The notes under the pieces: generated by a model
What the model was told of the DNA's origin: nothing
Database searches by the model: none
Seen by the model: the letters and a program-made list of their open reading frames with translations, nothing else
Part shown: positions 1-40,499 of the stretch, in pieces
How positions within the stretch are numbered: the first letter of the stretch is position 1
Layout of the letters: the number at the start of each line of letters is the position of its first letter
From: a virus
Taxonomy: Duplodnaviria > Heunggongvirae > Uroviricota > Caudoviricetes
DNA length: 40,499 nt
Virus record (IMG/VR): IMGVR_UViG_2667527965_000002
Direction: 5' to 3' (one strand)
Program-made: the position numbers and the translations under genes

Positions 1-1314
1 TTAACTTACTGATTTTAATAATCCTCCAGTACTGCTCTCGTGGCTATGGGGCATCAATGGGGCAAAATCTGCCAGCTTCTGATTCAGCATTGCGATCTGC
101 TCTGCGCTGCTGTCAGCCATCCATGCACCGTAAACATTGAACACCATCTGCGCGCTCGCATGCCCCATCTGACTGGCAATAAAACTCGGGTTTGCACCAG
201 CAGATAATGACCAGCACGCATAGGTATGTCGTGACTGGTACGCCTTTCTGTGTCTGATCCCCGCGCGCTTTAGTGCCGCTTCCCATGAGTCGCCTACTGA
301 ATCGACCCGGTAGATAAATCCGACCTGCTTACTGCGTCTGACCACATGCGGGTTAAAGACGAATGTACACTCATGGGTCACCGAACGACCGTACTCACGT
401 AACTGCACTTCAATGTGATATTGCCTGCCCAGCCTTGTCATTTCAGCCTGATTTTTCAGGATGCTGATTGCGGGCTGGATAAGATGCACCACTCGATCTG
501 TGCTTGCCTCGGTTTTCGGTAGAGTGAACTCACCAAGTTTCGTATAATTACGCCTGACGGTAATTGTTCCCGCCTTCAGGTCGATATCTTCCCAGGCCAG
601 GGAGACCAGTTCCCCGTGACGCATTCCTGTGTACACTGCTAATGACCACAGGTTTTTCGTCTGCTGATGCCGGCATGCATCTATCAGGCGAATAAATTCA
701 TCACGAGACAGAGGATCTGGTTCTGCCCTGGCTTTTTTCAGAGGTTTAATTCCCTCGAATGGGTTCACCTCTAAGTAACCGTGATCCGCAGCAAACTGAA
801 ACATTCCGGCCATTGTCGTCATGTAATAGTTCACAGTAACAACGCTTCGCCCTTTTGCCGGGGCTTTATTTTTCGTCGGACTCTGATAACCAGTTAGCAA
901 ATCTTTCCTGAGATACAGCAATTCCTCTTTGGTTACTGCTGACACCAGGCGATTACCTCCGATCCTCGGCACCATATTCCTTGCGACAGATTCATAGCGA
1001 TTGAATGCGTTCGCGCAGATTTCCATCCGTTTCAGATCCAGCCATTTTTCTTCAAGTTCTTTCACTGTAATGTCTTTTTTACTTACACCAAAAGCCTTGA
1101 GGTTAGGGGAGTCAGGAAACTGGGTTGCATAATCAAAGGTTCCTGTGCGGATGGCAAAACATACTGATGTCCGCAGTTCCCCGGCTATCTTTCTGTTCTT
1201 AGCGGTGTCAGGGACACCGAGACTTTCCCTGACACGCTTACCTTTAAAATTAAACCAGATGCGTAATGTGCCACCGTGGTTTTCGACGCCTGTTGGATAT
1301 GTGACTTTATCCAT
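1..1314 (-). CDS. int: Tyrosine site-specific integrase
   Basis: 437 aa ORF; N-terminal arm-binding-like region and C-terminal tyrosine recombinase-like region; first gene at prophage edge followed by a small excisionase-like ORF. Confidence 0.9.
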   Translation of the reverse strand: MDKVTYPTGVENHGGTLRIWFNFKGKRVRESLGVPDTAKNRKIAGELRTSVCFAIRTGTFDYATQFPDSPNLKAFGVSKKDITVKELEEKWLDLKRMEICANAFNRYESVARNMVPRIGGNRLVSAVTKEELLYLRKDLLTGYQSPTKNKAPAKGRSVVTVNYYMTTMAGMFQFAADHGYLEVNPFEGIKPLKKARAEPDPLSRDEFIRLIDACRHQQTKNLWSLAVYTGMRHGELVSLAWEDIDLKAGTITVRRNYTKLGEFTLPKTEASTDRVVHLIQPAISILKNQAEMTRLGRQYHIEVQLREYGRSVTHECTFVFNPHVVRRSKQVGFIYRVDSVGDSWEAALKRAGIRHRKAYQSRHTYACWSLSAGANPSFIASQMGHASAQMVFNVYGAWMADSSAEQIAMLNQKLADFAPLMPHSHESSTGGLLKSVS

Positions 1315-1372
1315 TGGTGTTACCTCCAGACGCCCAAGAGCGATACGAGCTTACCTTTTTCATGGCATCAAA

Positions 1373-1609
1373 TCACCCTGGCTGCTTGCTTTTCATTGAA
1401 GCGACCCAGGCATCTACAGCCTTTCTGTTATACATGCACTCACTGGAAGGTTTAGGATTTCCGTCAGGCGATACGTGGATATACTCCCTCCCAATCATCC
1501 AGCATTCTTTTCTGGCCCGGAGGATGGTACCGGGCTTGAGCCCGGTCACCGCGATCAGAACACTTTCACAAACCCAATCGTTGGGAGCTAACTGGAAAAT
1601 ATTGCTCAT
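1373..1609 (-). CDS. xis: Excisionase-like DNA-binding protein
   Basis: 78 aa ORF immediately upstream of int on the same strand; GREY-containing motif typical of small phage excisionases. Confidence 0.6.
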   Translation of the reverse strand: MSNIFQLAPNDWVCESVLIAVTGLKPGTILRARKECWMIGREYIHVSPDGNPKPSSECMYNRKAVDAWVASMKSKQPG

Positions 1610-1649
1610 AGTTATTTCTCCATTATCCCGGCTGCACCCGGGGAAAATT

Positions 1650-2228
1650 TTAGTTGTTGCTGGTGGTTGGGATTAGTTTCTGCCAAATCGCTGAAACATA
1701 TTTCGCCTGGTGGCGGGCATCAGCCAGTGCGTTATGTGCAACCCCATCAAATGGCATATCACGCTTAGGATCGAAACCTACAACTCTGCCTAATGTGACG
1801 ATGGTTCTGACGTCGTGATCATTCCAAAATTGCCACGGGCAAACCTGGCCGGCACGCTCATATGCGCCGCGCAATATAACGTTGTCGAAAGTAGCTCCAT
1901 TGCCCCAAACTTTTAAATATTTAGGGTTATCAGAATGCCGATTAATGAAATGGCTCAGTTCAGATAGGGCAGATGATATCGGCATCGCATCATCAACACA
2001 GATTGCTGATCGTGCTTCTGAGCTTTGTCTTAACCACCACAGAATAGTGTCACCGTCCGGCACCGCTCCCTGCTCCATAGCGCTTTCAAGATTAACAGCG
2101 GTGTAAAACTCCTGACCCAGTTCACCACTTTGCGGATCGAATAACACGGCACCAATGGAGACGATAGGGGCATTCGGCTTTTTGCCCATAGTTTCAAGAT
2201 CGATCATTAAATTGTTCACGTTATACAT
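1650..2228 (-). CDS. DEDDh-type 3'-5' exonuclease (DnaQ-like)
   Basis: MIDLETMG Exo I motif and later H-x4-D (HNALADA) motif; ATG at 2228 overlaps upstream stop (ATGTATAA); the longer track ORF begins with a non-ATG codon. Confidence 0.75.
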   Translation of the reverse strand: MYNVNNLMIDLETMGKKPNAPIVSIGAVLFDPQSGELGQEFYTAVNLESAMEQGAVPDGDTILWWLRQSSEARSAICVDDAMPISSALSELSHFINRHSDNPKYLKVWGNGATFDNVILRGAYERAGQVCPWQFWNDHDVRTIVTLGRVVGFDPKRDMPFDGVAHNALADARHQAKYVSAIWQKLIPTTSNN

Positions 2229-2904
2229 TCTCTTGATTAGGTGCTGTTGGCTGGTCACATCCCACACATGGGCAAGGACACATATTTTCTGATTGCTGCC
2301 AGCGGAAATAACCTGTGCCACCGCAGTATTTACAAGTTGAACCATCCGGAGTTACCGGAGAGTTGCCAGCCTGGAGAATAGATTTCAGCGCTGCCCTTGG
2401 CATTGCCGACCAGGCAAGAAATACGTCTGGCCTGTCGACATCTTCTGTCGGGAGAGTGTTTTCGATTTCGTCCAGCGCATCACTTAGCTTCTGAAATGCG
2501 TCGTCTGGAACAACGTGGCACTCTTCGCCATCAACATCTTGCTGACAGCTATCATCTGCGAGTTCGAATGCGGCCCCGCAAACATTGAGCAGCATTTCAA
2601 TAACGCGACGGTGTTCTGCTGTTACGCAATTCTCCGGCGCTACCGGCGCTCTCGGCTTGCCCTGGCTATCTGACGGCGCTAACGGAGCGTTTCTCAGTGC
2701 AGTGGCCAGCATTTCAATATCTACTGGTGCAGGCTCAGCACCAAACGCCGCAATTGCCCCTTCAATCACCTTCACAGCATCAGCCATTGCGTAGCCGAGA
2801 TTACCGCCGTCGCTTTGTGCTGCTGCTTTGCTGAGTATTTCGCGTATCTGGTGCAGGCGCTCGAGTGATACAGGACCGTGCGCCGGGTGGTTGTTAGTGG
2901 TCAT
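2221..2904 (-). CDS. Hypothetical phage protein with C-terminal Cys-rich (CxxC/CPCPC) region
   Basis: ORF in early-left operon; start ATG at 2904 overlaps upstream stop (ATGA) with GAGG about 9 nt upstream; alternative start at 2913. Confidence 0.55.
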   Translation of the reverse strand: MTTNNHPAHGPVSLERLHQIREILSKAAAQSDGGNLGYAMADAVKVIEGAIAAFGAEPAPVDIEMLATALRNAPLAPSDSQGKPRAPVAPENCVTAEHRRVIEMLLNVCGAAFELADDSCQQDVDGEECHVVPDDAFQKLSDALDEIENTLPTEDVDRPDVFLAWSAMPRAALKSILQAGNSPVTPDGSTCKYCGGTGYFRWQQSENMCPCPCVGCDQPTAPNQENV

Positions 2905-3233
2905 GCTGCCCATCCTCTGCGTAGATGGCCCAGCGCGTAACGCGCTTCTATCGGGTCTTCTTCTTCATATTCACAATTGACGCTTTTAACCATTGCCACA
3001 CAGCACTCGTTGCAACACCGATAGGACATGAGTTCGCCGTCGAATTTCCACGTCGTACTACGATGGATTTCACCCTTTAAAATTTCGCCAGCGCAAATGT
3101 GACATTTATATTCACCGCGAGAGGTAACAATTTTGTTCGATAGTTCGGTATCGCATGGCGTACCGAAATCACCTTCAAAAAGGTCAAAGTACAGTGCGTC
3201 GTCTAAATCCTGTTTGTTGAGTGAGTTAGTCAT
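2901..3233 (-). CDS. Hypothetical zinc-binding protein (CxxC ... CCNECC)
   Basis: ORF with paired cysteine motifs; start at 3233 chosen because the ORF upstream on this strand ends at 3226. Confidence 0.5.
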   Translation of the reverse strand: MTNSLNKQDLDDALYFDLFEGDFGTPCDTELSNKIVTSRGEYKCHICAGEILKGEIHRSTTWKFDGELMSYRCCNECCVAMVKSVNCEYEEEDPIEARYALGHLRRGWAA

Positions 3234-3570
3234 TCCAGGCCTCCAGCTCGTTCTGTATTTCCTCGTCAACCTCATCATTGGTGGCGTTCTTATTGAGTGT
3301 GCGCCGGGCTTCTTTCAGATATGACTCACGGCGTTCATCGTACCAGGCTGAGAATTCAGGCGACAAACCGTACAGGTACCCGAAAAAAGCAACCCTGGCA
3401 TTGTCCTCAGCCATACGCTCAACCATGCAATAAGCTGTAGTTAGTGCCGCTTCACGGATGTAACCGCGCAGGTCGCGCTTGCGCCAATACGGGCTATGTT
3501 TCGAGTCGCAGCGGCCTTTAAATTCGACGGTCCAGCGACGGATGCAACGTGCGTTCAGAGATTTACTCAT
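3226..3570 (-). CDS. Hypothetical phage protein
   Basis: 114 aa ORF; ATG overlaps stop of upstream gene (ATGA at 3567-3570). Confidence 0.55.
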   Translation of the reverse strand: MSKSLNARCIRRWTVEFKGRCDSKHSPYWRKRDLRGYIREAALTTAYCMVERMAEDNARVAFFGYLYGLSPEFSAWYDERRESYLKEARRTLNKNATNDEVDEEIQNELEAWND

Positions 3571-3821
3571 TGTGCAGTTCCCTTTCTGGCTGTGTTTAAT
3601 AGCTGGTTAAACATCATGGTTAAGCTGTTACTACACCCAAACGGCATATCGTTAACACGGTATGTTGGAATGCCCTTGCGAACACCAGACTTCACGATCC
3701 GGCCGGTGCCATAGAGTTGCGATAATGCACCAGCGATCGAAGCTGTCTTTTTGTTTAAACCCTTAGCTATTTCAGCGCTGGTGGCGTTGGGGTGAGCCTG
3801 GAGATATTCAAATACGGTCAT
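3567..3821 (-). CDS. Small winged-helix DNA-binding protein
   Basis: 84 aa; N-terminal helix-turn-helix-like segment (SAEIAKGLNKKTASIAGALSQL); translationally coupled to neighbours. Confidence 0.55.
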   Translation of the reverse strand: MTVFEYLQAHPNATSAEIAKGLNKKTASIAGALSQLYGTGRIVKSGVRKGIPTYRVNDMPFGCSNSLTMMFNQLLNTARKGTAQ

Positions 3822-3985
3822 GGCGTTTTACCTTTACGTTCCTGTTCCAGTTGCACCAGAGACTCTTTTAATGCTGCGAACGTAGCGTCCAGTCTGGTGG
3901 CGACTTCGCGCATAAGCGGTGCATGCTTTGGTGGCAATTCAGCAACGGAGGCAAACGCCTCCGCTACGAGTTCTTTTACCTTCAT
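3818..3985 (-). CDS. Small hypothetical protein (55 aa), not in supplied ORF track
   Basis: Manual translation MKVKELVAEAFASVAELPPKHAPLMREVATRLDATFAALKESLVQLEQERKGKTP; ATG overlaps stop of HD gene (ATGA) and its stop overlaps ATG of next gene (ATGA). Confidence 0.4.
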   Translation of the reverse strand: MKVKELVAEAFASVAELPPKHAPLMREVATRLDATFAALKESLVQLEQERKGKTP

Positions 3986-4521
3986 GCGGCGCATTGGCGC
4001 TGCTCCATCAATTCGTTAAAGCGATTGATGAACATGCCGTATGACTGGCCAGGACGAACTGGATTGATAATGAATAAATCCGTTGGGACAACTCCCTCGA
4101 GGCATGGCCACACGGAACCTTCGTCAACCTCAAAATCGCGGCGTTCGCTGGCGAGCATCACCAGATCGGCATATTTCACAGTTGGGTGTTGTTCCGTCGG
4201 TAGGCCGAACTTCTGCCGAATGGCTGCATCCACGCGAGCTTCGATCACCTGGTAATCCGGAAGCAGGTGCTTAAGCGGGGATGGGATGTCCTGCAGGTAG
4301 GCTTCAGCAGCATCATGAAGCAGTGCTTCTAATGCAAACTCCTGCGGAACGAGGTGGCTGGTTAAAACGCTATGCTGGCCGACGCTATAAAACTCAGGAA
4401 GATGCCCTGCAAAACGGCAGATATGAGACAACGCGGTAGCAATATCCTCGATCACGATATCGTCCTGTTGGATATCGAGGTAATTAAAATGTTTGCCGGA
4501 TAATGTCTGAATGTAGCTCAT
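3982..4521 (-). CDS. HD-domain phosphohydrolase (YfbR-like 5'-deoxynucleotidase family)
   Basis: HD-domain-like H...HD...D spacing (SHICRFAGH...LLHDAAEAY...D); start at ATG 4521 preceded by GGAG; track ORF begins at an upstream GTG. Confidence 0.7.
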   Translation of the reverse strand: MSYIQTLSGKHFNYLDIQQDDIVIEDIATALSHICRFAGHLPEFYSVGQHSVLTSHLVPQEFALEALLHDAAEAYLQDIPSPLKHLLPDYQVIEARVDAAIRQKFGLPTEQHPTVKYADLVMLASERRDFEVDEGSVWPCLEGVVPTDLFIINPVRPGQSYGMFINRFNELMEQRQCAA

Positions 4522-4628
4522 GGTTTTCTCCATATTGGCGCGCTGCACCGCGCTATTAAATTAATGAATTGCTAAATTTAGCGTGCAGCAACCCAACCCA
4601 TGACATGGGTTAATTACGGTCTGGGGTA

Positions 4629-5546
4629 TTAGGCTGCGGGTTTTTGTGGCTGTTCTTCTTTGTACGAAAGAAGATCACACATCAGGTTTACTACTTTGCT
4701 GAATTGGAGTAGATCCGTCCCGGCCTGATGGCGCCATTGAAATGCTTTATCATCTTCATCGTTGAATGTTTGGGCTTGGGTATTGATGCGCGAAAAATGG
4801 AAATTTTCGGTGAGGATGAACGATACACCGCATCCTGCTAGCTCCATTTTATCAGCGGTAAAGCCGCTATTAAGGCTATCAACTAGCTCGCTTTGAATTG
4901 AGTCGTGTTCAGCTGAGTAGCGAATAACTTCATTTTGATCGGCAAGGCGGGACAGCTGGATATAATTGCCGACGGTAAACCCTTCAAAAGCATTGGCCAC
5001 GCCATTGATATAGTTTTTCAACCGCGTAGTTAAACCGTTCTTAATATCGCTAATGTTGATTGTTTCTGTTTTAACGGAACCGACAACTTTCACCAGCATA
5101 GCCACAGCCATACCGGCAATATTTTTATTGGTCGTATTGACCACTAATAGCTTTTCGTTGGTGCTGTACAACGCAAGGATCAGCGTTGATTTAACAAATG
5201 CCCGTTTACACAGGTCAACGCGGACGCTGTCGATAATTGCTAATCGTTCGATACGTTTGATTTTACTCCCGGACATATCTTCGATTCTTTGGATCCGTGC
5301 TGCGGCTTCCTTCAAAACAACATGCTGGGGAATGATTTTCTGATCATGGCGGATCACGATGGCATACCCACCTGATATTGGGGTGACCAATTCGCCAGTG
5401 ATCGGGTTTGGCACAAAAGAGGCGCGTGAAAACTCAGTTTCACCAATCTCGGAGTAGGGGAGTTCAAGCAGATGCCCCTCGATAGCTTCAATGCTAGGTA
5501 GTGTGGCGCGGTACACGATTGCGTTACGGAACTTAGGTAATTTCAT
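4629..5546 (-). CDS. rdgC: Recombination-associated protein RdgC-like
   Basis: 305 aa; N-terminus MKLPKFRNAIVYR and length match the RdgC family. Confidence 0.8.
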   Translation of the reverse strand: MKLPKFRNAIVYRATLPSIEAIEGHLLELPYSEIGETEFSRASFVPNPITGELVTPISGGYAIVIRHDQKIIPQHVVLKEAAARIQRIEDMSGSKIKRIERLAIIDSVRVDLCKRAFVKSTLILALYSTNEKLLVVNTTNKNIAGMAVAMLVKVVGSVKTETINISDIKNGLTTRLKNYINGVANAFEGFTVGNYIQLSRLADQNEVIRYSAEHDSIQSELVDSLNSGFTADKMELAGCGVSFILTENFHFSRINTQAQTFNDEDDKAFQWRHQAGTDLLQFSKVVNLMCDLLSYKEEQPQKPAA

Positions 5547-5730
5547 TTAACTTTCCTCTGCACAAGGTTTTAGTCCATACACGAAGTTAAGGCGGCTGCC
5601 ACCGCCGAACTTTCTCCATACACAACAGAGAAGGGCACCTGCATTGGTCGGCGGCTTGAGAGACCGCTTTCTTTTTGCCCGGGTGGATTGGGTTATGAGC
5701 CCGTCGCCCGGTGATGCCCTTTTCTGTTGT

Positions 5731-5778
5731 GTAAAAAGGGCGGTACCAGCTAATTGATGGGATGTAACTGGTACCGCC
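5731..5778 (-). terminator. Strong hairpin (11-bp perfect stem GGCGGTACCAG, 18-nt loop) followed by a 5-U run on the minus strand
   Basis: Inverted repeat 5739-5749/5768-5778; plus-strand A-run 5733-5737 gives U-run after stem on minus strand. Confidence 0.45.
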
Positions 5779-6124
5779 AACACTTCACGCAGCATTCAAG
5801 TTGTGGCGCCAGGCGCTTGTCTTCTGGTTGTCTCGATGGACTGCAATTCACCACAACGAAGAGAACATTGCCGGTGTTCGAATCGAACGAACCTTTTCCC
5901 TGCCCAACCCTCCCAACTAAATGGGACTGTCTGGAATCGAACCAGCACTTATGCCTTGCTCGTCAATGTTCTCATCGTTGTGCCCTGAAAAAGGCTGGCG
6001 GTTACCGGAAATACACGGGAAAACACCGGGCCGCCAGAACAGGGAAGTACTTGTTATTGCTTTGGCCTGCTTTTAACCACATCAGGCGTGGTGGTATCTT
6101 GGTGTTCTCACACAACCAAGAGGG

Positions 6125-6328
6125 ATGTTTATGGGCGCTTTTGATAACCAGGAAATTACGTTACCCGCATGCCCTAAGTGCGGCACTAAGACGAAGAAGA
6201 AAATCGCTTGGCTCAAGTCGAACAAAAGTTTCACTTGTCGATGTGGAGCTACTATCAATGTCAACAGCAGCCAGCTTACTTCCGAAATCAGGATGGTTGA
6301 GGACAAGCTGAAGAAGCTCTTTAAATAG
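6125..6328 (+). CDS. Small zinc-ribbon protein (CPKCG-x17-CRCG)
   Basis: 67 aa ORF with purine-first codon periodicity, AGAGGGA upstream of ATG, and an intrinsic terminator 28 nt downstream; overlaps 3' part of the convergent ORF 6161-6526. Confidence 0.45.
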   Translation: MFMGAFDNQEITLPACPKCGTKTKKKIAWLKSNKSFTCRCGATINVNSSQLTSEIRMVEDKLKKLFK

Positions 6329-6526
6329 TTTTTTATCGACTGATATTATTTCGTTATCAGAGGTTGGTTTTTCAGCCTCTGATTTTTTAGTCAGGATCAT
6401 TTTTTCTACACATGTGACTACGCATTCCGAACAGATGGCAGGTTCGTCCTTACCACCTTTTGCGACGATCTTTATCGCTCCCAGTTCGGTTGCTCCGCAA
6501 AATGAGCATGTGAATAAATGATTCAT
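6161..6526 (-). CDS. ClpX N-terminal zinc-binding-domain-like protein, first gene downstream of the pL-like promoter
   Basis: N-terminal 45 aa (FTCSFCG ... KIVAKG ... ICSECVVTC) parallels ClpX ZBD (CSFCG ... KLIAG ... ICDECVDLC); ATG at 6526 with GAGG upstream; C-terminal two-thirds is low-complexity and antisense to ORF 6125-6328, so the true 3' extent is uncertain. Confidence 0.5.
   Translation of the reverse strand: MNHLFTCSFCGATELGAIKIVAKGGKDEPAICSECVVTCVEKMILTKKSEAEKPTSDNEIISVDKKLFKELLQLVLNHPDFGSKLAAVDIDSSSTSTSETFVRLEPSDFLLRLSAALRACG
6356..6388 (+). terminator. Rho-independent terminator, plus orientation
   Basis: Stem ATCAGAGG/CCTCTGAT with 12-nt loop, followed by TTTTTT. Confidence 0.6.
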
Positions 6527-6635
6527 GTAAACCTCTACCCCCAACCTAAGTTTTCTGTCAGCGAATCATCCGGTTATTCATATGCCACCGGCGGCTACTT
6601 CGTGGGCGTCCTGCCTGTTCGCTTTCGATGCAATG

Positions 6636-6665
6636 ACTATAGCTACATTAAGTAGATAATTGCAA
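6636..6665 (-). promoter_or_regulatory. pL-like promoter with embedded operator-like palindrome
   Basis: Minus strand -35 TTGCAA (6665-6660), 18-nt spacer, -10 TATAGT (6641-6636); spacer contains CTACATTAAGTAG. Confidence 0.45.
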
Positions 6666-6730
6666 CAACAAAAAGTAGAAAAATGAAATTTTTAGTAGTG
6701 TAGTGTTATGAGGTGAGGAATTTGAGGCGT

Positions 6731-6751
6731 AAAAAAACCGGCTTTCGCCGG
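6731..6751 (-). terminator. Rho-independent terminator after repressor gene
   Basis: Minus strand stem CCGGC/GCCGG with 4-nt loop followed by UUUUUUU (plus-strand A7 at 6731-6737). Confidence 0.65.
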
Positions 6752-6770
6752 TTTCTTGATGAATTAATTA

Positions 6771-7490
6771 TTAGCCAAACTCTATCATTTTTAGAGGTAA
6801 GCATCTGATTAGCTTGCCGAATATGTATAGTTCATTCATTTCATGCTCCTCTATGAAGAAGGGCGGGTAATGTTCATTGTCTGAAAGAACTGCCAGTCGG
6901 CGCCCTTTTACCTTCTGCAAACGTTTAACGAACGTACTGTCTTCAAAATTGAACACATAAACGCCGTCGCCGCTGAATTGTTCAACCTTGCTGTCTATGA
7001 AAAGCAGGTCCTTTGGGCAAAGCGTGGGCATCATGCTATCGCCATCAACATTTATCATGACGATGCCATCAAGGCTTCTACGACCAAACAACTCGAAGAT
7101 CCTCTCTTCTGGAATCTCTATTGAGCTCACTATTGTAGGGAATGGTTGGTTTATATATCCGGAACCGGCTGAAGCATGAACATCCAATTGCTCTATTCTG
7201 ACCGTGCCTTTGGCTGGCGCGTCGCCACCATTAACAGGCACACCATAATCAAGATAAGCCGGTGAGACGGCAAGTCTTTCTGCAATTCGAATCATCTTCT
7301 CATCTCTCGGCTTTGCAGTACCAAGAGTGTAGCGCCGCGCCATCTCATACGAGACACCACTGAACTCTGACAATTCTTTAACTCCAATAGATTGCTCTTG
7401 GAGAGACCTGTTTAGCCTTTCGGCAAAGTCTTTGTATTTAGCATTTTCCACCATAAGTAGAAGATTAAGCGCACAAGGCATAGTTGTCAT
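6771..7490 (-). CDS. cI: CI-like prophage repressor (HTH plus S24 LexA-like peptidase domain)
   Basis: 239 aa; N-terminal HTH region and C-terminal GDSM ... K peptidase S24 motifs; divergent from Cro-like gene; no obvious SD so possibly leaderless, alternative start 7454. Confidence 0.85.
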   Translation of the reverse strand: MTTMPCALNLLLMVENAKYKDFAERLNRSLQEQSIGVKELSEFSGVSYEMARRYTLGTAKPRDEKMIRIAERLAVSPAYLDYGVPVNGGDAPAKGTVRIEQLDVHASAGSGYINQPFPTIVSSIEIPEERIFELFGRRSLDGIVMINVDGDSMMPTLCPKDLLFIDSKVEQFSGDGVYVFNFEDSTFVKRLQKVKGRRLAVLSDNEHYPPFFIEEHEMNELYIFGKLIRCLPLKMIEFG

Positions 7491-7502
7491 TTCTATTTTA
7501 AG

Positions 7503-7531
7503 TTGCTAATAATTGCTACTATGAGTAGTAT
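7503..7531 (+). promoter_or_regulatory. pR-like promoter with operator-like palindrome
   Basis: -35 TTGCTA (7503-7508), 17-nt spacer, -10 TAGTAT (7526-7531); palindrome CTACTATGAGTAG at 7516-7528. Confidence 0.5.
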
Positions 7532-7559
7532 TGATGCAGGCTTAGTCATAGGAGAACAC

Positions 7560-7817
7560 ATGTCATCTCAACACAAGAATGTAACAGCTAAAGCTGTGAA
7601 GGCGATCGGGTCGATTTCAGAGGTATCAAGGCGGTTTGAATTCCAATCAGTTCAATCTGTTGCGAACTGGATTGCAAAGAACCGAGTACCTTCTGAAAGA
7701 GTTATTCAACTCTGCCAATGGGGCGGATGGGTAGTAACTCCCCATCAATTACGACCTGATATTTATCCGAACAAAAATGACGGCATACCTTCCGCTAACA
7801 ACAATAGTCAACTTTAA
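7560..7817 (+). CDS. cro: Cro-like / YdaS-like HTH regulator
   Basis: ATG at 7560 with GGAG 5 nt upstream; first rightward gene divergent from repressor; VANWIAKNRVPSERVIQLCQWGGWVVTPHQLRPDIYP motif. Confidence 0.7.
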   Translation: MSSQHKNVTAKAVKAIGSISEVSRRFEFQSVQSVANWIAKNRVPSERVIQLCQWGGWVVTPHQLRPDIYPNKNDGIPSANNNSQL

Positions 7818-7848
7818 GTTGATTATTAACTACCAGAGGGAAATCAAC

Positions 7849-8412
7849 ATGGTAGACAGCATAAATACAGCAATCCGTCTGATGTGTAAGGCACACAAGC
7901 ATGGTCGCTTAGGTATGGCTTCCGATTTAGGGATGACTATCGACCAGTTCCACAACCACCTGTACCAGAAGTGTGGCAGTCGGTTCTTTACCTTGGCAGA
8001 ACTGGAACGGATGGAGGACCTGTCTGGTTCTTGTTACTTGGCCGAGTACCAGGCGAACCGCAAAGGGAAATGGCTGGTGGATGTTCCAACTGCTGAGAGC
8101 CTGGATAACGTTGAGCTGTACAGCATTGAGATGAAAGCGGCAGCAGCATCTGGTGAGCTGGCTAATGCCAAGATGGCAGCAGCGGCTGATGGGGTAATTG
8201 ATTCATCAGAGCGCAAAACGCTTTCAGAATTATTCAGTAAGAAGCTCCGCCACCAGATTCACGGGTTCCTGGGATTTATGGCGCTTTATGGGGTTGGTGT
8301 TTCAGATCAGGCGATTGACGTATTCGTTTCAACAGGCAGAAAAGGTGACGCCCGCGAGTGTGCAGCTCCGGGCGCCTTGGCGTGTCGTATCAGTGGAGAA
8401 ACTAACGCATGA
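7849..8412 (+). CDS. Putative CII-like / YdaT-like regulatory protein
   Basis: Position directly after cro; ATG 7849 with GAGGGA SD; assignment by position and general resemblance only. Confidence 0.45.
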   Translation: MVDSINTAIRLMCKAHKHGRLGMASDLGMTIDQFHNHLYQKCGSRFFTLAELERMEDLSGSCYLAEYQANRKGKWLVDVPTAESLDNVELYSIEMKAAAASGELANAKMAAAADGVIDSSERKTLSELFSKKLRHQIHGFLGFMALYGVGVSDQAIDVFVSTGRKGDARECAAPGALACRISGETNA

Positions 8413-8747
8413 ACAGTGTAACAACACAGTACCGCAGGTCGCAACTTATTGCTCGACCTATGCCGGGTGGAAAAGGTCCGGTGCAGTTCGTGTATGGGGT
8501 AATGGTATCCGGATGCTTTGAGCCTGTCTGCTACCAGTTTGCTGATTGGGTTGTAGGTGATTTCAACGGCCAGGCGGAGAAGGTCGAATGCGAGCACTCA
8601 ACAGATGGTTTAAAGACAGTTACGGCGTCCCTGTCAGGGTTATCCGGTGGGAACCAGAAACTCAACGGGTTATATACCTGCGCGACGGATATGAGCATGA
8701 GTGCTTCAGTCCACTCGAACAGTTCCAGCGTAAATTCAGGGAAATAG
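8409..8747 (+). CDS. Hypothetical protein
   Basis: ATG overlaps upstream stop (ATGA), GGAGAAA SD; the C-terminal half is low-complexity and overlaps an alternative-frame ORF. Confidence 0.35.
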   Translation: MNSVTTQYRRSQLIARPMPGGKGPVQFVYGVMVSGCFEPVCYQFADWVVGDFNGQAEKVECEHSTDGLKTVTASLSGLSGGNQKLNGLYTCATDMSMSASVHSNSSSVNSGK

Positions 8748-8800
8748 AGGGTCAGAATGAGCCTGTTAATGACATCGCGGCCAATAGTAATAAATCCTGA
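8588..8800 (+). CDS. Hypothetical protein (alternative frame, overlaps 8409-8747 and start of O-like gene)
   Basis: 70 aa ORF with GGAGAAGG SD; sequence looks more protein-like than the overlapping frame. Confidence 0.35.
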   Translation: MRALNRWFKDSYGVPVRVIRWEPETQRVIYLRDGYEHECFSPLEQFQRKFREIEGQNEPVNDIAANSNKS

Positions 8801-9665
8801 ACTTGCATACAGCATTGGCCTGAATGAGGCGATTGCTTTGCAGCAGATTAATTACTGGCTGCAAGAGACCAAATCAGGCATGGAAAGTGATGGTGTACGC
8901 TGGATTTACAACACGACAGAACAGTGGCTGGAGCAGTTCCCGTTCTGGTCTGAGTCGACCCTGAAGCGTACCTTCACCCGCCTGAAGACACTCGGCGTGC
9001 TCAAAATTGAGCAGTTGAACAAGTCTCAACGCGACATGACCAACTTCTACACGATCAACTATGAAAGCGAGCTTTTAGATGAAGTCAAAGTGACCGAATC
9101 GAAGAGGTCAAAATGCGCTGTTCCATCAGGTCAAAATGACACGATGGAAGAGGTCAAAGTGACACACTCCATCAGGTCAAAACGAACCGCTGTCATTAGG
9201 TCAAAATGCACTGATGATCCTACAGAGAATACAACAGAGAGTACTACAGAGATTACAGGTAAAGACTCTTGTCCGGTTGCAGGGCAACCAGACCCTGAAG
9301 TTGTGATTACTGATCAGGCGATTTTGGTGTTGTCCCATTTGAACCAAATCAGCGGATCCCGGTATCAGAAGTCAAAAACATCCCTGGAGAACATCCGTGC
9401 CCGACTGCGTGATGGTTACAGCGTTGCTGACCTGCAACTTGTTATCGACCTCAAACATGAGCACTGGCACGAGAACGACGAGCAGTACCAGTACATGCGA
9501 CCTGAAACGCTGTTCGGACCGAGGAAATTCGAGAGCTATCTGCAAAGCGCCACCCGCTGGGACCAGAAGGGACGACCCAAGCGCGCTGACTGGGGCGCTA
9601 AAAGGCGCGATGTGATGGATTTTGGTCCTGTTGATACAACGATTCCTGCGGGCTTCAGGGGGTAA
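8757..9665 (+). CDS. Replication initiation protein (O-like replisome organiser) with conserved phage C-terminal domain
   Basis: 302 aa; internal array of six GGTCAAA(A/G)TG iterons as in lambda O/ori; AGAGGG SD before ATG. Confidence 0.8.
   Translation: MSLLMTSRPIVINPELAYSIGLNEAIALQQINYWLQETKSGMESDGVRWIYNTTEQWLEQFPFWSESTLKRTFTRLKTLGVLKIEQLNKSQRDMTNFYTINYESELLDEVKVTESKRSKCAVPSGQNDTMEEVKVTHSIRSKRTAVIRSKCTDDPTENTTESTTEITGKDSCPVAGQPDPEVVITDQAILVLSHLNQISGSRYQKSKTSLENIRARLRDGYSVADLQLVIDLKHEHWHENDEQYQYMRPETLFGPRKFESYLQSATRWDQKGRPKRADWGAKRRDVMDFGPVDTTIPAGFRG
9083..9208. repeat. Candidate origin of replication: six iterons GGTCAAARTG spaced 23-24 bp inside the O-like gene
   Basis: Direct repeats starting at 9083, 9106, 9129, 9152, 9175 and 9199. 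Confidence 0.7.
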
Positions 9666-9667
9666 CG

Positions 9668-10111
9668 ATGAGCTTACTGAAAACTATCCAGATGTTTGTA
9701 GCTCAGAACCCTGGGCTAACCAACAAGCAGATAGCTGCAGCACTGACAGAATACGATATTCAGTCGGTTCAGCGTGCCGTATGCCGACTAGTTGATACAA
9801 AGCGTGCAACACGTAAACACGCGGGAAAGTGTTATCGCTATTACGCAGAACCGCCAGCAGATTGCCACTTCGAGGTTTTTGAACCAACCCCTGAAGTCAG
9901 CGCCCTGATGGAAACGGCGAAATGTGTGGAGTCGAAAGGCCTCTTTCACCGTGCCGCGACGATATACATGCAAGCGTTCAGCGTGTCAGCTATTGAATCA
10001 GAGCGAGCAGCAATTCTGGCAGAACGTCAGCGCTGTCTTGGCCTGGCTAAACCAGCGGTTATTTCTGAAGACGGGTGCTATCTGGCTGGTCGATTTTCGG
10101 GAGGTCGTTAA
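9668..10111 (+). CDS. PerC-like transcriptional activator family protein (putative)
   Basis: 147 aa; motif SKGLFHRAATIYMQAF resembles the PerC family KGLWRRAA motif; AGGGGG SD. Confidence 0.4.
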   Translation: MSLLKTIQMFVAQNPGLTNKQIAAALTEYDIQSVQRAVCRLVDTKRATRKHAGKCYRYYAEPPADCHFEVFEPTPEVSALMETAKCVESKGLFHRAATIYMQAFSVSAIESERAAILAERQRCLGLAKPAVISEDGCYLAGRFSGGR

Positions 10112-10779
10112 TGGGCTATTCACTGATTTACGCTGATCCGCCGTGGGAATACGGAAACACCATCAGCAATGGTGCAGCGGAAAACCATTACGGCACGATG
10201 AAACTCATCGACATAAAACGCCTGCCTGTCTGGGAGCTGGCTGCGGAAAATTCCGTTCTGGCCATGTGGTTCACCGGTACACACACCCGCGAAGCTATCG
10301 AACTGGCTGAGGCATGGGGTTTTAAGGTTCGGACCATGAAGGGATTCACCTGGGTGAAGCTTAACTCACTGGCAGAACAGCATATCAATAAAGCGCTTCA
10401 GGCTGGTGGTGTAGAGGACTTTTACGACTTCCTCGACCTGTTGAACGCTCAGACCCGAATGAACGGTGGTAACTATACCCGCGCCAATACCGAGGATCTG
10501 TTAATCGCTACCAGAGGGAAAGGTCTTGAGCGTCAGAATGCGAGCGTAAAACAGGTTATCTACAGCCCACTCAGCGAACACAGCTAGAAGCCAGCAGAAG
10601 CGCGTTACCGTCTGGAGCAATTATACGGCGATGTATCACGCATTGAGTTGTTCAGCCGCTGTTCGGCTCCCGGCTGGCATCACTGGGGAAATCAGGCAGA
10701 AAATCCTGATGTAATCATGTCACCTGGTTACGTTGGTAAACCTGCTCCGCTGCTGGAGGTGGCTTATGCAGGACGTTGA
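10111..10779 (+). pseudogene. MT-A70-family DNA N6-adenine methyltransferase interrupted by an in-frame TAG at 10585-10587
   Basis: DPPW motif (IYADPPWEY) near N-terminus; ORF stops at TAG after ...SPLSEHS but the same frame continues KPAEARYRLEQLYGDVSRIELFSRCSAPGWHHWGN to TGA at 10777-10779. Confidence 0.6.
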
Positions 10780-10984
10780 AGCACGTAACGCGCTTCGTAA
10801 CATCGCCAGAAGATGCAACGAGGAAATAACCGCTAAACGCAAGGCTAATCCTGGTATGAATTGTGACGAAATAGCCAGGCCAATTTTTAACGGTGCCATG
10901 GGGATGGTTAAGCAACTTGGCTTTACGCCATCTCATTTGTATCTCGAAGTCGGGATTCTGAACAAGCGGATTAAGGAGCGCTGA
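10766..10984 (+). CDS. Hypothetical protein
   Basis: ATG at 10766 preceded by GGAGG; 72 aa. Confidence 0.4.
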   Translation: MQDVEARNALRNIARRCNEEITAKRKANPGMNCDEIARPIFNGAMGMVKQLGFTPSHLYLEVGILNKRIKER

Positions 10985-10985
10985 A

Positions 10986-11306
10986 GTGAACAAACTTACC
11001 GTGAGACAAAGTGAAGTACTTGGTTCGATCGTGAACTATCAGCGCCGGTTCGGATTCCCTCCAACGATATGTGAACTGGCTGGGCTGATTGGTTGCTCAT
11101 CACCGAACGCTGCAGCGGAGCATGTGAAGGCCATAGCGAAGAAGGGATATATCTCAGTTGCGCCTGGAGTTTCCAGAGGGATTACCGTTATTTCAGCAAA
11201 CGATGAGGTAGACGCGATATCGATCATCAAGTCACTCATTAACGGTGATAGCGATTCAAGAGAACGCGCCTTGTCATGGCTGGAAGCGAGAGGTGTTCAG
11301 CAATGA
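10986..11306 (+). CDS. LexA-family N-terminal DNA-binding domain protein without a peptidase domain
   Basis: LTVRQSEVLGSIVNYQRRFGFPPTICELAGLIGCSSPNAAAEHVKAIAKKGYI parallels the LexA winged-helix domain; GTG start with AAGGAG SD; only 106 aa. Confidence 0.6.
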   Translation: MNKLTVRQSEVLGSIVNYQRRFGFPPTICELAGLIGCSSPNAAAEHVKAIAKKGYISVAPGVSRGITVISANDEVDAISIIKSLINGDSDSRERALSWLEARGVQQ

Positions 11307-11692
11307 AACTAACGTTGCCATTCCCGCCAACTGTTAACACCTATTACCGGTCCCCTGACCGCGGCGCGTTAAAGGGTAAGCATCTGATAAGTGAGATGGG
11401 GAGGAAGTTCAAGAAGAATGTTTACGCCTCTGTTGTGCAGCAGTACGGCGGTATACCTAAACCAGTTAACGTCAACGTTGAGGTAAACATAGTTCTTTTC
11501 CCGCCAGATAACAGACGGCGGGATCTGGACAACTACAACAAAGCGCTGTTCGACGCACTGACGAATGCCAGAGTCTGGGAAGACGATAGTCAGGTTAAGC
11601 GGATGGCTATCGAGTGGGGGCCGGCAGTAAAGCCTGGAAGGGTAGAAATAACGATCAGCCGTTTTGAAACTGTGGCGGGTGCAGCCGCCTGA
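11303..11692 (+). CDS. rusA: RusA-family Holliday junction resolvase
   Basis: MKLTLPFPPTVNTYY start and conserved D/N/K acidic residues; GAGAGG SD. Confidence 0.85.
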   Translation: MKLTLPFPPTVNTYYRSPDRGALKGKHLISEMGRKFKKNVYASVVQQYGGIPKPVNVNVEVNIVLFPPDNRRRDLDNYNKALFDALTNARVWEDDSQVKRMAIEWGPAVKPGRVEITISRFETVAGAAA

Positions 11693-11708
11693 TAAGTGGA
11701 GACAGAGC

Positions 11709-12434
11709 ATGAATCAGATGAACATCACCGTAATGTGCCAGGCACACCATACAGCAGCTGTTGGGCAGCAGATAACCATGTCCAGCCGTGAGATTGCAAA
11801 ACTGGTCGATTCCCGGCACAGCAATGTCTGCGTAACGATAGAGCGCCTCATGAATTCCGGTGTGATTGAAGGGTATGCTGCATTGCAGTACACCCATCCC
11901 CAGAACGGACAGACCTATCATCACTACGAAGTGAATAAGCGTGATAGCTATGTGATCGTTGCCCAGTTGTCACCAGAGTTCACGGCCCGACTTGTTGACC
12001 GTTGGCAGGAACTGGAGAGCAGCGGTGGAATGATTGTTCCACGGTCACTTCCTGAAGCTTTGCGCCTTGCTGCTGATCTGGCAGAACAGAAACAGCGCCT
12101 GAGTGAAGAACTGGCAGTAGCGGCACCGAAGGCCGAGTTCGTTGATCGGTATGTGACGGCTACTGGTTCAATGACTTTCCGACAGGTGGCCAAGCTGCTT
12201 AACGCCAAAGAGCCAGAGTTTGCGATGTTCCTGATTGAGAACGGCATCATGTACCGGCTTAACCGTGTTCTTACGCCAAAGAGCAAGCATATCGAAGCAG
12301 GGCGCTTCGAGGTGAAGACGGGCACGACAAACCAGACAAATTACGCGTTCAATCAGTCCCGCTTCACCGCCAAGGGTGTTCGTTGGATTGGTGGTCTGTG
12401 GGCAGAGCATATTGCTAAGGGGCAGGTAGCGTGA
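11709..12434 (+). CDS. Rha-family regulatory protein with KilA-C-like antirepressor domain
   Basis: N-terminal MSSREIAKLVDSRHSNV (Rha-like) and C-terminal FRQVAKLLN ... region; GGAG SD. Confidence 0.7.
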   Translation: MNQMNITVMCQAHHTAAVGQQITMSSREIAKLVDSRHSNVCVTIERLMNSGVIEGYAALQYTHPQNGQTYHHYEVNKRDSYVIVAQLSPEFTARLVDRWQELESSGGMIVPRSLPEALRLAADLAEQKQRLSEELAVAAPKAEFVDRYVTATGSMTFRQVAKLLNAKEPEFAMFLIENGIMYRLNRVLTPKSKHIEAGRFEVKTGTTNQTNYAFNQSRFTAKGVRWIGGLWAEHIAKGQVA

Positions 12435-13420
12435 GGGCATTACTGACACCTGAAGTGGCACCGATGACCGGGGTAGTGTTATTTCGCCCAGGCAGTGAAC
12501 TGATGCATCTGTTCAGACGTGGGCGTGTTCTTATCGAGCCACAGGCAGAGTCAATGGCTGAGTTACCGTCTGGTCTGCTGCCTGAGACAACTCAGGAGCT
12601 TCAGAATGATCCGTTAATGCGTGATGTCTTCGAAAATCAGAAGGTCATACATCGTGCAGGTGGACTCAATTCACTGGATGCTTGGCTCGAAAGAAAACTG
12701 GAATGTCAGTACCCACACAGCGAGTGGCACGATCGCAACTACACCATAACCCGGCATGCACCTGGCTCAATCCGCACGTGCTGGGGCTGTGACTTAAAAA
12801 TTCGTGATCAGTTCACTGAAGGTCTGGCGGGTATAGCCCGTGAAAACCTGGTATCCTGGCTACTGAAGGTTGTAAACGGCCAATTAGGTTTCAGTGAGGA
12901 CCACATTCTTACACTGCCGGAGTTTTGCTGGTGGATGGTCAGGAGCGACCTGGCTGATGAGATACCTGAAGCCGTAGCACATAAAGCTCTTCGTCTGAAG
13001 AAAGAGTCCCACCAGTCGGTAACACGTGAAAGCGATATTGTTCCGGCATTACCCGCCAAACAACTGGTACAGGAGAAAGCGAAAAAGATAGTGGCAATGA
13101 AGGTTGACCCAGAGACGCCGGAATCCTTCATGCTTAAACCCAAGCGTCGCCGCTGGGTGAATGAGAAATACACGAGATGGGTTAAGGCCCAGCCGTGCGT
13201 CTGCTGTAACAAGCAAGCTGACGACCCCCACCACCTGATTGGCCACGGGCAGGGTGGAATGGGTACAAAGGCACACGACCTGTTTGTGATACCTCTGTGC
13301 AGAGAGCATCACGACGAGTTGCATGCTGATCCTGTGGCATTTGAAGCGAAATACGGTGACCAACTGGTCTTGGTGTTTCGGTTTATAGATCGTGCGCTGG
13401 CAATCGGCGTACTGGCGTAA
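12431..13420 (+). CDS. DUF968-like phage protein with C-terminal HNH-like zinc motif
   Basis: 329 aa; C-terminal CVCC ... HHLIGHGQGGMGTKAHD ... IPLCREHHDELH motif. Confidence 0.6.
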   Translation: MRALLTPEVAPMTGVVLFRPGSELMHLFRRGRVLIEPQAESMAELPSGLLPETTQELQNDPLMRDVFENQKVIHRAGGLNSLDAWLERKLECQYPHSEWHDRNYTITRHAPGSIRTCWGCDLKIRDQFTEGLAGIARENLVSWLLKVVNGQLGFSEDHILTLPEFCWWMVRSDLADEIPEAVAHKALRLKKESHQSVTRESDIVPALPAKQLVQEKAKKIVAMKVDPETPESFMLKPKRRRWVNEKYTRWVKAQPCVCCNKQADDPHHLIGHGQGGMGTKAHDLFVIPLCREHHDELHADPVAFEAKYGDQLVLVFRFIDRALAIGVLA

Positions 13421-13434
13421 GTGGAGAACGCTAA

Positions 13435-14013
13435 ATGATTAATCCTTCTGAAGTTGGTAAATCTGGTGAAATGGTTCGTCTTCGTACTCTGGAAAGCATC
13501 TGGATACAGGGTAAGTTGCGCATGTGGGGCCGCTGGTCTTATATCGGCGGTGGTAGTGGCGGGAATATGTTTAACCAGCTACTGGCATCAGGAAAAATCA
13601 CCAAGACAGCTATCAATGATGCTCTGCGCAGAATGAAGAAATCAGGAATCACCAAGCCTGAACTTGAAGCGTACCTTCGTGAAATCCTCAACAGCAAAAA
13701 TAAAAGCGGCCTGGCGTTCTGTTCAGACGAAGAAGGGTTGTTAGTGGACGGTGTCATTGCTTCTGTACTGATGAATGATGACTACCGATCTCTCTATAGC
13801 GTGATTGTCGACCGCCATCGCCTACGCAAGAGCAAGCTGCAAATGGCCAATGAACTGCAGGCTAAACATCCTGACTGGCCGCTGATCACCTGTCGTCGAC
13901 GCATTGACACTTGGCTAAGTCTTGCCGAATCGATCCTGTACGCTCCAGTTTGTGACGCATTCGGCACAAATAGCGACAGATTTAAGTTGCAGAGTGAGCA
14001 AGAAAGTGCTTAA
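13435..14013 (+). CDS. Putative late-gene antiterminator (Q-like)
   Basis: Located immediately upstream of a promoter-like sequence, short terminated leader and lysis cassette; WGRW motif resembles QuuD-type antiterminators. Confidence 0.5.
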   Translation: MINPSEVGKSGEMVRLRTLESIWIQGKLRMWGRWSYIGGGSGGNMFNQLLASGKITKTAINDALRRMKKSGITKPELEAYLREILNSKNKSGLAFCSDEEGLLVDGVIASVLMNDDYRSLYSVIVDRHRLRKSKLQMANELQAKHPDWPLITCRRRIDTWLSLAESILYAPVCDAFGTNSDRFKLQSEQESA

Positions 14014-14015
14014 AT
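13987..14015 (+). promoter_or_regulatory. Candidate late promoter (pR'-like) overlapping 3' end of Q-like gene
   Basis: -35 TTGCAG (13987-13992), 17-nt spacer, -10 TTAAAT (14010-14015); terminator about 50 nt downstream. Confidence 0.35.
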
Positions 14016-14063
14016 TATGGTAGGCTCGGGACGTTAAAGCGAACTGAGCAACACAACATTAAG

Positions 14064-14090
14064 AGCCCGCCATTGAGCGGGTTTTTTTGT
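14064..14090 (+). terminator. Rho-independent terminator (tR'-like)
   Basis: Stem AGCCCGC/GCGGGTT with 6-nt loop followed by T7 run. Confidence 0.65.
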
Positions 14091-14119
14091 TATGATTCCT
14101 CCGAAACTCAGGAGGCTTC

Positions 14120-14716
14120 ATGACTTGGCAAAACGTACCGTACGCTTTCGAAAAAACTACTGGCGAGTTGACCTTGGTAATAGAAAAATTACCGCCAATT
14201 GAAATCAGTTCTTCCTTTCCTTTTGAAACACTCATTACTGCTCTTGCAGGCGTTATTGCCGCAGGAATAACTGGTTGGGTTGCATACAGGGCAATCAAAG
14301 AAAATTTTGCCTTAGCCACATTACAGGCTCACTTGAATACTAATAAAGAATTGGCGCAACAAATACGTTTTGCTGGTGCTGAGCACGTGACAGACGTAAT
14401 TATGTTGGCCAGCACATTTGAGCAATGGCATCTGGTCGGAAATAAGAATATGGATATATTGGCTAAGGGTGTCTTCCCTGAAGAGATTCAAGTTCCAATA
14501 AAGGCCGCTGAAATAAGTAAAAATAAATTACTTCTATTAATAAGGCCTGATGAGGAAGGTTGCAAGTTGATAACCCTGACGGCAGATCTTCAAAAAGCGC
14601 TAAAAGTATGTTTTAAAAAAGGGTATTTTACTCCGGAAGAAAAAAAGTCATTTATTGATGCACAAAACGCCTTTATTTTTGGGTGTCATGAGTATATCAA
14701 TCAAAGTTTATCTTAA
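14120..14716 (+). CDS. AT-rich moron: hypothetical single-pass membrane protein
   Basis: 198 aa with one hydrophobic helix (residues about 33-56); strong SD AGGAGG; flanked by intrinsic terminators; lower GC than surrounding genes. Confidence 0.6.
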   Translation: MTWQNVPYAFEKTTGELTLVIEKLPPIEISSSFPFETLITALAGVIAAGITGWVAYRAIKENFALATLQAHLNTNKELAQQIRFAGAEHVTDVIMLASTFEQWHLVGNKNMDILAKGVFPEEIQVPIKAAEISKNKLLLLIRPDEEGCKLITLTADLQKALKVCFKKGYFTPEEKKSFIDAQNAFIFGCHEYINQSLS

Positions 14717-14733
14717 AAAAACCATACCTTACC

Positions 14734-14760
14734 AAGGCCGCCTTAATGCGGCCTTTTTTG
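14734..14760 (+). terminator. Rho-independent terminator
   Basis: Stem GGCCGC/GCGGCC with 6-nt loop followed by TTTTTT. Confidence 0.65.
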
Positions 14761-14805
14761 TTTCCCCTCGTTCTGAGAGGACTCACAGCAATAAGAGGGG
14801 GCTTA

Positions 14806-15201
14806 ATGTCCGATCCTGTTTCTGGCACTACGGTTGCGGCTGGTGGCCTGATGGGAGCCAGCGTATTTGGTCTTGCAACCGGTATTGACTATGGCGTGGT
14901 ATTTGGCGCATTCGCTGGTGCAGTATTTTATGTAGCGACAGCGGCAAATATCACACGAGTACGATTGATTGCTTACTTCATGACGTCCTTCATTGTTGGC
15001 GTTCTTGCCGCTGGCCTGGTTGGTTCTAAGCTGTCACAGGCTACCGGGTACAGTGACAGGCCATTAGACGCACTTGGTGCTGTTGTAGTGGCGGCGATGA
15101 CAATCAAAGTGCTCACATTTTTCAACAGTCAGGATTTGGGAAGCCTGTTCAGTATTCTTTCGCGATTCCGTGGAGGAGGGGCCAGCAATGGTAACAAGTG
15201 A
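14806..15201 (+). CDS. Putative holin-like membrane protein
   Basis: About 131 aa with three hydrophobic segments directly upstream of the endolysin; ATG 14806 with AGAGGGGG SD. Confidence 0.45.
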   Translation: MSDPVSGTTVAAGGLMGASVFGLATGIDYGVVFGAFAGAVFYVATAANITRVRLIAYFMTSFIVGVLAAGLVGSKLSQATGYSDRPLDALGAVVVAAMTIKVLTFFNSQDLGSLFSILSRFRGGGASNGNK

Positions 15202-15469
15202 TCTGTCAGCGATGGTGAATGCAGGTATTTGTGCGGTCATCGTCCTTGTCCTGATGTTCTACCAGCGTGAAGGGGCAAGACATCGCCCCGCTATATCATT
15301 GCTGGCTTACTTCGTTGTGCTGGTTTATGCCAGCGTTCCATTCCGATATTTGTTTGGCCTCTACCAGGAGTCACACTGGATGGTGGTCATCGTAAACCTT
15401 CTTATTTGCGCTGCCGTCTTATGGGCTCGTGGGAACGTGGCGCGTCTCGTTGATACGCTGAGGCATTAA
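15188..15469 (+). CDS. Putative holin / antiholin membrane protein
   Basis: 94 aa with hydrophobic helices; GGAGGAGGGG SD; stop overlaps endolysin start (TAATG). Confidence 0.45.
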   Translation: MVTSDLSAMVNAGICAVIVLVLMFYQREGARHRPAISLLAYFVVLVYASVPFRYLFGLYQESHWMVVIVNLLICAAVLWARGNVARLVDTLRH

Positions 15470-16086
15470 TGAACCAATCACAATTTCAACAGGCGGCTGG
15501 TGTAAGCGCCGGGTTAGCTTCGCGCTGGTTTCCGCACATTGATGCAGCGATGAAAGAGTTCGGCATTATTAAGCCTGAAGACCAGGCAATGTTTATTGCT
15601 CAGTCAGGACATGAATCAGCGGGATTCTCCGCGCTGGTGGAGAGCTTCAACTACACCCCAGCCGCTCTGCTGACCACCTTTGGACGCCGTATTACGAACT
15701 ATCAGGCATATATGCTTGGGCGTGACAAAGAAAAAGGGCAGGTAGCCAATCAGCCAGCCATTGCAAATCTGGTGTACAGCAATCGCCTCGGTAACAAAGC
15801 ATCAGGTGATGGGTGGAAATATCGTGGGCGTGGCCTGATTCAGATTACCGGTCTTGATAATTACCGCCGCTGCGGAACGGGATTAAAACTGGATTTAGTC
15901 AGTAATCCTGAGTTGCTGGAAAAGGATATCAACGCAGCACGGTCAGCTGCATGGTTCTACGCCACCAGCGGATGCCTGAGCTACTCCGGCGATCTTGTTC
16001 GCATCACTCAGATCATCAATGGTGGGCAGAACGGCATTAACGACCGCAGTGAACGTTACGCCAAAGCTAAAGCCGCACTGGTATGA
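15469..16086 (+). CDS. Endolysin, glycoside hydrolase family 19 (chitinase-like lysozyme)
   Basis: 205 aa with GH19-like catalytic region (QSGHESAGFS ... GRGLIQITG ...); follows holin-like genes. Confidence 0.85.
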   Translation: MNQSQFQQAAGVSAGLASRWFPHIDAAMKEFGIIKPEDQAMFIAQSGHESAGFSALVESFNYTPAALLTTFGRRITNYQAYMLGRDKEKGQVANQPAIANLVYSNRLGNKASGDGWKYRGRGLIQITGLDNYRRCGTGLKLDLVSNPELLEKDINAARSAAWFYATSGCLSYSGDLVRITQIINGGQNGINDRSERYAKAKAALV

Positions 16087-16093
16087 GGTCGCT

Positions 16094-16363
16094 ATGGGAC
16101 TTGAAATGATTATCGGCCTGGCTGTTGCTGTACTGGCTGCAATTGCAGGTGTTTTTGGTCTGGGTAAATCACGCGGTACAAGTATCGCCGAAACAAAAGC
16201 GGACCAGCAACGCACTGAAGAACGTACAGCAGCTACTGAAGCAGTTGCAGAACGCCGGGTAGAGACAACAAAAGGAGCCAGGGATGTACAGCAAACTGTT
16301 AGTCATCTTCCTGATGACGATGTTGACCGCGAGTTGCGCGAAAAATTTACCCGCAAAACCTGA
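16094..16363 (+). CDS. i-spanin (Rz-like) with N-terminal transmembrane segment
   Basis: ATG 16094 with GAGG SD overlapping endolysin end; N-terminal hydrophobic helix then charged coiled region. Confidence 0.5.
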   Translation: MGLEMIIGLAVAVLAAIAGVFGLGKSRGTSIAETKADQQRTEERTAATEAVAERRVETTKGARDVQQTVSHLPDDDVDRELREKFTRKT

Positions 16364-16526
16364 AGTAACGGACACGGCCTGTGACTGGGTGAGCATCATC
16401 TACCTCACTGAGCACGATATTGCCGTGCTGGATAAACAGACGAAGCGGGACATATTGGCGCACAACAAATCAGTGCAGGCTAACTGCATGAAGGAGCCAG
16501 GTCGTGAACGTAGAGAACCTAAGTGA
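16284..16526 (+). CDS. o-spanin (Rz1-like) lipoprotein, out-of-frame overlap with i-spanin
   Basis: Signal peptide ending LTASC lipobox-like; embedded/overlapping arrangement typical of spanin pairs. Confidence 0.45.
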   Translation: MYSKLLVIFLMTMLTASCAKNLPAKPEVTDTACDWVSIIYLTEHDIAVLDKQTKRDILAHNKSVQANCMKEPGRERREPK

Positions 16527-16734
16527 CGCGCATTACATCTATAACGAGATGAAAGAGCTACAGCGACAGAAAGGCATACTGGAAAGCGGTGCCGGACTTG
16601 GGGTGACAATCCAGTCGACCTATCAGGATAATGCCTTTCTTGATGCCATACGCCCGCATGCAGTGGATGAACTTGATCGGCGTATAGAGGAGAAAAAAGA
16701 TGTACTGGTTAATTTGGGCCTCTCCTTCTCTTAA
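16504..16734 (+). CDS. Hypothetical small protein
   Basis: GTG start with AGGAG SD; 76 aa. Confidence 0.3.
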   Translation: MNVENLSDAHYIYNEMKELQRQKGILESGAGLGVTIQSTYQDNAFLDAIRPHAVDELDRRIEEKKDVLVNLGLSFS

Positions 16735-16779
16735 ACTATCATGCATTACAGCAGGCACGTATCAGGTGCCTGCCATCAG

Positions 16780-17220
16780 TTAATAGGATATTTTATCGGA
16801 AGACTTGAGCGCTTTTAATGTAGCTTCAAGTATATCGAGAAATAGATCAACATCTTCATAATCATAAGATGGATTAGGTTTGTACTCCCCAATGTAAACC
16901 AACCCATTTTTACCTAAAAAGAAGCTAATTACTTCCTTGTTATTTTCATCAGTTGAGTCAGTTGCAACGAACTTCAAAAGAGGGGCTTCATTGATGACTA
17001 CCAGTTTCTCATTGAAAACGAGTTCTAACCCATATGTTGAAAGTTCTAGGGTTAGTCTGTTTTCTGCATCTTGATTGAAAATCAAGGTGTTAGAAGTTAA
17101 AGAACTTTCTTTGCATGAGTCAATAACGTTTTTCTTAAGTTTGATTGCTTTTTCATCTAAAGCCTTTTTGTGTTCTGCACACTTAATAACCTTACGGACG
17201 TCTAAATAGTCGATGCTCAT
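16780..17220 (-). CDS. AT-rich antisense moron: hypothetical soluble protein
   Basis: 146 aa from ATG 17220 with AAGAGG SD; low GC; opposite to flanking late genes; hairpin GCAGGCAC/GTGCCTGC at 16750-16772 downstream. Confidence 0.55.
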   Translation of the reverse strand: MSIDYLDVRKVIKCAEHKKALDEKAIKLKKNVIDSCKESSLTSNTLIFNQDAENRLTLELSTYGLELVFNEKLVVINEAPLLKFVATDSTDENNKEVISFFLGKNGLVYIGEYKPNPSYDYEDVDLFLDILEATLKALKSSDKISY

Positions 17221-17311
17221 AATTAAACCTCTTATTGATGAGTTAATAAACATTGAGCCATTAAGGCCAATATCAATACTAAAGAATGAGAAAGTTTAAG
17301 TTATTAGAGTT

Positions 17312-17599
17312 ATGTCTCAATTTGATGCCACTTCGAACACAAAAATGAACCTAACAAGAGGTCATATGCGTCTAACTGTATTAGATGACGATCCCGGCAG
17401 GAAGATTAATCTCGGTGTAGAGCGATACGCTGTTTTTCTCGATGGTATAGAGGTTAAGCATGTCTTCACTGCTGACGATGAGAAGGGCGAAGTAATCGCA
17501 GCCGTTCCTGATGAGCGTGGTTATATGACGACAGAGAACGGTGAAGTGAAGCGGCATACGCTTCACGGCTCTGTGAGGATTGAACCATGCCAGCGTTAA
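17312..17599 (+). CDS. Hypothetical phage protein
   Basis: 95 aa ORF upstream of the HNH endonuclease gene. Confidence 0.45.
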   Translation: MSQFDATSNTKMNLTRGHMRLTVLDDDPGRKINLGVERYAVFLDGIEVKHVFTADDEKGEVIAAVPDERGYMTTENGEVKRHTLHGSVRIEPCQR

Positions 17600-17937
17600 T
17601 CCCTCGCGCATGTCGCAAGAGAGGTTGTCCCGGTACGACTACGGACCGTTCAGGCTACTGTGAGCAGCATCGAAATGAGGGCTGGCAACAGCACCAGCAG
17701 GGTAAGAGCCGCCATCAGCGTGGCTACGGCAGTAAGTGGGATATCAAGCGCGCGCGCATCCTGAAGCGTGATAATCATCTGTGTCAGAACTGCCTGCGTA
17801 GTGGACGTGCTGTCGCGGCCACAACCGTTGACCATATCAAGGCTAAGGCACATGGGGGTACCGATGATGATTCGAACCTCGAAAGCCTGTGCTGGCCCTG
17901 CCACCGCTCGAAAACAGGTCGCGAGCGCTTTAAATGA
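17587..17937 (+). CDS. HNH endonuclease (packaging-associated, HK97 gp74-like position)
   Basis: Cys pairs CxxC ... CxxC and HxxxxH ... DH HNH motif (VDHIKAKAHGGTDDDSNLESLCWPCH); adjacent to terminase small subunit. Confidence 0.85.
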   Translation: MPALIPRACRKRGCPGTTTDRSGYCEQHRNEGWQQHQQGKSRHQRGYGSKWDIKRARILKRDNHLCQNCLRSGRAVAATTVDHIKAKAHGGTDDDSNLESLCWPCHRSKTGRERFK

Positions 17938-18093
17938 TAGTAATTATCATCAACAGGCGTAGAGGGGAGGGGGAGGTCAAATCCCTGTAGCCGGGAGCCC
18001 AAAGGACCGCCGCCTAGCCTTTCTTCACATCGCCGCAGGTTAGAAAACTTTTTTTGGGGTTCCCCAGCCGATGATTAATAGGAGTTTTCGATT
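17938..18093. other. Candidate cos region between HNH and terminase small subunit
   Basis: Non-coding GC-rich segment; element GGACCGCCGCCT (reverse complement AGGCGGCGGTCC) resembles lambda cohesive end GGGCGGCGACCT; purine-rich AGAGGGGAGGGGGAGG tract. Confidence 0.3.
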
Positions 18094-18567
18094 ATGTCAG
18101 GACCGCCGAAAACCCCTACCCATCTGCGTTTGGTGAGGGGTAACCCATCAAAACGACCGATCAACAATAACGAGCCGAAACCACCTAAAGGGGTCCCCCC
18201 AGTTCCCAAGCATTTCGACAAGCAGGGGAAGTACTGGTTTAAGCGGATGGCTGAAGAGTTGGACGCCATCGGCGTGATCTCCCAGCTTGACGGGCGAGCC
18301 CTTGAACTGCTTGTGGAAGCGTATACCGAATACAGACATCACTGCGACACGCTGGAGATTGAGGGGTATACGTACCGAACTGAAACGCAGACTGGTGACG
18401 TCATGATAAAGGCACATCCGGCAGCAATTATGAAAGCCGACGCCTGGAAAAGGCTGCGAGCCATGCTTGGTGAGTTCGGAATGACGCCTGCCAGTCGATC
18501 GAAAGTAAGTACAAAAACTCCGGGCGAAGTTGATCTTATTGCTGAATTTATGAAAGCGAGGGACTAA
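18094..18567 (+). CDS. Terminase small subunit (P27/HK97-like family)
   Basis: 157 aa; AGGAG SD; immediately precedes large terminase. Confidence 0.85.
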   Translation: MSGPPKTPTHLRLVRGNPSKRPINNNEPKPPKGVPPVPKHFDKQGKYWFKRMAEELDAIGVISQLDGRALELLVEAYTEYRHHCDTLEIEGYTYRTETQTGDVMIKAHPAAIMKADAWKRLRAMLGEFGMTPASRSKVSTKTPGEVDLIAEFMKARD

Positions 18568-20324
18568 TGGCTAAAGTTTCCGATGGGATACGTTACGCCG
18601 AACGCGTCGTTGCCGGTGAAGTTATCACTTGTGAATTTGTCCGTCTCGCCTGCCAGCGTTTTCTTGATGATCTGAAGTACGGTGAAGAACGTGGTATCTA
18701 TTTCAGCGAGCCCCGCGCACAGCACATCCTCAACTTCTATAAATTCGTGCCTCATGTTAAAGGAGCACTGGCAGGCCAGCCGATTGAGCTGATGGACTGG
18801 CATGTTTTCATTCTTATCAACATCTTCGGTTTTGTTATCCCCCTGGTAAATGAAGAAACAGGCGAAGTTGTGTTGCGTAATGATGGCAGTGGCCGTCCTG
18901 TGATGGTCCGCAGGTTTCGCACGGCATATAACGAGGTAGCCCGTAAAAACGCCAAGTCGACATTATCCTCTGGCGTTGGTCTCTATATGGCTGGCGCCGA
19001 TGGTGAGGGCGGGGCAGAGGTTTATTCCGCAGCGACAACGCGGGATCAGGCTCGCATCGTTTTTGAAGATGCGAAAAACATGGTTAAAAAAGCGAAACCC
19101 ACACTGGGGCGACTGTTTGAATTCAATAAACTGGCGATCTACCAGGAGCAGACAGCATCCAAGTTTGAACCGCTTTCTTCTGATGCCAACAATCTGGATG
19201 GTCTCAATATCCATTGTGGCATCGTCGACGAACTTCATGCGCATAAAACCCGTGATGTCTGGGACGTTCTGGAGACTGCAACCGGCGCACGATTGCAGTC
19301 CCTTCTGTTTGGCATAACGACAGCGGGTTTTAACAAAGAAGGTATTTGTTACGAGCTGCGCGATTATGCCATTAAGGTGCTGCGTGGTTATAACAGCGAA
19401 GTGGAAGGCGCGGTAAAAGACGATACCTTTTTCGCCATCATCTTCACCCTGGATAAGGATGATGATCCGTTTGATGAAACGGTCTGGCAAAAGGCTAACC
19501 CTGGGCTTGGTATCTGTAAGCGCTGGGATGATCTTCGCCGCCTGGCTAAGAAGGCCAAAGAACAGGTTTCCGCCAGGGTTAACTTTTTTACCAAACACAT
19601 GAATATCTGGGTGACGGCAGAGTCAGCCTGGATGGACATGATTAAGTGGGAAAACTGTGAGTTTATAGCCCCCCGTCATGAGCTGAAAACCTACCCGATG
19701 TGGGCTGGCGTGGATCTGGCCCACAAGATTGATATTTGCGCAGCAGTAAAACTCTGGCGGGCAGACAACGGCCACGCGCATGCAGACTTTAAATTCTGGT
19801 TACCCGAAGGGCGGCTGGAAAAATGTTCCGCTCAAATGGCGCAGATGTATCGCAAATGGGCCGAGCTTGGAAAGCTGGAACTGACCGATGGTGATGTTAT
19901 CGATCATGCGCAGATTAAAGCTGATTTTCTGGAATGGATTAGCGGCGAAAACCTGAAGGAAACCGGGTTTGACCCCTGGAGCGCAACGCAGTTTAGCCTG
20001 GCTCTGGCAGAAGAGGGTGTGCCGCTGGTAGAGGTTCCGCAAACGGTCAGAAACTTTTCTGAGTCAATGAAAGAAGTGGAGTCTCTGGTTTATGGTGGGC
20101 GTTTTCATCACAGCAATCATCCGGTTATGAACTGGATGATGTCTAACGTCACCGTCAAGCCTGACAAAAACGACAATATCTTTCCGAACAAATCCACGCC
20201 AGAAGCGAAAATAGACGGGCCTGCCGCCTTGTTTACCGCAATGAGCCGCATGCTTGTAAACGGCGGCGAACAACAGGACAGCCTCTCTGACCATCTGGAA
20301 AGTTACGGCGTCCGTTCATTATAA
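18567..20324 (+). CDS. Terminase large subunit
   Basis: 585 aa; ATPase and nuclease regions characteristic of large terminases; start overlaps small-subunit stop. Confidence 0.9.
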   Translation: MAKVSDGIRYAERVVAGEVITCEFVRLACQRFLDDLKYGEERGIYFSEPRAQHILNFYKFVPHVKGALAGQPIELMDWHVFILINIFGFVIPLVNEETGEVVLRNDGSGRPVMVRRFRTAYNEVARKNAKSTLSSGVGLYMAGADGEGGAEVYSAATTRDQARIVFEDAKNMVKKAKPTLGRLFEFNKLAIYQEQTASKFEPLSSDANNLDGLNIHCGIVDELHAHKTRDVWDVLETATGARLQSLLFGITTAGFNKEGICYELRDYAIKVLRGYNSEVEGAVKDDTFFAIIFTLDKDDDPFDETVWQKANPGLGICKRWDDLRRLAKKAKEQVSARVNFFTKHMNIWVTAESAWMDMIKWENCEFIAPRHELKTYPMWAGVDLAHKIDICAAVKLWRADNGHAHADFKFWLPEGRLEKCSAQMAQMYRKWAELGKLELTDGDVIDHAQIKADFLEWISGENLKETGFDPWSATQFSLALAEEGVPLVEVPQTVRNFSESMKEVESLVYGGRFHHSNHPVMNWMMSNVTVKPDKNDNIFPNKSTPEAKIDGPAALFTAMSRMLVNGGEQQDSLSDHLESYGVRSL

Positions 20325-20334
20325 AGAGGCAGTT

Positions 20335-20520
20335 ATGATCCTGATGATTCTCGCCCCGTTGATCGGGGTGATGGGCGCTATTTTGCTTTCGTTTGGTGTA
20401 TGGATGATTTATCCGCCAGGAGGCTTAATCAGTGCGGGTATGCTTTGCCTTATCTGGTCATGGCTGGTTTCCCGCACGCTTTCGCTGGCCGGGAAAACAT
20501 TGCGAGGAGGGACTGACTGA
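20335..20520 (+). CDS. Small membrane protein
   Basis: 61 aa, two hydrophobic helices; stop overlaps portal start (TGATG). Confidence 0.45.
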   Translation: MILMILAPLIGVMGAILLSFGVWMIYPPGGLISAGMLCLIWSWLVSRTLSLAGKTLRGGTD

Positions 20521-21749
20521 TGTTTTTCCCCGGAATGTTCAAAAAAAGTGACGCCCCTGTCACTACTCCGGCAGAACTCGCTGAAGCAGTGGGAATGACT
20601 TACGACACCTATACAGGGAAAAGGGTAAGCAGCCAGAAAGCCATGCGGCTTACAGCGGTTTTCGGTTGTATCAGGGTTCTTGCTGAGTCGATGGGCATGC
20701 TGCCCTGTAACCTGTACAAGATAACCGGAAACAGCAAACAAAAAGCGACTTCCGAAAGGCTGCATAAATTACTGACGATGAAGCCAAATGATTACATGAC
20801 CCCCCAGGAGTTCTGGGAACTGGTCATTGTCTGTCTTTGTCTTCGCGGTAATTTTTACGCCTACAAAGTTAAAGCGCTTGGCGAGGTGGTGGAGCTTCTA
20901 CCCATTGATCCTGGGTGTGTTGAACCAAAGCTTAACAGCCAGTGGCAGCCGGTTTACCAGGTAACATTCCCCGATGGCTCAACAGATGTGCTTGGGCAGG
21001 ATGATATCTGGCATGTCAGAACGCTTACCTTTGACGGGCTGGTGGGGCTGAACCCTATAGCCTATGCAAGAGAAGCAATATCTCTGGGAATGGCAACAGA
21101 GGAACATGGGGCGCGGTTGTTCTCAAATGGCGCGGTTACCTCCGGTGTACTCCGCACTGAACAAACGCTCACTGACGCTGCTTATACAAGGCTGAAAAAA
21201 GATTTTGAGGATCGACATCTCGGGCTGAGCAATGCGCACCGACCAATGATTCTCGAAATGGGGCTCGACTGGAAATCGATGGCGCTCAATGCGGAAGACA
21301 GTCAGTTTCTTGAGACCAGGAAATTCCAGCTGGAGGAAATATGCCGCCTGTTCCGGGTGCCGATGCACATGGTGCAGAACACTGATCGCTCGACGTTTAA
21401 CAATATTGAAAATCTCGGCATGGGGTTTATCAATTACTCGCTGGTTCCGTATATGACCCGCATAGAGCAGCGAATCAACATCGGGCTGGTGAAGGAATCA
21501 AAGCAGGGTGTGTACTACGCAAAATTCAATGCCGGCGCATTGCTGCGCGGGGATATGAAGTCGCGATTTGAGGCGTATTCAACAGGCATTAACTGGGGTA
21601 TTTACTCACCAAATGACTGCCGGGAACTTGAAGAACTTAACCCACGCGCAGGCGGAGATATTTACCTTACGCCAATGAACATGACGACGAAGCCGTCAGA
21701 CAGCAGCAAGAACAAAATAACTGAGGAACAACATAATGCCGATGACTAA
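20520..21749 (+). CDS. Portal protein (HK97 family)
   Basis: 409 aa; position after terminase; portal-family length and motifs. Confidence 0.9.
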   Translation: MFFPGMFKKSDAPVTTPAELAEAVGMTYDTYTGKRVSSQKAMRLTAVFGCIRVLAESMGMLPCNLYKITGNSKQKATSERLHKLLTMKPNDYMTPQEFWELVIVCLCLRGNFYAYKVKALGEVVELLPIDPGCVEPKLNSQWQPVYQVTFPDGSTDVLGQDDIWHVRTLTFDGLVGLNPIAYAREAISLGMATEEHGARLFSNGAVTSGVLRTEQTLTDAAYTRLKKDFEDRHLGLSNAHRPMILEMGLDWKSMALNAEDSQFLETRKFQLEEICRLFRVPMHMVQNTDRSTFNNIENLGMGFINYSLVPYMTRIEQRINIGLVKESKQGVYYAKFNAGALLRGDMKSRFEAYSTGINWGIYSPNDCRELEELNPRAGGDIYLTPMNMTTKPSDSSKNKITEEQHNADD

Positions 21750-22389
21750 ACAGCGGCTGGATATTCCGCTACAGCTAAAGTCTGTCAGCGACAGCGGGGA
21801 GTTTGAAGGTTATGGCTCTGTTTTTGGCGTAAAGGACAGCTACGATGATGTTGTCGTGCCAGGCGCTTTTTCGGCCTCCCTTCAGGCATGGAAAGAAAAG
21901 AATGCTCTCCCTGCATTACTCTGGCAGCACCGTATGGATGAACCCATCGGTATTTACACGGAGATGAAAGAGGATGAGGTTGGCCTTTATGTTAAAGGCC
22001 GGTTACTCATTGATGACGATCCCCTTTCGAAACGCGCACACGCCCACATGAAGGCCGGTTCTTTAACCGGCCTTTCTATTGGTTACATGCTGAAAGACTG
22101 GGAGTACGACCGTGTTAAGGGCGTGTTCCTTCTCAAAGAGATCGACCTGTGGGAAGTCAGTCTCGTCACGTTTCCGTCGAACGATGAAGCGCGTGTAAGT
22201 GATGTCAAAAGCGCATTTTCCCGCGGAGAAATCCCTTCTCAAAAAAGTATTGAACGAGTCCTGCGCGATGTTGGGCTCTCACGCACCCAGGCTAAAGCAT
22301 TCATGGCCGGGGGTTATAGCTCACTTTCACAGCGTGATGTTGATGAAGTGAGTACCGCACTGGATGCACTGAAAAACATCAAATTTTAA
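21736..22389 (+). CDS. Prohead maturation protease (HK97 family)
   Basis: 217 aa; overlaps portal 3' end; precedes capsid gene. Confidence 0.85.
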   Translation: MPMTKQRLDIPLQLKSVSDSGEFEGYGSVFGVKDSYDDVVVPGAFSASLQAWKEKNALPALLWQHRMDEPIGIYTEMKEDEVGLYVKGRLLIDDDPLSKRAHAHMKAGSLTGLSIGYMLKDWEYDRVKGVFLLKEIDLWEVSLVTFPSNDEARVSDVKSAFSRGEIPSQKSIERVLRDVGLSRTQAKAFMAGGYSSLSQRDVDEVSTALDALKNIKF

Positions 22390-22402
22390 TCAGGAGTTAA
22401 TT

Positions 22403-23611
22403 ATGTCAGTTGACGTTAAAGACGTAGAGCAGGTCGCGCAGGAACTGCAGGCGAAGTTTGATGCGTTCAAAGAAAAGAACGATAAGCGCCTGGAAGCAGT
22501 TGAACAGGAAAAGGGCAAGCTGGCGGGGGAGGTTGAAACCTTAAACGGCAAGTTGTCTGAACTGGATGAACTTAAATCTGCGCTGGAAGAGGAACTGAAG
22601 CAGGTTAAACGTCCAGCCGGTGGTCCTCAGAGCAAAGCCGCAAGCGAACATAAAACCGCTTTCATTGGCTTTATGCGTAAGGGTAAAGATGACGGGCTGC
22701 GCGAACTTGAACGCAAAGCTCTGCAGGTCGGTGTGGATGAAGATGGTGGCTACGCCGTGCCGGAAGAGCTGGATCGCACGATCCTTAATCTTCTGAAAGA
22801 TGAAGTGGTGATGCGCCAGGAGGCGACAACCATTACAGTCGGCGGCGCTAACTATAAAAAACTGGTTAATCTCGGCGGTACGGCTTCGGGATGGGTTGGT
22901 GAAACGGATGCCCGCCCGGAAACCGATGCGTCTAAGCTCGGCCAGATTGAGCCGTTCATGGGGGAAATTTACGGTAACCCGCAGGCCACTCAAACCATGC
23001 TGGACGATGCTTTCTTCAACGTCGAAGACTGGATCAACAGCGAACTGGCAATTGAATTTGCAGAGCAGGAAGAAATCGCCTTTACCAGCGGGAACGGGAC
23101 GAAGAAGCCGAAAGGTTTTCTGGCATACGCCTCCACGCTTGATCCGGACAAGACTCGTGCATTTGGTACTCTCCAGCACATTCTCTCTGGCGCTGCGACG
23201 GGTGTAACGGCTGATGCGATCATCAAACTGGTCTACACGCTGCGTAAAGTGCATCGTAATGGCGCTAAGTTCATGATGAACAACAACAGTCTGTTTGCTA
23301 TCCGAATCCTGAAAGATTCAGAAGGCAACTACCTGTGGCGTCCTGGTCTGGAACTGGGTCAGCCTTCCTCTCTGGCCGGGTACGGTGTGGCAGAGAACGA
23401 ACAGATGCCGGATATCGCTGCTGATGCTAAAGCAATTGCATTTGGCAATTTCAAGCGTGGTTACACCATTGTTGACCGCATCGGCACCCGCATTCTTCGT
23501 GACCCCTACACCAAAAAACCATTCGTTGGTTTCTACACCACCAAACGAACCGGGGGAATGCTGGTGGATTCTCAGGCCATTAAACTGCTGCAGATCGGCA
23601 CTGGCGCTTAA
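22403..23611 (+). CDS. Major capsid protein (HK97 fold) with N-terminal coiled-coil delta domain
   Basis: 402 aa; N-terminal about 100 aa highly charged coiled-coil then capsid domain; AGGAG SD. Confidence 0.9.
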   Translation: MSVDVKDVEQVAQELQAKFDAFKEKNDKRLEAVEQEKGKLAGEVETLNGKLSELDELKSALEEELKQVKRPAGGPQSKAASEHKTAFIGFMRKGKDDGLRELERKALQVGVDEDGGYAVPEELDRTILNLLKDEVVMRQEATTITVGGANYKKLVNLGGTASGWVGETDARPETDASKLGQIEPFMGEIYGNPQATQTMLDDAFFNVEDWINSELAIEFAEQEEIAFTSGNGTKKPKGFLAYASTLDPDKTRAFGTLQHILSGAATGVTADAIIKLVYTLRKVHRNGAKFMMNNNSLFAIRILKDSEGNYLWRPGLELGQPSSLAGYGVAENEQMPDIAADAKAIAFGNFKRGYTIVDRIGTRILRDPYTKKPFVGFYTTKRTGGMLVDSQAIKLLQIGTGA

Positions 23612-23649
23612 TTCTCTGGGGCTTCGGCCCCGATTTTTCGAGGTGATTT

Positions 23650-23900
<251 letters not shown>

Positions 23901-23904
<4 letters not shown>

Positions 23905-24224
23905 AACCGTCTATTGCCGAATTACGGCAGCAATGCCGGATAGACAGCGATGATGTTTCTGAAGATCAGACACTGGCGATATATCTCAGTGCAGCAAAGT
24001 CCCATGCTGAGAAAATTGTAAACAGGGCTCTATACGATACGAGCATCCCGGACAGTGACCCTGATGGCATCATCATCAGCGACGATATCAAGCTAGCGTT
24101 AATGCTTCTTGTCAGCCACTGGTACGAGAACAGAGAGCCGGTAAATATTGGCAATATTACAAGCACATTGCCGTTTGGTGTTCAGGCTCTCCTGGGGCCG
24201 CACCGGAAGCACCCGGGAACATAA
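23901..24224 (+). CDS. Head-tail connector protein (gp6-like)
   Basis: 107 aa; position after capsid; RIDSDDVSEDQTLAIYLSAA motif typical of this family. Confidence 0.7.
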
Positions 24225-24233
24225 GGGGGGTAT

Positions 24234-24572
24234 ATGCAGGCAGGTCGATTACGCCATCGCGTTACTATCCTGAACTTTACTTCTTTTCGCGATACGACAG
24301 GCCAGCCGGTTGAAGAGTGGCAGGAGGGAAAGACCATATGGGCGGAAGTGCTGGGTATCAGTGGTCGTGAGCAGTTGCAATCAGGAGCTGAAACAGCGCA
24401 GGCAACAATTCGGGTGTGGGTCCGTTTCCGGCGTGATGTGACTGCTGCGTCAAGATTAAAGGTGCTCACAGGACCATTTAAAGGCGCGGTACTGAATATC
24501 ATCAGCCCCCCCATACCCGACAGTAAAGCCACCAGGCTGGAAATACTCTGTAAAAATGGAGCAGAAAAATGA
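24234..24572 (+). CDS. Head-tail adaptor / head closure protein
   Basis: 112 aa; RHRVTI ... FKG motif and position. Confidence 0.7.
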   Translation: MQAGRLRHRVTILNFTSFRDTTGQPVEEWQEGKTIWAEVLGISGREQLQSGAETAQATIRVWVRFRRDVTAASRLKVLTGPFKGAVLNIISPPIPDSKATRLEILCKNGAEK

Positions 24573-25018
24573 TTGATATCACTCTGGATTTTTCTGGCCT
24601 TGAAGAGATATCCCGCGATCTGGAATTACTGAGCCGTGCCGAAAACAACAAAGTTCTGCGCGATGCCACTCGAGCTGGTGCTGAGGTTCTGAAAGATGAG
24701 GTGATAGTAAGAGCGCCTGAACGAACCGGCAAGCTGAAGAAAAACGTTGTGGTGCTGACGCAGCGATCACGTAAACGCGGTGATATTTCATCCGGTGTTC
24801 ATATTCGTGGGCGAAACATGCGAACGGGTAACAGCGATAATTCAATGAAAGCCTCCGATCGACGTAACGCGTTTTACTGGCGATTTGTCGAAATGGGCAC
24901 AGTGAATATGCCCCCACATCCTTTTGTCCGTCCTGCGTTTGATACCCGTGAAGAACTGGCAACGCGAGTCGCTATGAAACGTATGAACCAGGCGATTGAT
25001 GAGGTGCTGAGTAAATGA
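24569..25018 (+). CDS. HK97 gp10-family tail component
   Basis: 149 aa; position and family-typical sequence. Confidence 0.7.
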   Translation: MIDITLDFSGLEEISRDLELLSRAENNKVLRDATRAGAEVLKDEVIVRAPERTGKLKKNVVVLTQRSRKRGDISSGVHIRGRNMRTGNSDNSMKASDRRNAFYWRFVEMGTVNMPPHPFVRPAFDTREELATRVAMKRMNQAIDEVLSK

Positions 25019-25362
25019 CGGAAGATGACCTTTATCTTTTGCTGAGGCCGCAGGCCGGTGGACAGGTTTATCCCTACGTTGCGCCGTTGGGCAGTGATGG
25101 TCAGCCCTCGATATCGCCACCCTGGATTATCTTTTCCATCGTCGATGATGTTTCCGCTGACGTGCTGTGTGGCCAGGCAGAGAGCAGGGTTTCCGTTCAG
25201 GTCGATGTGTATTCCACTTCGATCGCTGAATCACGCTCTCTGAGAGATTTGGCGCTCTCTTCGCTTAAGCCGTTAAACCCTACAGAGGTGGTAAAAATCC
25301 ACGGATACGAGCCAGACCGTCGGCTCTACCGTGCCACCCTGGATTTTAAAGTTACCCCCTGA
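25015..25362 (+). CDS. Tail completion / terminator protein (gpU-like)
   Basis: 115 aa directly upstream of the major tail gene. Confidence 0.55.
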   Translation: MTEDDLYLLLRPQAGGQVYPYVAPLGSDGQPSISPPWIIFSIVDDVSADVLCGQAESRVSVQVDVYSTSIAESRSLRDLALSSLKPLNPTEVVKIHGYEPDRRLYRATLDFKVTP

Positions 25363-25379
25363 CAATTAATTCACCCACG

Positions 25380-25407
25380 AACCCGCCTGATGGCGGGTTT
25401 TCTTTTT
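25380..25407 (+). terminator. Intrinsic terminator-like hairpin
   Basis: Stem CCCGCC/GGCGGG, loop TGAT, followed by TTTTCTTTTT. Confidence 0.55.
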
Positions 25408-25420
25408 CCAGGAGACAGAT

Positions 25421-25864
25421 ATGTCTGCACTTTATGAAAAATCGCAGCTGACGAAGATCCTTATTTCCTCCCTGCCAGCCACCAAAGAAACGATGGATTC
25501 CGCAACCTTCCTCGATCTGAGTTGCACCATCAAAGAAATTCAGTTCACCGGTGGTCAGAAGCAGGATATCGACGTAACAACACTTTGCTCTACCGAGCAG
25601 GAGAACATCAACGGCCTGCCTTCTCCGTCAGAAATCTCTCTGTCCGGCAACTTCTACAAGAATCCGGCGCAGGACGCCTTGCGTGAAGCGTATGACAACG
25701 ATACGACCTACGCGTTCCAGGTTATCTTCCCGTCCGGCAAGGGCTTTAAGTTCCTGGCTGAAATCCGCCAGCACACCTGGTCTTCCGGTACCAACGGCGT
25801 AGTGGCGGCAACGTTCTCCCTGCGCCTGAAAGGTAAGCCTGAAAACATCGAGTCTGGCTCCTGA
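25421..25864 (+). CDS. Major tail tube protein
   Basis: 147 aa; strong SD AGGAGA; precedes G/T chaperone pair. Confidence 0.65.
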   Translation: MSALYEKSQLTKILISSLPATKETMDSATFLDLSCTIKEIQFTGGQKQDIDVTTLCSTEQENINGLPSPSEISLSGNFYKNPAQDALREAYDNDTTYAFQVIFPSGKGFKFLAEIRQHTWSSGTNGVVAATFSLRLKGKPENIESGS

Positions 25865-25872
25865 GAGGTCTC

Positions 25873-26256
25873 ATGAAGAATATTAAAAATCTCGCCCTGG
25901 CTAAGATGTCGGGATTTCGCCATAAGACGGTCGCCGTTCCTGAGTGGGAAGGCGTCAAAGTGGTTCTCCGTGAGCCGTCAGGTGAAGCCTGGCTGCGCTG
26001 GCAGGAGGTGGTGAAAGGGGGGGCCGACGATGAAAATGTGTCGGTATCGGAAAAGGCGCACCGTAATCTTTGCGCTGACGTGGTGCTCTTCATTGACGTT
26101 CTGTGTGACACCGATAAGCAACCGGTATTCAGCGTAGACGAAGAAGAGCAGGTGCGTGAAATTTACGGGCCCGTGCACTCACGTCTGCTCAAACAGGCGC
26201 TTGACCTGATCAACAATGCGGACGAAGCGCGGGAAAAGTCTCAACCCCCGGCGTAA
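25873..26256 (+). CDS. Tail assembly chaperone (gpG-like)
   Basis: 127 aa acidic protein between major tail and tape measure genes. Confidence 0.65.
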   Translation: MKNIKNLALAKMSGFRHKTVAVPEWEGVKVVLREPSGEAWLRWQEVVKGGADDENVSVSEKAHRNLCADVVLFIDVLCDTDKQPVFSVDEEEQVREIYGPVHSRLLKQALDLINNADEAREKSQPPA

Positions 26257-26264
26257 AGTTTCTG

Positions 26265-26543
26265 ATGTCGCTTGCGCTCCGGATGGGGCGCACGCTCTCA
26301 GAGCTTCGGCAGAATATGACGGCAAGCGAGCTTCTGATGTGGATTGAGTACGACAGGCAAAGCCCGGTTGGCGATATTCGCGGTGATATCCATGCAGCGC
26401 AGATTGTCTCTGCCATCTACGGCTCGCAGGGGGCAAAAGTACCGCTGGACGATGCGATCCTGCGCTGGGGTGGTGATGAGCAATCAGAACCGAAGGACCC
26501 GTTTGCAGGGCTTGAGGCGGCACTTACAGCTGCGACACAATAA
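26265..26543 (+). CDS. Tail assembly protein T-like ORF, probably expressed as a G-T fusion by -1 frameshift
   Basis: -1 frame relative to G is open from 26205; A-rich CGGGAAAAG at 26230-26238 inside the overlap. Confidence 0.5.
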   Translation: MSLALRMGRTLSELRQNMTASELLMWIEYDRQSPVGDIRGDIHAAQIVSAIYGSQGAKVPLDDAILRWGGDEQSEPKDPFAGLEAALTAATQ

Positions 26544-26600
26544 TTGCTTCACATGCCTTCAATGTAGCGATACGCTCTTTCCTTAAGTAAAGGAGGCGTT

Positions 26601-26789
26601 ATGGAACCACTGGTAGTAGTGTTTGGAATATTCGGCTGGCTGATAAATCTAATTGTGATTTTTTATTTATTACGGTTTAGCACAAGGGCAAATGAACAAG
26701 TTGAAGCCCTTAAAGAGATAAATAAAAAGCAAGATGCGCAAATAGATTTATTAATACAAGTCGCTCACCAAAGAAAAGACAGTTTATAA
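26601..26789 (+). CDS. Small membrane protein (moron between T-like and tape measure genes)
   Basis: 62 aa; strong SD AAGGAGG; hydrophobic N-terminal helix; AT-rich; followed by hairpin and T9. Confidence 0.5.
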   Translation: MEPLVVVFGIFGWLINLIVIFYLLRFSTRANEQVEALKEINKKQDAQIDLLIQVAHQRKDSL

Positions 26790-26795
26790 CTCACG

Positions 26796-26820
26796 ACCCG
26801 CTATCAAGCGGGTTTTTTTT
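26796..26820 (+). terminator. Intrinsic terminator-like hairpin directly upstream of tape measure gene
   Basis: Stem ACCCGC/GCGGGT, 6-nt loop, TTTTTTTT. Confidence 0.6.
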
Positions 26821-29800
26821 ATGGGTGAAAATATGGCTACGTTGCGCGAACTGATCATCAAAATATCTGCAAACTCTCAGTCATTCCAGTCTGAAATTTC
26901 TCGTGCTTCAAGAATGGGGAATGACTATTACCGGGTAATGCAGACTGGAGGACGCCAATCGGCCGCAGCTTCGCGTGAAACTCAGCGTGCCTTGGCTGAG
27001 GTAACTAGTCAAATAAACACCGCGAAGGCCTCAGCACTGGGAATGGCTGGTGCATTTGCTGGAGCATTTGCGACTGGTCATCTTATATCGCTGGCCGATG
27101 AATGGAGCTCTGTTAATGCCAGGCTAAAGCAGGCTTCCCAGTCGTCAGATGATTTCACGGAGTCCCAGCGGGCGCTGATGGATATTAGCCAGCGAACCGG
27201 AACCGCCTTCTCTGATAATGCGAGTCTTTTTGCGCGTTCAGCCGCTTCTATGCGTGAATATGGCTACAGTTCAGAAGAGGTTCTGAAGGTAACCGAGGCT
27301 ATATCAACAGGGCTTAAGCTGTCAGGCGCAAGCGCGTCTGAAGCGAGTTCGGTAATCACGCAGTTCAGCCAGGCTCTGGCGCAGGGTGTTCTTCGAGGCG
27401 AGGAATTTAACTCCGTCAACGAAAACGGTGATCGAGTTATCCGTGCTCTTGCCGCAGGGATGGGTGTAGCTCGTAAAGATCTGAAGGCAATGGCCGATCA
27501 GGGGATGCTAACCGCAGATAAAGTTGTCCCGGCCCTGATAAGTCAACTTGGCACTATGCGTGGTGAATTTGAGGCAATGCCGCAGACCGTTTCTGCTGCC
27601 ACGACGAAAGTCGAAAATGCTTTCATGGCATGGGTAGGTGGCGCTAATGAAGCCACTGGTGCGACAAGTACTCTTGTTGCCGTATTGAATACGGTTTCTG
27701 ACAATATAGACACTGTGGCTACGGCTGCCGGAGCTTTGGCTGCGATAGGTGGAGCTCGCTATCTTGGAGGGATGTTTGGCGATCTTGGGAACCAGACGGC
27801 GCAATTAATAGATGCCAGAAAGAACGAAATTGCGCTCGCAGCTGCAAGGGCTGAATCTGCTACCCAATCACAACGCAAGGCCGCCGCCGATGCTATTGCT
27901 GCTGAGCGAGCTTACCAGCTTGCTCAGTCAGAACTTGTGCTGGCAAAGAATACTAATGCTGAGGCTACTGCCACTCAAAATGCCATATCCAAGCGCCGGG
28001 CAATGATTACAGCAAATGCGGCACTGGTACAGTCAAACAGAGCCGTTGCAGCCTCTCAGCAGGCACTTAACTCTGCAACATCAGTGCTGGGGCTTGTAAA
28101 AACTGGCGCTACGGGTCTTTTGTCGTTAGTTGGTGGTTTGCCAGGAATTTTAATGTTGGGTGCTGGGGCGTGGTACACGATGTATCAACGCCAAGAACAA
28201 GCCAGGGAATCTGCAATCCAATATGCGGACACAATCGAGCAGGTACGAGATAATCTGAAATCAATGTCTCAGACGCAGATATCCGCCAACCTTGGACAGG
28301 CGAATATTTCACTGGATGCTCAGAATAGTGCGATTGAACAGCAGAAGCAGAAAGTTGCTGAATTATCCAATCAACTTTATAACGCAAAATTAGCAGCCAA
28401 TTCTGCTTCAGAGGGGACATGGCTGTATAACGATGCGGTTGAGAAAGCCGCAGACTTTGCTTCAGAACTTGCGGTTGAAGAAGGCCGACTTGAGCAAATG
28501 CTCAATAAAAGAAAGCAAACACAACAGTTAATAAACGACATAACTGATCAGGCTATAAATAAAACAGTAGAAATGGCTGGCGCCGTAAGTTCTCTTACAG
28601 AGATGTATGACCGGCTGAACAAGGTTTCCAGACAGTCTACAGCAGTGTCCCCACCAAAATATGCAGGACCTGTACTTCCTGCGCTTGATAATAAGCAACA
28701 ACAAGCTATTGAGAAAGCACAGCGACAGCTTGAGCTATCTGGCCTTCAGGGTTTGGATAAGGCTCGAAAGCAGGCAGAATTCGATGCATCTGATCTGAAC
28801 CTTCCAGCTGGTTGGCGTGAGAAATATGTCAGCATGGAAGTTGAGTCTGCCAGGCAATTACAAGCAATTCGTAACTCAAGCCGCCATAAGGGTGGAAAAT
28901 CCGAGGCGGAAAAAACAGCTGATACCTATGACAAGCTGATCAAGCAGCAAAAAGAGCAGATCGCTCTGCAAGGGCAGAATACCGAGCTGGCAAAGGTTAA
29001 ATATCAGGTAAGCCAGGGTGAGCTTTCTACGCTAAGTCAGGCCCAGAAAGCCGAAGTTATGCGTAATGCTGCTCTCATCGATCAGGTTAAATTGCGTGAG
29101 CAACTGCGAAATTACGAAGCCAACCTTGCTGACAGTAACGCCAGCGCCCGCGCAGCCAATGAAGCGCAACTGCTGGGCTACGGGCAGGGAACCAGGTTCC
29201 GTGAAAGACTTCAGGAGCAGTTCAATCTGCGTAAGGAGTTTGAGCAGAAGAATACCGATCTTCTCCGCCAGCGTCAGGCTGGTGAAATCGACGAGACGTT
29301 CTATCAGCAGGGGCTGGCACTTAATAAGCGCTACCTCGAAGAGCGCCTGCGCGACCAGGAGGGATATTACGCAGCTTCTGATGCGCAGCGTGACGACTGG
29401 ATGACGGGACTGTCTGAGGGTTATGCGAACTGGGTGGATGAAGCGACAGATTACTCCTCCATGGCAGCTGACGGGATGAAGCAGGCAATGGGTGGGGCGG
29501 TAACTTCGATTACTGACATGCTCAATGGTAACGTCGACAGCTGGAAGGACTGGGGTGTCAGCGTACTGAAGATCATCCAGAATGTTCTGGTCAATATGGC
29601 TGTTGCTAACGGCGTCAGTTCAATTGGTTCTCTCTTCAGCTTTGGCGCATCTTCCGCCGCTGCCGCCAGTAGCGGTACTGCAATTCAGAACGCTGGCGCG
29701 AACTTCACCTTTAACGCGAAGGGTAATGTTTACGACTCTCCGTCCCTGAGCGCATACAGCAATGGCGTTTTCCAGACGCCTCAGCTGTTTGCTTTTGCCA

Positions 29801-30087
29801 AAGGCGCAGGCGTTTTTGCCGAGGCTGGTCCGGAAGCCATTATGCCGCTTACGCGCGCCGCTGATGGTTCGCTGGGAGTTCGGGCAGTTGGTACTCCGCA
29901 GGTCTCCGGCGGTGTGCCTTCAGTTAACTTCGGCGATATCAATATTCAGGGTGGATCACCACAGGCAGCCAGTCAGGGAACCGCCGGAGCAGCAGGCAGG
30001 CAGCTTAAGGATGCCATCACTGGTGTCATTAACGAACAGGCCAGCATGCCGGGCTCGCCTCTGTGGCGATTAATCAAGGGAGTTTAA
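26821..30087 (+). CDS. Tail tape measure protein (gpH-like)
   Basis: 1088 aa, alanine/glutamine-rich coiled-coil protein in the canonical position; alternative start ATG 26833. Confidence 0.9.
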   Translation: MGENMATLRELIIKISANSQSFQSEISRASRMGNDYYRVMQTGGRQSAAASRETQRALAEVTSQINTAKASALGMAGAFAGAFATGHLISLADEWSSVNARLKQASQSSDDFTESQRALMDISQRTGTAFSDNASLFARSAASMREYGYSSEEVLKVTEAISTGLKLSGASASEASSVITQFSQALAQGVLRGEEFNSVNENGDRVIRALAAGMGVARKDLKAMADQGMLTADKVVPALISQLGTMRGEFEAMPQTVSAATTKVENAFMAWVGGANEATGATSTLVAVLNTVSDNIDTVATAAGALAAIGGARYLGGMFGDLGNQTAQLIDARKNEIALAAARAESATQSQRKAAADAIAAERAYQLAQSELVLAKNTNAEATATQNAISKRRAMITANAALVQSNRAVAASQQALNSATSVLGLVKTGATGLLSLVGGLPGILMLGAGAWYTMYQRQEQARESAIQYADTIEQVRDNLKSMSQTQISANLGQANISLDAQNSAIEQQKQKVAELSNQLYNAKLAANSASEGTWLYNDAVEKAADFASELAVEEGRLEQMLNKRKQTQQLINDITDQAINKTVEMAGAVSSLTEMYDRLNKVSRQSTAVSPPKYAGPVLPALDNKQQQAIEKAQRQLELSGLQGLDKARKQAEFDASDLNLPAGWREKYVSMEVESARQLQAIRNSSRHKGGKSEAEKTADTYDKLIKQQKEQIALQGQNTELAKVKYQVSQGELSTLSQAQKAEVMRNAALIDQVKLREQLRNYEANLADSNASARAANEAQLLGYGQGTRFRERLQEQFNLRKEFEQKNTDLLRQRQAGEIDETFYQQGLALNKRYLEERLRDQEGYYAASDAQRDDWMTGLSEGYANWVDEATDYSSMAADGMKQAMGGAVTSITDMLNGNVDSWKDWGVSVLKIIQNVLVNMAVANGVSSIGSLFSFGASSAAAASSGTAIQNAGANFTFNAKGNVYDSPSLSAYSNGVFQTPQLFAFAKGAGVFAEAGPEAIMPLTRAADGSLGVRAVGTPQVSGGVPSVNFGDINIQGGSPQAASQGTAGAAGRQLKDAITGVINEQASMPGSPLWRLIKGV

Positions 30088-30089
30088 CC

Positions 30090-30428
30090 ATGGCAGTCGA
30101 AACCTTCAGCTGGTGCCCAAAGGTTGCCTCTCAGGTTGATACAAGTTTTCGTACCCGAAAGGCGCAGTTTGGCGATGGCTATACACAGGTGGCCGGGGAC
30201 GGCATCAACCCGGTAACACCTCAGTGGAGCGTGAGCTTTACCGGCGATGAGGCTTACATTCAGGCCATTAAAAACTTTCTGAACAGACATACAGGGTGGA
30301 AGTCATTTATCTGGAAGCCGCCGCTTGAGCCTTCAGGTTTATGGCGCGCGGAATCCTTCCAGATATCTACCCACGGCAACAAAAAATACACCCTCAGCAG
30401 CACATTCATACAGGCATACCATCCATGA
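30090..30428 (+). CDS. Minor tail protein M
   Basis: FGDGYTQ and GWKSFIWKPP motifs parallel lambda M (FGDGYSQ, GWKSFLWTPP); AGGGA SD. Confidence 0.85.
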   Translation: MAVETFSWCPKVASQVDTSFRTRKAQFGDGYTQVAGDGINPVTPQWSVSFTGDEAYIQAIKNFLNRHTGWKSFIWKPPLEPSGLWRAESFQISTHGNKKYTLSSTFIQAYHP

Positions 30429-31183
30429 GTATTTCATCTGATGTCCAGAAACTGGAACCGGGTAAGCGCGTCCGCCTGATCGAGGTGGACGGCTCAGCGT
30501 TCGGTGCGGGTATTCTTCGCTTTCACAACGAGACAATCCCGCATACCGAGGCGGAAATCATCGCCGCAGGCGGCGACGAGTCAAAACTTGAGCCGAAGTC
30601 GGTGTGGTGGCAGGGGCAGGAGTATGGCGCGTGGCCGTATGAACTGACCGGCATATCTGTCAGCAGTGACGGCCAGAGTTCACGGCCTTCTCTCACCGTT
30701 GCAAACATCAGCGGTACGATTGGCGCGCTGTGCCGCAGGTTTCAGGGGATGGCTAAAGCAAAGGTGATCATCCATGACACCTTCGCTCACTACCTGGACG
30801 CAAGAAATTTTCCTGGCGGGAACCCGACAGCGAATCCCAACGAGGAGCGCAAACAGGTTTATTACATCGACCGTAAATCAGGGTCAGACGATGAAACCGT
30901 AGAGTTTGAGCTTTCCAGTCCAGCCGATTTGCGAGGGCAACTCATTCCGACCCGGCAAATTCAGCCAATGTGCACGTGGTGCATGCGGGGCTGGTACAAA
31001 ACCGGGAACGGCTGCACCTACGCCGGGCAAAACGGCTGGTTCGATAAAGACGGCAATCGGGTGGACGATCCTTCACAGGATGTTTGCTCCGGACTGCTGT
31101 CAACGGGCTGTAAACCTCGCTTCGGAGAGAATGAACAGCTGGATTATGGCGGGTTCCCCGGCGCTTCACTTCTGAGAGGATAA
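30425..31183 (+). CDS. Minor tail protein L
   Basis: ATG overlaps M stop (ATGA); C-terminal Cys cluster as in lambda L. Confidence 0.85.
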   Translation: MSISSDVQKLEPGKRVRLIEVDGSAFGAGILRFHNETIPHTEAEIIAAGGDESKLEPKSVWWQGQEYGAWPYELTGISVSSDGQSSRPSLTVANISGTIGALCRRFQGMAKAKVIIHDTFAHYLDARNFPGGNPTANPNEERKQVYYIDRKSGSDDETVEFELSSPADLRGQLIPTRQIQPMCTWCMRGWYKTGNGCTYAGQNGWFDKDGNRVDDPSQDVCSGLLSTGCKPRFGENEQLDYGGFPGASLLRG

Positions 31184-31185
31184 TC

Positions 31186-31896
31186 ATGCGCGACAAAACA
31201 GTTAGCGCCATTCTGGCGCATGCCGCCGCATCCTTCCCCGAGGAGTGCTGTGGCGTGGTTATTCAGAAGGGGCGGGTGGAGAAATACATCCCCTGCAAAA
31301 ATAATGCTGAGTCGCCGACTGAGCAATTTGAACTTAATCCTGAGGATTATGCTGCCGCCGAAGAGCAGGGCACTGTGGTGGCGATCGTCCACAGCCATCC
31401 CGGCGACGGGGCAACAACTCAGCCGAGCGAACTCGACATGCTGATGTGTGATGCCACGGAACTGCCCTGGATTATTGCATCGTGGCCGGAGGGCGACATT
31501 CGCACCGTCATGCCTCGCGGAGACCGCCCCCTCACAGGGCGCCAGTTTGTACTCGGGTATGCAGACTGCTGGTCTCTCATCATGGACTATTTCCGCATCG
31601 AGCACGGCATTGAACTGCCCAACTACAGCGTAGATCGCCACTGGTGGGAGCAGGGTGAAAATCTCTATATGGATAACTGGCAGGAATGCGGTTTCCGTGA
31701 GTACGACGGCCCCGCTCAGCCCGGTGACATGGTTATCATGCAGGTTCAGTCCACCGTCCCGAACCATGCCGGGATTTTGCTTGATGGCAACATGCTACTG
31801 CATCACATGTACGGTCAGCTAAGCCAGCGCATTCCTTACGGCGGCTATTATCGTGACCGTACCATCAAAATTCTGCGTTATAAGGATTTGATGTAA
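31186..31896 (+). CDS. Tail tip assembly protein K (JAB/MPN plus NlpC/P60 domains)
   Basis: HSHP metal-binding motif and Cys/His peptidase region; position after L. Confidence 0.85.
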   Translation: MRDKTVSAILAHAAASFPEECCGVVIQKGRVEKYIPCKNNAESPTEQFELNPEDYAAAEEQGTVVAIVHSHPGDGATTQPSELDMLMCDATELPWIIASWPEGDIRTVMPRGDRPLTGRQFVLGYADCWSLIMDYFRIEHGIELPNYSVDRHWWEQGENLYMDNWQECGFREYDGPAQPGDMVIMQVQSTVPNHAGILLDGNMLLHHMYGQLSQRIPYGGYYRDRTIKILRYKDLM

Positions 31897-32480
31897 TGGA
31901 AAGAAAAACCGTCATTAAACTCAGCGGCTCAATGGCTCAGCGATTTGGCAGGACACATCGCCGCGCACTAACGTCTGCCAGCGAAGTGTTCAGGGCGCTT
32001 TCTAACACCATTGACGGCTTTGATGCTTATCTGCGTGAAGCTCGGGCAAAGGGACTGGATTTTGTTATTTTCCGGGATCGCCGCAATATCGGACACGAAG
32101 AGTTTGAGCTCCTGGGCCCAGGGGATGAACTGAGAATAATCCCTGTAATAAGGGGAAGCAAAAGAGCGGGAGTTTTCCAGGCATTGCTCGGAACGGCTTT
32201 GGTGGCTGCGGCCATATGGATGCCAGGAGTTAGTATTGCAGCAAGTAACCTAATGTTTTCCGTAGGTGCCGCGATGGCCGTTGGCGGTGTAGTGCAAATG
32301 CTCTCTCCTCAGGTCTCAGGTCTGCGAATGCGGCAAGATCCTGATAACAAACCTTCCTATGCGTTTGGTGGACCCGTTAATACGACAGCTTCCGGTAATC
32401 CCGTTCCCCTGCTTTATGGTCAGCGAGAAATAGGCGGCGCTATTATCTCCGCCGGGATATATGCAGAAGATCAGCAATAA
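31896..32480 (+). CDS. Tail assembly protein I
   Basis: 194 aa with hydrophobic C-terminal half; between K and J. Confidence 0.75.
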   Translation: MERKTVIKLSGSMAQRFGRTHRRALTSASEVFRALSNTIDGFDAYLREARAKGLDFVIFRDRRNIGHEEFELLGPGDELRIIPVIRGSKRAGVFQALLGTALVAAAIWMPGVSIAASNLMFSVGAAMAVGGVVQMLSPQVSGLRMRQDPDNKPSYAFGGPVNTTASGNPVPLLYGQREIGGAIISAGIYAEDQQ

Positions 32481-32498
32481 ACCAAACCACCCACTGTA

Positions 32499-32523
32499 AG
32501 CCACCTAACGGTGGCTTTTTTTA
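32499..32523 (+). terminator. Intrinsic terminator-like hairpin between I and J
   Basis: Stem AGCCACC/GGTGGCT, loop TAAC, followed by T8. Confidence 0.55.
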
Positions 32524-32533
32524 TGGACGCGAT

Positions 32534-35500
32534 ATGACGACGACAATCATCAAAGGCCGCGGCAAAGGTGGCAGCAATCAGACCCGAACGCCTGTTGAGG
32601 CACCGGACAGCATTCAGTCCATTGCCAGGGCAAAAGTGCTTATTGCTCTTGGGGAGGGGGAGTTCGCCGGTGGGCTTGATGGTAAAAATATTTTCCTTGG
32701 TGACTCATCTTCATACACGCCTCTCCAGAACGCCGACGGAAGTTACAATTTCAATAATGTAAAATACGAGTTCCGTTCCGGTACTCAGGACCAGGATTAC
32801 ATTCAGGGCTTTCCGGGCATTGAAAACGAACTTCAGGTTTCATATGAGCTGAAACAGGCTGTGCCGTACGTGCGCGCGGTATCCAACACGCAGCTCTCTG
32901 CGCTGCGAATTCGCCTGGGATGGCCAACTCTTTTACTCCAGAAAAACAACGGCGATAAAGTCGGCACCCGCGTTGAGTATGCTATCGATCTGTCGGTCGA
33001 TGGCGGGCCGTATGAAACGGTGGTTAACGGTGCTGTTGATGACAAAACCACGTCGCTTTATGAGCGCAGTCACCGCGTCAATCTTCCGAAAGCCTCGACT
33101 GGATGGCAGTTGCGGGTTCGCAGAATCACGCCGGATTCCACGAGCGTGAATATCGTCGACACCATGCGCGTTGTGGCCGTTACTGAAATTATTGACGCCA
33201 AACTTCGCTACGTTAACACAGCGCTGCTGTATGTAGAGTTTGACGCAAAGCAGTTCCCTAATGGCATTCCTCAGGTTGTGTGTAATCCGAAAGGGCGAAT
33301 CATCCGTGTACCTGATACTTATGATCCCGAAACCCGCACTTATTCTGGTACATGGGAGGGCGTATTTAAATGGGCGTGGACGGATAACCCTGCCTGGATT
33401 TATTACGACATCATTCTGAACGAGCGCTTCGGGCTGGGTCAAAGAATCGATGCGACTCAGATAGACAAATGGGAACTTTATCGCATCGCCCAGTATTGCG
33501 ATCAACTGGTACCAGACGGCAAGGGCGGCAGCGGGACGGAGCCTCGTTTTCGTTGCAACGTTTATATCCAGGACCGTAATGACGCCTGGACCGTACTTCG
33601 TGATCTGGCGGGTATATTTCGCGGCATGACGTACTGGGGCGACAATAAGATGTATGTCCTGGCCGATATGCCCCGGGATGTGTGGCACATCTACAACCAC
33701 GCCAGCGTTGTTGAAGGAAAATTTACCTTTGCGGACCCGAGTGAAACCACCCGAAACACTGCCGCGCTGGTGAACTGGTCAGACCCTGCCAACCACTACA
33801 AAGATACGCCTGAGCCTGTTTACGATAGCGATCTGGCCATGCGTTTCGATTATCGTCAGCTCGAAATGACTGCGATCGGCTGCACCAGGCAGTCAGAGGC
33901 AAACCGGCGGGGGCGCTGGGCGCTGCTTACCAACGGTATCGGCGAGGTGGTGACCTTCAGCACAGGCATGGACGTCCCCCCTGTTGGTGAGGTGATCGGC
34001 GTGGCTGCTAACGAGCTGGCCGGAAGAACTATCGGCGGCAGGGTGAGTGCGGTTAACGGCCGCAACATAACCCTCGATCGCGCTGCTGATGTGAAAGCCG
34101 GTAATAGGCTGTTTTTGAATCTTCCGTCAGGCACAGCTCAGGCCAGAACCGTCCAGGCCGTTAACGGAAACACAGTCACTGTCACCACACCCTACAGCGA
34201 AACGCCGGAGGCTGAATGTAACTGGGGTGTGGACTCTGACGATCTGTTTATAGCGCTTTTCCGTGTTACGGGAACGCGGGACAACAACGACGGTACTTTC
34301 GAGGTCACCGGGACGACTTACAACCCTGATATCTATTCCGCTGTTGATACCGGCGCAAGACTGGACGAGCGGCCAGTCAGTGTCATTCCACCGGGGGTTC
34401 AGGCTCCCCCAGGAAATATTGTCGTAGACAGTTACTCTACGGTTAACCAGAACATTGCGATTACCACTATGCGCGTTGCCTGGGATTCTGTTCAGGGTGC
34501 AGTTGCGTACGAGGCGGAATGGCGGCGTGACAGCGGCAACTGGATTAGTGTGCCCCGAACGTCTTCTCTCGGCTTTGAAGTGCAGGGTATCTACTCGGGT
34601 CGCTATCTGGTCCGTGTCAGGGCGGTGAACGCCAGCGACGTTTCATCAGTATGGGCGACATCATCAGAAGTAAATCTTACGGGTAAAGTGGGCAATCCGC
34701 CGAAACCGGTTGGCTTCATCGCTTCTGAAAATGTGGTTTTCGGCATCGAGCTGAACTGGGGATTCCCGGCGAATACCGACGACACGCTGAAGACGGAAAT
34801 TCAGTATAGCCTGACCGGTACCGAGGACGATGCAATGCTGCTGGCCGATGTGCCTTACCCGCAGCGCAAATATCAGCAGATGGGCCTTAAGGCTGGGCAG
34901 ATTTTCTGGTACCGCGCGCAGCTGGTGGACCGCAGCGGCAACGAATCAGGGTACACAGAATGGGTGCGAGGACAGGCCAGCATAGATGTTTCCGACATCA
35001 CAGACGTGATCCTGGAGGAAATTAAAGACTCCGATACCTTCAAGGACCTGATCGAGAACGCGGTGGACAGCAATGAAAAAATTGCTGGCATGGCTGACGA
35101 AATTAAAAACCATGCCGACGAACTCGAGCAGCAGGCGAAAGACATCCTGGAGAACGCTGACGGGCTGGCTCAGGCCGAAGTGAAGATCGACGAGATTTCT
35201 GTGTCGATGGACGGCATGACGGGAGGAGTGAAGAACTCGGCAATCGCGATTATTCAGAATGGGCTGGCGCAGGTGGTAAGCCGTCGCTCGCAGACCGCCA
35301 CGAACGCCGGGAACAGTGCCAGTATAGACAGAGTGGATACTACGATTGCCGATACCAGCCAGGCGGTCGCACGCGCGCTGGTCACACTGGATGCAGAAGC
35401 TGGTGGCAATATCTCTAACTCAACGGACCTGACAGAAACTCTTGCTGATTTCACCCAGGCTTCGGCAACAAAAATCAACACTCTGACTGTTAAATCAGGC

Positions 35501-35995
35501 GAAAACAGTGCAGCGATAAACGTCAACGCACAGGCTATAGCAGATGTAAACGGTAACCTCAGCGCGATGTATAACATCAAGGTGGGGGTGTCCAGTAACG
35601 GGCAGTATTACGCTGCCGGGATGGGTATTGGGGTTCAAAATACACCCTCCGGCATGCAGTCACAGGTAATCTTCCTGGCAGACCGTTTCGCCGTGACTAC
35701 TATGGTCGGCGGGACTGTAACACTGCCGTTCGTTATCCAGAATGGCCAGGCCATTATCAGGGATACAGTCATTGGCGACGGGACCATAAGCAATGCAAAA
35801 ATTGGCAATTACATCCAGTCGAACAATTATGTTGCCGGCTCTGTTGGCTGGAAACTGGATAAGTCCGGGACGTTTGAGAACTACGGTTCGACAGCTGGGG
35901 AGGGAGCCATGAAGCAGACCAACCAGACAATCAGCGTCAAGGATGGCAACAACGTTCTGAGAGTGCAGGTTGGCCGATTAACGGGGGTGTTCTGA
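32534..35995 (+). CDS. Host specificity protein J (central tail fibre)
   Basis: 1153 aa; canonical position and size. Confidence 0.9.
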   Translation: MTTTIIKGRGKGGSNQTRTPVEAPDSIQSIARAKVLIALGEGEFAGGLDGKNIFLGDSSSYTPLQNADGSYNFNNVKYEFRSGTQDQDYIQGFPGIENELQVSYELKQAVPYVRAVSNTQLSALRIRLGWPTLLLQKNNGDKVGTRVEYAIDLSVDGGPYETVVNGAVDDKTTSLYERSHRVNLPKASTGWQLRVRRITPDSTSVNIVDTMRVVAVTEIIDAKLRYVNTALLYVEFDAKQFPNGIPQVVCNPKGRIIRVPDTYDPETRTYSGTWEGVFKWAWTDNPAWIYYDIILNERFGLGQRIDATQIDKWELYRIAQYCDQLVPDGKGGSGTEPRFRCNVYIQDRNDAWTVLRDLAGIFRGMTYWGDNKMYVLADMPRDVWHIYNHASVVEGKFTFADPSETTRNTAALVNWSDPANHYKDTPEPVYDSDLAMRFDYRQLEMTAIGCTRQSEANRRGRWALLTNGIGEVVTFSTGMDVPPVGEVIGVAANELAGRTIGGRVSAVNGRNITLDRAADVKAGNRLFLNLPSGTAQARTVQAVNGNTVTVTTPYSETPEAECNWGVDSDDLFIALFRVTGTRDNNDGTFEVTGTTYNPDIYSAVDTGARLDERPVSVIPPGVQAPPGNIVVDSYSTVNQNIAITTMRVAWDSVQGAVAYEAEWRRDSGNWISVPRTSSLGFEVQGIYSGRYLVRVRAVNASDVSSVWATSSEVNLTGKVGNPPKPVGFIASENVVFGIELNWGFPANTDDTLKTEIQYSLTGTEDDAMLLADVPYPQRKYQQMGLKAGQIFWYRAQLVDRSGNESGYTEWVRGQASIDVSDITDVILEEIKDSDTFKDLIENAVDSNEKIAGMADEIKNHADELEQQAKDILENADGLAQAEVKIDEISVSMDGMTGGVKNSAIAIIQNGLAQVVSRRSQTATNAGNSASIDRVDTTIADTSQAVARALVTLDAEAGGNISNSTDLTETLADFTQASATKINTLTVKSGENSAAINVNAQAIADVNGNLSAMYNIKVGVSSNGQYYAAGMGIGVQNTPSGMQSQVIFLADRFAVTTMVGGTVTLPFVIQNGQAIIRDTVIGDGTISNAKIGNYIQSNNYVAGSVGWKLDKSGTFENYGSTAGEGAMKQTNQTISVKDGNNVLRVQVGRLTGVF

Positions 35996-35996
35996 T

Positions 35997-36299
35997 ATGG
36001 CTTATGGAATACAGACCTGGGATGCTTCGGGAAACCCCAACAACTACGGAATCAAGCCCGTTTCCGTTGTTGGACGTATACAACTTGCCGCCGGACAAAA
36101 CTCCGGCAGCTGGTCTTTCACTGTACCCTCAGGAATGAAGGTCGGTTTTGCGCTCTCACTTGATGAAGGAGGTAACAGCGTAGGGAGGAGCATTGTCGCG
36201 TCAGGGAACACAATAACCGTAACCGCAGCCTCTTCTGTGGGCCTGGGTAATTACCCGGCCTCTAAATGTGAGGTGGTCGTTTTCATGGAGAAAGCATAA
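35997..36299 (+). CDS. Hypothetical protein downstream of J
   Basis: 100 aa ORF, translationally coupled to J. Confidence 0.5.
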   Translation: MAYGIQTWDASGNPNNYGIKPVSVVGRIQLAAGQNSGSWSFTVPSGMKVGFALSLDEGGNSVGRSIVASGNTITVTAASSVGLGNYPASKCEVVVFMEKA

Positions 36300-36973
36300 T
36301 GGCCGAATTTGGCGCGATGATATTAATGGATAACGGGAATCCCTTTGTAACGCCACAATCAACGCCTTTCTGTCTTTACGGGAAGTATACCTTCAATTCA
36401 TCCGCGAATGGCAGTTCTCAGCAGGTTGCTCAAAATATCGCTTTAAACGCTGATTACCCAGTGATGGTTTTTATCAAAACCACCAATACAGCACAGCCCA
36501 CTCCGGTTATGTCTTACAGGAACGGCGGTAATGTGTATGTTGCTGGTGTTAATCCCTACAACCAAAGTTTCACTTTAACGGCGTACGTTTTTGCCATATT
36601 CCCGCAGATATTACCGAAATGGGGTTTGGCAATATGGGATGCGAGCGGAAAGCTTGTGTTAACTAATGAGTCCCGTGTGCTATCAGACCTGCAGACGGTT
36701 GGCACGCCTGGTGCAAACGGCGGGATAAATATTGACCAGACGCTGAGCGGGTCATGGGCCGTTGCACCTGCTCAGTTGGGTCAGACCATCATTGTGAATA
36801 ATTCAACCCAGCCTCCGACTATCTACACGATAAATGCTTATTCTTCATGCAGGTTTGACGGGGCCAATACGAGGATAAACGCAGGGGGGACCTCCACTGG
36901 GGCAGGTTCACCTGGAGGGGGAACGAATACTGGCATTTCATTAACCGCCATAAATACAGCGGCCTATGATTGA
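36299..36973 (+). CDS. Hypothetical protein downstream of J
   Basis: 224 aa ORF; start overlaps upstream stop. Confidence 0.5.
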   Translation: MAEFGAMILMDNGNPFVTPQSTPFCLYGKYTFNSSANGSSQQVAQNIALNADYPVMVFIKTTNTAQPTPVMSYRNGGNVYVAGVNPYNQSFTLTAYVFAIFPQILPKWGLAIWDASGKLVLTNESRVLSDLQTVGTPGANGGINIDQTLSGSWAVAPAQLGQTIIVNNSTQPPTIYTINAYSSCRFDGANTRINAGGTSTGAGSPGGGTNTGISLTAINTAAYD

Positions 36974-37084
36974 TTGATCGTTTTTAGCGATCAATAACAT
37001 AATATTGATCTATCCAATCAATTATACCCACCAGAATTGTATTGGTATCGTCTAAGATACTGAATTCCTCTGGATACTATCAAA

Positions 37085-37318
37085 ATGAGAAAACTGATTA
37101 TCTGCATGGCAGGCGCTGTCATGCTTACAGGATGCGCTGGCGTAATTGAGAAACAGGAACCAGTTTGCAGCGGCACTGCAATCGTTGGCGGTCAGGAAAC
37201 TACGGTTCAGATTTACGGTGTGCGTAAACAAAACAACCAGACGCAGTACCGGGCTGGATATCCTTTCAGCTGGCGCTGGGTAAGTGCGAATACATTTACC
37301 GAAACAACCTGCAAATAA
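37085..37318 (+). CDS. Small lipoprotein (possible Cor-like superinfection-exclusion protein)
   Basis: 77 aa; signal peptide with lipobox LTGC; own terminator; located between J region and tail fibre gene. Confidence 0.5.
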   Translation: MRKLIICMAGAVMLTGCAGVIEKQEPVCSGTAIVGGQETTVQIYGVRKQNNQTQYRAGYPFSWRWVSANTFTETTCK

Positions 37319-37339
37319 CCCACTACGCTTAAACATAAA

Positions 37340-37362
37340 CCTCGCTCCGGCGGGGTTTTTTT
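37340..37362 (+). terminator. Rho-independent terminator
   Basis: Stem CCTCGC/GCGGGG (one G-U pair), loop TCCG, followed by T7. Confidence 0.6.
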
Positions 37363-37378
37363 ATTGCCTGGAGAAAAT

Positions 37379-38647
37379 ATGCTTTATAACACCGGCACCA
37401 TCGCCATTAATGGAAATACCGCCACCGGGACGGGCACAAACTGGACAGCTCCCGCCAGCCAGGTCCGCGCTGGCCAGACGATTATCGTGATGTCTAACCC
37501 GGTGCAGCTGTTTCAGATTTCATCCGTGAACAGCGCCACGTCAATGACGGTTACGCCAGCAGTTTCCCCGGCGCTGAGCGGCCAGAAGTATGGAATCCTT
37601 GTGTCGGACAATATCTCAGTCGACGGCCTGGCGCAGGCCATGTCACAGCTCATCAAAGAGTACGACGAGAATATTGGCGCGTGGGAGGCGTTCGCCAGCA
37701 CTACAGCCAACCAGATGATCACGGTCACCATCAACGGTGTAAGCATGAGCATCCCCTCCATTGGCAGCATGGCAAAAAAAGGGGTAAATAAAGACATCAC
37801 CAGTCTGGAAGGGCTGACCACAGCATTGTCTGTAAAGCAGGGCGGTACTGGCGGTACTACCCAGGCCAGCGCACGTGAAGGGCTTGGTTTGAAAAAAGGA
37901 TTTCCTGTATCCGAATATAATTCGACCAGTGAATCTGTGATTGATAACGTCGTGGCAAAAATGAGGGGATTCAGTCTTGCAACCCTACAGAACATATTGC
38001 CAATGACGGGTGAATTCTATGAAATTCCACAAAGTGCGCCCACATTATGGGTGGGAGCAAACGATACGTGGTTTCTCATGAGCGTGCATTATTTTGCCAG
38101 GGGCATCCGTGTAATGTCCGGATACGGCACTGCGGGGGTTTCAACAACCCGTCTGTTGCTGGACAATCTGACAACCACTGTTGATGCAAACGGGTTTATA
38201 AAAAAAGCCTCACCTGTTGTGCGACTTACCAATGATCACAGAGGCATGCCTGCTGGTTTTCTCGAAGATTTTTCACTTTCTGGCTGTGCCGCGACCAATA
38301 TGGAGGCGGAAGGCGTTACAGCGGAAAAAATTGCTACTGGCGTATATGAAATACGTGGCGCTGTCGGGCTACACGCTGACGGCTGGACTATTGAAATCCC
38401 ACAGGATTCAAATGGCAACCGCCTGTGTTTTGTGGAGACGCAATCCACTCAGGGCGGAACCATTATCGTGTCGGTTTTTAAACGTCGCTTTGACAGTGAA
38501 ACCGCTATGATCGTCGCAGGTGAGCCGATGGATATTCCCGCCGGGCGATGGATAGACCTGCGTCTCGAAATGCCAGAAAGTTCGGTGTTCAACCAGAAAC
38601 TGAAAGCCGCACAACAAGGTGGTGGTGCTGACAGTAGCCCGAGCTGA
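37379..38647 (+). CDS. Tail fibre protein
   Basis: 422 aa from ATG 37379 (GGAG SD); Gly/Thr/Asn-rich N-terminus typical of side tail fibres. Confidence 0.65.
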   Translation: MLYNTGTIAINGNTATGTGTNWTAPASQVRAGQTIIVMSNPVQLFQISSVNSATSMTVTPAVSPALSGQKYGILVSDNISVDGLAQAMSQLIKEYDENIGAWEAFASTTANQMITVTINGVSMSIPSIGSMAKKGVNKDITSLEGLTTALSVKQGGTGGTTQASAREGLGLKKGFPVSEYNSTSESVIDNVVAKMRGFSLATLQNILPMTGEFYEIPQSAPTLWVGANDTWFLMSVHYFARGIRVMSGYGTAGVSTTRLLLDNLTTTVDANGFIKKASPVVRLTNDHRGMPAGFLEDFSLSGCAATNMEAEGVTAEKIATGVYEIRGAVGLHADGWTIEIPQDSNGNRLCFVETQSTQGGTIIVSVFKRRFDSETAMIVAGEPMDIPAGRWIDLRLEMPESSVFNQKLKAAQQGGGADSSPS

Positions 38648-38715
38648 TGCGCGAATAATCCCTGTTCTGGTGATTGATAGTTTTAACCAGTATTGATCTG
38701 CCTTCAAATTAAAAC

Positions 38716-38735
38716 TACTGTATATATATACAGTA
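38716..38735. promoter_or_regulatory. Consensus LexA (SOS) box
   Basis: TACTGTATATATATACAGTA, perfect CTGT-N8-ACAG palindrome, 20 bp upstream of the umuD-like start. Confidence 0.8.
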
Positions 38736-38754
38736 AGTTACAAAGGAGGTAATT

Positions 38755-39083
38755 ATGCAACTACAACGCCTTATTTTTCCGGACGTTCCGGTATATATCC
38801 CTGTTTATGGGGATCTCATTTCGGCAGGCTTTCCCAGTCCTGCCGCTGACTATATCGAGAGCGGCATCGATCTGTGTCGCATCTTATTCTCCACCCCTCA
38901 TCGACATATACACTTCGCGTCGCCAGAGATTCAATGATCAATGCCGGCATCCTCGATGGTTCATACCTTCTCATTGATTTCAGCCTCCATCCCGAAGACG
39001 GTGATATTGTCGTCAGTAACATCGTGGGCGGGTCTGGTTTCTACAAAGATTCCCGCACAACGGGCGGGAATCGGGTAAGCTGA
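38755..39083 (+). pseudogene. umuD-like S24 peptidase gene, frameshifted and 3'-truncated
   Basis: Frame 1 encodes ...GFPSPAADYIESGIDL..., frame 0 continues ...HPSSTYTLRVARDSMINAGILDG...; frames switch around 38885-38892; ORF ends well before the expected C-terminus. Confidence 0.6.
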
Positions 39084-39102
39084 ACGGCATGAAATTGCCG
39101 GG

Positions 39103-39705
39103 CTAGTTTAAAAATGGATAAACTTTAAAAGAAGCCCATAAATCATTGTTAAGTGCCAACAAACCTACGGAGATATAGGATAATATCGCAAGTGCTCCTG
39201 TAAAATAAAGTATGGATTTCTTTATTTTTTTCCAAAGAATTAGGGCTGGAATTGAAGTTACGGCAATCACACCCATCTGATAACAAAATTGTCTGGCAAT
39301 GTCACCATCACTCCAAGGGTATATAAAAACATAAGGGGCGAAAAGTATTAAATGGACAAGTCTAAGTATAACCCCTATACATGCCCCAGGTATTGCAAAA
39401 AAGCCCCCCGCGCTTTGTAATAATAAGCTTGCCCTCATGCCGGGTATGAGAATAAAAAAATTAAGAATAGCCCAGAATATTAATATTATCGTGGCATAGC
39501 CAAAAAGAGTGCTTAACCCAGATTGACCGCCAACTGCTGTAAACTGTGGCGTCTGGTAAGACTGGCTCGGCTGACTAACTGATTTGCTGGCATCACATGC
39601 ACTTTGCCAGCTCTCTGCATTGTCTGCCTGCCATTTATGATCATACTGTGTAAAAGGCCTGTCACTGGTAACATACTTGCCTTCATCATCTTGCCTAACA
39701 CCCAT
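39103..39705 (-). CDS. AT-rich hypothetical polytopic membrane protein
   Basis: 200 aa; about 70-aa polar N-terminal region then about four hydrophobic helices; low GC. Confidence 0.55.
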   Translation of the reverse strand: MGVRQDDEGKYVTSDRPFTQYDHKWQADNAESWQSACDASKSVSQPSQSYQTPQFTAVGGQSGLSTLFGYATIILIFWAILNFFILIPGMRASLLLQSAGGFFAIPGACIGVILRLVHLILFAPYVFIYPWSDGDIARQFCYQMGVIAVTSIPALILWKKIKKSILYFTGALAILSYISVGLLALNNDLWASFKVYPFLN

Positions 39706-39902
39706 ATTTAAGCCCCACTATTTTTATTCATGCCGACATGTGTAGTTGTACGACTTATACTTAATGGAAGGTACGATCCCGTAGTCGTTACACTTGATAT
39801 GATAACGCAATATGACCTATACAGAAGAGAACAATTACAGCAACCACTTCCGGTAGGATGCGGTCTCTAGCATTCAACATAACTCTCTGGGGCTTTCAGG
39901 AT

Positions 39903-40142
39903 TTAACCCGCAGCCAGCCTCATATCGGCCTCTTCAAACATATCTTCCAACATGCGATTCAGTTTTTCCTGATCACTCTTGCTGGCATCGCTGTTTAAGC
40001 CGTTCGCCTGCATCGGCTTAACCTTCACTTCTGCATCCGGAAAGATCCGGTGCACTCGCTTTGTTAACTCATTCAGAATTATTTCTCTGGCACCTGTTAA
40101 TCCTTCAACATTCCGTTTGTCGTACACCAACTCAACGAACAT
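39903..40142 (-). CDS. DinI-like DNA-damage-inducible protein
   Basis: About 79 aa from ATG 40142 (GGAGG SD); sequence and acidic C-terminus resemble DinI family; LexA-like box upstream. Confidence 0.65.
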   Translation of the reverse strand: MFVELVYDKRNVEGLTGAREIILNELTKRVHRIFPDAEVKVKPMQANGLNSDASKSDQEKLNRMLEDMFEEADMRLAAG

Positions 40143-40180
40143 ACCGCCTCCAAAGCAACAATGATTTTGCACGCAATTTA

Positions 40181-40200
40181 TACTGTTTATTTATATAGCG
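40181..40200. promoter_or_regulatory. LexA-box-like palindrome upstream of the DinI-like gene
   Basis: TACTGTTTATTTATATAGCG: CTGT-N8-ATAG, one mismatch from the SOS box consensus. Confidence 0.5.
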
Positions 40201-40207
40201 TCAACGG

Positions 40208-40290
40208 TTGGGCACGTAGCTTTTTAAGGAAGGTTTTTGGGGCATGTATGGGGCATAAATGCCAGTTTTGGGGCATGGTTGGGACATTTT
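40208..40290. repeat. Cluster of direct repeats TTGGGGCAT (candidate integrase arm-type sites)
   Basis: GGGGCAT at 40240-40246, 40250-40256, 40270-40276; GGGACAT at 40281-40287; GGGCAC at 40210-40215; 110-190 bp inside the inferred junction. Confidence 0.4.
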
Positions 40291-40389
40291 AACTCATATG
40301 AACTTAACCGAATTTCATATGGAGGCGTCTTATAATGCACTGATTAACTTAAAGAAAACACATGCTCTTGGGCGTTCTTTAGTGATTTT

Positions 40390-40420
40390 AAAAATTACCG
40401 CGTCACGCAGTTAAAGTGGC
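40390..40420. other. Inferred prophage-host right junction (attR core region)
   Basis: Host-like DUF72 reading frame entering from the right edge diverges from the family pattern and stops here. Confidence 0.4.
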
Positions 40421-40499
40421 GGGCATACTCTTCAAGGCTGGTGATCCCCAACCGCACCCATTTAGGATGCGACCATTGCGGTAGACCGATGTAAATCAT
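40395..40499 (-). pseudogene. 5' fragment of a host DUF72/YecE-like gene truncated by prophage insertion
   Basis: Minus-strand ATG at window end encodes MIYIGLPQWSHPKWVRLGITSLEEYARHFNCV then TR-stop; matches the conserved N-terminal pattern of DUF72 proteins. Confidence 0.5.

What the first reader, a model, noticed from the sequence alone, without database searches (positions are those of the whole stretch)
5547..6545. Repressor-proximal module: ClpX zinc-finger-like ORF convergent with an antisense zinc-ribbon ORF and an embedded terminator
Directly downstream of the pL-like promoter (6636-6665), where lambda carries N and rexAB, the first ORF (6161-6526, minus) starts with a segment that parallels the ClpX zinc-binding domain (CSFCG ... 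KIVAKG ... ICSECVVTC). Its 3' two-thirds is antisense to a plus-strand zinc-ribbon ORF (6125-6328) that looks coding and is followed by a plus-oriented intrinsic terminator (6356-6388) lying inside the minus ORF. A standalone ZBD could compete with ClpX for adaptors or substrates. Upstream, 5547-6125 has no convincing ORF but holds an 11-bp-stem hairpin with U-run (5731-5778), a GTTCGAATCGAAC palindrome (5872-5884), a second AATCGAAC copy (5935-5943) and a boxB-like GCCCTGAAAAAGGC (5976-5989). This could be an antisense-regulated or toxin-antitoxin-like module, or a novel immunity/anti-host function.
Basis: partly seen in the sequence, partly recalled or inferred. Interest (0 to 1): 0.7.

Follow-up and report, generated by a model that had tools for sequence, protein, structure and literature searches.

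The report
Two-strand gene pair plus tRNA-like RNA
Next to the repressor of an E. coli prophage, a small zinc-ribbon gene is encoded codon-for-codon on the strand opposite the tail of the first early-left gene, and the "empty" DNA beside it carries a widespread, undescribed tRNA-like RNA; both features are real and conserved, but what they do is unknown.

Summary
The window is a lambdoid prophage of E. coli FAM21845. The minus ORF (6526-6161) starts with a ClpX-type zinc finger. Pfam E is 7.6e-6, 0.8 bit under the cutoff.

Its last ~55 residues are the exact codon-register antisense of a real plus-strand gene (6131-6328, 65 aa). That gene has its own predicted extended -10 promoter, Shine-Dalgarno and strong terminator.

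- **Zinc-ribbon gene.** It is under strong purifying selection (omega 0.20). It has 293 mostly stand-alone relative clusters.
- **The cassette.** It recurs in at least nine lambdoid lineages. Each time it is fused in frame to a different first early-left gene.
- **The minus-frame tail.** It is certainly part of the ORF. It looks weakly constrained (omega 0.50, against 0.86 in controls).
- **The "ORF-free" stretch.** It holds a 251-bp insertion (5726-5976), absent from the Nissle 1917 prophage. It encodes a 130-nt tRNA-like RNA on the minus strand with two T-arm look-alikes, then a cloverleaf-like piece and a terminator.
- **That RNA.** It has at least 129 copies in viral contigs. About 92% lie downstream of a cI-type repressor. 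Rfam has no match.

The boxB resemblance is on the wrong strand. No toxin-antitoxin evidence was found. Function is unknown for all parts.

The parts
6636..6665 (-). pL-like sigma-70 promoter (TTGCAA-18-TATAGT) that drives the early-left operon
   Evidence: Consensus scan, 9 of 12 positions. It lies just downstream of the LexA/cI-type repressor gene 6771-7490.
6161..6526 (-). First early-left gene, 121 aa. An N-terminal ClpX-ZBD-like zinc finger is joined by a linker to a C-terminal tail that is antisense to the zinc-ribbon gene
   Evidence: ORF list. PGAP name. phrog_20296 matches full length. The same C-terminal ~70 aa is fused to at least eight other N-termini.
6404..6511 (-). ClpX-type C4 zinc-finger-like domain (residues 6-41; Cys7, Cys10, Cys32, Cys35)
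   Evidence: Pfam PF06689 E=7.6e-6, 26.2 bits against cutoff 27. phrog_5259 E=2.8e-20. The only PDB sequence matches are ClpX ZBDs, E about 0.2, with the cysteines aligned.
6329..6370 (-). Conserved minus-only linker (..EIISVDKK), antisense to the 3' UTR of the zinc-ribbon gene
   Evidence: Differences by minus codon position are 2.92 / 2.39 / 5.36. Synonymous variation is seen: Ile ATA/ATC/ATT, Asp GAT/GAC, Lys AAA/AAG.
6161..6328 (.). Overlap of the two ORFs in the same codon register (plus position 1 = minus position 3). There are 54 sense/sense codons. The minus stop is the antisense of the Leu11 codon (TTA/CTA) of the plus gene
6072..6100 (+). Predicted promoter of the zinc-ribbon gene: -35-like TTTAAC/TTAACC, then extended -10 TGGTATCTT (6092-6100)
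   Evidence: The block ..CCAC.TCAGGC...GTGGTATCTTGG.. is conserved upstream of the gene in lineages with different flanks. This is a prediction from sequence only. The consensus scan did not list it.
6118..6124 (+). Shine-Dalgarno AAGAGGG, 6 nt before ATG 6131
   Evidence: Conserved as AAGA(A/G)GG in nearly all lineages (AAAAAGG in a few, absent as such in L048).
6131..6328 (+). Zinc-ribbon gene, 65 aa (CPKC..CRCG followed by a C-terminal helix)
   Evidence: Intact in 37 of 38 related loci. Omega is 0.20, CI 0.11-0.33. There are 293 relative clusters at E<=1e-3, nearly all 62-76 aa stand-alone proteins. AlphaFold pLDDT is 75 from a single sequence.
6356..6389 (+). Intrinsic terminator of the zinc-ribbon gene, lying inside the minus ORF
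   Evidence: 12-bp stem plus T6, -17.6 kcal/mol, z -7.2. On the minus strand the hairpin is preceded by an A-run, with no U-run after it. In Kluyvera the stem changes CAGAGG/CCTCTG to CAGGGG/CCCCTG, a compensatory change.
5726..5976 (-). 251-bp insertion relative to the Nissle 1917 prophage, flanked by the direct repeat GTTGTG (5726-5731 and 5977-5982)
   Evidence: Pairwise alignment. The complete insertion is in 1 of 5426 complete E. coli genomes, and most of it is in Citrobacter phage phiNP.
5852..5981 (-). 130-nt conserved tRNA-like structured RNA. It has a 17-bp closing helix, T-arm look-alike 1 (5945-5931), a variable hairpin, the conserved stretch GGGCAGRGAAAAG, and T-arm look-alike 2 (5892-5876)
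   Evidence: The covariance model scores 155.8 bits on the minus strand and 35.4 on the plus strand. 93% of cells pair and 14 pairs show compensatory changes. There are at least 129 copies in viral contigs. 109 of 118 copies lie downstream of a cI-type repressor on the same strand.
5797..5854 (-). 58-nt cloverleaf-like piece without a T arm (closing stem GUGGUG/CGCCAC), directly after the 130-nt RNA
   Evidence: It occupies the place of tRNA-Arg(UCU) in SPN1S-type phages and of a tRNA-like fold in locus L011. It is 82-89% identical to Sashavirus intergenic DNA.
5733..5778 (-). Intrinsic terminator that ends the inserted RNA cassette (14-bp stem plus U5)
   Evidence: -24.3 kcal/mol, z -6.0. phiNP has the same hairpin.
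5982..5995 (+). boxB look-alike GCCCTGAAAAAGGC; judged to be a chance resemblance
   Evidence: It reads as boxB only on the plus strand, which pL does not transcribe. The enclosing minus-strand hairpin is not unusual (z -0.8). The motif abuts the insertion junction.

Best explanation
The finding is a mosaic of three separable things in the early-left (pL) operon of a lambdoid prophage.

**1. The first pL gene.** It encodes a ClpX-zinc-finger-like domain. In Salmonella phages this domain is a complete 61-66 aa protein. Here it has no stop codon of its own, so it reads on into the next element.

**2. The zinc-ribbon cassette.** This is a self-contained unit of about 330 bp in the opposite orientation. 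It has a predicted extended -10 promoter, a Shine-Dalgarno, a 65-codon zinc-ribbon gene and a terminator. The upstream gene runs through the cassette in the exactly complementary codon register. It stops at the antisense of the zinc-ribbon gene's Leu11 codon. Two proteins are therefore encoded on opposite strands over 54 codons.
- Shown: both frames are intact in every lineage.
- Shown: the zinc-ribbon gene is strongly constrained.
- Shown: the minus frame is contiguous with real domains.
- Inferred: in the lysogen, with pL repressed, the cassette promoter expresses the zinc-ribbon protein.
- Inferred: after induction, convergent pL transcription and about 260 nt of complementary RNA silence it, and perhaps damp the first pL gene.
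- Inferred: the terminator stops cassette transcripts from running into pL and antisense into the repressor gene.

**3. The 'ORF-free' stretch.** It carries an inserted RNA cassette oriented with pL. This consists of a 130-nt tRNA-like RNA, a cloverleaf-like piece and a terminator. The RNA is probably cut out of the pL transcript by tRNA-processing enzymes. Its function is unknown.
For: **Context**
- The window is the E. coli FAM21845 prophage. The repressor, rdgC and the ZBD gene are annotated there.

**Zinc finger**
- Searches support the ZBD-like assignment.

**The cassette recurs with different partners**
- The C-terminal ~70 aa is shared with proteins whose N-termini are complete stand-alone PHROG families: AlpA (phrog_2790), phrog_1273 and phrog_1744.
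- In most loci where the context was read, this is the first gene after a cI-type repressor; in L014 it lies between lysis and terminase genes.
- A search with the zinc-ribbon protein is blind to the minus frame. It still found both ORFs intact, with the minus stop at the same codon, in 37 of 38 loci and nine architectures.

**Selection**
- Plus-frame omega is 0.20 (0.11-0.33).
- Minus-frame omega is 0.50 (0.32-0.81). The same statistic is 0.85-0.87 on rdgC, cI and CP76 controls.
- No TTA, CTA or TCA occurs in either frame across 19 x 54 overlapped codons. These codons do occur just outside the overlap.
- The linker shows minus-frame codon periodicity.

**Zinc-ribbon family**
- There are 293 relative clusters, mostly stand-alone.
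- They sit in immunity and early regions of other temperate phages. One is convergent with, but does not overlap, the first leftward gene.
- pLDDT is 75.

**Expression signals**
- The promoter-like block, Shine-Dalgarno and hairpin are conserved.

**RNA cassette**
-.
Against: - There are no expression data for either strand. The promoter is only predicted, and the consensus scan missed it.
- The minus-frame tail is modelled poorly (pLDDT 40-57), and its amino acids are less conserved than the plus frame.
- Its omega interval (upper bound 0.81) nearly touches the control values.
- The complementary frame is also open in a distant, non-overlapped homologue. Openness is therefore partly a property of the protein's composition.
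- Outside E. coli and Kluyvera the downstream hairpin lacks a good U-run.
- Nissle 1917 lacks the RNA cassette, so it is dispensable for this phage type.
- No function is established for any of the three products.
Confidence: 0.72

Rival explanations
1. Only the zinc-ribbon gene matters in the overlap. On this view the ~55-70 residue tail of the first pL protein is a tolerated read-through by-product of inserting the cassette at the gene's 3' end, with no function of its own.
For: - The zinc finger is a complete 61-66 aa protein in Salmonella phages.
- In EPP-1 the N-terminal domain seen in L040 has a different tail that runs into a different convergent gene.
- The tail has low pLDDT.
- The minus-frame amino acids diverge 1.2-2.4 times faster than the plus-frame ones.
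- The complementary frame is open even in a non-overlapped distant homologue.
Against: - All nine architectures are in frame. Chance would give one in three, and would also need loss of the native stop codon.
- Minus-frame omega is 0.50 against 0.86 in controls.
- Stop-creating Leu and Ser codons are avoided through repeated synonymous switches.
- The linker shows coding periodicity.
Confidence: 0.3
2. The plus ORF is a chance open frame inside a single real 121-aa gene.
For: PGAP annotates only the minus ORF. The word-indexed protein search found the plus product called in only one genome.
Against: - Omega is 0.20 conditional on the minus frame.
- The four cysteines are conserved through synonymous TGT/TGC changes, while the minus frame changes STST to AAAG at the same sites.
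- There are 293 stand-alone relative clusters.
- The start codon, Shine-Dalgarno and terminator are conserved.
- pLDDT is 75.
Confidence: 0.03
3. The pair is a toxin-antitoxin or abortive-infection module, in which one small protein or its antisense RNA neutralises the other.
For: - Convergent overlapping transcription resembles type I TA systems.
- The position is in an accessory slot of the prophage.
- The neighbouring repressor of the Nissle prophage gives partial immunity to lambda and stx phages (PMC5987069).
Against: - No defence or TA family matches.
- Neither product is hydrophobic or membrane-like.
- The N-terminal partner varies freely between lineages.
- Distant homologues of the zinc-ribbon gene occur without any overlapping partner.
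Confidence: 0.07
4. The tRNA-like element is not a functional RNA. On this view it is decayed tRNA genes, or a DNA-level site such as inverted-repeat ends of a mobile element or a recombination linker.
For: - SPN1S-type phages have a real tRNA-Arg directly after it.
- The closing helix sequence also encloses unrelated interiors in Sashavirus and in L011.
- In the window it arrived as part of an insertion with a 6-bp direct repeat.
Against: - Decay would not preserve pairing through 14 compensatory pairs.
- It would not keep both 7-nt UUCRAUU loops with only R varying.
- The strand asymmetry is 156 against 35 bits.
- 92% of copies are co-oriented with an upstream repressor.
- The inserted unit is larger than the helix-bounded part, so the helix arms are not its termini.
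Confidence: 0.15

Closest known systems
ClpX N-terminal zinc-binding domain (Pfam PF06689; structures 1OVX, 2DS5)
   Same: It has the C4 pattern CxxC-21-CxxC. The best profile match and all PDB sequence matches are ClpX ZBDs.
   Different: It has no AAA+ module. The protein is 121 aa. The score is 0.8 bit below Pfam's cutoff. It is fused to an unrelated tail. Adaptor binding is untested.
Lambda oop RNA/cII, P22 sar/ant, and convergent-promoter interference in coliphage 186 (from general knowledge)
   Same: A short, oppositely oriented transcription unit with its own terminator overlaps the 3' part of an early regulatory-region gene.
   Different: Here the antisense transcript encodes a conserved protein. 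The overlap is codon-aligned over 54 codons. No regulation has been demonstrated.
Prophage morons (promoter-gene-terminator cassettes)
   Same: It is a compact autonomous unit found behind different neighbours in several phage lineages.
   Different: It is inserted so that the neighbouring gene is always fused in frame through it.
YrlA-type bacterial Y RNAs (Chen et al. 2014, PMC4201824)
   Same: Both have a long 5'/3' closing stem. Both then have a V region, a T arm with a canonical loop, and a variable acceptor-like stem-loop.
   Different: A second T-arm look-alike stands where YrlA has a D arm. The GNCGAAN0-1G motif is not conserved. No Rfam family reached E<=10 on this region except a 12-bit partial tRNA match and a chance-level snoRNA match. 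The element lies in pL operons, not next to rsr.
Lambda nut boxB
   Same: The 14-nt string resembles nutR boxB.
   Different: It is on the wrong strand for pL, has one G fewer in the stem, and has no boxA or N.
HK022 put RNA (PMC9378689)
   Same: Both are structured RNAs in the early part of a pL transcript in a phage without N.
   Different: put is about 70 nt with two stems, directly after pL. There is no sequence similarity between the window's leader and the HK022 immunity region. The tRNA-like RNA lies about 650 nt downstream.

Membership tests
ClpX zinc-binding domain (zf-C4_ClpX) | Four zinc-ligand cysteines as CxxC...CxxC | tested here: met
   Cys7, Cys10, Cys32 and Cys35 align with the ClpX cysteines.
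ClpX zinc-binding domain (zf-C4_ClpX) | Profile score at or above Pfam's gathering cutoff | tested here: not met
   26.2 bits against 27.0, E=7.6e-6. Close relatives P0001, P0009 and P0010 carry precomputed PF06689 hits.
ClpX zinc-binding domain (zf-C4_ClpX) | Dimeric fold that binds SspB-type adaptors and substrates | not testable with these tools
   The AlphaFold model of this region has pLDDT 54-65.
ClpX unfoldase | AAA+ ATPase module after the zinc finger | tested here: not met
   The protein is 121 aa. NCBIfam clpX scores 21 bits against a cutoff of 359.
Antisense overlapping protein-coding gene pair | Both frames intact in all relatives | tested here: met
   37 of 38 loci and nine architectures. 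The minus stop is always at offset 33.
Antisense overlapping protein-coding gene pair | Purifying selection on each frame conditional on the other | tested here: inconclusive
   The plus frame is clear: 0.20 (0.11-0.33). The minus frame is 0.50 (0.32-0.81) against controls at 0.85-0.87 (0.70-1.04). Pairwise comparisons are not phylogenetically independent.
Antisense overlapping protein-coding gene pair | Both products expressed | not testable with these tools
   Only predicted signals are available.
Intrinsic terminator | G+C-rich hairpin followed by a U-run on the transcribed strand | tested here: met
   6356-6389 on the plus strand and 5778-5733 on the minus strand.
tRNA | Cloverleaf with an anticodon arm, recognised by ARAGORN or Rfam RF00005 | tested here: not met
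   ARAGORN finds none in the window or in 60 related loci at the element. RF00005 gives 12 bits, E 9.8, covering only the T arm and 3' acceptor.
YrlA-type Y RNA | Closing stem, then V, T arm, acceptor-like stem-loop and D arm | tested here: not met
   The stem, T arm and variable stem-loop are present. The D-arm position holds a second T-arm-like hairpin supported by covariation.
YrlA-type Y RNA | GNCGAAN0-1G motif in the 5' strand, and a neighbouring rsr gene | tested here: not met
   The 5' strand reads ACAACGAUGAG and varies between copies. The neighbours are the repressor and rdgC.
Lambda N/nut antitermination | boxB hairpin on the pL transcript, with boxA and an N protein | tested here: not met
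   The motif reads as boxB only on the plus strand. The first pL gene is a zinc-finger protein.
Toxin-antitoxin or defence system | Match to a known toxin, antitoxin or defence family | tested here: not met
   No hits for either window protein: PADLOC none, Pfam/NCBIfam only the ClpX zinc-finger match and weak zinc-ribbon matches.

The most novel reading that the evidence does not exclude
Two readings remain open, and they are independent.
- The overlap could be genuinely dual-coding: two functional proteins read from complementary codons of the same 54 triplets. This would be maintained across at least nine phage lineages as a lysogeny-to-induction switch.
- The 130-nt RNA could found a new class of tRNA-mimicking RNAs made from the early-left transcript of temperate phages. 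Examples would be a decoy for tRNA-directed host enzymes or defences, or a processing or antitermination element.
Probability: 0.3. Interest if true: 0.8.

Novelty: new variant of a known kind. Interest (0 to 1): 0.6.

Why it matters
**The overlap.** Conserved, codon-aligned antisense overlaps of two protein genes are rare and disputed in bacteria and phages. This case has unusually clean comparative support, because it uses non-overlapped flanks of both genes as internal controls. It is also cheap to test, using mutations that are silent in one frame and create a stop in the other.

**Annotation.** Standard pipelines miss the better-conserved gene of the pair. They report a fused 'ClpX zinc finger protein' whose tail is dictated by the other strand.

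**The RNA.** The tRNA-like RNA is an unannotated family with well over a hundred copies at a fixed place beside the immunity region. That is where anti-host and regulatory functions cluster.

**Practical link.** The related Nissle 1917 prophage contributes to that probiotic's resistance to lambda and Stx phages.

Tried and rejected
- **Known tRNAs and RNA families.** ARAGORN and Rfam, at gathering and permissive thresholds, found nothing for the upstream region. The only hit was a 12-bit partial tRNA match.
- **Naming the zinc-ribbon protein.** Pfam, NCBIfam, PHROGs and PADLOC gave only weak generic zinc-ribbon hits: Lar, YnfU, DUF7695. No cluster member carries an informative name (one is 'hypothetical protein').
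- **Fold search.** Foldseek against the PDB returned only ribosomal zinc ribbons.
- **Word-indexed protein search with the plus ORF.** It found only the window's own genome, because gene callers suppress the ORF. The exhaustive HMMER search was needed.
- **An intrinsic terminator at 6030-5985 on the minus strand.** Its folding energy is unremarkable, z -0.8.
- **A D-arm reading of GGGC-AGGGAAAAG-GUCC.** It conflicts with the covariation-supported second T-arm hairpin.
- **The conserved pL leader as a put RNA.** It has no similarity to the HK022 immunity region and no unusual folding energy.
- **Literature.** Searches by topic and by the RNA's own sequence found nothing describing either feature. 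Pas sRNAs are unrelated elements near the lysis genes.
Full report
**Source and layout.** The window matches a prophage of E. coli FAM21845 at 99.9% identity. RefSeq annotates a LexA-family (cI-type) repressor at 6771-7490 on the minus strand. It also annotates a 'ClpX C4-type zinc finger protein' at 6161-6526 (minus) and rdgC at 4629-5546 (minus). Nothing is annotated between 5547 and 6160. A sigma-70-like promoter sits at 6665-6636 on the minus strand. The finding therefore covers the start of the early-left operon, where lambda has N.

**The zinc finger.**
- Residues 6-41 of the minus ORF match Pfam zf-C4_ClpX at E=7.6e-6. The score is 26.2 bits against a cutoff of 27.
- The only PDB sequence matches are ClpX zinc-binding domains, with the four cysteines aligned. 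They are weak, at E about 0.2.
- PHROG 5259 is a 70-position family of small phage proteins. It matches residues 1-56.
- In Salmonella the same domain is a complete 61-66 aa protein.
- So the domain is ZBD-like but is not ClpX. Whether it binds ClpX adaptors was not testable.

**The tail belongs to a mobile cassette.**
- The last ~70 residues recur at 54-75% identity at the C-terminus of proteins with unrelated N-termini. These include an AlpA-type HTH in Kluyvera, phrog_1273 in Serratia, and the 68-position family phrog_1744 in Ewingella-type phages.
- In most of these loci this is the first gene after a cI-type repressor. In L014 it sits between lysis and terminase genes.
- At the DNA level, every such locus also carries the plus-strand zinc-ribbon ORF intact.

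**An unbiased sample.**
- I searched with the zinc-ribbon protein, which says nothing about the other strand. This returned 35 viral loci plus Shimwellia and Ewingella genomes.
- One locus has a frameshift and one is unrelated.
- In all the others both frames are open. The minus ORF always stops at the antisense of the Leu codon in 'LPAC'.
- New N-terminal architectures appeared: 226, 141 and 126 aa, plus short forms.
- Under a chance model, the upstream real genes would keep their own stop codons and be in frame only one time in three. Open upstream extensions of 56-156 codons in six architectures would each have probability of roughly 0.0006 to 0.07. This is my calculation from the lengths.
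- The fusion is therefore real, and the tail is translated whenever the gene is.

**Which strand is under selection?**
- The two frames use the same triplets, so plus position 1 is minus position 3.
- Across 19 distinct sequences, variable columns by plus codon position number 20, 9 and 30.
- I ran an OLGenie-style partition. It compares changes that are non-synonymous in both frames with changes synonymous in one frame.
  - Zinc-ribbon gene: omega 0.20 (0.11-0.33).
  - Minus frame: omega 0.50 (0.32-0.81).
  - The same antisense statistic on ordinary genes of these phages (rdgC, repressor, CP76) is 0.85-0.87 (0.70-1.04).
- The cysteines stay fixed through TGT/TGC changes. Meanwhile the minus frame drifts from STST to AAAG.
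- Neither frame uses TTA, CTA or TCA anywhere in the overlap, although Leu and Ser codons switch repeatedly. Those codons do appear immediately outside the overlap in each gene.
- The minus-only linker has third-position-biased variation: 2.92, 2.39 and 5.36.
- My reading: the plus gene is the dominant constraint, and the minus tail is translated and probably under weaker constraint.
- Caveats:
  - Pairwise comparisons are not independent.
  - The tail models poorly (pLDDT about 40-57).
  - The complementary frame is also open in a distant homologue that nothing overlaps.

**The zinc-ribbon gene is a real family.**
- An exhaustive HMMER scan found 293 clusters at E<=1e-3. Nearly all are 62-76 aa proteins aligned end to end.
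- None carries an informative name or reaches any curated family's score cutoff.
- A single-sequence AlphaFold model gives a zinc ribbon plus a C-terminal helix at pLDDT 75. The PDB offers only generic ribosomal zinc-ribbon neighbours.
- Distant members lie in the immunity and early regions of other temperate phages. They sit near S24 repressors, CP76-type regulators or integrases.
- One is convergent with the first leftward gene without overlapping it.

**Expression signals of the cassette.**
- Upstream of the gene, a block containing TGGTATCTT (6092-6100, an extended -10) is conserved across lineages whose flanks differ. A -35-like hexamer lies 16-17 bp before it. The Shine-Dalgarno AAGAGGG (6118-6124) is conserved too.
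- This fixes the start at ATG 6131.
- Downstream, the 6356-6389 terminator is strong on the plus strand only.
- Kluyvera keeps the hairpin through a compensatory change. More distant lineages keep a hairpin but lack a good U-run.
- These signals are predictions. No transcript data were available.

**Likely mechanism (inferred).**
- The arrangement resembles lambda oop/cII or convergent-promoter interference.
- With pL repressed, the cassette can be expressed.
- After induction, head-on transcription and about 260 nt of complementary RNA would shut it down and might trim the first pL gene.
- The terminator protects pL and the repressor gene from antisense read-through.
- No toxin-antitoxin or defence signature was found.

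**The 'ORF-free' stretch.**
- Against the Nissle 1917 prophage, which is 99% identical in the flanks, the window has a 251-bp insertion at 5726-5976. It is bounded by GTTGTG repeats.
- Part of the insertion (5846-5987) is about 91% identical to non-coding DNA in several other phages: Stx2a phages, Salmonella SPN1S, F1055 and 118970_sal3, Edwardsiella EPP-1, Klebsiella Kp4866-6 and Citrobacter phiNP.
It yielded 65 distinct cores.

**Structure of the RNA.** On the minus strand these sequences fold as follows:
- a 17-bp closing helix;
- a hairpin GG-UUCRAUU-CC;
- a hairpin that varies in sequence but always pairs;
- an invariant purine tract GGGCAGRGAAAAG;
- a hairpin GUCCG-UUCRAUU-CGGAC.

**Support for that structure.**
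- 93% of cells pair, against 36-48% when partners are slid.
- Fourteen pairs carry compensatory changes, and 0 of 500 shuffles reach that.
- A covariance model scores the window copy at 155.8 bits on the minus strand and 35.4 on the plus strand.

**Where the RNA sits.**
- 109 of 118 copies with enough flank have a cI-type repressor upstream on the same strand. The median distance is 744 nt.
- It is therefore a regular passenger of pL transcripts.

**What the RNA is not.**
- It is not a tRNA.
- It is not in Rfam.
- It shares the stem, V, T and acceptor-like order of YrlA Y RNAs (PMC4201824). It lacks their D arm, their Ro-binding motif and an rsr neighbour.

**What follows the RNA.**
- In SPN1S-type phages it abuts a real tRNA-Arg(UCU).
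- In L011 it abuts a tRNA-like fold.
- In the window and in Sashavirus it abuts a 58-nt cloverleaf-like piece without a T arm.
- This suggests that RNase P-type processing defines its 3' end.
- The closing helix also encloses other interiors.
- The cassette ends with a strong minus-oriented terminator at 5778-5733.

**boxB.** GCCCTGAAAAAGGC lies at 5982-5995. It reads as boxB only on the plus strand and sits at the insertion junction. I treat it as a chance resemblance.

**Verdict.**
- The ClpX-competition and toxin-antitoxin ideas remain untested or unsupported.
- The most informative results are three. The gene pair is a conserved, codon-aligned two-strand arrangement. Annotation reports only the less-constrained partner. 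The neighbouring 'empty' DNA carries an undescribed tRNA-like RNA family.

Noticed in passing
window 6556-6623 (minus strand; pL leader): The ~68 nt between the pL -10 and the first gene are 82-97% conserved in more than 50 temperate phages with different repressors. Examples are ST64B, SfII, SfV, SfIV, mEp237, ZF40, and Yersinia, Providencia and Aeromonas phages. Folding energy is unremarkable (z +1.5). There is no similarity to the HK022 immunity region, which holds put.
   Followed up: partly
L055 about 1640-1660, L001 about 1630-1650 and L058 about 1645-1660 (minus strand), just 5' of the tRNA-like RNA: A 5-bp hairpin with a purine-rich 7-nt loop (CCNGG-GAAGAGA-CCNGG) sits 2-3 nt before the closing helix in Stx2a, SPN9TCW and Klebsiella phage copies. 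Its stem shows compensatory changes.
   Followed up: no
L002 2738-2989 (+) and L057 2012-2200 (+): Other phages carry different small convergent plus-strand genes in the same slot after the first pL gene. In EPP-1 the gene overlaps the 121-aa minus gene by 33 nt. The slot seems to collect oppositely oriented cassettes.
   Followed up: partly
window 5754-6311 (+) and 6082-6306 (-): Long mechanical ORFs (185 aa from a TTG start, and 74 aa) cross the RNA cassette and the zinc-ribbon gene. Comparable ORFs are annotated as hypothetical proteins in F1055 and 118970_sal3. They are probably spurious.
   Followed up: no
L042 1501-1694: One viral contig has a 1-nt deletion that frameshifts the zinc-ribbon gene and breaks the minus frame as well. 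This is either a pseudogene or an assembly error.
   Followed up: no
window 6771-7490: The repressor carries the same RefSeq protein accession (WP_032140310.1) in the window's source genome and in E. coli Nissle 1917; if that gene is Nissle's prophage-3 'pr' (EcN_1294) – my inference, not checked – it is the one reported to reduce plating of lambda and stx phages more than 200-fold when cloned (PMC5987069).
   Followed up: partly

Follow-up and report, generated by a model that had tools for sequence, protein, structure and literature searches.

A premature amber codon probably makes an ordinary nonsense pseudogene of the MT-A70 methyltransferase gene in a lambdoid-type Escherichia coli prophage

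The only characterised relative that we found for the prophage methyltransferase gene considered here is M.EcoPA8orf6770P (gp5 of the Stx2a phage PA8), a prophage-encoded protein of 208 aa. Together with PNB-2, a protein of about 143 aa whose gene lies directly before its own, it has 16S rRNA as its preferred substrate for methylation, and disruption of the PA2 copy by IS629 lowers spontaneous induction and virulence, both of which are restored by the intact gene (PMC10810198). The MT-A70 clade to which our gene belongs is widespread in enterobacterial prophages. Its closest homologues in isolated phages are those of Cronobacter phage phiES15 (80% identity) and coliphage HK639 (gp35, ADO67719.1; 79%), the matches spanning 92% of the length, and a homologue at about 75% identity is present in many temperate phages of Klebsiella. 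Both HK639 and phiES15 are temperate, and their methyltransferase genes are intact, without a premature stop. METTL3, METTL4 and Tetrahymena MTA1 have the Pfam family and the order of motifs in common with the protein described below, but the identity is only about 17-21%, and these eukaryotic MT-A70 enzymes are obligate heteromers that act on mRNA, snRNA or DNA and carry extra domains. In METTL3, His512, Lys513, Arg536 and His538 surround the carboxylate of SAM, whereas Asn549 and Gln550 hold its ribose, an N549A/Q550A mutant being inactive (PMC5023411).

The locus lies in a stretch of 40,499 nucleotides (IMG/VR record IMGVR_UViG_2667527965_000002), called the window throughout, which is a lambdoid-type E. 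coli prophage integrated beside yecE (DUF72)/yecN/cmoA. Its early-right operon begins with a replication-like gene, an ORF of 147 aa, the MT-A70 gene and an ORF of 72 aa, and continues with genes for a LexA-DNA-binding-domain protein, RusA, an antirepressor, a DUF968 protein and a Q-like DUF1133 protein. The methyltransferase frame starts at the ATG at 10111-10113, which is the start codon used by every annotated homologue, opens with MGYSLIYADPPWEYG..., carries DPPW as residues 9-12, and ends with ...SPLSEHS at a TAG that is codon 159. Past the TAG the same frame continues, beginning with KPAEARYRLEQLYGDVSRIELFSRCSAPGWHHWGNQ... and reading KPAEARYRLEQLYGDVSRIELFSR...WGNQ..., for 63 codons as far as a TGA at 10777-10779. 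In these respects the sequence reads as had been described in an earlier note, made from the DNA letters, which reported an ORF with DPPW ending at TAG 10585-10587 after ...SPLSEHS. The coordinates of the features are collected in Table 1. A longer, GTG-start ORF (10075-10587, 170 aa) overlaps the gene upstream and is a mechanical artefact; its exact 170-aa product is not in the protein collection, and the start at 10075 was rejected.

Table 1. Features of the methyltransferase locus in the window (all coordinates are window positions)
Feature	Coordinates	Strand	Description and basis
Upstream 147-aa ORF	9668..10111	+	TAA overlaps the methyltransferase ATG (TAATG); weakly PerC-like
Shine-Dalgarno GGAGG	10100..10104	+	6 nt 5' of the methyltransferase ATG; direct reading of the sequence
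MT-A70 probable pseudogene, 5' fragment	10111..10587	+	158 sense codons and premature TAG; translation, Pfam, PGAP
Premature amber codon	10585..10587	+	T for C at 10585: CAG (Gln159) to TAG
Untranslated same-frame 3' remnant	10588..10779	+	63 codons and TGA; K-P, RIELFSR and WGNQ motifs
Downstream 72-aa ORF	10766..10984	+	14-nt overlap with the original methyltransferase stop; CDS in 7/7 genomes

The affiliation of the gene was assessed on the 222-aa protein obtained by restoring glutamine at the stop, which matches the Pfam profile MT-A70 (PF05063) with 91.8 bits (E=6e-26; gathering cut-off 23.9). The 158-aa fragment alone scores 57.2 bits, its residues 3-91 covering profile positions 1-86, and the 63-aa tail, taken by itself, aligns with positions 137-172 of the 172 in the profile (E=0.0011). 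Because the tail matches the very end of the profile, the continuation is family sequence and not a frame that is open by chance, in line with the earlier proposal that these 63 codons are typical of the C-terminus of the family. Both halves of the protein align by HMMER with solved MT-A70 enzymes (E 1e-7 to 1e-10). In the residue-level alignments, which were made with MTA1 and METTL4, DPPW aligns with the DPPW of either enzyme, and D9, P10 and W12 are invariant among relatives; in the second half, SEHSQKPAEARYRLEQLYGDVSRIELFSR...WGNQ pairs with RGQSQKPEEIYQYINQL...LEIFARR...IGNE of Tetrahymena MTA1 and with GDFSRKP...LELFARE...WGNE of METTL4, the alignment reaching the last residues of the catalytic domain. 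An AlphaFold model of P0009, an intact E. coli homologue 81% identical to the window protein, is of low confidence (mean pLDDT 62.5); with this low-confidence model, Foldseek returned the METTL3 catalytic domain first, over the full length (E ~1e-9, TM ~0.5-0.57). Judged by its Pfam match, the DNA is that of an MT-A70 family member, and its predicted translated product is an incomplete enzyme.

M.EcoPA8orf6770P is 44% identical to the window protein over the full length (E=9e-59) and has DPPW, HSxKP, RIELF and WGNQ in common with it, the window protein differing by an insertion of about 23 residues around residues 88-115. There are further parallels and differences. An ORF of about 145 aa overlaps the methyltransferase start in PA8, and the 147-aa ORF does likewise in the window, where it weakly resembles PerC (Pfam PF06069, E=6e-4, under the gathering score) and in each of the seven E. 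coli genomes described below it sits beside the methyltransferase gene. This ORF has no similarity to PNB-2 detectable by BLASTP (E=21), and the weak Pfam matches of the two are to different families, PerC and HTH_11, respectively. The PA8 gene is situated near attL/int and that of HK639 in the left arm near int, with neighbours unlike those in the window, whereas the window gene is in the replication/nin region. The natural knock-out in PA2 is an IS insertion with a measured phenotype, and that in the window is a nonsense codon. The 147-aa ORF may possibly encode a partner subunit of the methyltransferase, and the analogy with the PA8-type two-subunit holoenzyme is suggestive, although membership in that group is not established by it. 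The earlier assignment of the gene to the MT-A70 family holds; the designation 'phage methylase' that had been given to it is not to be taken for that of a proven DNA methylase, the sole characterised relative acting mainly on 16S rRNA.

What the TAG replaces could be read from intact alleles. Megablast of a 901-bp region of the locus against 5,426 complete E. coli genomes gave seven copies, one of which, in strain FAM21845, is 100% identical over the whole region. The other six, in ET5, TST3, GDSC2BY4G, 2017C-4173W12, PCP07014 and 23CRST032, have an intact CDS of 669 nt in the corresponding position of the operon, with which the 669-nt frame of the window is colinear, without indels, and in every one of them codon 159 is CAG. 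The ET5 gene is a single base apart from that of the window, at gene position 475, which corresponds to window position 10585 (C vs T), and relative to this allele there is thus no other lesion in the window gene. The six intact copies with CAG and the single-base difference from ET5 point to a C-to-T transition at 10585 that changed Gln159 to an amber codon; CAG and AAG had both been named beforehand as the likely original codon, and it is the former that is found. The ET5 allele (WP_097429096.1, in NZ_CP101014.1) is annotated as an MT-A70 family methyltransferase of 222 aa, and ET5 has the operon and the integration site in common with the window, differing in that its codon 159 is CAG and its protein full-length. 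In FAM21845 (NZ_CP017220.1, 2066992-2067660) the 669-nt sequence is identical to that of the window, TAG included, and is recorded by PGAP as RefSeq pseudogene BHT24_RS10855, 'MT-A70 family methyltransferase, internal stop'; from the integrase to the DUF1133 gene its surroundings match those in the window gene for gene. The pseudogene status is therefore already known, in that the NCBI pipeline flags the identical FAM21845 copy with 'internal stop'.

In the more divergent of the intact copies, codon differences are 24-33 synonymous vs 5-8 non-synonymous before the site, and after it synonymous and non-synonymous differences stand at 6:2, 6:3 and 8:5, and at 5:5 in the most divergent comparison, with PCP07014. 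From these ratios the full-length frame, when intact, looks to be under purifying selection, although the 63-codon tail alone gives little power. In a wider set of 120 cluster representatives with at least 72% identity, drawn from a large protein collection, column 159 is always a sense residue (E in 63, A in 29, Q in 26 and S in 2). Around and beyond it, H157, S158, K160, P161, R165, R177, W189, W192 and G193 are invariant among relatives, and conservation is 90% or more at I178, E179, L180, F181, R183 and N194. Intact homologues ending naturally at this point would have spoken against an interrupted gene, but not one of the 120 representatives stops at residue 158; apart from the shortest, which reaches position 173 and bears the label partial, they all extend to position 206 or beyond. 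The phage collection yielded no megablast match to the region, its homologues being found at the protein level only, and the exact 27-nt site had no match in the species-representative genomes. The 3' remnant is without secondary decay, which fits equally well a very young pseudogene and a frame still in use.

All of K160-P161, IELFSR (178-183) and WGNQ (192-195) is encoded 3' of the TAG, at 10588-10779. METTL3 reads ...STSHKPDE...KIELFGRPHN...LGNQ... over the corresponding part, and we take its SAM residues to correspond to Q159/K160, to IELFSR (R183) and to N194/Q195 of the window protein. On this alignment, the C-terminal SAM-binding elements, that is the equivalents of METTL3 K513, R536, N549 and Q550, are not in the translated 158-aa product, and in the low-confidence P0009 model (pLDDT 62.5) a helix at 161-172 and a strand at 178-182 also belong to the missing part. 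Since the truncation removes the equivalents of these four residues, the product, which keeps the DPPW loop, would be unable to bind SAM properly or to complete its fold, and is very probably inactive.

The amber allele is moderately widespread. The exact 158-aa product is present in 21 contigs (NCBI, Logan and ENA) vs 122 for the exact intact parent in the cluster table, and it is indexed in 31 blocks of a public assembly collection, with at least 24 carrying contigs. GCA_047527315.1 and GCA_964007115.1 are among the carrier genomes. The identical 669-nt gene was found in all 10 loci fetched, of which two came from NCBI assemblies and eight from sequencing runs of their own (Logan), and one of the four IMG/VR prophage contigs that hold the site has the TAG. 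Over window positions 8347-13230, a block of about 5 kb, carriers show 0-1 differences, against seven in ET5, which is the nearest intact relative. Rightward, the carriers break away at four points, 13231, 14531, 15501 and 16478. FAM21845 has two differences from the window over 1-13230, and its right arm, with the late half, diverges from 13231 on; since its late half is unlike that of the window, the window comes from another strain. A prophage of strain SZQ1, which is not among the genomes with the methyltransferase region, shares 99.9% identity with the right half of the window. A near-invariant block of about 5 kb joined to different late-gene modules indicates a single mutational origin in what would be a young haplotype, and that the early module later recombined with different late modules or, alternatively, was inherited while prophages recombined with one another. 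A recent nonsense mutation, which was among the options put forward in the earlier note, is thereby supported, yet the allele is found in many assemblies and is not private to one strain.

The reading that we favour, with a probability of roughly 93%, is that a single point mutation turned a prophage MT-A70 methyltransferase gene into an ordinary nonsense pseudogene, whose product is predicted from homology with METTL3 to be inactive. The gene would normally encode an N6-adenine methyltransferase of 222 aa. With the C-to-T change at 10585, which converts the CAG of Gln159 into amber TAG, ribosomes would release a 158-aa fragment in which the catalytic DPPW loop is kept and the last third of the fold, with most of the S-adenosylmethionine contacts, is lost. 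The mutation would have arisen once, in a haplotype that apart from it hardly differs from the intact ET5 allele, and the dead allele would then have travelled as a passive passenger of the prophage early module, reaching many strains and becoming joined to several different late-gene modules.

Other explanations of the stop codon were considered, and one of them, a sequencing or assembly error in a genome that in truth reads CAG, deserves virtually no credence. It has on its side that a single-base substitution is a possible type of error and that the nearest intact allele differs at that base only. However, the identical TAG occurs both in the window and in the finished genome of FAM21845 with its different prophage right arm, as well as in two more NCBI assemblies, at least eight Logan assemblies and one IMG/VR contig, and the sequences that bear it lie in at least four flanking contexts. 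The stop is real in the organism and is not an artefact, and the option of a sequencing error raised at the outset falls to the presence of the identical allele in many independent assemblies. Suppressor-dependent or leaky readthrough into a functional full-length enzyme, by which the allele would be conditional or attenuated instead of dead, appears to us extremely unlikely. An A directly after the stop would make a context favourable for supE suppression, the 3' remnant is intact in all carriers, glutamine at the UAG would restore the native Gln159 exactly, and other insertions would probably be tolerated as well, given that relatives accept E, A, Q and S at this position. In E. coli, near-cognate decoding of UAG does insert glutamine according to a statement for which the source itself cites earlier work (PMC9481147). 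The same study nevertheless puts UAG readthrough, in a reporter in E. coli MG1655, at about 1/500 of the UGA value of 12%, that is about 0.02% (PMC9481147), and from such published rates we infer that readthrough is negligible here. ARAGORN found no tRNA gene in the window. In FAM21845, the glnX-glnV-metU-glnW-glnU cluster was located by synteny and its anticodons were read directly; no supE change was seen in this one carrier, glnV and glnX both having the wild-type anticodon CTG, so that, as far as these two genes of FAM21845 go, the check for an amber suppressor that had been advised came out negative, and the tRNAs of the prophage region of this strain (a Met/Ile-type CAT, Thr and Gly) are not suppressors. 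The supE44 allele is in any case rare, with 155 of 5,424 E. coli records, and among the matches listed (60) all are laboratory strains or their evident derivatives. No stimulatory RNA structure was found after the TAG, the segment 10570-10690 being no stabler than shuffled sequence (z = -1.23). Programmed recoding sites are conserved, but the TAG is confined to one near-invariant haplotype and occurs in 0/120 homologue clusters, all other homologues having a sense codon, and an undamaged remnant is to be expected for an allele so young (0-1 SNPs over about 5 kb). Programmed or suppressor-dependent readthrough is thus not supported, and the corresponding option of the earlier note is left without support by the lack of a tRNA gene in the window, the wild-type glnV and glnX of FAM21845 and the want of conservation of the stop.

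Two further possibilities accept the stop and give the allele a role. The 158-aa fragment could have a function of its own, dominant-negative or regulatory for instance, by sequestering the 147-aa protein or a nucleic-acid substrate. It has a strong ribosome-binding site, is coupled to the upstream ORF through TAATG and retains the DPPW substrate loop, and MT-A70 enzymes are often heteromers, as in METTL3-METTL14 and M.EcoPA8orf6770P-PNB-2 (PMC5023411, PMC10810198); yet stable folding would be unlikely without a helix and at least one strand of the predicted C-terminal third, and no naturally short homologue family was found among the 120 cluster representatives, for which reasons we hold such a function to be very unlikely. 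Selection for loss is the other possibility: silencing of the methyltransferase may benefit the lysogen through lower spontaneous induction, or through the removal of adenine methylation that is toxic or provokes restriction. This idea shares with ours the view that the gene is dead and departs from it only in its account of the frequency of the allele. It draws on the IS629-disrupted homologue of PA2/PA8 type, which lowers spontaneous induction and virulence (PMC10810198) and whose PA8 enzyme is 44% identical, on the occurrence of the TAG on at least 24 contigs and at least four right-arm backgrounds, and on several other truncated variants in the same 90% identity cluster, with lengths that include 75, 110, 145 and 154/155 aa. 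However, the exact intact parent outnumbers the truncated product about fivefold (122 vs 21 contigs), the numbers are accounted for just as well by clonal descent or hitch-hiking of one near-invariant haplotype, homopolymer errors in assembly could be the source of the other truncated variants, and the operon differs from that of the PA8 gene, its upstream neighbour being unrelated to PNB-2. Selected loss is therefore doubtful in our view. A narrower version, that the amber allele is a selected switch-off, or a leaky attenuation at about 10^-4 in which readthrough puts back the native Gln, of an enzyme that normally promotes spontaneous induction, relies on the PA8 analogy and seems distinctly unlikely; if it were true, the lysogen would gain a quieter prophage, and this would explain the presence of one nonsense haplotype in two dozen assemblies and at least four late-gene backgrounds, and perhaps also the other truncated variants of the same gene.

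For an ordinary nonsense pseudogene, the favoured reading, 10111-10779 is to be annotated as one pseudogene and not as a 158-aa 'methyltransferase' followed by an orphan ORF, and in methylome studies of carrier strains no mark would be expected from the MT-A70 gene. Nonsense pseudogenes are commonplace among the accessory genes of prophages, and this one is of little importance by itself. The one-base allele pair of ET5 (CAG) and FAM21845 (TAG) could, however, be used to probe the role of the clade, with regard to DNA or rRNA as the substrate and to induction.

The consequences for the neighbouring genes are probably slight. A promoter and terminator scan of 9500-11500 found nothing. The 178 nt that have lost translation show neither an excess of C nor a shortage of G (C/G at most 1.05), and on grounds of this composition and of the ribosome-binding site of the next gene, strong Rho polarity on the downstream genes was judged unlikely; we would expect little polarity there. 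The 72-aa ORF has its own GGAGG at 10755-10759 and is thereby independent of ribosomes arriving from the methyltransferase frame.

The methyltransferase gene is translationally coupled, through a TAATG overlap at its start, to a 147-aa ORF located immediately upstream, and the two are adjacent in all seven E. coli genomes considered (FAM21845 and six with an intact gene), such that the arrangement is conserved. The match of this ORF to PerC (PF06069) is weak and sub-threshold (E = 6e-4). The database protein P0032 (357 aa) harbors both PF05063 and PF06069, and both P0032 and P0132 (262 aa) look like in-frame fusions of the 147-aa ORF and the methyltransferase. A functional partnership between the two products would fit with the existence of such fusion-like proteins. 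PNB-2, the specificity subunit of the MT-A70 enzyme of phage PA8, corresponds to the 147-aa ORF product in size and position, but shares no sequence similarity with it.

Features of the prophage and of related copies (L008, FAM21845; L009, ET5; L014, Logan SRR21939972)
Feature	Location	Strand
Integrase, left prophage end	window 1-1314	minus
S24-peptidase repressor	window 6771-7490	minus
147-aa ORF	window 9668-10111	+
106-aa LexA DNA-binding-domain protein	window 10986-11306	+
ET5 'internal stop' pseudogene	L009 28492-28722 (about window 16504-16734)	
IS element	L014 8398-9485	
tRNA-like gene	L008 33785-33858	

Further truncated variants of the methyltransferase, with frameshifted tails, were found within the 90% identity cluster of P0121, the counterpart of window 10111-10587. 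Their lengths are 75 aa (P0123, P0125), 110 aa (P0126, P0130, P0134), 145 aa (P0133) and 154/155 aa (P0127, P0124), and some of them are represented by 2-3 contigs. These variants could reflect either recurrent independent inactivation of the gene or homopolymer assembly errors. Among carriers of the TAG allele, the Logan SRR21939972 copy contains an IS element with HTH_Tnp_1 and rve transposase ORFs. Its insertion point follows window position ~17456 and separates the lysis region from the HNH/terminase genes, which gives that prophage copy a second mark of decay. The ET5 prophage, in which the methyltransferase is intact, has another pseudogene with an internal stop, annotated as a hypothetical protein and located after the lysis genes.

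Outside the window, ARAGORN predicted in FAM21845 a tRNA-like gene that is absent from the RefSeq annotation and is flanked by prophage-borne tRNA-Met/Ile(CAT) and tRNA-Thr genes. Its anticodon, as reported by ARAGORN, has two bases. The gene most likely represents a degenerate or unusual tRNA and is not an amber suppressor.

The 106-aa protein encoded two genes 3′ of the methyltransferase gene is annotated as 'LexA family protein' (PF01726 in the precomputed hits); it consists of the LexA DNA-binding domain alone, without a peptidase domain, and is distinct from the prophage's own S24-peptidase repressor.

The prophage as a whole is a mosaic with a breakpoint near 13231. Window 1-13230 is almost identical to its FAM21845 counterpart, with 2 differences, and window 20001-40499 shares 99.9% identity with a prophage of E. 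coli SZQ1, which lies outside the set of genomes with the methyltransferase region. In other TAG-allele carriers, different late modules take over at window positions 14531, 15501 or 16478. The integrase-side left end is bordered by the yecE (DUF72)/yecN/cmoA/cmoB site in both FAM21845 and ET5.

Follow-up and report, generated by a model that had tools for sequence, protein, structure and literature searches.

Shiga toxin (stx) and other conversion genes are carried between the late antiterminator gene Q and the lysis genes. In the window considered here, by which is meant the whole 40,499-nt stretch of the IMG/VR virus record IMGVR_UViG_2667527965_000002 (Caudoviricetes), this position is occupied by a gene for a small membrane protein, which a preliminary description made from the sequence took for an optional, AT-rich and terminator-flanked insert that would be strongly expressed from the late promoter upon induction. 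The locus therefore raises the questions of whether the gene is indeed cargo of the phage, in which phase of the phage's life its product would be made, and what that product might do.

The Cargo Gene and Its Slot

The gene, its neighbours and the two terminators that enclose it are as follows.

14120-14716, + strand: cargo gene, an open reading frame of 198 aa with an ATG start and a TAA stop
14110-14115, + strand: ribosome site AGGAGG, 4 nt upstream of the ATG
13435..14013, + strand: left neighbour, a Q-like late antiterminator gene (DUF1133; distantly like phage 82 Q)
14806..15201, + strand: right neighbour, the first holin gene and start of the lysis cassette (Phage_holin_8, Pfam 2.2e-39; phrog_198 holin)
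14061..14091, + strand: terminator 1, tR'-like, the first after PR' and the left edge of the slot (scan, fold and the empty site of relative L007)
14734..14761, + strand: terminator 2, the right edge of the slot (scan; fold -14.3 kcal/mol, z = -4.2; empty site of L007)

Much of the preliminary description stands. The open reading frame is as it was given, its product is a single-pass membrane protein with one hydrophobic helix (residues ~35-57) and no second, and the strong Shine-Dalgarno (SD) sequence ascribed to the gene is present. Its position between a Q-like gene and a lysis cassette is supported by the Pfam and PHROG matches of the neighbours: the Q-like gene matches DUF1133 of Pfam (1.7e-92), Phage_antitermQ weakly (4.2e-08) and phrog_753, 'anti-termination protein Q-like' (5.5e-68), and the lysis genes 3' of the cargo gene are Phage_holin_8, Phage_holin_3_7 and a GH19 endolysin. 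The GC content was likewise correctly described as lower than that of the neighbours, being 0.384 (GC3 0.33) in the cargo gene, compared with 0.48-0.51 in Q, the holins and the endolysin and 0.498 in the window. This gene has a GC of 0.29-0.41 in each lineage examined, and the contrast with the neighbours recurs in all of them; since the low GC persists across these lineages although dS is saturated, the idea that a donor of low GC recently supplied the gene was rejected.

The intrinsic terminators reported on both sides were also recovered, as hairpins at 14061-14086 and 14734-14755 that are each followed by a T-run. Terminator-like matches between 12000 and 17000 are not above chance in number (five, versus 4.6 in shuffles), and terminators 1 and 2 are the strongest matches of the scan, with stems of 8-10 bp followed by T6-T7. 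Both hairpins are retained in relatives, their stems bearing compensatory changes, and in nearly all loci terminator 2, again with compensatory changes, follows the gene. Rfam yielded only sub-threshold 'Trp_leader' matches on 13900-14900, located at the two terminators, and this interval therefore holds no known RNA family.

The relationship between the gene and the terminators is seen in the cargo-free relative L007, in which homology to the window stops at ~14085 and restarts at ~14735, with flanks that are otherwise collinear. The same two terminators stand there 9 nt apart, alone between Q and holin; as L007 has both without any cargo, they mark the cargo slot of the phage backbone. The notion of a terminator-flanked insert is thus correct in that terminators flank the gene, but not in that the insert carries them, since they lie in tandem at the empty site. 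In one common backbone, the slot is thus a pocket with fixed limits, set by the tandem terminators, into which cargo is swapped, and the gene very probably belongs to a self-contained cargo cassette ('moron') of ~650 bp, spanning about 14086-14734, in this slot of a lambdoid E. coli prophage. That it is an optional AT-rich gene at the stx-equivalent site, as was proposed, is confirmed by its being missing from L007 and replaced elsewhere, different cargo occupying the same site in L008, L009, mEp390 and Klebsiella phage 1. The cargo that relatives carry in this slot includes known or candidate defence genes, with TIR-TM (PADLOC 1.6e-57), PDC-M53A/B, HicAB, an SDH protease, a non-specific endonuclease and a TerB-like protein among its contents.

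Members of the same protein family directly follow Q genes of three types (DUF1133, PF03589 and PF06323); with a PF06530 Q, another gene lies in between. They lie upstream of lysis cassettes with at least four holin families (holin_8, holin_2_1, holin_3_1 and pinholin), and the endolysins partnered with them are of the GH19, lysozyme, CHAP and GH108 types. This association with several lysis cassettes, and with four Q families that are unrelated to one another, argues for independent acquisition. Alleles that are just 18-27% identical sit in the same backbone.

The Protein and Its Family

The protein and one feature of its reading frame can be laid out as follows.

Residues 1-34: acidic N-tail
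Residues ~35-57: transmembrane helix
Residues 58-198: C-terminal four-helix bundle
14640..14646, + strand: A7 run within the open reading frame (sequence alignment, direct translation)

The preliminary description credited the protein with no recognisable motifs. This holds for Pfam, NCBIfam and PADLOC, in which the window protein has nothing above noise, but not for PHROGs, where it is a full-length member of phrog_18859 (6.9e-91), a family whose function is unannotated. That is its sole match, and the lysis families of Pfam and PHROGs gave none; the homology to a lysis accessory protein that had been named as counting against a cargo gene is thus absent from both collections. When 29 family members were scanned singly, only stray weak matches appeared, with those in PADLOC confined to 2 of the 29. 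A profile of the family alignment found nothing below E = 0.07 among PDB sequences, and tblastn of the window protein against 50,697 phage records returned no match; the cultured phage LLS encodes a family member that is matched by distant members only.

Profile searching delineates a family of 48 clusters at 50% identity, with a conserved length of 190-240 aa, in prophages of E. coli, Salmonella, Citrobacter, Enterobacter, Klebsiella, Proteus and Pectobacterium. The family is restricted to lambdoid prophages of Enterobacterales, where it is found in the Q-to-lysis slot alone, and its members occur in both clinical and commensal hosts of this order; a scan of genome contigs for related loci identified one locus. 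The cargo gene is under purifying selection, with a dN/dS of ~0.08 and saturated synonymous sites. Residues W3, P7, P25 and F33 are invariant, and 90% of members or more have Q69 and R83. One variant, P0002, is missing one A from the A7 run and so encodes 224 aa, its frame reading through terminator 2.

Structure prediction with AlphaFold2 from 29 diverse sequences reached a pLDDT of 81 and was used, whereas a prediction from 12 close homologues (pLDDT 47.6) was discarded. In the model, a short acidic N-tail is followed by a single membrane helix and then by a four-helix bundle of generic type, which makes a membrane-anchored four-helix bundle the likely architecture. Its fold resembles that of four-helix-bundle sensor domains (4HB_MCP, TorS or NarX type); Foldseek found no match with E below 1e-3 in PDB or BFVD. 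Over 53 family members, the mean number of K+R is 1.2 in the N-terminal flank of the helix and 3.7 in the C-terminal flank, and the N-tail is net acidic. The protein is probably a bitopic inner-membrane protein, with the N-tail in the periplasm and the bundle in the cytoplasm. A constant part would extend from the N-tail through the membrane helix to the first helix of the bundle, and the remainder of the bundle, which would diverge rapidly, may bear the specificity.

The Candidate Late Promoter and the Leader

Four elements upstream of the gene bear on the question of when it would be expressed.

13987..14015, + strand: candidate late promoter PR', inferred from TTGCAG (13987-13992), a 17-nt spacer and TGc-TTAAAT (14007-14015)
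14023..14049, + strand: stem-loop within the short PR'-proximal transcript (fold of 14023-14125)
14088..14096, + strand: TGTTATGAT, an extended -10 promoter-like motif abutting the T-run of terminator 1, with an expected start at ~14103
14089..14124, + strand: leader hairpin, in which the 5' arm GUUAUGA..CCUCC pairs with GGAGG..UCAUGAC

The candidate PR' was not called by a simple promoter scan. Its layout agrees with that annotated in P22, where PR' is followed by tR' 30-58 nt past the start site, and the block from the candidate to 14060 is conserved in the DUF1133-Q phages L007, L008, L056 and L059, whatever their cargo; in the same four the sequence of the stem-loop at 14023..14049 is near-identical. 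The cargo gene is situated on the strand of the late operon, 3' of the inferred PR' and tR' and 5' of the lysis genes.

Of 30 distinct leaders, 25 have a motif of the form TGnT[A/T]TnAT at 23-30 nt upstream of the ATG. Variation in the -10 hexamer (TATGAT in 18 leaders, TATCAT in 4, TATTAT in 1 and TTTGAT in 2) is nearly all at position 4; TTTGAT, found in two lineages, is a poor -10. The motif persists at 18-35% protein identity and is retained even where its pairing partner near the AUG differs, and the five leaders from which it is missing belong to a Proteus-type clade and to L058. On its own the motif is not rare in 40 kb (two found, 1.4 expected), so that only its positional conservation counts, and because it overlaps the 5' arm of the hairpin, part of that conservation could reflect pairing. 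A generic promoter scan missed this candidate promoter of the cassette because it has no -35 element.

Within the leader, the anti-SD sequence (14098-14102) is placed between the -10 motif and the predicted +1, upstream of the SD and of the AUG (14120-14122). The hairpin that they would form has a folding energy of -18.4 kcal/mol (z = -4.2), while an RNA beginning at 14103 is predicted to be nearly unstructured (-1.4 kcal/mol); fold z-scores are -7.5 for the leader region and -4.2 for that of terminator 2. Across the leaders, 90% of cells are paired, compared with 35-52% in slid controls, three pairs show double (compensatory) changes, and anti-SD/SD duplexes are stronger within lineages than across them, with 0 of 5000 permutations reaching the observed value; both the slid and the permuted controls leave shared ancestry in. 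At -18 kcal/mol, the hairpin is too stable for the leader to act as an RNA thermometer, and that reading was rejected. As aligned over the family, the control signals of the cassette are better conserved than its protein. Strong expression from the late promoter, which the preliminary description had expected, becomes doubtful in consequence of this predicted hairpin, which would lock the SD and AUG on read-through RNA.

A Proposed Mode of Working

The best explanation of the locus as a whole, put forward tentatively, is that the gene encodes a membrane cargo protein that is expressed in the lysogen, silenced in the late phase and protective of the lysogen. In the lysogen, PR' transcripts would end at terminator 1, and the candidate sigma-70 extended -10 promoter TGTTATGAT, just past that terminator, would start an RNA at ~14103. 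Such a short RNA is without the anti-SD arm and is therefore proposed to be translated; it would end at terminator 2, and the lysis genes would therefore remain silent. Upon induction, Q-modified polymerase would pass both terminators, and the anti-SD arm would pair with the SD and AUG on the resulting long RNA, so that the protein would not be overproduced from this late transcript, which is very strong. The features of the leader tip the balance slightly towards transcript-specific translation of this kind.

The protein is envisaged as acting at the inner membrane to shield the lysogen from other phages, and phage exclusion (superinfection exclusion) or abortive infection is our best guess for its function. 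An anti-phage role is suggested by location, architecture and diversity, and is advanced with rather more reserve. If it were true, the RNA device would spare the prophage's own lytic cycle from harm by an anti-phage protein. Extending the proposal to the family, as a widespread single-gene anti-phage system with a constant membrane module and a hypervariable sensing or blocking bundle, translated from the lysogen transcript only, is speculative and unlikely to hold in full.

Alternative Explanations

It is conceivable, if unlikely, that the protein is mainly a late-phase product, with the gene transcribed from PR' under Q as the first late gene and the hairpin merely tempering its translation; it could then serve in a late block of superinfection or of DNA re-entry, or in conditioning of the membrane. 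Of the lineages sampled, at least 11 have a family member as the first open reading frame past Q, PR' and tR', the gene shares its strand with the late operon, and the cultured phage LLS possesses a family member, all of which suit such a product. A predicted hairpin of -18 kcal/mol over the SD and AUG should, however, nearly abolish translation from the long RNA, and the conserved TGnTATnAT would be left without a role. The reading frame is moreover intact in decayed prophage remnants without Q (L047/L048 and L051), and a terminator directly after the gene suits an independent transcription unit.

Lysogenic conversion with a benefit to the host unrelated to phages, such as in envelope stress, colonisation or virulence, appears improbable. 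It would fit the moron architecture, the retention of the gene in Enterobacter prophage remnants and its presence in clinical and commensal Enterobacterales, but the protein bears no secretion signal and no adhesin, toxin or enzyme signature. The confinement of the family to the lambdoid Q-to-lysis slot also speaks against conversion, as does an extreme allelic divergence that is more typical of phage conflict.

It is quite improbable that the protein serves in lysis, as an antiholin-like or membrane-modulating factor that assists or times the work of the adjacent holins. The product is a membrane protein and its gene usually lies 85-110 nt 5' of the holin gene, yet the holins in question belong to at least four unrelated types and are accompanied by GH19, lysozyme, CHAP or GH108 endolysins, and in L005, L054, L081 and LLS other cargo lies between the gene and the holin. 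The gene is also missing from the close relative L007, which has the same lysis genes, persists in remnants with a decayed lysis cassette, and encodes a protein that bears no likeness to lysis families of Pfam or PHROGs. That the gene is a chance open reading frame or a decaying, functionless passenger has next to no probability: it is annotated nowhere and the frameshifted variant P0002 exists, but the purifying selection at saturated synonymous sites, the length kept over 48 clusters and the invariant or nearly invariant residues described above contradict it.

Comparison With Known Systems

The sensor bundles that the predicted fold resembles, those of histidine kinases and chemoreceptors (TorS, NarQ/NarX, QseE, Tar/Tsr and McpN), have an identity of 4-13% to the cargo protein. 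Unlike these sensors, the cargo protein is without a second membrane helix, an output domain or a Pfam match, and its bundle is predicted from charge bias to be cytoplasmic, whereas sensor-domain bundles are periplasmic. With P22 SieA and SieB, HK97 gp15 and T4 Imm it has in common that it is a small inner-membrane protein whose gene forms an autonomous unit of a prophage; P22 sieA and sieB have annotated promoters of their own. Comparison by hhalign with P22 SieA and SieB gave probabilities of 0.1-0.2%, that is, no relation, the Pfam exclusion families (SieB and Imm) matched neither the cargo protein nor family members, and the genomic position of the cargo gene differs from that of superinfection-exclusion genes.

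Morons are a concept of Hendrix and Juhala that concerns lambdoid phages. The cassette resembles them in being optional, in lying between genes that are adjacent in relatives, in its atypical base composition, in the terminator after its gene and in its probable own promoter. As with stx, the cargo gene is 3' of PR' and tR' and 5' of the holin gene; unlike stx, its product is neither a toxin nor a known conversion factor. A further difference is that stx relies on the Q-dependent transcript, whereas the cargo leader appears built to block translation from that transcript. The slot differs from the sites of morons and of stx cargo in that its boundaries are two tandem terminators already present before any cargo.

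Transcript-specific translational control has a precedent in T4 gene e, and also in soc, 49 and I-TevI (PMC3014915). For gene e, an upstream arm is described as masking the SD and AUG in long read-through RNAs, and a promoter located in the DNA of the 5' arm as giving rise to a shorter transcript that is translatable (PMC3014915). The cargo leader is similar in that its SD and AUG are predicted to pair with an upstream arm, which the candidate -10 overlaps. The two arrangements would nevertheless be reversed with respect to phage development: in T4 it is a late promoter that yields the translatable RNA, whereas in the cargo cassette the sigma-70 RNA of the prophage state would be translatable and the late RNA silent. 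If real, such a device, consisting of an own promoter that gives a translatable RNA and a late read-through RNA that is translationally silent, would allow a lysogen-only gene to be placed inside the strongest late unit without cost in lytic growth.

The cargo gene and its neighbourhood

The window is an E. coli prophage, 99.9% identical across the cargo region to E. coli strains ARL09/232 and ET5. The preliminary description had placed a 198-aa single-pass membrane protein gene with its own Shine-Dalgarno (SD) sequence, bracketed by intrinsic terminators and lower in GC than its neighbours, between a Q-like antiterminator gene and the lysis cassette, and each of these points was borne out. 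The cargo ORF is a real, conserved gene whose ATG, AGGAGG and TAA were confirmed; it is preceded by a DUF1133 / Q-like antiterminator gene and followed by two holin-family genes, a GH19 endolysin and spanin-like ORFs. Its GC content is 0.35-0.41 (GC3 0.33) against ~0.50 on either side, and the product has one hydrophobic helix at approximately residues 35-57. Terminator-like matches in the 5 kb around the gene are not above the number in shuffles (5 against 4.6); the bracketing terminators are the strongest of the five, fold far above shuffled sequence, and are found again in relatives, where their stems carry compensatory changes.

Features of the window
14061-14086, plus strand: terminator 1 hairpin, with T-run to 14091 (terminator scan)
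14110-14115, plus strand: ribosome site AGGAGG, preceding the ATG of the cargo ORF
14120-14716, plus strand: cargo ORF, 198 aa, ATG start, TAA stop
14734-14755, plus strand: terminator 2 hairpin, with T-run to 14761 (terminator scan)
14806-15201 and 15188-15469: tandem holin-family genes, Phage_holin_8 and Phage_holin_3_7, of differing families, with a 14-nt overlap
15995-16363 and 16284-16526: overlapping spanin-like pair 3' of the endolysin, with a lipobox-like LTASC in the second ORF
16780-17253, minus strand: 157-aa ORF in a second low-GC island
17587-17937: HNH endonuclease-like ORF directly upstream of the terminase gene (assigned by reading translations only)
18094-18567: terminase small subunit gene (assigned by reading translations only)

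A pocket between tandem terminators

Comparison with related loci shows, at the level of sequence, that the pocket between Q and the lysis genes carries a cargo cassette that is optional and mobile. In keeping with the moron proposed in the preliminary description, the gene is not present in all relatives: locus L007, a close relative from E. coli strain 219 (NZ_CP020514), shares its Q and holins with the window and lacks cargo. There, positions 1655-1711 correspond to window 14061-14091 joined to 14734-14761, such that two intrinsic terminators lie in tandem, 9 nt apart, between the late promoter PR' and the holin. Homology between the two runs through terminator 1 up to ~14085 and returns at terminator 2 at ~14735; the cargo-specific DNA therefore amounts to ~650 bp and, judged by this alignment, the bracketing terminators mark the limits of a pocket that already existed in the window's backbone. 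The tandem terminators may act both as joints for recombination and as a twofold stop to transcripts from PR'.

The block from the Q stop to terminator 1 is kept in all phages with a DUF1133 Q, irrespective of cargo, and holds a plausible PR' (TTGCAG, 17 nt, TGc-TTAAAT). The annotated record of P22 has a like layout, with tR', the first terminator of PR', 30-58 nt past the PR' start; upstream of terminator 1 in the related loci L002 and L048 (lambda-type Q) lies what we take to be a lambda-like PR' with a pause element. In related phages, cargo was always found between the two tandem terminators.

Contents of the pocket or slot in related loci
Pocket, L008: 111-aa ORF
Pocket, L009: SDH-type protease
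Pocket, phage mEp390 (L010 1495-2313, minus strand, gene 047): TIR-TM protein (PADLOC, 1.6e-57)
Pocket, Klebsiella phage 1: TerB-like 'TciA'
Slot, L054 5992-7499: candidate defence pair PDC-M53A/B
Slot, L005 6612-7274: HicAB toxin-antitoxin pair
Slot, L081 3790-4653: non-specific endonuclease

The Q-to-holin slot is considered a hotspot for defence and accessory genes because the TIR-TM protein, PDC-M53A/B, HicAB and the non-specific endonuclease occur there in relatives.

A conserved leader

Comparative and folding analyses reveal that the leader is conserved, with a promoter-like motif and a ribosome site predicted to be occluded. The T-run of terminator 1 is followed, in order, by TGTTATGAT (14088-14096), CCUCC (14098-14102), an 8-nt loop, GGAGG and AUG. 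RNA 14089-14124 folds as a hairpin (-18.4 kcal/mol) that buries the SD and AUG, whereas RNA starting at 14103 is computed to be essentially without structure (-1.4 kcal/mol). Across 13 leaders the hairpin is paired in 90% of cells, against 35-52% in slid controls, and three of its pairs are changed on both sides. The SD differs by lineage (GGAGG, GGGGG, AAGGUC or GAAGG) and the upstream arm changes with it; duplexes between SD and anti-SD are stronger within than across lineages, a difference reached in 0 of 5000 permutations, in a test that shared ancestry inflates.

The motif TGnT[A/T]TnAT lies 23-30 nt 5' of the ATG in 25 of 30 distinct leaders, its hexamer being TATGAT in 18, TATCAT in 4, TATTAT in 1 and TTTGAT in 2. 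Within the hexamer, most of the variation is at position 4, the one that matters least in a -10 element. The motif is still present at 18-35% protein identity and is also kept in lineages with an altered pairing partner beside the AUG. This conservation pattern is the one to be expected of an extended -10 promoter. Since the anti-SD lies 3' of the -10 and 5' of the predicted +1, a transcript from the candidate promoter would lack the anti-SD.

Distribution and maintenance of the family

A word-indexed search returned 12 clusters (60-99% identity), and a profile search of 1.84 billion cluster representatives returned 48 clusters of 190-240 aa. A second profile search placed relatives in E. coli, Enterobacter, Klebsiella, Citrobacter, Proteus and Pectobacterium, all labelled only 'hypothetical protein'; Salmonella and Shigella are also among the cluster members. 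All 29 sampled family members match the uncharacterised PHROG family phrog_18859. The cargo gene follows a Q of the DUF1133, PF03589 or PF06323 family, as the first ORF and at a distance of 87-150 nt, in at least 11 of the lineages sampled; in a Proteus-type locus, one other gene separates it from a PF06530 Q. Downstream, the holins (holin_8, holin_2_1, holin_3_1 or pinholin) and the endolysins (GH19, lysozyme, CHAP or GH108) vary. Additional cargo, where present, is usually found between the family gene and the holin, for instance HicAB, PDC-M53A/B with a methyltransferase, a methylase, or a non-specific endonuclease. The very same backbone hosts alleles with only 18-27% identity to the window protein.

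A family member also occurs in the cultured K-12 phage LLS, directly after the Q gene (L063 3001-3606; PQ299149, record 38668-39273). The record divides it into genes 49 and 50; the annotated start of gene 50 looks wrong, the family N-terminus (MWQ...) being read from position 38668.

The cargo gene is under strong purifying selection (median dN/dS ~0.08), and its ORF is still intact in two kinds of decayed prophage remnant without Q. One remnant without Q, on an Enterobacter hormaechei chromosome beside a Peptidase_M3 gene (L048 3860-4000), has retained both a lambda-like PR' region and the ORF in intact form; its terminator 1 stem is damaged (CCTCGC-TATG-TCGG), which might allow Q-independent read-through. 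GC is low (0.29-0.41) in every lineage at saturated synonymous divergence; low GC is therefore maintained and does not point to recent import.

The ORF contains an A7 run (window 14640-14646). A variant with one A fewer (P0002; 224 aa, 16 member sequences on 31 contigs), in which the last helix is replaced and reading continues through terminator 2, could be a real pseudogene, a phase variant or a homopolymer sequencing error.

Predicted protein architecture

Most of the conservation lies in the N-terminal 100 residues, where the motif MxW(Q/K)G(V/I)P(F/Y)...K(I/L)P...SFSWET precedes the membrane helix; W3, P7, P25, F33, Q69 and R83 vary little or not at all. AlphaFold2 with 12 close homologues was unusable (pLDDT 47.6), whereas 29 diverse members gave pLDDT 81, and >90 in the C-terminal domain. 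The modelled product is a membrane-anchored helical bundle: residues 1-31 are without structure, a single long helix (35-107) comprises the membrane helix continuing into helix 1, and three more helices complete an up-down four-helix bundle. Among 53 family members the N-terminal tail is net acidic, and K+R averages 1.2 in the 20 residues before the membrane helix against 3.7 in the 20 after it; by the positive-inside rule, the tail would be periplasmic and the bundle cytoplasmic. The best structural matches, however, are periplasmic, at odds with this topology. The family matched no known exclusion, defence or lysis family, and no lysis accessory protein.

A second low-GC island

A further island of low GC (0.32-0.37) spans 16700-17300, between the spanin-like and HNH/terminase genes. 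Its 157-aa ORF had no match in Pfam, PHROG or tblastn against phage records, and a weak PADLOC match to PDC-M24A (E = 0.011). The Tai defence system of phi80 sits 'upstream of the packaging module' (PMC11364771), the same position as this ORF. The putative HNH/terminase pair fits the pairing usual in cos-type phages.

Proposed role and comparison with known systems

In the lysogen, the cassette would be transcribed from its own candidate promoter, translated, and ended at terminator 2. After induction, Q-modified polymerase would read through, and the cargo gene on the long RNA would be translationally silent. A defence-rich slot, the moron architecture, retention in remnants, and a constant membrane module as against a hyperdivergent bundle lead to the guess, possible though on balance doubtful, that the protein acts at the inner membrane to protect the lysogen from other phages. 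Alternatively, the protein may act in the late phase, in lysis timing, or in host fitness independently of phages; the case for lysis timing is weakened, since the holin partners are varied and the gene is missing from relatives whose lysis genes are identical.

In kind, the object is a moron that occupies a well-known cargo position and encodes a member of an uncharacterised protein family. To our knowledge, neither a pocket between two tandem tR'-type terminators, nor a conserved candidate promoter inside an anti-SD hairpin, nor a family's fidelity to the Q-to-lysis slot across four Q families has been described before for lambdoid cargo. The leader would follow the same logic as T4 genes e, soc, 49 and I-TevI, whose long transcripts are translationally silent and where a promoter in the 5' arm gives a translatable RNA (PMC3014915, section 29), the promoter of the cargo leader being a candidate.

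Follow-up and report, generated by a model that had tools for sequence, protein, structure and literature searches.

The lysis-packaging junction and its inserted cassette

The window, by which we mean the whole stretch of 40,499 nucleotides that was analysed (IMG/VR record IMGVR_UViG_2667527965_000002), is an HK97-like lambdoid prophage. Its gene order runs from the integrase and early region through a Q-like antiterminator (13435-14013), holins, a GH19 endolysin, Rz/Rz1 (ending at 16526) and a gene encoding 76 aa (16504..16734, plus strand) and then, with the cassette described here intervening, continues with a gene encoding 77 aa (17366..17599, plus strand), an HNH gene (17587-17937), TerS, TerL, the portal, protease and capsid genes, and the tail genes. 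The 76-aa gene (phrog_5415) and the 77-aa gene (phrog_3540 / phrog_24619) are both late genes of the phage backbone and form the left and right flanks, respectively, of the slot in which the cassette lies; the 77-aa gene overlaps the start of the HNH gene. The right flank can also be read as an open reading frame of 95 aa (17312-17599), a reading that is probably an artefact of the insertion: the comparison with phages in which the site is empty, the presence of AAGAGG at 17356-17361 before the ATG at 17366 and the length of the annotated homologues (75-77 aa) all argue for a true start at 17366.

In two sibling phages from IMG/VR (loci L024 and L044; numbers preceded by L designate loci throughout), the sequences corresponding to positions 15932-16734 and 17358-18100 of the window are contiguous, and only 19-20 nt or so lie between the 76-aa stop codon and the 77-aa ATG. 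The window has 623 bp inserted between them and, because the flanks abut in L024 and L044, we place the limits of the cassette at 16735..17357. The intergenic gap as a whole (16735-17365) has a GC content of 0.345. The cassette contains a hairpin, an ORF and an AT-rich 5' region of 137 bp. This last region belongs to the cassette, since in L013, where the gene has a different upstream neighbor (the HNH gene directly), homology with the window still reaches 17345. The moron concept (Juhala/Hendrix) describes an extra transcription unit that lies between genes adjacent in relatives, deviates from them in base composition and possesses a terminator. Here we find a discrete insertion between genes that are adjacent in siblings, a deviant composition, a terminator of its own (in the window, a hairpin without a T-run) and a hypervariable slot, and the feature is almost certainly a moron cassette, as the earlier note on this DNA had proposed. 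That note had set the extent of the moron at 16741-17310; the insertion is real, and its limits are here corrected to slightly wider ones.

The gene carried by the cassette (16780..17220, minus strand) encodes a 146-aa protein that starts with MSIDYLDV and belongs to an uncharacterised family; the ORF itself, its homologues, dN/dS values and an AlphaFold2 model all document it. The longest ORF that can be delineated mechanically reaches an ATG at 17253 and would give a protein of 157 aa; the 146-aa start was chosen because all homologues start at this position. A strong Shine-Dalgarno sequence, AAGAGG (17228..17233, minus strand), can be read 7 nt before the ATG, and is kept as AGGAG or AAGAGG in L003, L011, and L012. 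The gene has a GC content of 0.342 and a GC3 of 0.333, versus 0.498 for the window, and GC is as low as 0.26 in the 91 bp that separate its start codon from the ORF start at 17312. An open frame of some 150 codons would occur by chance at 34% GC with a probability of roughly 1e-5, as estimated from base composition. Pairwise dN/dS values against homologues range from 0.08 to 0.43, with synonymous sites often saturated, and, as judged from these alignments, the family evolves under purifying selection. The copies of two related loci, L016 and L017, are frameshifted at one shared A-run.

The product is a 16.6-kDa acidic cytoplasmic protein (pI 4.9; maximum Kyte-Doolittle mean over 19 residues, 1.08), in which we sought and did not find a hydrophobic segment, a signal peptide or a lipobox. 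Its gene is the sole minus-strand gene within 14746-38647, where the remaining minus-strand ORFs overlap plus-strand genes and where an ambiguous gap (36974-37363) contains a plus-strand lipoprotein gene. These observations bear out the initial description of a low-GC gene with its own Shine-Dalgarno sequence, encoding a soluble protein and alone on its strand in the late region.

A hairpin with an 8-bp GC-rich stem and a 7-nt loop (GCAGGCAC-7 nt-GTGCCTGC; 16751..16773, minus strand) lies just 3' of the stop codon, one base away from the interval (16750-16772) previously given for it. When folded as minus-strand RNA, the segment 16735-16790 reaches -20.4 kcal/mol (z = -4.5), and none of 200 shuffled sequences folds as well. 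The GGCAC/GTGCC core of the hairpin is kept in L003, L004, L005, L011, and L012, although the loops and the DNA downstream differ; on this comparative evidence, the hairpin travels with the gene into different flanks. It probably serves the minus-strand transcript as a terminator or 3' stabiliser, its strength in the former role being uncertain because the window copy has no T-run. The hairpins of L004 and L005 add a T-run, and distant members of the family have unrelated hairpins, those of L103, L106, and L111 being canonical terminators with T-runs.

At the other end of the cassette, the AT-rich 5' region (17221..17357, minus strand) is the presumed site of a promoter, placed there because no co-oriented gene lies upstream. 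The best sigma-70 match, TTGAGA (17320-17315) and TAAACT (17298-17293) with a spacing of 16 nt, agrees with the consensus at 9 of 12 positions and stands about 1.5 sd above background; no match in the 5' region was significantly above background in this consensus search. Perfect TATAAT boxes are found in L002 and L103. The same region includes an inverted repeat, ATTGA-N16-TCAAT (17252..17277, minus strand), whose arms are kept in L003, L011, and L012 and, as TTGA/TCAA, in L013, around a divergent spacer; this repeat is possibly a regulator site. A search of the window against Rfam gave no match.

The protein family, its predicted fold and its genomic contexts

By searching 5.8 billion proteins, we recovered 12 clusters of the 146-aa protein family; an exhaustive profile search of 1.8 billion representatives gave 8 clusters, and a wider profile gave 27, which form three subfamilies with identities down to ~15%. 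All named sources are Enterobacterales (E. coli, Salmonella, Pectobacterium, Atlantibacter, Citrobacter, Lelliottia, and Cronobacter), and intact copies persist in seven genera. Of 5,426 complete E. coli genomes, a single one contained the DNA of the cassette gene; E. coli ARL09/232 (NZ_CP049967 2650142-2650582) is an example of a lysogen that carries it. A tblastn search of 50,697 phage records returned no match, and a profile search of genome contigs with the family alignment returned nothing that could be confirmed. The literature contained no mention of WP_057107373 that we could find.

No relative of the family was found in Pfam, PHROG, NCBIfam, PADLOC or the PDB sequences. Database and profile searches detected no homology to known defence, counter-defence, anti-defence or virulence proteins, and the Pfam and NCBIfam searches brought up no known regulator that resembles it. 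The earlier note had named clear homology to a structural or lysis protein as evidence that would speak against its proposal; we looked for such homology and did not find it. Several marginal candidates were rejected: the matches to Pfam DNA_pol3_delta (E 0.037) and NCBIfam DivIVA were below threshold, as were those to the PDB sequences of penicillin acylase and adenovirus fiber; the match to PDC-M24A of PADLOC (PADLOC-DB v2), obtained with 1 of 24 family members (E 0.009, 14 bits), is spurious; and four short profile matches in P0016, a repeat protein of 1,037 aa, were taken as a resemblance at the level of beta-hairpins. The only residues that are invariant across the family are M1, L6, V8, L21, and K29, to which F46 and G106 can be added as nearly invariant; the motifs KCAEHK and NPSY of subfamily 1 are lost elsewhere, and no catalytic signature or motif could be recognized across the family alignment. 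What is new here is the uncharacterised family; antisense morons at the junction of lysis and packaging genes are, as a kind, already known.

An AlphaFold2 model computed from 24 sequences (pLDDT 79.7, pTM 0.69) predicts a helix (8-38), six antiparallel strands and a second helix (126-140), and a run with 10 sequences gave an identical topology. This predicted fold may be weakly frataxin-like; no Pfam or PDB sequence match indicated membership of the Frataxin/CyaY sequence family, and Foldseek found no match in the PDB. The sole significant Foldseek match was a 151-aa protein of Burkholderia phage Mana (UniProt A0A873WDE3; E 3e-5, TM 0.72-0.74 over the full length), which we infer from its length of 151 aa to be Mana gp15 (MT701591 9269-9724). 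Like the 146-aa gene, Mana gp15 has a low GC content (0.51-0.56 vs. 0.65-0.72) and its own annotated terminator and lies in a late operon. It differs in belonging to a P2-like myophage, in being encoded on the late strand and in lying between the tail-completion and spike genes, and shows no sequence similarity to the 146-aa family (hhalign probability 0.1%). Searches for remote homology and structure prediction, both recommended in the earlier note, thus brought no relative in sequence and one in fold, itself uncharacterised.

At ~20 loci from the three subfamilies that had enough flanking sequence, the gene always runs against the late genes, with the lysis genes on one side and the opening gene of the packaging block on the other. 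We judged the contexts of the window, the E. coli prophage L001, 11 IMG/VR loci (L007-L017, including two duplicates of other contexts), Pectobacterium L002, the Logan contigs L003-L005, Atlantibacter L103 and L104, Citrobacter koseri L106, another E. coli locus (L111), and Citrobacter amalonaticus and Cronobacter L108-L110; an additional contig of 1.2 kb (L107) shows the divergent orientation only, being too short for the position. The first gene of the packaging block varies and may be the 77-aa gene, the HNH gene, a 485-aa glycosyltransferase or a Terminase_2-type TerS, the latter being found in subfamily 3, in pac-type phages, at only 26 bp from the gene. The neighbors in L004/L005, proteins of 485 and 196 aa, were considered as products of gtr serotype-conversion genes and instead match HK542 gp54/gp55; because these HK542 glycosyltransferases precede HNH, the slot of L004/L005 is the same as the others.

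The family spans both cos-type (HNH/Terminase_4) and pac-type (Terminase_2/Terminase_6) lambdoid phages, and the TerL proteins of the carrier phages are from 29% to 100% identical. Every family member examined has a GC content of 0.27-0.39, versus 0.46-0.54 in its surroundings, and a stem-loop directly after its stop codon. Low GC, the hairpin and the reverse orientation are thus stable traits of the family rather than marks of some recent accident. We found no gene that co-occurs with the family across these contexts, including any antidote or partner gene.

A cargo slot shared with other antisense morons

At least 194 IMG/VR loci contain the 77-aa gene, and most of them lack the cassette. 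In a set of 77 loci with the 77-aa gene, 5 carry the 146-aa family gene and 9 are empty; the other loci have, no more than 400 nt away, an ORF of 90 aa or longer, in reverse (28) or forward (31) orientation, these two counts including possible antisense shadow ORFs, or have neither (4). The site was also hypervariable when viewed from the HNH gene: 75 IMG/VR loci with an HNH gene at least 91% identical to that of the window display ~65 architectures in the 3 kb upstream. The reverse-oriented, low-GC occupants of these loci include the 146-aa family gene (2 loci), a gene for a YfbU-domain protein of 179 aa (5 loci) and unannotated ORFs of 131, 177, 181, and 226 aa. The YfbU-domain protein is also encoded by phage vB_EcoS-689R5. 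Neither this 179-aa protein nor the occupants of 131, 181, 187, and 226 aa had a convincing Pfam match, and the occupants of 179 and 212 aa had no match in PADLOC. Forward-oriented occupants include Acb2/Tad1-hairpin proteins. Because the slot also holds such forward, counter-defence-like genes, position alone cannot separate defence from counter-defence. The sibling phage L028 encodes a proven defence pair, TaiEcA (minus strand) and AtiEcA (plus strand), in this slot, flanked by the 76-aa and HNH genes that also flank the slot in the window.

The Tai/Ati pair of phage phi80 and Enterobacterales prophages is a close parallel in arrangement. In phi80, orf63 (taiEcA) separates the lysis genes from cos and runs antiparallel (He et al. 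2024, PMC11364771), a position that we confirmed. TaiEcA is made in the lysogen and blocks the tail assembly of rival lambdoid phages; its level falls when Q drives the late operon across the gene, and it is neutralised by the product of the adjacent late-strand orf64, atiEcA (PMC11364771). Most Tai homologues sit "before terS", and Tai genes are distributed over several hotspots (He et al. 2024, PMC11364771). The likeness to our cassette thus comprises a small low-GC gene placed antiparallel in a Q-dependent late operon, at the lysis-packaging junction. However, Tai proteins have 170-280 aa rather than 146 and the invariant R-x4-H motif of the TaiEcA clade is missing from the 146-aa family, which moreover is seen in one hotspot only. 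The Tai family was delimited by PSI-BLAST, and we rejected the possibility that the 146-aa protein is a Tai homologue (BLASTP E = 1; hhalign probability 0.3% between profiles of 12 and 13 sequences, the comparison being with the TaiEcA clade), and its accession is absent from the tables of the Tai study (PMC11364771). An Ati-like antidote, present in only some Tai loci, is not found beside the cassette. The 77-aa (or 95-aa) neighbor was tried for this role, given a weak pairwise match (E 4e-4), and was rejected because the profile comparison was negative (probability 0.5%) and because the gene is common without the cassette.

A similar comparison can be made with Tab of Pseudomonas phage JBD26, a minus-strand moron that lies beside the terminase genes, has its own promoter and blocks rivals from the prophage (PMC10884400). 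Tab and the cassette gene are both minus-strand morons in or next to the packaging genes, and both encode small non-enzymatic proteins. Unlike the cassette gene, Tab encodes only 83 residues, sits between terS and terL and is always accompanied by the late-strand anti-Tab; its host and phage group also differ, and no sequence relation to the 146-aa protein was found.

The bor gene of lambda offers another parallel, as it is located between Rz and cos in reverse orientation and is expressed in lysogens. It occupies a position equivalent to that of the cassette gene, with the same orientation. Bor is an outer-membrane lipoprotein, whereas the 146-aa protein has neither a signal peptide nor a lipobox and is unrelated to it in sequence.

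A putative role in competition between phages

The analogy with these genes and the position of the cassette lead us to propose, tentatively and as something that may or may not hold, that the 146-aa protein is made in the lysogen and, as a binder devoid of enzymatic activity, serves in the competition of one phage against another. Production in the lysogen and a role in lysogenic conversion or defence, which the earlier note had suggested from the orientation of the gene, are inferred by this same analogy and from position. In such a scenario, the gene would be transcribed in the lysogen from its own promoter, against the silent late operon. Because the protein displays no catalytic signature, it most likely acts by binding another protein, and it would hinder a rival phage, whether superinfecting or co-resident, with virion assembly or packaging as the most plausible step affected; this target is suggested by the fact that Tai and Tab act in this way from like positions and that the neighborhood of the gene is constant. 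On induction, Q-antiterminated late transcription would cross the cassette antisense and lower its expression, and this antisense shut-off would give self-immunity without an antidote gene. Such self-immunity by antisense transcription only is speculative, given that Tai and Tab both need an antidote. Further points against this scenario are that no promoter stands out above background and that subfamily 3 leaves only 26 bp between the gene and terS, that no homology to Tai or to another known defence protein was found, that the window's hairpin has no T-run, that the slot also carries counter-defence-like genes, and that the gene is rare. We regard as doubtful the more specific proposal of a new, position-locked family of single-protein immunity factors that would hit the packaging or assembly of rivals and be self-immune by antisense read-through alone.

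The same moron anatomy and the same slot would also suit a lysogenic-conversion factor, that is, a small cytoplasmic binder modulating a host regulator or stress pathway, in the manner of lambda bor or of an anti-adaptor; the position, orientation and lysogen expression of bor agree with this, as does the soluble and non-enzymatic nature of the protein. It is nevertheless an unlikely explanation: the protein has no signal peptide or lipobox and so is not Bor-like, it resembles no known regulator or virulence factor, its family is confined to prophages and always found beside packaging genes, and the sole characterised cargo of the slot in close relatives is anti-phage (PMC11364771). The occurrence of Acb2/Tad1-hairpin genes and AtiEcA in the same region of sibling phages evokes instead counter-defence, in which a small acidic inhibitor or sponge, made from its own promoter early after infection, would act against the defences of the host or of a rival prophage. 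In cos phages, the gene is close to the end of the genome that is first to enter the cell, and a small, acidic (pI 4.9), non-enzymatic and fast-diverging protein would be in keeping with such a function. Yet all of those sibling genes are on the late strand, whereas the 146-aa family gene is always antiparallel with its own hairpin, as has been described for the defence genes of the Tai/Ati and Tab/anti-Tab pairs (PMC11364771, PMC10884400). As the protein also shows no similarity to any known anti-defence family, we consider a counter-defence function quite improbable.

A role in the phage's own life cycle, either through a protein that regulates packaging or lysis or through a convergent transcript that dampens leaky late expression in the lysogen, would explain why the family never leaves its position before the packaging genes. 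Neither position nor orientation varies across the three subfamilies and the two types of packaging, Terminase_2-type TerS co-segregates with subfamily 3, and the inverted repeat of the 5' region is conserved. The cassette is nonetheless dispensable, since close siblings lack it and have their flanking genes abutting, and only some 5 of the 77 related loci carry the gene; moreover, purifying selection at the protein level argues against a purely RNA role, and linkage inside a recombination hotspot can account for the adjacency to the packaging genes. A life-cycle role is therefore very unlikely in our opinion. As for an orphan toxin, an antitoxin, an abortive-infection remnant or a selfish ORFan useless to both phage and host, the shared frameshift of the L016 and L017 copies at the same A-run and the great rarity of the family could be taken in its favor, but dN/dS well below 1 over saturated synonymous divergence, intact copies in seven genera and the absence of a co-occurring partner gene across the contexts judged make this explanation extremely improbable.

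The 76-aa/77-aa junction upstream of HNH in HK97-like Enterobacterales prophages is thus a precisely bounded slot with diverse cargo, carrying dozens of unannotated low-GC genes, and should be useful for mining defence as well as counter-defence functions. The 146-aa gene is a good and cheaply testable candidate for defence, and nothing in it would surprise a phage specialist. If the proposed competition between phages turned out to be wrong, the gene would be one more prophage ORFan. If it were true, the 146-aa proteins would constitute, after Tai and Tab, a third unrelated family of rival-sabotaging antisense morons beside packaging genes, and a case seemingly without an antidote gene.

Possible cargo exchange in the lysis-to-packaging slot

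In sibling phages, the region from the lysis to the packaging genes encodes, in late-strand orientation, proteins of 97–115 aa with an Acb2/Tad1 hairpin domain, at 2256-2603 in L005 and upstream of the HNH gene in L072, L074, L075, L089, L096, and L098; the region therefore holds counter-defence as well as defence cargo. In L028, the sibling that carries TaiEcA/AtiEcA, a hairpin (3753-3775; GCAGGCAT-8-TGCCTGT) adjoins the 76-aa gene and has its left arm and upstream bases in common with the hairpin that lies 3′ of the stop codon of the 146-aa gene in the window (16751-16773, minus strand), while the cargo of the two loci is unrelated. A common hairpin arm next to unrelated cargo suggests that cargo is exchanged via recombination at this junction.

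Within the TaiEcA clade, which includes phi80 taiEcA (L019 4366-4980), R95-x4-H100 is invariant (LRNDLAH) in our clade alignment and similar to a HEPN-type motif; TaiEcA also gives a weak PADLOC match to CARF_HEPN (E 0.004). Like motifs occur in three unannotated slot occupants, a 187-aa forward ORF (LRNAFLH), a 226-aa ORF (ARNSAHH), and a 181-aa ORF (RCPIAH), which may be distant Tai-like proteins.

The 146-aa gene and its flanks

Homologs of the 146-aa gene (16780-17220, minus strand) in two IMG/VR loci, L016 and L017 (7891-8450 in each), are broken by a frameshift at one common A-run, after ...NKDKK, and P0015, a protein of 54 aa, represents the N-terminal fragment of such a frameshifted homolog. 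The two loci are not identical, and the frameshift could be a shared pseudogene, a homopolymer sequencing error, or slippage. Upstream of the intact gene, 32–57 nt from its start codon, lies an inverted repeat (ATTGA-N16-TCAAT; 17252-17277), whose arms are kept in relatives of 72–98% identity and whose spacer diverges; it is possibly the binding site of a dimeric regulator.

To the right of the cassette, a 95-aa ORF can be read at 17312-17599 (plus strand), but its true start is most likely the ATG at 17366, which is preceded by AAGAGG (17356-17361) and gives a product of 77 aa, the 18 extra codons of the longer reading being contributed by the inserted cassette. In the RefSeq annotation of a near-identical Escherichia coli prophage, a 58-aa minus-strand ORF, probably a shadow call, is placed across this gene instead.

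Cargo-like genes elsewhere

A second low-GC (0.38) cargo-like gene of the window (14120-14716, plus strand) lies between the Q-like antiterminator and holin genes; its 198-aa product seems to contain a single hydrophobic segment and falls in phrog_18859, a group of unknown function, while Pfam and PADLOC searches gave no hit. A 77-aa ORF (37085-37318, plus strand), located between a membrane-associated gene (phrog_425) and the tail fiber gene, starts with a lipoprotein signal and lipobox (MRKLIICMAGAVMLTGC), and its product is a putative Cor-type superinfection-exclusion lipoprotein. Past the tail fiber gene, at the prophage end, a gene of GC 0.40 (39103-39705, minus strand) encodes a 200-aa hydrophobic, probably membrane, protein with no PHROG match, and is possibly another lysogen-expressed cargo gene.

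Only one protein matches the predicted fold of the 146-aa protein significantly, a 151-aa protein of Burkholderia phage Mana that we equate by its length with gp15 (L112 9269-9724). The gp15 gene forms an island of low GC, has its own annotated terminator, and is flanked by the tail-completion and spike genes in this P2-like phage. Because this match is itself low in GC and terminator-bearing, the same fold may turn up as cargo once more, in phages of an unrelated lineage.

Follow-up and report, generated by a model that had tools for sequence, protein, structure and literature searches.

The stretch of DNA analysed here (hereafter the window, 40,499 nucleotides of a virus of the Caudoviricetes, IMG/VR record IMGVR_UViG_2667527965_000002) is a prophage in E. 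coli SZQ1 (NZ_CP173996.1, 100% identity), and its first 25 kb are covered by no phage record. Near the end of the tail genes, ahead of a side tail fibre gene, lies a small lipoprotein gene that forms its own transcription unit, with a promoter, an open reading frame and a terminator, inside the late tail operon. The features of the locus are collected in Table 1.

Table 1. Features at the lipoprotein locus, numbered from the first letter of the window
Feature	Position	Strand	Basis or remark
Host-specificity (J) tail-tip protein, 1153 aa	32534..35995	+	PGAP 'host specificity protein J'; BLASTP against phi80 gp21
First cor-cassette gene, phi80 gp22 homologue, 100 aa	35997..36299	+	phrog_557 'outer membrane protein', E 3e-36
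Second cor-cassette gene, phi80 gp23 homologue, 224 aa	36299..36973	+	phrog_425 'membrane associated protein', E 1e-80
Inverted repeat ATTGATCG-N7-CGATCAAT	36973..36995	.	First OxyR-type half site; holds Dam sites 1 and 2
Candidate OxyR operator ATCGTTTTTAGCGAT-CAATAAC-ATAATATTGATCTAT	36977..37013	.	OxyR consensus match; holds three Dam sites
cor promoter (predicted)	37022..37051	+	phi80 record annotation carried over by gap-free alignment
cor pre-lipoprotein, 77 aa	37085..37318	+	100% identical to phi80 Cor; NF047972
cor signal peptide codons (predicted)	37085..37132		
Codon of lipidated Cys17 (predicted)	37133..37135		Mature protein 61 aa (predicted)
Rho-independent terminator of the cor moron	37337..37366	+	Stem-loop and T run
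Side tail fibre gene	37379..38647	+	phrog_1591, E 8e-126; Pfam Phage_tail_C_2, E 3e-39

The lipoprotein gene and its surroundings

The first-pass annotation had placed the lipoprotein gene between J and a tail fibre gene. The tail fibre gene does follow it, but J is not adjacent, since two small genes intervene that are placed as genes 22 and 23 are in phi80. A three-gene 'cor cassette' after the tail-tip gene has been published for FhuA-dependent phages (PMC13164509). When J was compared with phi80 gp21 by BLASTP, the agreement was 63% overall, ~96% over residues ~835-1153 (~320 aa) and ~50% in the N-terminal part; by this comparison, J is a mosaic with a phi80-type C-terminus. Given that this C-terminus stands next to the cor cassette, the receptor-binding end and the matching exclusion gene have travelled together.

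The pre-lipoprotein (MRKLIICMAGAVMLTGC...) has the lipobox L-T-G-C that had been read from the open reading frame. Its predicted lipoprotein signal consists of MRK, a hydrophobic stretch and the lipobox ending at Cys17, with Ala at +2. By the established Lol rule, Ala at this position predicts sorting to the outer membrane. In the phi80 record, Cys17 is annotated as acylated and as the residue before which signal peptidase II cuts. Among 39-41 homologues, C76 never varies and G16, C17 and C28 hardly do, and we infer from these sequences a putative C28-C76 disulfide in Cor.

A Cor-like protein had been proposed for this gene at the outset, with a profile search against the Cor family as the means of checking it. 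The search gave a full-length match to PHROG 1119 ('Cor superinfection exclusion protein', E 7e-37) and a match to the NCBIfam equivalog NF047972 ('phage exclusion lipoprotein Cor') of 140.9 bits (E 9e-42), against a cut-off of 31 bits. The protein is 100% identical over its 77 aa to Cor of phi80 (CBH95076), mEp213, mEp043, HK140 and HK225, 79% identical to HK022 Cor and 37% identical to T1 Cor. At the DNA level, positions 36900-37400 are 100% identical to four mEp/HK phages and 94% identical to phi80. In Pfam, no family scored above its cut-off for the lipoprotein, and the only matches, DUF4223 and MiAMP1, were at chance level. Collectively, it is virtually certain that the gene is cor, by which phi80-type lambdoid phages bring about lysogenic conversion and superinfection exclusion. 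The gene itself is not new, being one more copy of phi80-type cor, and the value of the locus lies in its control region rather than in the gene. In the RefSeq genome of E. coli SZQ1 the gene is labelled 'hypothetical protein', and the cor region was found in 45 of 5,426 complete E. coli genomes.

The literature on Cor, including the phi80 protein, reports that Cor inactivates FhuA, with loss of ferrichrome uptake and protection against colicin M. By what is established for the Cor family, the 61-aa beta-rich domain, with an Llp-like fold, would bind FhuA from the periplasmic side and inactivate it. The modelled structure of Cor points to such a fold, its closest solved structure being Llp bound to FhuA (PDB 8A60); the Foldseek comparison of the model with Llp was non-significant (E 0.54). 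Closure of FhuA would exclude phages that use this receptor, including those of the prophage's own kind with a phi80-type J C-terminus, and its cost to the cell would be the loss of ferrichrome uptake. That the lipoprotein is a Bor-like serum-resistance factor and not an exclusion protein, an alternative raised by the first-pass annotation on a protein that is indeed small, prophage-encoded and transcribed as its own unit, is next to impossible, given that Pfam held no Bor match even at E <= 1, that the sequence is identical to phi80 Cor and that the nearest solved structure to the model is the FhuA-bound Llp.

The region between the upstream gene and cor

The cor promoter has a weak -35-like element, TTATAC (~37021-37027), and an extended -10, TGGTATCGT (37043-37051); the transcription start, predicted from the phi80 annotation, is at ~37059. 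At the other end of the unit, the terminator that had been assigned to the gene was confirmed as a 9-bp stem (37337-37358) with a 4-nt loop and a T run, which folds at -14 kcal/mol (z -2.55), and matching terminators are annotated in phi80, mEp213 and mEp390.

Repeated TTGATC motifs and an inverted repeat had been reported ahead of the gene, and both were found again. The motif occurs at 36974 (+), 36989 (-, read as GATCAA) and 37005 (+). The inverted repeat is a perfect one of 8 bp, with the arms ATTGATCG (36973-36980) and CGATCAAT (36988-36995) around a 7-nt spacer, and its first base is also the final base of the upstream gene's stop codon. Each of the three TTGATC/GATCAA copies holds a Dam site, GATC (36976-36979, 36989-36992 and 37007-37010), so that the GATC spacing at cor is 13+18 bp. 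Counted on both strands, TTGATC occurs only 19 times in the whole 40.5-kb window, and by a Poisson estimate three copies within 37 bp are expected ~0.003 times. The tetranucleotide GATC, in turn, occurs 142 times in the window, at which density one window should hold about one triple within 35 bp; around the three, the next GATC is at least 1.79 kb away upstream and 0.7 kb away downstream. Since the GATC triple alone is unremarkable, its conservation becomes the decisive evidence.

The three Dam sites lie within a candidate OxyR operator. Matches to OxyR were scored on a crude scale, against a palindromic consensus of two ATAGxTxxxAxCTAT copies placed 7 bp apart, with 20 specified positions. 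This 7-bp gap between the copies is said to go back to work by Toledano et al. in 1994. The dimer consensus is quoted in PMC2909390. The candidate operator fits 16 of the 20 specified positions and is the sole site of the window above 13, with its GATC sites at consensus positions 0-3, 13-16 and 31-34. A score of 16 was reached by none of 50 shuffles of the window and by 2 of 5000 shuffles of the intergenic region. On the same scale, established OxyR-controlled regions scored 16 (oxyS/oxyR), 14 (katG, dps and agn43) and 13 (ahpC and mom). Relative to the predicted cor start, the candidate operator extends from -82 to -46 and abuts the weak -35.

Several other arrangements were tried and rejected. 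At the intergenic region, consensus matches for Fur, FNR, CRP and IHF were at chance level, being reached by 772-3492 of 5000 shuffles; the idea of Fur was attractive since FhuA is an iron transporter, and the Fur box match, too, was at chance level. A promoter TTAACC-18-TATGAT (36941-36970) would give an agn43-like geometry with the operator at +1. However, its TATGAT consists of the Tyr-Asp codons that end the upstream gene and is not at a constant distance from the first GATC in different loci, so the downstream extended -10 promoter was preferred. In gtr a further OxyR half site overlies the promoter; the corresponding stretch at cor, 37021-37035, fits only 4 of 10 positions and so gives no support for a third half site there.

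Conservation of the Dam sites and rival readings

When cor loci of different species were compared, 31 of 38 had the exact arrangement GATC-N9-GATC-N14-GATC, even where Cor identity falls to ~50%, and three more of the 38 keep one of the two GATC pairs. These species-level loci include Enterobacter, Rahnella, Hafnia, Citrobacter, Kluyvera, Phytobacter and Siccibacter, and the chance of the exact triple is ~4e-6 per locus. Among cor loci on viral contigs, all three GATC sites are kept in 68 of 80 (48 distinct upstream sequences). In an ungapped alignment of 27 representatives less than 85% identical, conservation reaches 90-100% in the blocks GATCGtTT..a.CGATCAAT and aTTGATCTaT, compared with 40-60% for the bases between them. 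Two of the three GATC sites served as the anchor of this alignment; the position-based count of 31 in 38 is independent of that anchor. The same upstream element is carried by the standard laboratory phage phi80.

The conservation is not uniform. Loci of the HK022 type lack Dam sites 1 and 3 but still match the OxyR consensus with a score of 15, and HK022 is listed among the Cor-proficient phages. Upstream of cor in T1, SSU5, phi367 and YD-2008.s, which are virulent or otherwise different phages, there is no GATC, and the OxyR score is 9-12. One quarter of the OxyR consensus, the third (36999-37002), varies among loci, and strongly conserved bases lie beyond the consensus, namely CAAT after Dam site 2, AATT before site 3 and A.C.ATT after site 3.

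The element is also found away from cor. An exact-pattern scan of the viral collection for GATCG-N7-CGATCAAT-N9-TTGATC gave at least 120 copies; the form with N10 in place of N9 gave 22, none of them at cor loci. Among the matches listed, only ~54 cassettes precede cor. The other cassettes listed stand ahead of 30 or more unrelated small genes, all of which have a terminator of their own; these genes encode, for example, a 120-aa lipoprotein (phrog_25729), a 40-aa membrane peptide, a 47-aa protein, a 60-aa four-cysteine protein, a DinI-family protein (PF06183) and a secreted protein with a TonB_C domain (PF03544). In ~17 of the cassettes listed, the element is followed by a ~75-nt terminator-ended transcript with no open reading frame and no Rfam match, a putative small RNA. 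Two of the non-cor cassettes were searched in E. coli genomes and phage records, and no copy of either was found there: one gave no match at all, and the other gave matches only in E. coli genomes, confined to the tail fibre assembly gene next to it, and none in phage records.

The promoter keeps its place in these cassettes. Of 56 non-redundant ones, 73% have TAnnnT at 39/40 bp past Dam site 3, any other offset accounting for at most 11%, and a -35-like peak stands at +15/16 after that site. Given this fixed distance of the -10 from the third GATC, operator and promoter are taken as one unit.

Three other readings of the control region were weighed against an OxyR operator. The best of them, which we regard as unlikely but worth keeping in mind, accepts that the Dam sites matter and assigns their reading to something other than OxyR: SeqA acting on hemimethylated GATC pairs, a direct effect of methylation on the promoter, or another regulator of host or phage that reads TTGATC/GATCAA half sites. 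It draws on the bases outside the OxyR consensus, which are as conserved as the consensus positions themselves, on the one unconserved quarter site, and on the fact that four alternating TTGATC/GATCAA-like half sites can be read in the region (36974, 36989, 37005 and 37016). Against it, OxyR gave the sole significant match among the consensus sequences tested (2 of 5000 shuffles versus 772-3492 for FNR, CRP, IHF and Fur), and three proven OxyR operators with three GATC sites have the same layout and much the same sequence. A phage-encoded regulator in particular is unlikely, because the module is common to phages of many immunity groups.

The inverted repeat might otherwise act as RNA, as a hairpin in the late transcript after the gp23-like gene that serves as a 3' stabiliser, a processing site or a weak terminator. 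Its start at the upstream stop codon would suit such a role, and it folds at -10.2 kcal/mol (z -4.6), as well as which none of 200 shuffles folded. However, no U run stands behind the repeat, and an Rfam search with it gave no match. Among loci, moreover, the left arm varies (AACGATCG, AGCGATCG, TACGATCG and others) while the right arm stays CGATCAAT, and the lost pairs are not compensated; in view of this absence of compensatory changes, the inverted repeat does not appear to be selected as a hairpin. A hairpin would also leave the third site and the fixed distance to the -10 unexplained, and the module is found where no gene ends upstream. We therefore hold this reading to be improbable.

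It is very improbable that the repeats have no regulatory role at all, with cor expressed constitutively from its promoter and the TTGATC copies left by chance or as a relic of the recombination that inserted the moron. The density of GATC by itself gives about one such triple per 40-kb window, as noted above, and close relatives have inherited the entire intergenic region from a recent common ancestor. Neither point accounts for the identical spacing of the triple in the 31 of 38 species-level loci, between whose sites the bases are randomised, or for the occurrence of the module, with its promoter at a fixed distance, ahead of unrelated genes.

Proposed control of cor and its likeness to known systems

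Considering the locus as a whole, we find it likely that its explanation is a cor gene with an exclusion function under a Dam-methylation-sensitive OxyR operator of the mom/agn43 type. As for the single parts of this explanation, OxyR and Dam probably act at the candidate operator, a judgement made from the sequence. True phase variation of cor as the result, which is argued by analogy with the known operators, is a serious possibility that we stop short of calling probable.

In the proposed mechanism, OxyR would bind the cor operator only when it is unmethylated, and Dam methylation would exclude OxyR, giving two heritable expression states. Lysogen populations would as a result contain both cells with FhuA blocked and cells with FhuA open. 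At cor, OxyR could act with either sign, for it represses mom and agn43 but activates gtr in the ON state. Observations counted against an OxyR switch were the unconserved OxyR quarter site, the loss of GATC sites in HK022-type loci and the conserved bases outside the consensus; also counted against a switch was the wording of the literature, which calls lysogens simply 'converted'. A literature search, with the older cor papers and the phi80 genome paper outside its range, found nothing that links cor with OxyR, Dam or phase variation, and within the literature searched the cor control region apparently joins the mom/agn43 class as a member not described before.

Were the cor operator to behave as its mom and agn43 counterparts do, lysogens would differ epigenetically from cell to cell in their exclusion by Cor, which would no longer be a constant trait of the lysogen. 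Such heterogeneity would explain how prophages keep down the cost in iron uptake that comes with closing FhuA. Blocked cells would resist phages and colicin M and would be without ferrichrome uptake, a form of epigenetic bet-hedging in which iron uptake is set against phage defence. More tentatively still, we suggest that a portable promoter cassette with an OxyR site and three Dam sites drives phase-variable cor and dozens of unrelated prophage morons across the Enterobacteriaceae. If so, the cassette would provide a sequence signature for phase-variable prophage accessory genes of unknown function.

Compared with known systems, the gene is closest to the Cor family that also includes Cor of N15, HK022 and mEp167, and within it to cor of phi80, with which it shares the signal peptide, the lipobox, the terminator and the place after the gp22/gp23 homologues and the phi80-type J C-terminus; it differs in that cor here lies in a different, mosaic prophage. 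Llp of phage T5 is more distant. Its identity to Cor is only 13% by structural alignment, and Cor gave no match to an Llp profile in Pfam or PHROGs. Llp is also an early gene of a virulent phage, whereas cor is a prophage moron.

For the control region, the gtr genes of P22-like prophages and opvAB of Salmonella offer a likeness in biology: they are prophage-borne or horizontally acquired genes that modify the surface, confer phage resistance and undergo phase variation by Dam and OxyR. In P22 gtr, methylation abolishes OxyR binding, and OxyR activates in the gtr ON state. The GATC pairs of gtr stand 13 bp apart in one OxyR half site, as at cor. In contrast, gtr and opvAB have four GATC sites and three or four half sites that are occupied in alternative ways, the upstream site giving activation and the one over the promoter repression, whereas cor has one tetramer site, three GATC sites and no convincing third half site.

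The layout at cor is nearer to that of agn43 (flu), which lies in the cryptic prophage CP4-44 of K-12. Its operator, CGATCAATATCTATTTTATCGATCGTTTATATCGATCGAT, is a single OxyR site with three GATC sites at 19+13; the core of the cor operator (GATCGTTTTTAGCGATCAAT) is identical to that of agn43 (GATCGTTTATATCGATCGAT) at 17 of 20 positions, and GATCAATAT at the third site is common to both. At agn43, OxyR is a repressor whose binding is abrogated by methylation. The two loci differ in geometry: the agn43 operator begins at the transcription start and extends past it, where OxyR represses by occlusion, whereas the cor operator is upstream of the -35.

The operator of Mu mom, CGATCGAATCAATTAAATCGATCGGTAATACAGATCGAT, is phage-borne like that of cor, and its three GATC sites at 18+13 are the exact mirror of the 13+18 at cor. 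Control of mom by Dam and OxyR is established, with OxyR as the repressor. The mom gene differs from cor in that it also needs the Mu C activator and in that its function is DNA modification. In position, the two operators are similar. That of mom lies at ~-88 to -52, like the cor operator upstream of a weak promoter, and its last GATC is 44 bp before the -10, compared with 39 bp at cor, in mirrored orientation.

The cor-type module upstream of other prophage genes

Pattern scans of IMG/VR loci (L133-L274) revealed that at least 30 unrelated small prophage genes are also preceded by the cor-type module, a candidate OxyR operator with Dam (GATC) sites plus a promoter, and that each of these non-cor genes is followed by its own terminator. 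Examples of loci carrying the module without cor are L156, L179, L137, L195, L229, and L139. The genes preceded by the module encode, for example, a 120-aa lipoprotein (phrog_25729), a 40-aa membrane peptide with the C-terminal end DETEKDYEECPYD, a 47-aa protein, and a 60-aa four-cysteine protein, whose module is the variant with N10 spacing. A DinI-like protein and a secreted TonB_C-domain protein are further products.

Among the matches listed, L204:1981-2130 and about 16 similar loci (including L155, L175, L224, and L265) had a conserved stretch of about 75 nt downstream of the cassette, which reads GAAAGGCAAAGACGCGGCAAC...AAGCCCGCATCACTGCGGGCTTTTTT and has a terminator at its end. No consistent ORF was found in this stretch, no Rfam family scored above threshold, and a search of phage records with it gave no match. 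It may represent a small RNA moron adjoining a tail fibre assembly gene, and the cassette, as a putative promoter, would drive it.

Annotation of cor and variation of its control region

In strain SZQ1, window 37085-37318 is annotated by RefSeq/PGAP as a 'hypothetical protein' (WP_001228569.1). The NCBIfam Cor model scored 140.9 bits on this protein against a cut-off of 31, and DNA identical to this interval carries the name cor in other genomes.

The cor loci of the HK022 type (L003 (HK022), 390-430, and nine IMG/VR loci) retained the match to the OxyR consensus, with a score of 15, but a 4-bp deletion has removed Dam site 1, and Dam site 3 is gone because TTGATC has become TTTATC. These loci are a natural variant in which the putative methylation control should be weakened.

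Homologues of cor also occur in T1 (L129), SSU5 (L130), phi367 (L131), and YD-2008.s (L132), phages that are virulent or otherwise different; in T1 and YD-2008.s a gp23-like gene lies on the opposite strand. Since the 170 bp upstream of the cor homologue contained no GATC in any of the four, the putatively methylation-sensitive module accompanies only prophage-type cor loci.

The exchanged segment and the right end of the window

A mosaic junction was located within the tail-tip gene J at window position about 35030 (residue ~835); identity to phi80 gp21 was ~50% upstream of this residue and ~96% downstream. The segment exchanged with phi80-type phages therefore begins in the receptor-binding end of J, takes in gp22, gp23, and cor, and reaches into the first part of the tail fibre gene. 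Window 38874-40499, which lies beyond the tail fibre gene, is probably the prophage accessory end plus the chromosome junction.

Features at the right end of the window
Feature	Position	Remark
S24-peptidase (UmuD/LexA-like) fragment, 69 aa	38874-39083	beyond the tail fibre gene
Gene without assigned product	39103-39705 (minus strand)	
DinI-family gene	39903-40142 (minus strand)	
Truncated host genes	within 38874-40499	among them an isochorismatase-family pseudogene

Window 37384-37641 holds no minus-strand ORF of the size of phi80 'gene 25', an antisense moron that has a promoter and a terminator of its own and lies inside the start of the phi80 tail fibre gene.

What the first reader, a model, noticed from the sequence alone, without database searches (positions are those of the whole stretch)
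38700..40200. SOS-regulated right-end cargo: frameshifted umuD-like gene, AT-rich membrane protein gene and DinI-like gene
A perfect consensus LexA box (38716-38735) precedes a umuD-like S24 gene that is frameshifted near 38885-38892 and lacks its C-terminal third; the umuC partner is absent. The truncation coincides with an AT-rich segment carrying a minus-strand membrane protein gene (39103-39705), followed by a DinI-like gene with its own LexA-like box (40181-40200). This suggests an ancestral SOS operon partly replaced by an insertion, and the membrane protein is a candidate exclusion or abortive-infection factor embedded in SOS-controlled context.
Basis: partly seen in the sequence, partly recalled or inferred. 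Interest (0 to 1): 0.5.

Follow-up and report, generated by a model that had tools for sequence, protein, structure and literature searches.

The report
Dead umuD, dinI and membrane gene
The last 1.8 kb of this yecE-integrated E. coli prophage holds the dead remnant of a phage-borne error-prone-polymerase (umuDC) operon facing an intact DinI gene that is followed by a rare, uncharacterised membrane-protein gene; this is ordinary prophage accessory-gene decay, and only the membrane protein is a real unknown.

Summary
A perfect 20-nt LexA box (38716-38735) precedes a umuD pseudogene. Homology to umuD stops at about 39024/39025, so codons 91-145 (including Lys97) are gone, and no umuC exists anywhere in the window. 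Cronobacter phage ENT39118 and several Enterobacter prophages carry tail fibre, LexA box and intact umuD-umuC in exactly this slot, so this is a relic of a phage umuDC operon.

The frameshift is not a sequencing error. The exact 60-aa product occurs on 62 public contigs, and in-frame copies with the same truncation junction exist, so truncation came first.

The 200-aa, four-helix membrane gene (39103-39705, minus) does not look like an independent insertion. It lies 197 nt downstream of dinI on the same strand, with no terminator between them and a hairpin after it. Co-transcription from the dinI LexA-box promoter is therefore likely but inferred. In this copy that box is weakened (CTGT to CTAT).

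The membrane protein belongs to a tiny family (about 10 clusters among 1.8 billion) with no known domain, defence-system or fold match. The exclusion/abortive-infection idea is untested. Interest is low to moderate.

The parts
38693..38721 (+). Candidate SOS promoter of the umuD relic: -35 TTGATC (38693-38698), 17-nt spacer, -10 TACTGT (38716-38721), which overlaps the LexA box.
   Evidence: Read from the sequence. A TTGAxx -35-like element is conserved in intact Enterobacter umuDC prophages. It falls below the threshold of the promoter scan, so this is inferred.
38716..38735 (.). Perfect-consensus palindromic LexA box, TACTGTATATATATACAGTA.
   Evidence: I10. It is the only zero-mismatch CTGT-N8-ACAG in the window. 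Homologous boxes precede intact umuDC in L014/L015 and other cargo in L002/L004.
38744..38749 (+). Ribosome-binding site AGGAGG, 5 nt before the umuD ATG.
   Evidence: Sequence; conserved in L014/L015.
38755..38874 (+). umuD pseudogene, codons 1-40, including the Ala24-Gly25 cleavage site. The out-of-frame ORF runs on to 38937.
38872..38873 (+). Site of the 1-nt deletion (CTT GTG to C-T GTG) that causes the frameshift.
   Evidence: DNA alignment with intact umuD of L014/L015. The same lesion is in L018-L020 and L029. It is absent from the in-frame truncated copies P0025/P0029.
38874..39024 (+). umuD pseudogene, codons 41-90 in the second frame. Ser60 is retained but GDSM has become RDSM. The ORF continues into unrelated sequence up to the stop at 39083.
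39025..39102 (.). Post-junction spacer (58% GC), unrelated to umuD. It contains a 9-bp hairpin at 39048-39072 followed by UUUGU on the minus strand, a terminator-like end for the dinI-membrane unit.
   Evidence: (z -2.1). The junction is identical in L004, L018-20, L027 and L029-31.
39103..39705 (-). Intact gene for a 200-aa inner-membrane protein. It has a hydrophilic N-terminal region of about 62 aa with the conserved motif GKYVTSDRPFxQYDHKWQADNA, then four predicted transmembrane helices (63-99, 104-128, 136-156, 158-184) with a KKIKK loop.
   Evidence: (dN/dS 0.2-0.29).
39706..39902 (-). dinI-membrane gene spacer. It has no terminator-like site, no significant RNA structure and no sigma-70-like promoter on the minus strand. 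Only a degenerate remnant (ACAACT-17-AAAAAT) sits where the stand-alone homologue has TTAACT-17-TATAAT.
39903..40142 (-). dinI (79 aa), phi80 dinL type. RBS GGAGG at 40147-40151.
40175..40204 (-). dinI promoter (TTGACG-18-TAAATT) overlapping the LexA box at 40181-40200. In this copy the box reads CTAT-N8-ACAG instead of the CTGT-N8-ACAG of phi80 and L004.
40235..40287 (.). Repeated (T)GGGGCAT motifs between dinI and the yecE fragment. They are probably integrase arm-type sites of attR.
   Evidence: D1. Similar repeats lie at the same place in L002. The function is inferred.
40395..40499 (-). 5' fragment of host yecE (DUF72), marking the right prophage-host junction.

Best explanation
This is the accessory ('moron') end of a phi80-like prophage integrated in yecE. 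It is built from two convergent transcription units, each with a LexA box.

(1) Rightward unit. A promoter, a perfect LexA box and a ribosome-binding site precede a dead umuD. It is the remnant of a phage-borne umuDC (DNA polymerase V) operon that is intact at this exact position, just after the tail-fibre gene, in related phages. A single old deletion or illegitimate recombination removed umuD codons 91-145 (including catalytic Lys97) and all of umuC. Later, this lineage also acquired a 1-nt deletion at codon 40/41 and a Gly58-to-Arg change in the GDSM motif. The relic cannot make UmuD' or Pol V. At most, its promoter still fires during the SOS response.

(2) Leftward unit. A LexA-box promoter drives dinI, which encodes a modulator of RecA filaments. 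After a 197-nt spacer without a terminator comes a 200-aa, four-helix inner-membrane protein gene, then a hairpin. The membrane protein is therefore most likely the second gene of a dinI-led, DNA-damage-responsive operon. The precedent is the Gifsy dinI-antirepressor-irsA operon. In this copy a G-to-A change in the invariant CTG of the LexA box probably makes expression leaky.

The membrane protein is kept under purifying selection and belongs to a very small family found in accessory slots of Enterobacteriaceae prophages and satellites. My committed but weakly supported guess is that it benefits the lysogen at the inner membrane, for example by blocking entry of superinfecting phage.

Shown: the anatomy, the pseudogene lesions, the intact relatives, the shared junction, the rarity of the family and the selection on it.
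Inferred: co-transcription, LexA control in vivo and any function of the membrane protein.
For: Relic of umuDC:
- L014/L015/L016 and phage ENT39118 have tail fibre, umuD (145 aa) and umuC.
- The window is 88-89% identical to them over 38699-39024 only.
- The frameshift and the breakpoint are seen at base level.
- No umuC is present in the window.
- The joined product aligns with E. coli UmuD residues 13-92.

Old and real, not an artefact:
- The same junction is in L004, L018-20, L027 and L029-31, from E. coli, Enterobacter and Pseudescherichia.
- In-frame truncated versions P0025/P0029 carry the same tail.
- The exact 60-aa product is on 62 contigs.
- SZQ1 shares the right end but has a different left half of the prophage.

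dinI unit:
- Pfam DinI match and 97% identity to phi80 dinL with its annotated LexA site.
- The promoter overlaps the box, and the box is mutated relative to phi80 and L004.
- No terminator or RNA structure lies between dinI and the membrane gene, and a hairpin follows it.
- The dinI-membrane linkage is kept in all close copies.
- The stand-alone homologue has a good promoter of its own, which is degenerate here.
- Precedent: a LexA-regulated dinI-first operon in Gifsy prophages (PMC3121763).

Membrane protein:
- dN/dS is 0.2-0.29, and it is more conserved than the flanking relic: about 1.2% DNA divergence against about 5-9%, from the difference counts.
- It has four predicted helices.
- Only about 10 clusters are found in 1.84e9 representatives and 9 in 5.8e9 proteins.
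- Distant members sit after the lysis cassette of a Kosakonia prophage and a Citrobacter locus that carries a phage Rz (spanin) fragment upstream, and in a P4-like satellite.
Against: - Co-transcription is inferred only from the absence of a consensus terminator or promoter in simple scans. A 197-nt gap could hide a non-consensus promoter or a Rho-dependent terminator.
- The terminator-like hairpin has a weak U tract.
- Distant family members have no LexA boxes, and one lies between housekeeping genes (L007). SOS control is therefore not a property of the family.
- Some copies of the membrane gene are themselves frameshifted (L027, L032), so it is dispensable in some hosts.
- No homology, domain or fold evidence supports any particular function.
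- The AF2 model is of only moderate confidence (pLDDT 65, 7-sequence alignment), and the membrane topology of the N-terminal domain is undecided.
Confidence: 0.72

Rival explanations
1. First reader's version. An AT-rich foreign cassette carrying the membrane gene inserted into an intact umuDC operon, truncating umuD and displacing umuC. The membrane protein is a superinfection-exclusion or abortive-infection factor.
For: - The membrane gene is 40% GC, in the lowest 2% of 600-nt windows.
- It abuts the truncated umuD.
- It is prophage-borne and membrane-embedded.
- A relative sits in a P4-like satellite near a SIR2/DUF87 defence pair.
Against: - No inverted or direct repeats or IS remnants flank the gene.
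- The low GC is confined to the transmembrane-coding part, as expected from hydrophobic codon usage, and the junction-proximal 78 nt is GC-rich.
- The gene is always linked to dinI on the same strand.
- No genome was found with umuC on the far side of it.
- There are no PADLOC, PHROG or Pfam hits.
Confidence: 0.2
2. The membrane gene is an independently and constitutively expressed lysogenic-conversion gene. It is unrelated to the SOS response and simply lies next to dinI.
For: - There is a 197-nt gap.
- Distant homologues lack LexA boxes, and one has its own strong promoter.
- A weak remnant of that promoter persists here.
Against: - No minus-strand sigma-70-like site was found in the gap, and no terminator after dinI.
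- The remnant matches only about 6 of 12 consensus positions.
- The dinI linkage is conserved across lineages, and two lineages share a deletion that brings dinI and the membrane gene closer (82 nt in L004).
Confidence: 0.3
3. The truncated or frameshifted umuD still has a role. Either its 60-aa N-terminal peptide acts on partners of the UmuD arm (RecA*, the beta clamp), or the retained perfect LexA-box promoter drives antisense, convergent transcription that tunes the membrane gene.
For: - The promoter, perfect LexA box and RBS are intact.
- There is no efficient plus-strand terminator before the membrane gene.
- The exact 60-aa ORF is widespread.
Against: - The relic diverges faster than the membrane gene.
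- It accumulates further lesions: G58R here, a LexA-box mutation (CTGC) in L018-20, and 5' truncations in L004 and L031.
- There is no slippery heptamer at the shift site.
Confidence: 0.08
4. The frameshift is a sequencing or assembly error and the gene is a single open frame.
For: None beyond the general possibility; the lesion is a single-base deletion.
Against: - The sequence is identical in E. coli SZQ1, whose prophage differs elsewhere.
- The lesion is also in Enterobacter sp. ENT03 and in metagenomic contigs that are about 5% diverged.
- The exact product occurs on 62 contigs.
- Even a restored frame lacks codons 91-145.
Confidence: 0.01

Closest known systems
Phage-borne umuDC of Cronobacter phage ENT39118 (HQ201307) and Enterobacter prophages (e.g. 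Enterobacter sp. kpr-6, GCA_900116015)
   Same: Same slot (directly after the tail-fibre gene, at the att-proximal end), same LexA box and RBS layout. Identity is 88-89% DNA and up to 87% protein to the Enterobacter prophage umuD over codons 1-90; ENT39118 UmuD is 73% identical.
   Different: Those are intact (umuD 145 aa plus umuC 422 aa). Here umuD is frameshifted, truncated after codon 90 and carries G58R, and umuC is gone.
E. coli UmuD (PDB 8gmt_B, 1umu)
   Same: Colinear alignment over residues 13-92. The Ala/Cys24-Gly25 cleavage site and Ser60 sit at identical positions.
   Different: Lacks Lys97 and the C-terminal beta-strands, is not a single ORF, and has no partner UmuC.
phi80 dinL / mEp237 DinI with their LexA site
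   Same: 97% DNA identity from 39914 to 40499. This covers dinI, its promoter, the LexA-site position and the yecE' fragment.
   Different: phi80 has no umuD relic and no membrane gene between the tail fibre and dinL. Its box is CTGT-N8-ACAG, whereas the window has CTAT.
LexA-regulated dinI-gftA/gfoA-irsA operon of Salmonella Gifsy prophages (Lemire et al. 2011, PMC3121763)
   Same: [quoted passage not shown]
   Different: The downstream genes there are a small soluble antirepressor and irsA. Here the downstream gene is a 200-aa membrane protein, and the prophage has a CI-type HTH+S24 repressor, so no antirepressor is needed. Co-transcription has not been demonstrated here.
Prophage error-prone-polymerase morons of Acinetobacter baumannii (CP5 umuD-rumB next to integrase; Hare et al. 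2014, PMC3978071) and P1/P7 HumD
   Same: UmuD-family genes carried as DNA-damage-regulated cargo at prophage ends. HumD also has a LexA site.
   Different: Those are functional genes. HumD is a pre-cleaved UmuD' analogue only 46% identical to this one.

Membership tests
UmuD / Peptidase S24 (Pol V accessory subunit) | S24 domain recognisable by profile | tested here: met
   PF00717 E 4.4e-13, but only profile positions 1-75 of 116. NF007621 scores 79.5 bits, below the 110-bit cut-off. PHROG 811 E 1.8e-28.
UmuD / Peptidase S24 (Pol V accessory subunit) | Single uninterrupted reading frame of about 140-145 aa | tested here: not met
   A 1-nt deletion at 38872/3 splits it into 60-aa and 69-aa ORFs.
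UmuD / Peptidase S24 (Pol V accessory subunit) | Ser60-Lys97 catalytic dyad | tested here: not met
   The Ser60 codon is present, but GDSM reads RDSM. Lys97 lies beyond the breakpoint at 39024/5 and is absent.
UmuD / Peptidase S24 (Pol V accessory subunit) | Adjacent umuC (Y-family polymerase) partner | tested here: not met
   tblastn of the Enterobacter UmuC against the whole window gave a best E of 2.3.
UmuD / Peptidase S24 (Pol V accessory subunit) | LexA box in the promoter | tested here: met
   Perfect consensus at 38716-38735. LexA binding itself was not tested.
DinI family | DinI domain above the curated threshold, about 80 aa, acidic C-terminal helix | tested here: met
   PF06183 at 73.7 bits against a cut-off of 24.2. 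The protein is 79 aa and its C-terminus reads ...EKLNRMLEDMFEEADM.... It is not the chromosomal equivalog (NF007893 at 33.6 bits against a cut-off of 111).
DinI family | SOS (LexA) control | tested here: inconclusive
   The box overlaps the promoter, but one half-site reads CTAT instead of CTGT. phi80 and L004 have the canonical core.
LexA-regulated dinI-first prophage operon (Gifsy type) | Downstream gene(s) co-transcribed with dinI | tested here: inconclusive
   Same strand, no terminator-like site or stable structure in the 197-nt gap, and a hairpin after the second gene. No transcript data are available.
LexA-regulated dinI-first prophage operon (Gifsy type) | Downstream gene is a small antirepressor | tested here: not met
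   The second gene encodes a 200-aa four-helix membrane protein. Only 28-30-aa ORFs lie in the gap. The prophage repressor is HTH_3 + Peptidase_S24.
Known superinfection-exclusion / abortive-infection / defence membrane proteins | Sequence or fold similarity to a described family | tested here: not met
Known superinfection-exclusion / abortive-infection / defence membrane proteins | Protective phenotype against phage | not testable with these tools
   Needs plaque or efficiency-of-plating assays with and without the gene.

The most novel reading that the evidence does not exclude
The 200-aa protein founds a new family of prophage inner-membrane effectors. In this module it has been captured as the second gene of a LexA/DinI operon, so that DNA damage switches on a membrane function such as exclusion of incoming phage, abortive infection or control of lysis timing. 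The still-perfect LexA-box promoter of the dead umuD may provide convergent antisense tuning.
Probability: 0.15. Interest if true: 0.55.

Novelty: new member of a known kind. Interest (0 to 1): 0.25.

Why it matters
Mostly this is a clean worked example of how prophage cargo decays and is reshuffled. A phage-borne Pol V operon was truncated once, then frameshifted. It then spread as a 1.4-kb 'umuD relic - membrane gene - dinI' module between E. coli, Enterobacter and Pseudescherichia prophages.

For annotation it corrects the 'S24 family peptidase / LexA family protein' calls on the 69-aa fragment.

The one open item is the membrane protein. The family is very rare, is under selection, is associated with mobile elements and has no known relatives, and it may be expressed during the SOS response. 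If it proved to be an SOS-switched exclusion or lysis-modulating factor, it would add a new effector type to prophage-host biology. Nothing here shows that yet.

Tried and rejected
- Sequencing-error explanation: rejected.
- Programmed frameshifting: rejected. There is no slippery heptamer at 38866-38880, and the C-terminus is missing in any case.
- Transposon or IS insertion signature around the membrane gene: none found.
- RNA element between dinI and the membrane gene: no Rfam hit, and the fold is no better than shuffled sequence (z 0.11).
- Domain and defence annotation of the membrane protein: Pfam, NCBIfam, PHROGs and PADLOC were all empty, also for distant homologues.
- tblastn of the membrane protein against 50,697 phage genomes: no match.
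- Search for a genome with intact umuDC next to the membrane gene, which would show a deletion: 4 loci in GTDB species representatives, none with umuC.
- IrsA-like identity for the membrane protein: considered and dropped. The family has no Salmonella/Gifsy members in two exhaustive searches.
- The 30-aa hydrophobic ORF at 39788-39880 as a TisB/DinQ-like toxin: not pursued as real. Its start is deleted in L004 and L027, and conservation does not stop at its stop codon.
Full report
OBSERVATION.
- The 20-mer TACTGTATATATATACAGTA lies at 38716-38735. It is the only zero-mismatch CTGT-N8-ACAG site in the 40.5-kb window.
- An AGGAGG ribosome-binding site and an ATG at 38755 follow. They open a 60-aa ORF (38755-38937). 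A second frame (38874-39083) gives a 69-aa ORF.
- The two pieces joined match Peptidase_S24 (E 4.4e-13, profile positions 1-75 of 116), the Pol V autoproteolytic-subunit model and PHROG 811 'UmuD-like'. They align colinearly with E. coli UmuD residues 13-92.
- dinI (39903-40142, minus strand) passes the Pfam DinI threshold.
- A 200-aa ORF with several hydrophobic segments lies on the minus strand at 39103-39705.

CONTEXT. The window is a prophage that starts with an integrase gene (1-1314) and ends in the 5' fragment of host yecE (40395-40499).
- The 586 bases from 39914 to the end are 97% identical to phages phi80 and mEp237, covering dinL/DinI, its annotated LexA site and the yecE' fragment.
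- GGGGCAT repeats at 40235-40287 look like integrase arm sites. dinI is therefore the last gene before attR.
- Only one of 5,426 complete E. coli genomes (SZQ1) has the umuD fragment and the membrane gene, at 100% identity. Its prophage has a different left half (RecET, another integrase, a different host site). The window therefore comes from another genome, and the right end is a shared mosaic module.

THE umuD RELIC.
- Closest intact relatives. These are 145-aa UmuD proteins of Enterobacter (up to 87% identity over the first 90 residues). Their genes sit in prophages as tail fibre, LexA box, umuD and umuC (422 aa; L014-L016). The isolated Cronobacter phage ENT39118 has the same order, followed by its integrase.
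- Extent of homology. The window is 88-89% identical to these loci from 38699 to 39024 and unrelated beyond.
- Lesions at base level:
  (b) homology stops after ...AACATCG at 39024, i.e. after codon 90 of 145, which removes Lys97 of the Ser60-Lys97 dyad;
  (c) this copy also reads RDSM where relatives read GDSM.
- umuC. No umuC-like sequence exists anywhere in the window.
- History.
  - The 39024/39025 junction is identical in copies from E. coli, Enterobacter sp. ENT03, E. chuandaensis, Pseudescherichia and metagenomes (L004, L018-20, L027, L029-31).
  - Proteins P0025 and P0029 carry the same junction and tail (...NIVGVSGFYKDS...) without the frameshift. Truncation therefore came first and the frameshift later.
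  - The exact 60-aa product is on 62 contigs.
- Decay. Some copies have further lesions: a LexA-box mutation to CTGC in L018-20, and 5' truncations in L004 and L031. This is the behaviour of a decaying pseudogene.

THE SLOT. In another yecE prophage (NCTC 13148, L002) the same tail-fibre end, intergenic region, LexA box and RBS are followed by different cargo. That cargo is a 79-aa PHROG 3893 protein and a HumD-like, 'pre-cleaved' UmuD' homologue that lacks GDSM. The position after the tail-fibre gene is thus a recurrent LexA-controlled cargo site for UmuD-family genes.

THE dinI UNIT.
- On the minus strand a promoter-like TTGACG-18-TAAATT (40204-40175) overlaps the LexA-like box.
- phi80 and L004 have the canonical CTGT-N8-ACAG core there. 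The window and SZQ1 have CTAT. This is a change in the CTG triplet that is invariant in LexA sites (established knowledge of the consensus). Repression is probably weakened; this is inferred, not measured.
- Between the dinI stop (39903) and the membrane-gene ATG (39705), the scan finds no terminator-like site and no minus-strand promoter-like site. The RNA folds no better than shuffled sequence, and Rfam finds nothing.
- Just after the membrane-gene stop there is a 9-bp GC-rich hairpin (39048-39072) followed by UUUGU (z -2.1). It lies inside the 78-nt, 58% GC segment that separates the gene from the umuD breakpoint.
- In every close copy the membrane gene lies downstream of dinI on the same strand.
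- A 46%-identical stand-alone homologue (L007) has a 10-of-12 promoter, TTAACT-17-TATAAT, directly upstream. The homologous position here is degenerate, ACAACT-17-AAAAAT.
- Together this makes a dinI-membrane gene operon the most economical reading. [quoted passage not shown]
- It remains an inference. The independent-moron alternative gets 0.3.

THE MEMBRANE PROTEIN.
- Hydropathy and an AlphaFold2 model (pLDDT 65; 76-87 in the helices) give four transmembrane helices (63-99, 104-128, 136-156, 158-184) with a KKIKK loop. They follow a hydrophilic N-terminal region of about 62 aa that is poorly modelled.
- The first 33 residues (MGVRxDxDGKYVTSDRPFxQYDHKWQADNA..W) are the best-conserved part between 46%-identical members.
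- The family is remarkably small. There are 10 hits at E<=1e-3 among 1.84 billion representative proteins and 9 clusters among 5.8 billion, even with a profile. All named ones are Enterobacteriaceae.
- The >=90% cluster is not rare in absolute terms. The exact protein is on 29 contigs, and a close variant is on 249 contigs from E. coli and Enterobacter asburiae; other members of the cluster come from further Enterobacter species and Pseudescherichia.
- The gene is under purifying selection (dN/dS 0.20-0.29). It has diverged less (1.2%) than the adjacent relic (5-9%) between the window and L018; these divergences are computed from the difference counts.
- Distant members occupy other accessory slots: after the lysis cassette in a Kosakonia prophage, after an Rz (spanin) gene fragment in a Citrobacter locus where the homologue is frameshifted, beside the Nu1/ogr-delta/psu genes of a P4-like satellite, and between a permease and a DUF4056 gene. 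None of these has a LexA box.
- No Pfam, NCBIfam, PHROG or PADLOC model matches. No isolated phage genome encodes it, and fold searches are uninformative.

INSERTION OR DELETION? The low GC of the membrane gene (40.1%, lowest 2% of windows) is confined to its transmembrane-coding part (36%). Its N-terminal part is 48% and the junction spacer is 58%. No repeats or IS remnants flank it. I found no relative with umuC on the far side. A deletion or illegitimate recombination that joined umuD codon 90 to the 3' flank of a convergent dinI-membrane unit fits at least as well as an insertion. The data do not decide.

VERDICT. Prophage-borne, damage-regulated umuDC and dinI cargo is well known (P1 HumD; Acinetobacter prophages, PMC3978071; Gifsy dinI operon, PMC3121763). 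This is a new member of a known kind. The only open element is the uncharacterised membrane-protein family and its possible SOS coupling. Interest 0.25.

Noticed in passing
L002 5117-5727 (E. coli NCTC 13148) and L004 7053-7664 (minus strand): The same LexA-box slot after the tail-fibre gene carries a two-gene module instead of umuD. It consists of a 79-95-aa PHROG 3893 protein and a 107-109-aa HumD-like protein (PHROG 3469). The second protein starts exactly at the GFPSPAxDY motif, i.e. it is a 'pre-cleaved' UmuD', and it lacks the GDSM serine motif. RefSeq mislabels the first gene 'DNA polymerase V'.
   Followed up: partly
window 16500-17253: This is the most AT-rich stretch of the window (34.5% GC). 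It holds a 157-aa minus-strand ORF (16780-17253) with no Pfam hit, between the lysis cassette (holin 14746-15201, GH19 endolysin 15469-16086) and the HNH/terminase genes. This is the same post-lysis moron slot where distant homologues of the 200-aa membrane protein sit in Kosakonia and Citrobacter.
   Followed up: partly
window 39788-39880 (minus strand); L004 and L027: A 30-aa hydrophobic ORF (MLNARDRILPEVVAVIVLFCIGHIALSYQV) lies between dinI and the membrane gene. L004 and L027 share a deletion of about 96 nt that removes the dinI 3' end and fuses the rest of this ORF in frame to DinI (86 aa in L004). It is probably not a real gene.
   Followed up: partly
window 40235-40287: (T)GGGGCAT motifs are repeated about four times between dinI and the yecE fragment. 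Similar repeats lie at the same place in the NCTC 13148 prophage. They are probably integrase arm-type binding sites of attR.
   Followed up: no
L003 (phi80) 4476-4586; L001 (SZQ1) 5805-6248: phi80, and the SZQ1 prophage at the phi80 site, carry a yecE 5' fragment inside the phage genome next to dinL. In SZQ1 a yecD fragment is present as well. This suggests a past imprecise excision from, or recombination with, a yecE-integrated prophage.
   Followed up: no
L004 6800-7053: Between the HumD-like gene and the umuD remnant lies a stretch whose six-frame translation shows GFEPP-type tRNA T-arm sequence. ARAGORN finds no complete tRNA there. It may be an old att/tRNA fragment marking a junction of two prophage remnants.
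   Followed up: partly
window 39733-39761 (plus strand): A promoter-like CCGACA-17-TATACT points rightward into the antisense of dinI. phi80 annotates an ORF antisense to dinL at the corresponding place.
   Followed up: no

Follow-up and report, generated by a model that had tools for sequence, protein, structure and literature searches.

The right end of the window, by which we mean the whole 40,499-nucleotide stretch of viral DNA that was analysed, is, with a probability of roughly 0.92 on the sequence comparisons below, the attR junction of a complete phiP27-type lambdoid prophage in the Escherichia coli gene yecE. The true right boundary of the prophage is located at 40403/40404, with host DNA making up the last 96 bp of the window (Table 1). 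The prophage would have integrated by site-specific recombination into codons 29–32 of chromosomal yecE, which would split the gene in such a way that its first 96 bp stay beside yecD at the right end of the window and its remainder sits beyond int, just outside the left edge. The junction, its target gene and its core are already present in the literature and in GenBank annotation, making this part of the finding an ordinary one that mainly confirms existing annotation.

Table 1. Features of the two prophage ends in the window (position 1 is the first nucleotide; functional labels of the small sites are predicted)
Feature	Position	Strand	Basis or remark
Tyrosine integrase, 437 aa, phiP27-type	1..1314	-	PF12167 Arm-DNA-bind_2 and PF00589
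Putative int-side arm pair (lambda's P′ arm), in last int codons (FAPLMPH)	48..64	+	invariant in 8/8 attP regions
Excisionase, DUF1233 family	1373..1609	-	PF06806, E = 6.8e-32
dinI-like gene, last phage gene before the arm	39903..40204	-	PF06183
dinI promoter-like site	40175–40204		promoter scan
dinI LexA-like box	40183–40198		box search; homologous phi80 site annotated as LexA box
Putative distal arm pair, tail-side arm, GGGGCAtgtatGGGGCA	40239..40255	+	165 and 154 bp before the core
Putative core-proximal arm pair, tail-side arm (lambda's P arm), GGGGCAtggttGGGACA	40270..40286	+	invariant in 8/8 attP regions
Two CATATG(A) elements, 21 bp apart	40294..40321	.	between arm sites and IHF-like site
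Candidate IHF site AATCAGTGCATTA	40333..40345	-	consensus match, perfect to WATCARNNNNTTR
Core-proximal conserved 26-bp block GCTCTTGGGCGTTCTTTAGTGATTTT	40364..40389	.	conserved in 7/8 attP regions
Truncated yecE′ ORF, 34 aa: 32 host codons, then phage-supplied Thr-Arg-stop	40395..40499	-	ORF list
attR common core CACGCAGTTAA (11 bp)	40404..40414	.	equals attL/attR misc_features of phiP27 NC_003356
Putative 7-bp overlap (strand exchange) TTAACTG	40408..40414	-	AR_0372 polymorphism; inverted core-type half-sites on either side
Host DNA, first 96 bp of yecE (codons 1–32), ending in the att core	40404..40499	-	100% identity to MG1655

An earlier note, made from the sequence alone, had read the end of the window as the minus-strand N-terminus of a DUF72 protein that stops two codons past a break, and had placed an attR junction truncating the host gene near 40395–40410. 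Both points hold. Upon alignment to the yecD-yecE locus of K-12 strain MG1655, in which yecE is uninterrupted and thus represents the empty attB in another strain, similarity broke off abruptly at the boundary given above, and the 96 bp beyond it were 100% identical to the 5′ end of yecE (b1868). The truncated minus-strand ORF translates as MIYIGLPQWSHPKWVRLGITSLEEYARHFNCVTR, followed by a stop codon; PGAP annotates the same yecE′ ORF in related genomes as an incomplete pseudogene, and native YecE matches PF01904 (DUF72). A 600-bp query (39900–40499) found a partial match in 5424 of 5426 complete E. coli genomes, and at least 80% coverage in 7 of them. That yecE is a documented prophage site, as also claimed, agrees with the phiP27 record, with a review that counts the gene among the Stx-phage insertion sites (PMC8065619), and with Stx phages at yecE whose att sites were verified by PCR (PMC8112680). 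Specifically, both of the 11-bp sites annotated for phiP27 in GenBank, attL at bases 1–11 and attR at the last 11 bases, read CACGCAGTTAA, and the same core lies at the centre of the 21-bp att of the Stx yecE phages.

The window itself holds no attL and nothing beyond the yecE start codon, its base 1 being the final base of the int stop codon, and both flanks were inferred from other assemblies that are identical to it over 5.3 kb (left) and 7.3 kb (right). In contigs identical to the left 5.3 kb, the matching core copy that the earlier note had proposed to seek at the opposite end is indeed present, 18 bp outside the left edge of the window. One of these contigs (L021, 100% identical to window positions 1–5314) reads past the int stop codon as CCCCTAACGCCCGTCATG-TTAACTGCGTG-GAGGGCAAC..., that is, the core and then yecE from codon 33, and continues through the yecE remainder into yecN, cmoA, cmoB and torZ. 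All eight contigs shown that encode an identical Int have TTAACTGCGTG 18 bp past the int stop codon; seven of them, L021 included, go on into the yecE remainder and yecN, and in FAM21845 the yecE remnant is interrupted by a second element. With the prophage in yecE, the left flank of the source would accordingly read CATGTTAACTGCGTGGAGGG and then the yecE remainder. On the other side, the three contigs L013, L014 and L019 match the last 7300 bp of the window at 100% identity and run on into full-length yecD, aspS, nudB, yebC and ruvC. The complete genomes MB06232 and AR_0372 contain both junctions around one prophage, and the deduced attP (tail-side arm, core, 18 bp, int stop codon) is contiguous in the packaged-phage record CharmingMan. 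With the core at the break, a second core, a cognate integrase and flanking synteny all found, the window belongs, as far as sequence features define it, to the phiP27-type yecE att family.

Like the window, most of the prophage-derived contigs retrieved from IMG/VR with this integrase end at the int stop codon, which suggests that the window boundaries follow gene calls and not att sites; the left edge thereby falls 18 bp short of attL. A diversity search for integrase relatives in IMG/VR added little, since nearly all of those found were at least 90% identical and cut at the same place.

The integrase carries its Arm-DNA-bind_2 domain at residues 7–70 (E = 1.5e-24), and 329 of the 5426 complete E. 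coli genomes carry this integrase type. At the nucleotide level, int-xis shares 85.6% identity with the Stx2e phage phiP27 and 86% with PhiR49_2, and the integrase protein is 90% identical to PhiR49_2 Int. At the other extremity, the att arm is bounded on its inner side by the dinI-like gene with its promoter-like site and LexA-like box. The module of DinI and a 200-aa gene also occurs at other chromosomal sites in two further contigs, whose homology to the window stops at about 40146, from which it follows that the arm (40147–40403) travels with the att site and the integrase type.

Comparison of the junctions with the uninterrupted gene allowed all four att sequences to be written out in the direction of yecE. 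Attachment site attB reads GCCCGCCACT-TTAACTG-CGTGGAGGGC, attL reads GCCCGTCATG-TTAACTG-CGTGGAGGGC, and attR reads GCCCGCCACT-TTAACTG-CGTGACGCGG, giving a deduced attP of GCCCGTCATG-TTAACTG-CGTGACGCGG, with the joint ...ACCGCGTCACGCAGTTAACATGACGGGCGTTAGGGG.... The heptamer TTAACTG is flanked by inverted half-sites, of the form GTCAYG / CRTGAC in attP (GTCATG-TTAACTG-CGTGAC) and CCACT / CGTGG in attB (CCACT-TTAACTG-CGTGG), which the catalytic and core-binding domains of the integrase would recognise. The lysogen AR_0372 provides a natural marker at this position, reading TTAACTG-C at attR and TTAACTG-T at attL. Because the bases directly before and after TTAACTG keep their parental origin on each side, we infer that both strand exchanges were confined to these 7 bp.

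Two other observations around the core were set aside. A secondary integration in which the int-side arm is joined to a myovirus baseplate region after TTAACTG (L104) was considered as proof of the overlap and dropped because the uninterrupted sequence, GTTAAAGCTG, differs by a 2-bp indel that makes the case ambiguous; the AR_0372 polymorphism was used in its place. Likewise, a scan returned a sib- or terminator-like element across attP (a 6-bp hairpin with a T-run at 40397–40411), which is not claimed here because its stem falls on the inverted core-type sites and is weaker in both phiP27 and Stx1_14040.

Inside the junction, the earlier note had counted four to five GGGGCAT-type direct repeats at 110–190 bp and judged them consistent with arm-type sites of the integrase. 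Four of them stand (GGGGCAT at 40239, 40250 and 40270, and GGGACAT at 40281), measured at 118–165 bp inside the junction; the possible fifth, GGGCACG at about 40210, was left uncounted for want of conservation in relatives. The four repeats form two GGGRCA-N5-GGGRCA pairs between 40239 and 40286, and a third such pair lies inside the 3′ end of int. In attP, counted from the first base of the core, four sites start upstream (at 165, 154, 134 and 123 bp) and two downstream (at 76 and 87 bp). The pairs at 48, 40239 and 40270 are the only same-strand GGGRCA pairs with 11-bp spacing in the window (3 against 0.017 expected in 40.5 kb), and all three are located on the att arms.

Comparison with relatives and the presence of the Arm-DNA-bind_2 domain strongly support the proposed role, and the repeats are very probably the arm-binding sites of the integrase. 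Both the position and the sequence of the proximal tail-side pair are constant in all eight attP regions compared, those with differing cores included. The distal pair is found in five of the eight (the window, phiP27, CharmingMan, PhiR49_2 and VT2-Sakai). The pairs start at 175/164/134/123 bp upstream and 76/87 bp downstream of the core in phiP27, at 174/163/133/122 bp upstream and 76/87 bp downstream in CharmingMan, and at 131/120 bp upstream and 75/86 bp downstream in Stx1_14040, from which the distal pair is missing; PhiR49_2 shows all three pairs in the alignment. The proximal and int-side pairs are kept despite unrelated cores in VT2-Sakai (wrbA; Int 68% identical to that of the window), Enterobacter phage CobraSix (69%) and Yersinia phage 21.09 (52%), and in the cryptic K-12 prophage Rac (ttcA; IntR 44% identical) the int-side pair is found beside the intR stop codon. 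A motif that occurs on both arms, is distinct from the core, and is kept together with the separate N-terminal domain while the core specificity changes fits what is expected of the arm-type sites of a heterobivalent integrase. On this reading Int would bind the GGGRCA repeats, its N-terminal Arm-DNA-bind_2 domain contacting tandem sites 11 bp apart.

The junction could be real and the repeats nevertheless belong to something else, either as operators of another protein (the excisionase or a regulator of dinI) or as an accident of composition. Only about 40 bp separate them from the dinI promoter and LexA box, and the bare GGGGCAT heptamer is not significantly enriched in the whole window (11 found against 6.1 expected), significance being confined to the clustering and the 11-bp pairing. 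That clustering, however, with four GGGRCA sites within 60 bp, was reached in none of 1000 dinucleotide-model simulations, and a matching pair occupies the other arm, inside int. Moreover, the pairs persist in VT2-Sakai, CobraSix, Yersinia phage 21.09 and Rac, where no dinI lies beside att and the cores differ, and they track integrases with the Pfam arm-binding domain, so that we consider a role other than integrase binding improbable.

Between the arm-type repeats and the core, three further elements are candidate accessory-protein sites. The IHF-like site is the only match to the IHF consensus within 40100–40499 (six in the whole window), and at the homologous position, aligned by eye, PhiR49_2 has a perfect match and phiP27 and CharmingMan one mismatch each. 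The 26-bp block close to the core is kept in VT2-Sakai (wrbA) and CobraSix despite their different cores, which suggests a site for an accessory protein. CharmingMan and PhiR49_2 retain the CATATG(A) elements, which are degenerate in phiP27, and the assignment of these elements to the excisionase or a bending protein is speculative. These intervening sites might be used by IHF and Xis.

The main reading had to be weighed against the view that yecE′ is a dead remnant within a phage that has another integration site. Among complete genomes, strain SZQ1 matches the window end most closely (99.5% over 600 bp), and the matching sequence there is not at yecE; over the last 7.3 kb of the window the identity is 99.96%, and the junction there is not a live one. 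SZQ1, XL10-Gold and JCL301 each match the window end both at the yecE locus and at a further location. Inspection of the latter in SZQ1 and XL10-Gold revealed DinI, arm, core and yecE′ (96 bp), then about 220–234 bp of the yecD 3′ end, and next a tail-collar fragment and a Pin-type invertase, followed by yciI-tonB, the region where phi80 attaches. Phage phi80 itself (JX871397) has the same DinI and arm and annotates, at a distance of 1.1 kb from its attP, an 'N-terminal fragment, DUF72 (pseudogene)', and mEp237 carries the same yecE′ fragment. This fossil is probably the product of an aberrant excision in which an ancestral yecE prophage took along about 320 bp of host DNA.

The window end taken alone is no proof of attR, nor does a yecE′ fragment beside DinI suffice to show integration in yecE, because phi80, mEp237 and some K-12 prophages harbour the junction internally as a fossil. 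The window moreover stops exactly at the yecE ATG, with the sequence beyond unreadable within it. Calling a live attR therefore needed evidence from outside this end segment, namely the integrase type and the identical contigs, and on these two grounds the fossil reading, which the SZQ1 match had obliged us to take seriously, was rejected as highly improbable. The integrase of the window is of the phiP27 type, no phi80-type integrase was found, and phi80 is not among the int-xis matches; in every contig inspected, the integrase abuts the yecE remainder or a partial remnant of it. L013, L014 and L019, with their 100% identity to the right end, reach an intact yecD-aspS region with no truncated yecD. 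SZQ1 is not among these identical sequences, differing from the window at 40349, 40419 and 40482, two of which fall within the supposed host fragment. That the yecE fragment reflects chance or paralogous similarity instead of a disrupted host gene is negligible in view of 96 bp at 100% identity, the correct synteny on both sides in the identical contigs, and the DUF72 remainder that adjoins int.

With the window end read as attR, yecE was probably inactivated by the integration, because the lost codons 1–32 encode residues that align with the N-terminus of a solved homologue (1VPY). The yecE remnant lacks positions 1–21 of the DUF72 model. Gene calls at attL propose either 257 aa from a non-canonical ATT inside int or 241 aa from a GTG in the core, and the 18 bp of phage side at attL encode NARHV in frame, mimicking native YARHF. 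A chimeric functional YecE at attL was considered and rejected, as there is no canonical start codon upstream of the yecE remainder at attL and the N-terminal segment is lost; the calls are probably a caller artefact.

The comparisons above might in turn indicate a more general rule, to which we would give slightly less than even odds. In this proposal, tandem GGGRCA-N5-GGGRCA would be the arm code of the whole Arm-DNA-bind_2 family, constant as the core specificity changes and with one pair in the last codons of int, and the block GCTCTTGGRCGWTCTT would be a shared accessory site. The family meant here comprises phiP27, the Stx yecE phages, VT2-Sakai/933W-type phages, Rac IntR, and the Enterobacter and Yersinia relatives, with cores in yecE, wrbA, ttcA and others. 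If true, attP and prophage ends could be located by this simple rule in hundreds of Stx and lambdoid prophages. Our literature search found no description of arm-type sites for this integrase family and nothing on the 7-bp overlap, which is weak evidence of novelty given that the searchable literature is incomplete; the pair rule and the 7-bp overlap may thus be undescribed. The GGGRCA pair rule and TTAACTG offer testable and transferable att markers for a large integrase family to which many Stx phages belong.

Among known systems, phiP27 (NC_003356 / AJ298298) is the nearest, sharing with the window the core CACGCAGTTAA, the int-xis type, and the pairs 134/123 bp before and 76/87 bp after the core. 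It differs in that the distal pair of the window is 10 bp closer to the core and in that the rest of the window is another mosaic, with mEp234/HK633-like tail genes and a phi80-type DinI right end; no stx was seen in a survey of the window's ORFs. The Stx1a and Stx2a prophages that Nakamura et al. (2021) described at yecE have a 21-bp att and a PCR-confirmed attP (PMC8112680). These prophages (LC567819) share the target, their 21-bp imperfect duplication contains CACGCAGTTAA, and their proximal and int-side GGGRCA pairs lie at about matching distances. In contrast, their integrase protein is only 74% identical, they have no distal pair, they differ in the bases flanking the core, and their arms are for the most part unrelated in sequence between the sites.

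In phi80 (PHI80_28; also in mEp237), the stretch of DinI, arm sites, core and yecE′ is 97% identical to that of the window. There the junction is internal and inert and is followed by truncated yecD and phage DNA, the integrase is another one, and attP lies 1.1 kb away, whereas in the window the junction is in all probability the live boundary between prophage and host.

Lambda has a heterobivalent Int, a 7-bp overlap within its core, arm-type sites on both arms in a 2+3 arrangement, and the accessory proteins IHF and Xis. The window follows the same logic, with a short core, inverted core-type sites, arm repeats for the N-terminal domain, int beside attL, and accessory sites in between, the small sites being predicted ones. 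Unlike lambda, its arm motif is GGGRCA and its N-terminal domain is PF12167, neither of which is lambda's, and its 4+2 sites are arranged in strict 11-bp pairs, with the int-side pair inside the int coding sequence. The integrase of the window is thus not a member of the lambda Int family in the narrow sense.

The block made up of DinI, arm, core and truncated yecE 5′ fragment (yecE′) that closes the right end of the window was also encountered at an internal position in phi80, mEp237 and K-12-derived prophages residing at yciI–tonB. In these phi80-type phages the block extends into the 3′ end of yecD (about 220–234 bp), and its yecE′ portion is a pseudogene in the JX871397 annotation. This fossil block has the appearance of a scar left when an ancestral yecE prophage excised aberrantly.

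Close beside the core, the 26-bp block GCTCTTGGGCGTTCTTTAGTGATTTT (window 40364–40389) is conserved in VT2-Sakai (wrbA) and CobraSix, relatives whose cores are unrelated. Moreover, the minus strand carries a terminator-like hairpin (ACTGCG-TGA-CGCGGT) followed by a T-run (window 40397–40411) across the core/arm boundary; this element would be positioned after int in attP and after yecE′ in attR. The hairpin stem is formed by the same bases as the core-type inverted repeat; phiP27 has a weaker stem.

On the attL side, a 257-aa "DUF72 domain-containing protein" has been called across the junction, with a non-canonical ATT start codon located within the 3′ end of int. In-frame translation of the phage-side 18 bp at attL yields NARHV, whose likeness to the native YARHF suggests that attP has kept a degenerate copy of the target sequence. 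In the FAM21845 contig (L006 999–3022), the attL-adjoining yecE remainder is broken off after 432 bp by another element, which presents a gene for a 507-aa large serine recombinase and then further phage genes (baseplate, tape measure). Two elements, each with a different recombinase, are therefore arranged in tandem at the yecE locus of this strain.

Within one IMG/VR contig (L104 2815–2860), the int-side arm is joined, after the TTAACTG overlap, to a myovirus-type baseplate region (DUF2612 / baseplate J), and one prophage may here have inserted into another at a secondary site. Without the interruption, the baseplate site (L116 290–330) reads GTTAAAGCTGTTAATG, and differs from the overlap by a 2-bp indel.

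Coordinates of the genes and blocks considered at the two prophage ends
Feature	Position	Strand	Counterpart or basis
200-aa ORF, adjoining dinI	39103–39705	–	no Pfam match
Fossil block	L005 (phi80 JX871397) 3476–3934; L001 and L002 4490–4950		counterpart: window 39903–40499
257-aa DUF72 call across attL	window 1–22; L007 2249–3022 / L021 5293–6066		PGAP, other gene callers

A Pfam search with the product of the 200-aa ORF returned no match. An identical protein is found in prophages of at least four chromosomal contexts (yecE, att-phi80, beside a BapA-like gene and beside yejM), and the ORF behaves like a mobile moron. Short ORFs at window 38755–39083 resemble an S24 (UmuD/LexA-type) peptidase, and the annotation of strain SZQ1 gives their counterpart as an "S24 family peptidase" of 69 aa; what remains at this locus appears to be a truncated umuD-like gene.

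Among the IMG/VR contigs retrieved with the window integrase (L037–L115), most end exactly 3 bp past the int coding sequence, corresponding to window position 1, and the IMG/VR boundary calls for these prophages leave out attL while keeping host DNA at the opposite end.

Finally, the cryptic prophage Rac of MG1655 carries a GGGGCA-N5-GGGGCA pair (L118 1674–1690) in the stretch that separates ttcA from the intR stop codon. The GGGRCA motif therefore reaches as far as a 44%-identical integrase with a different target.
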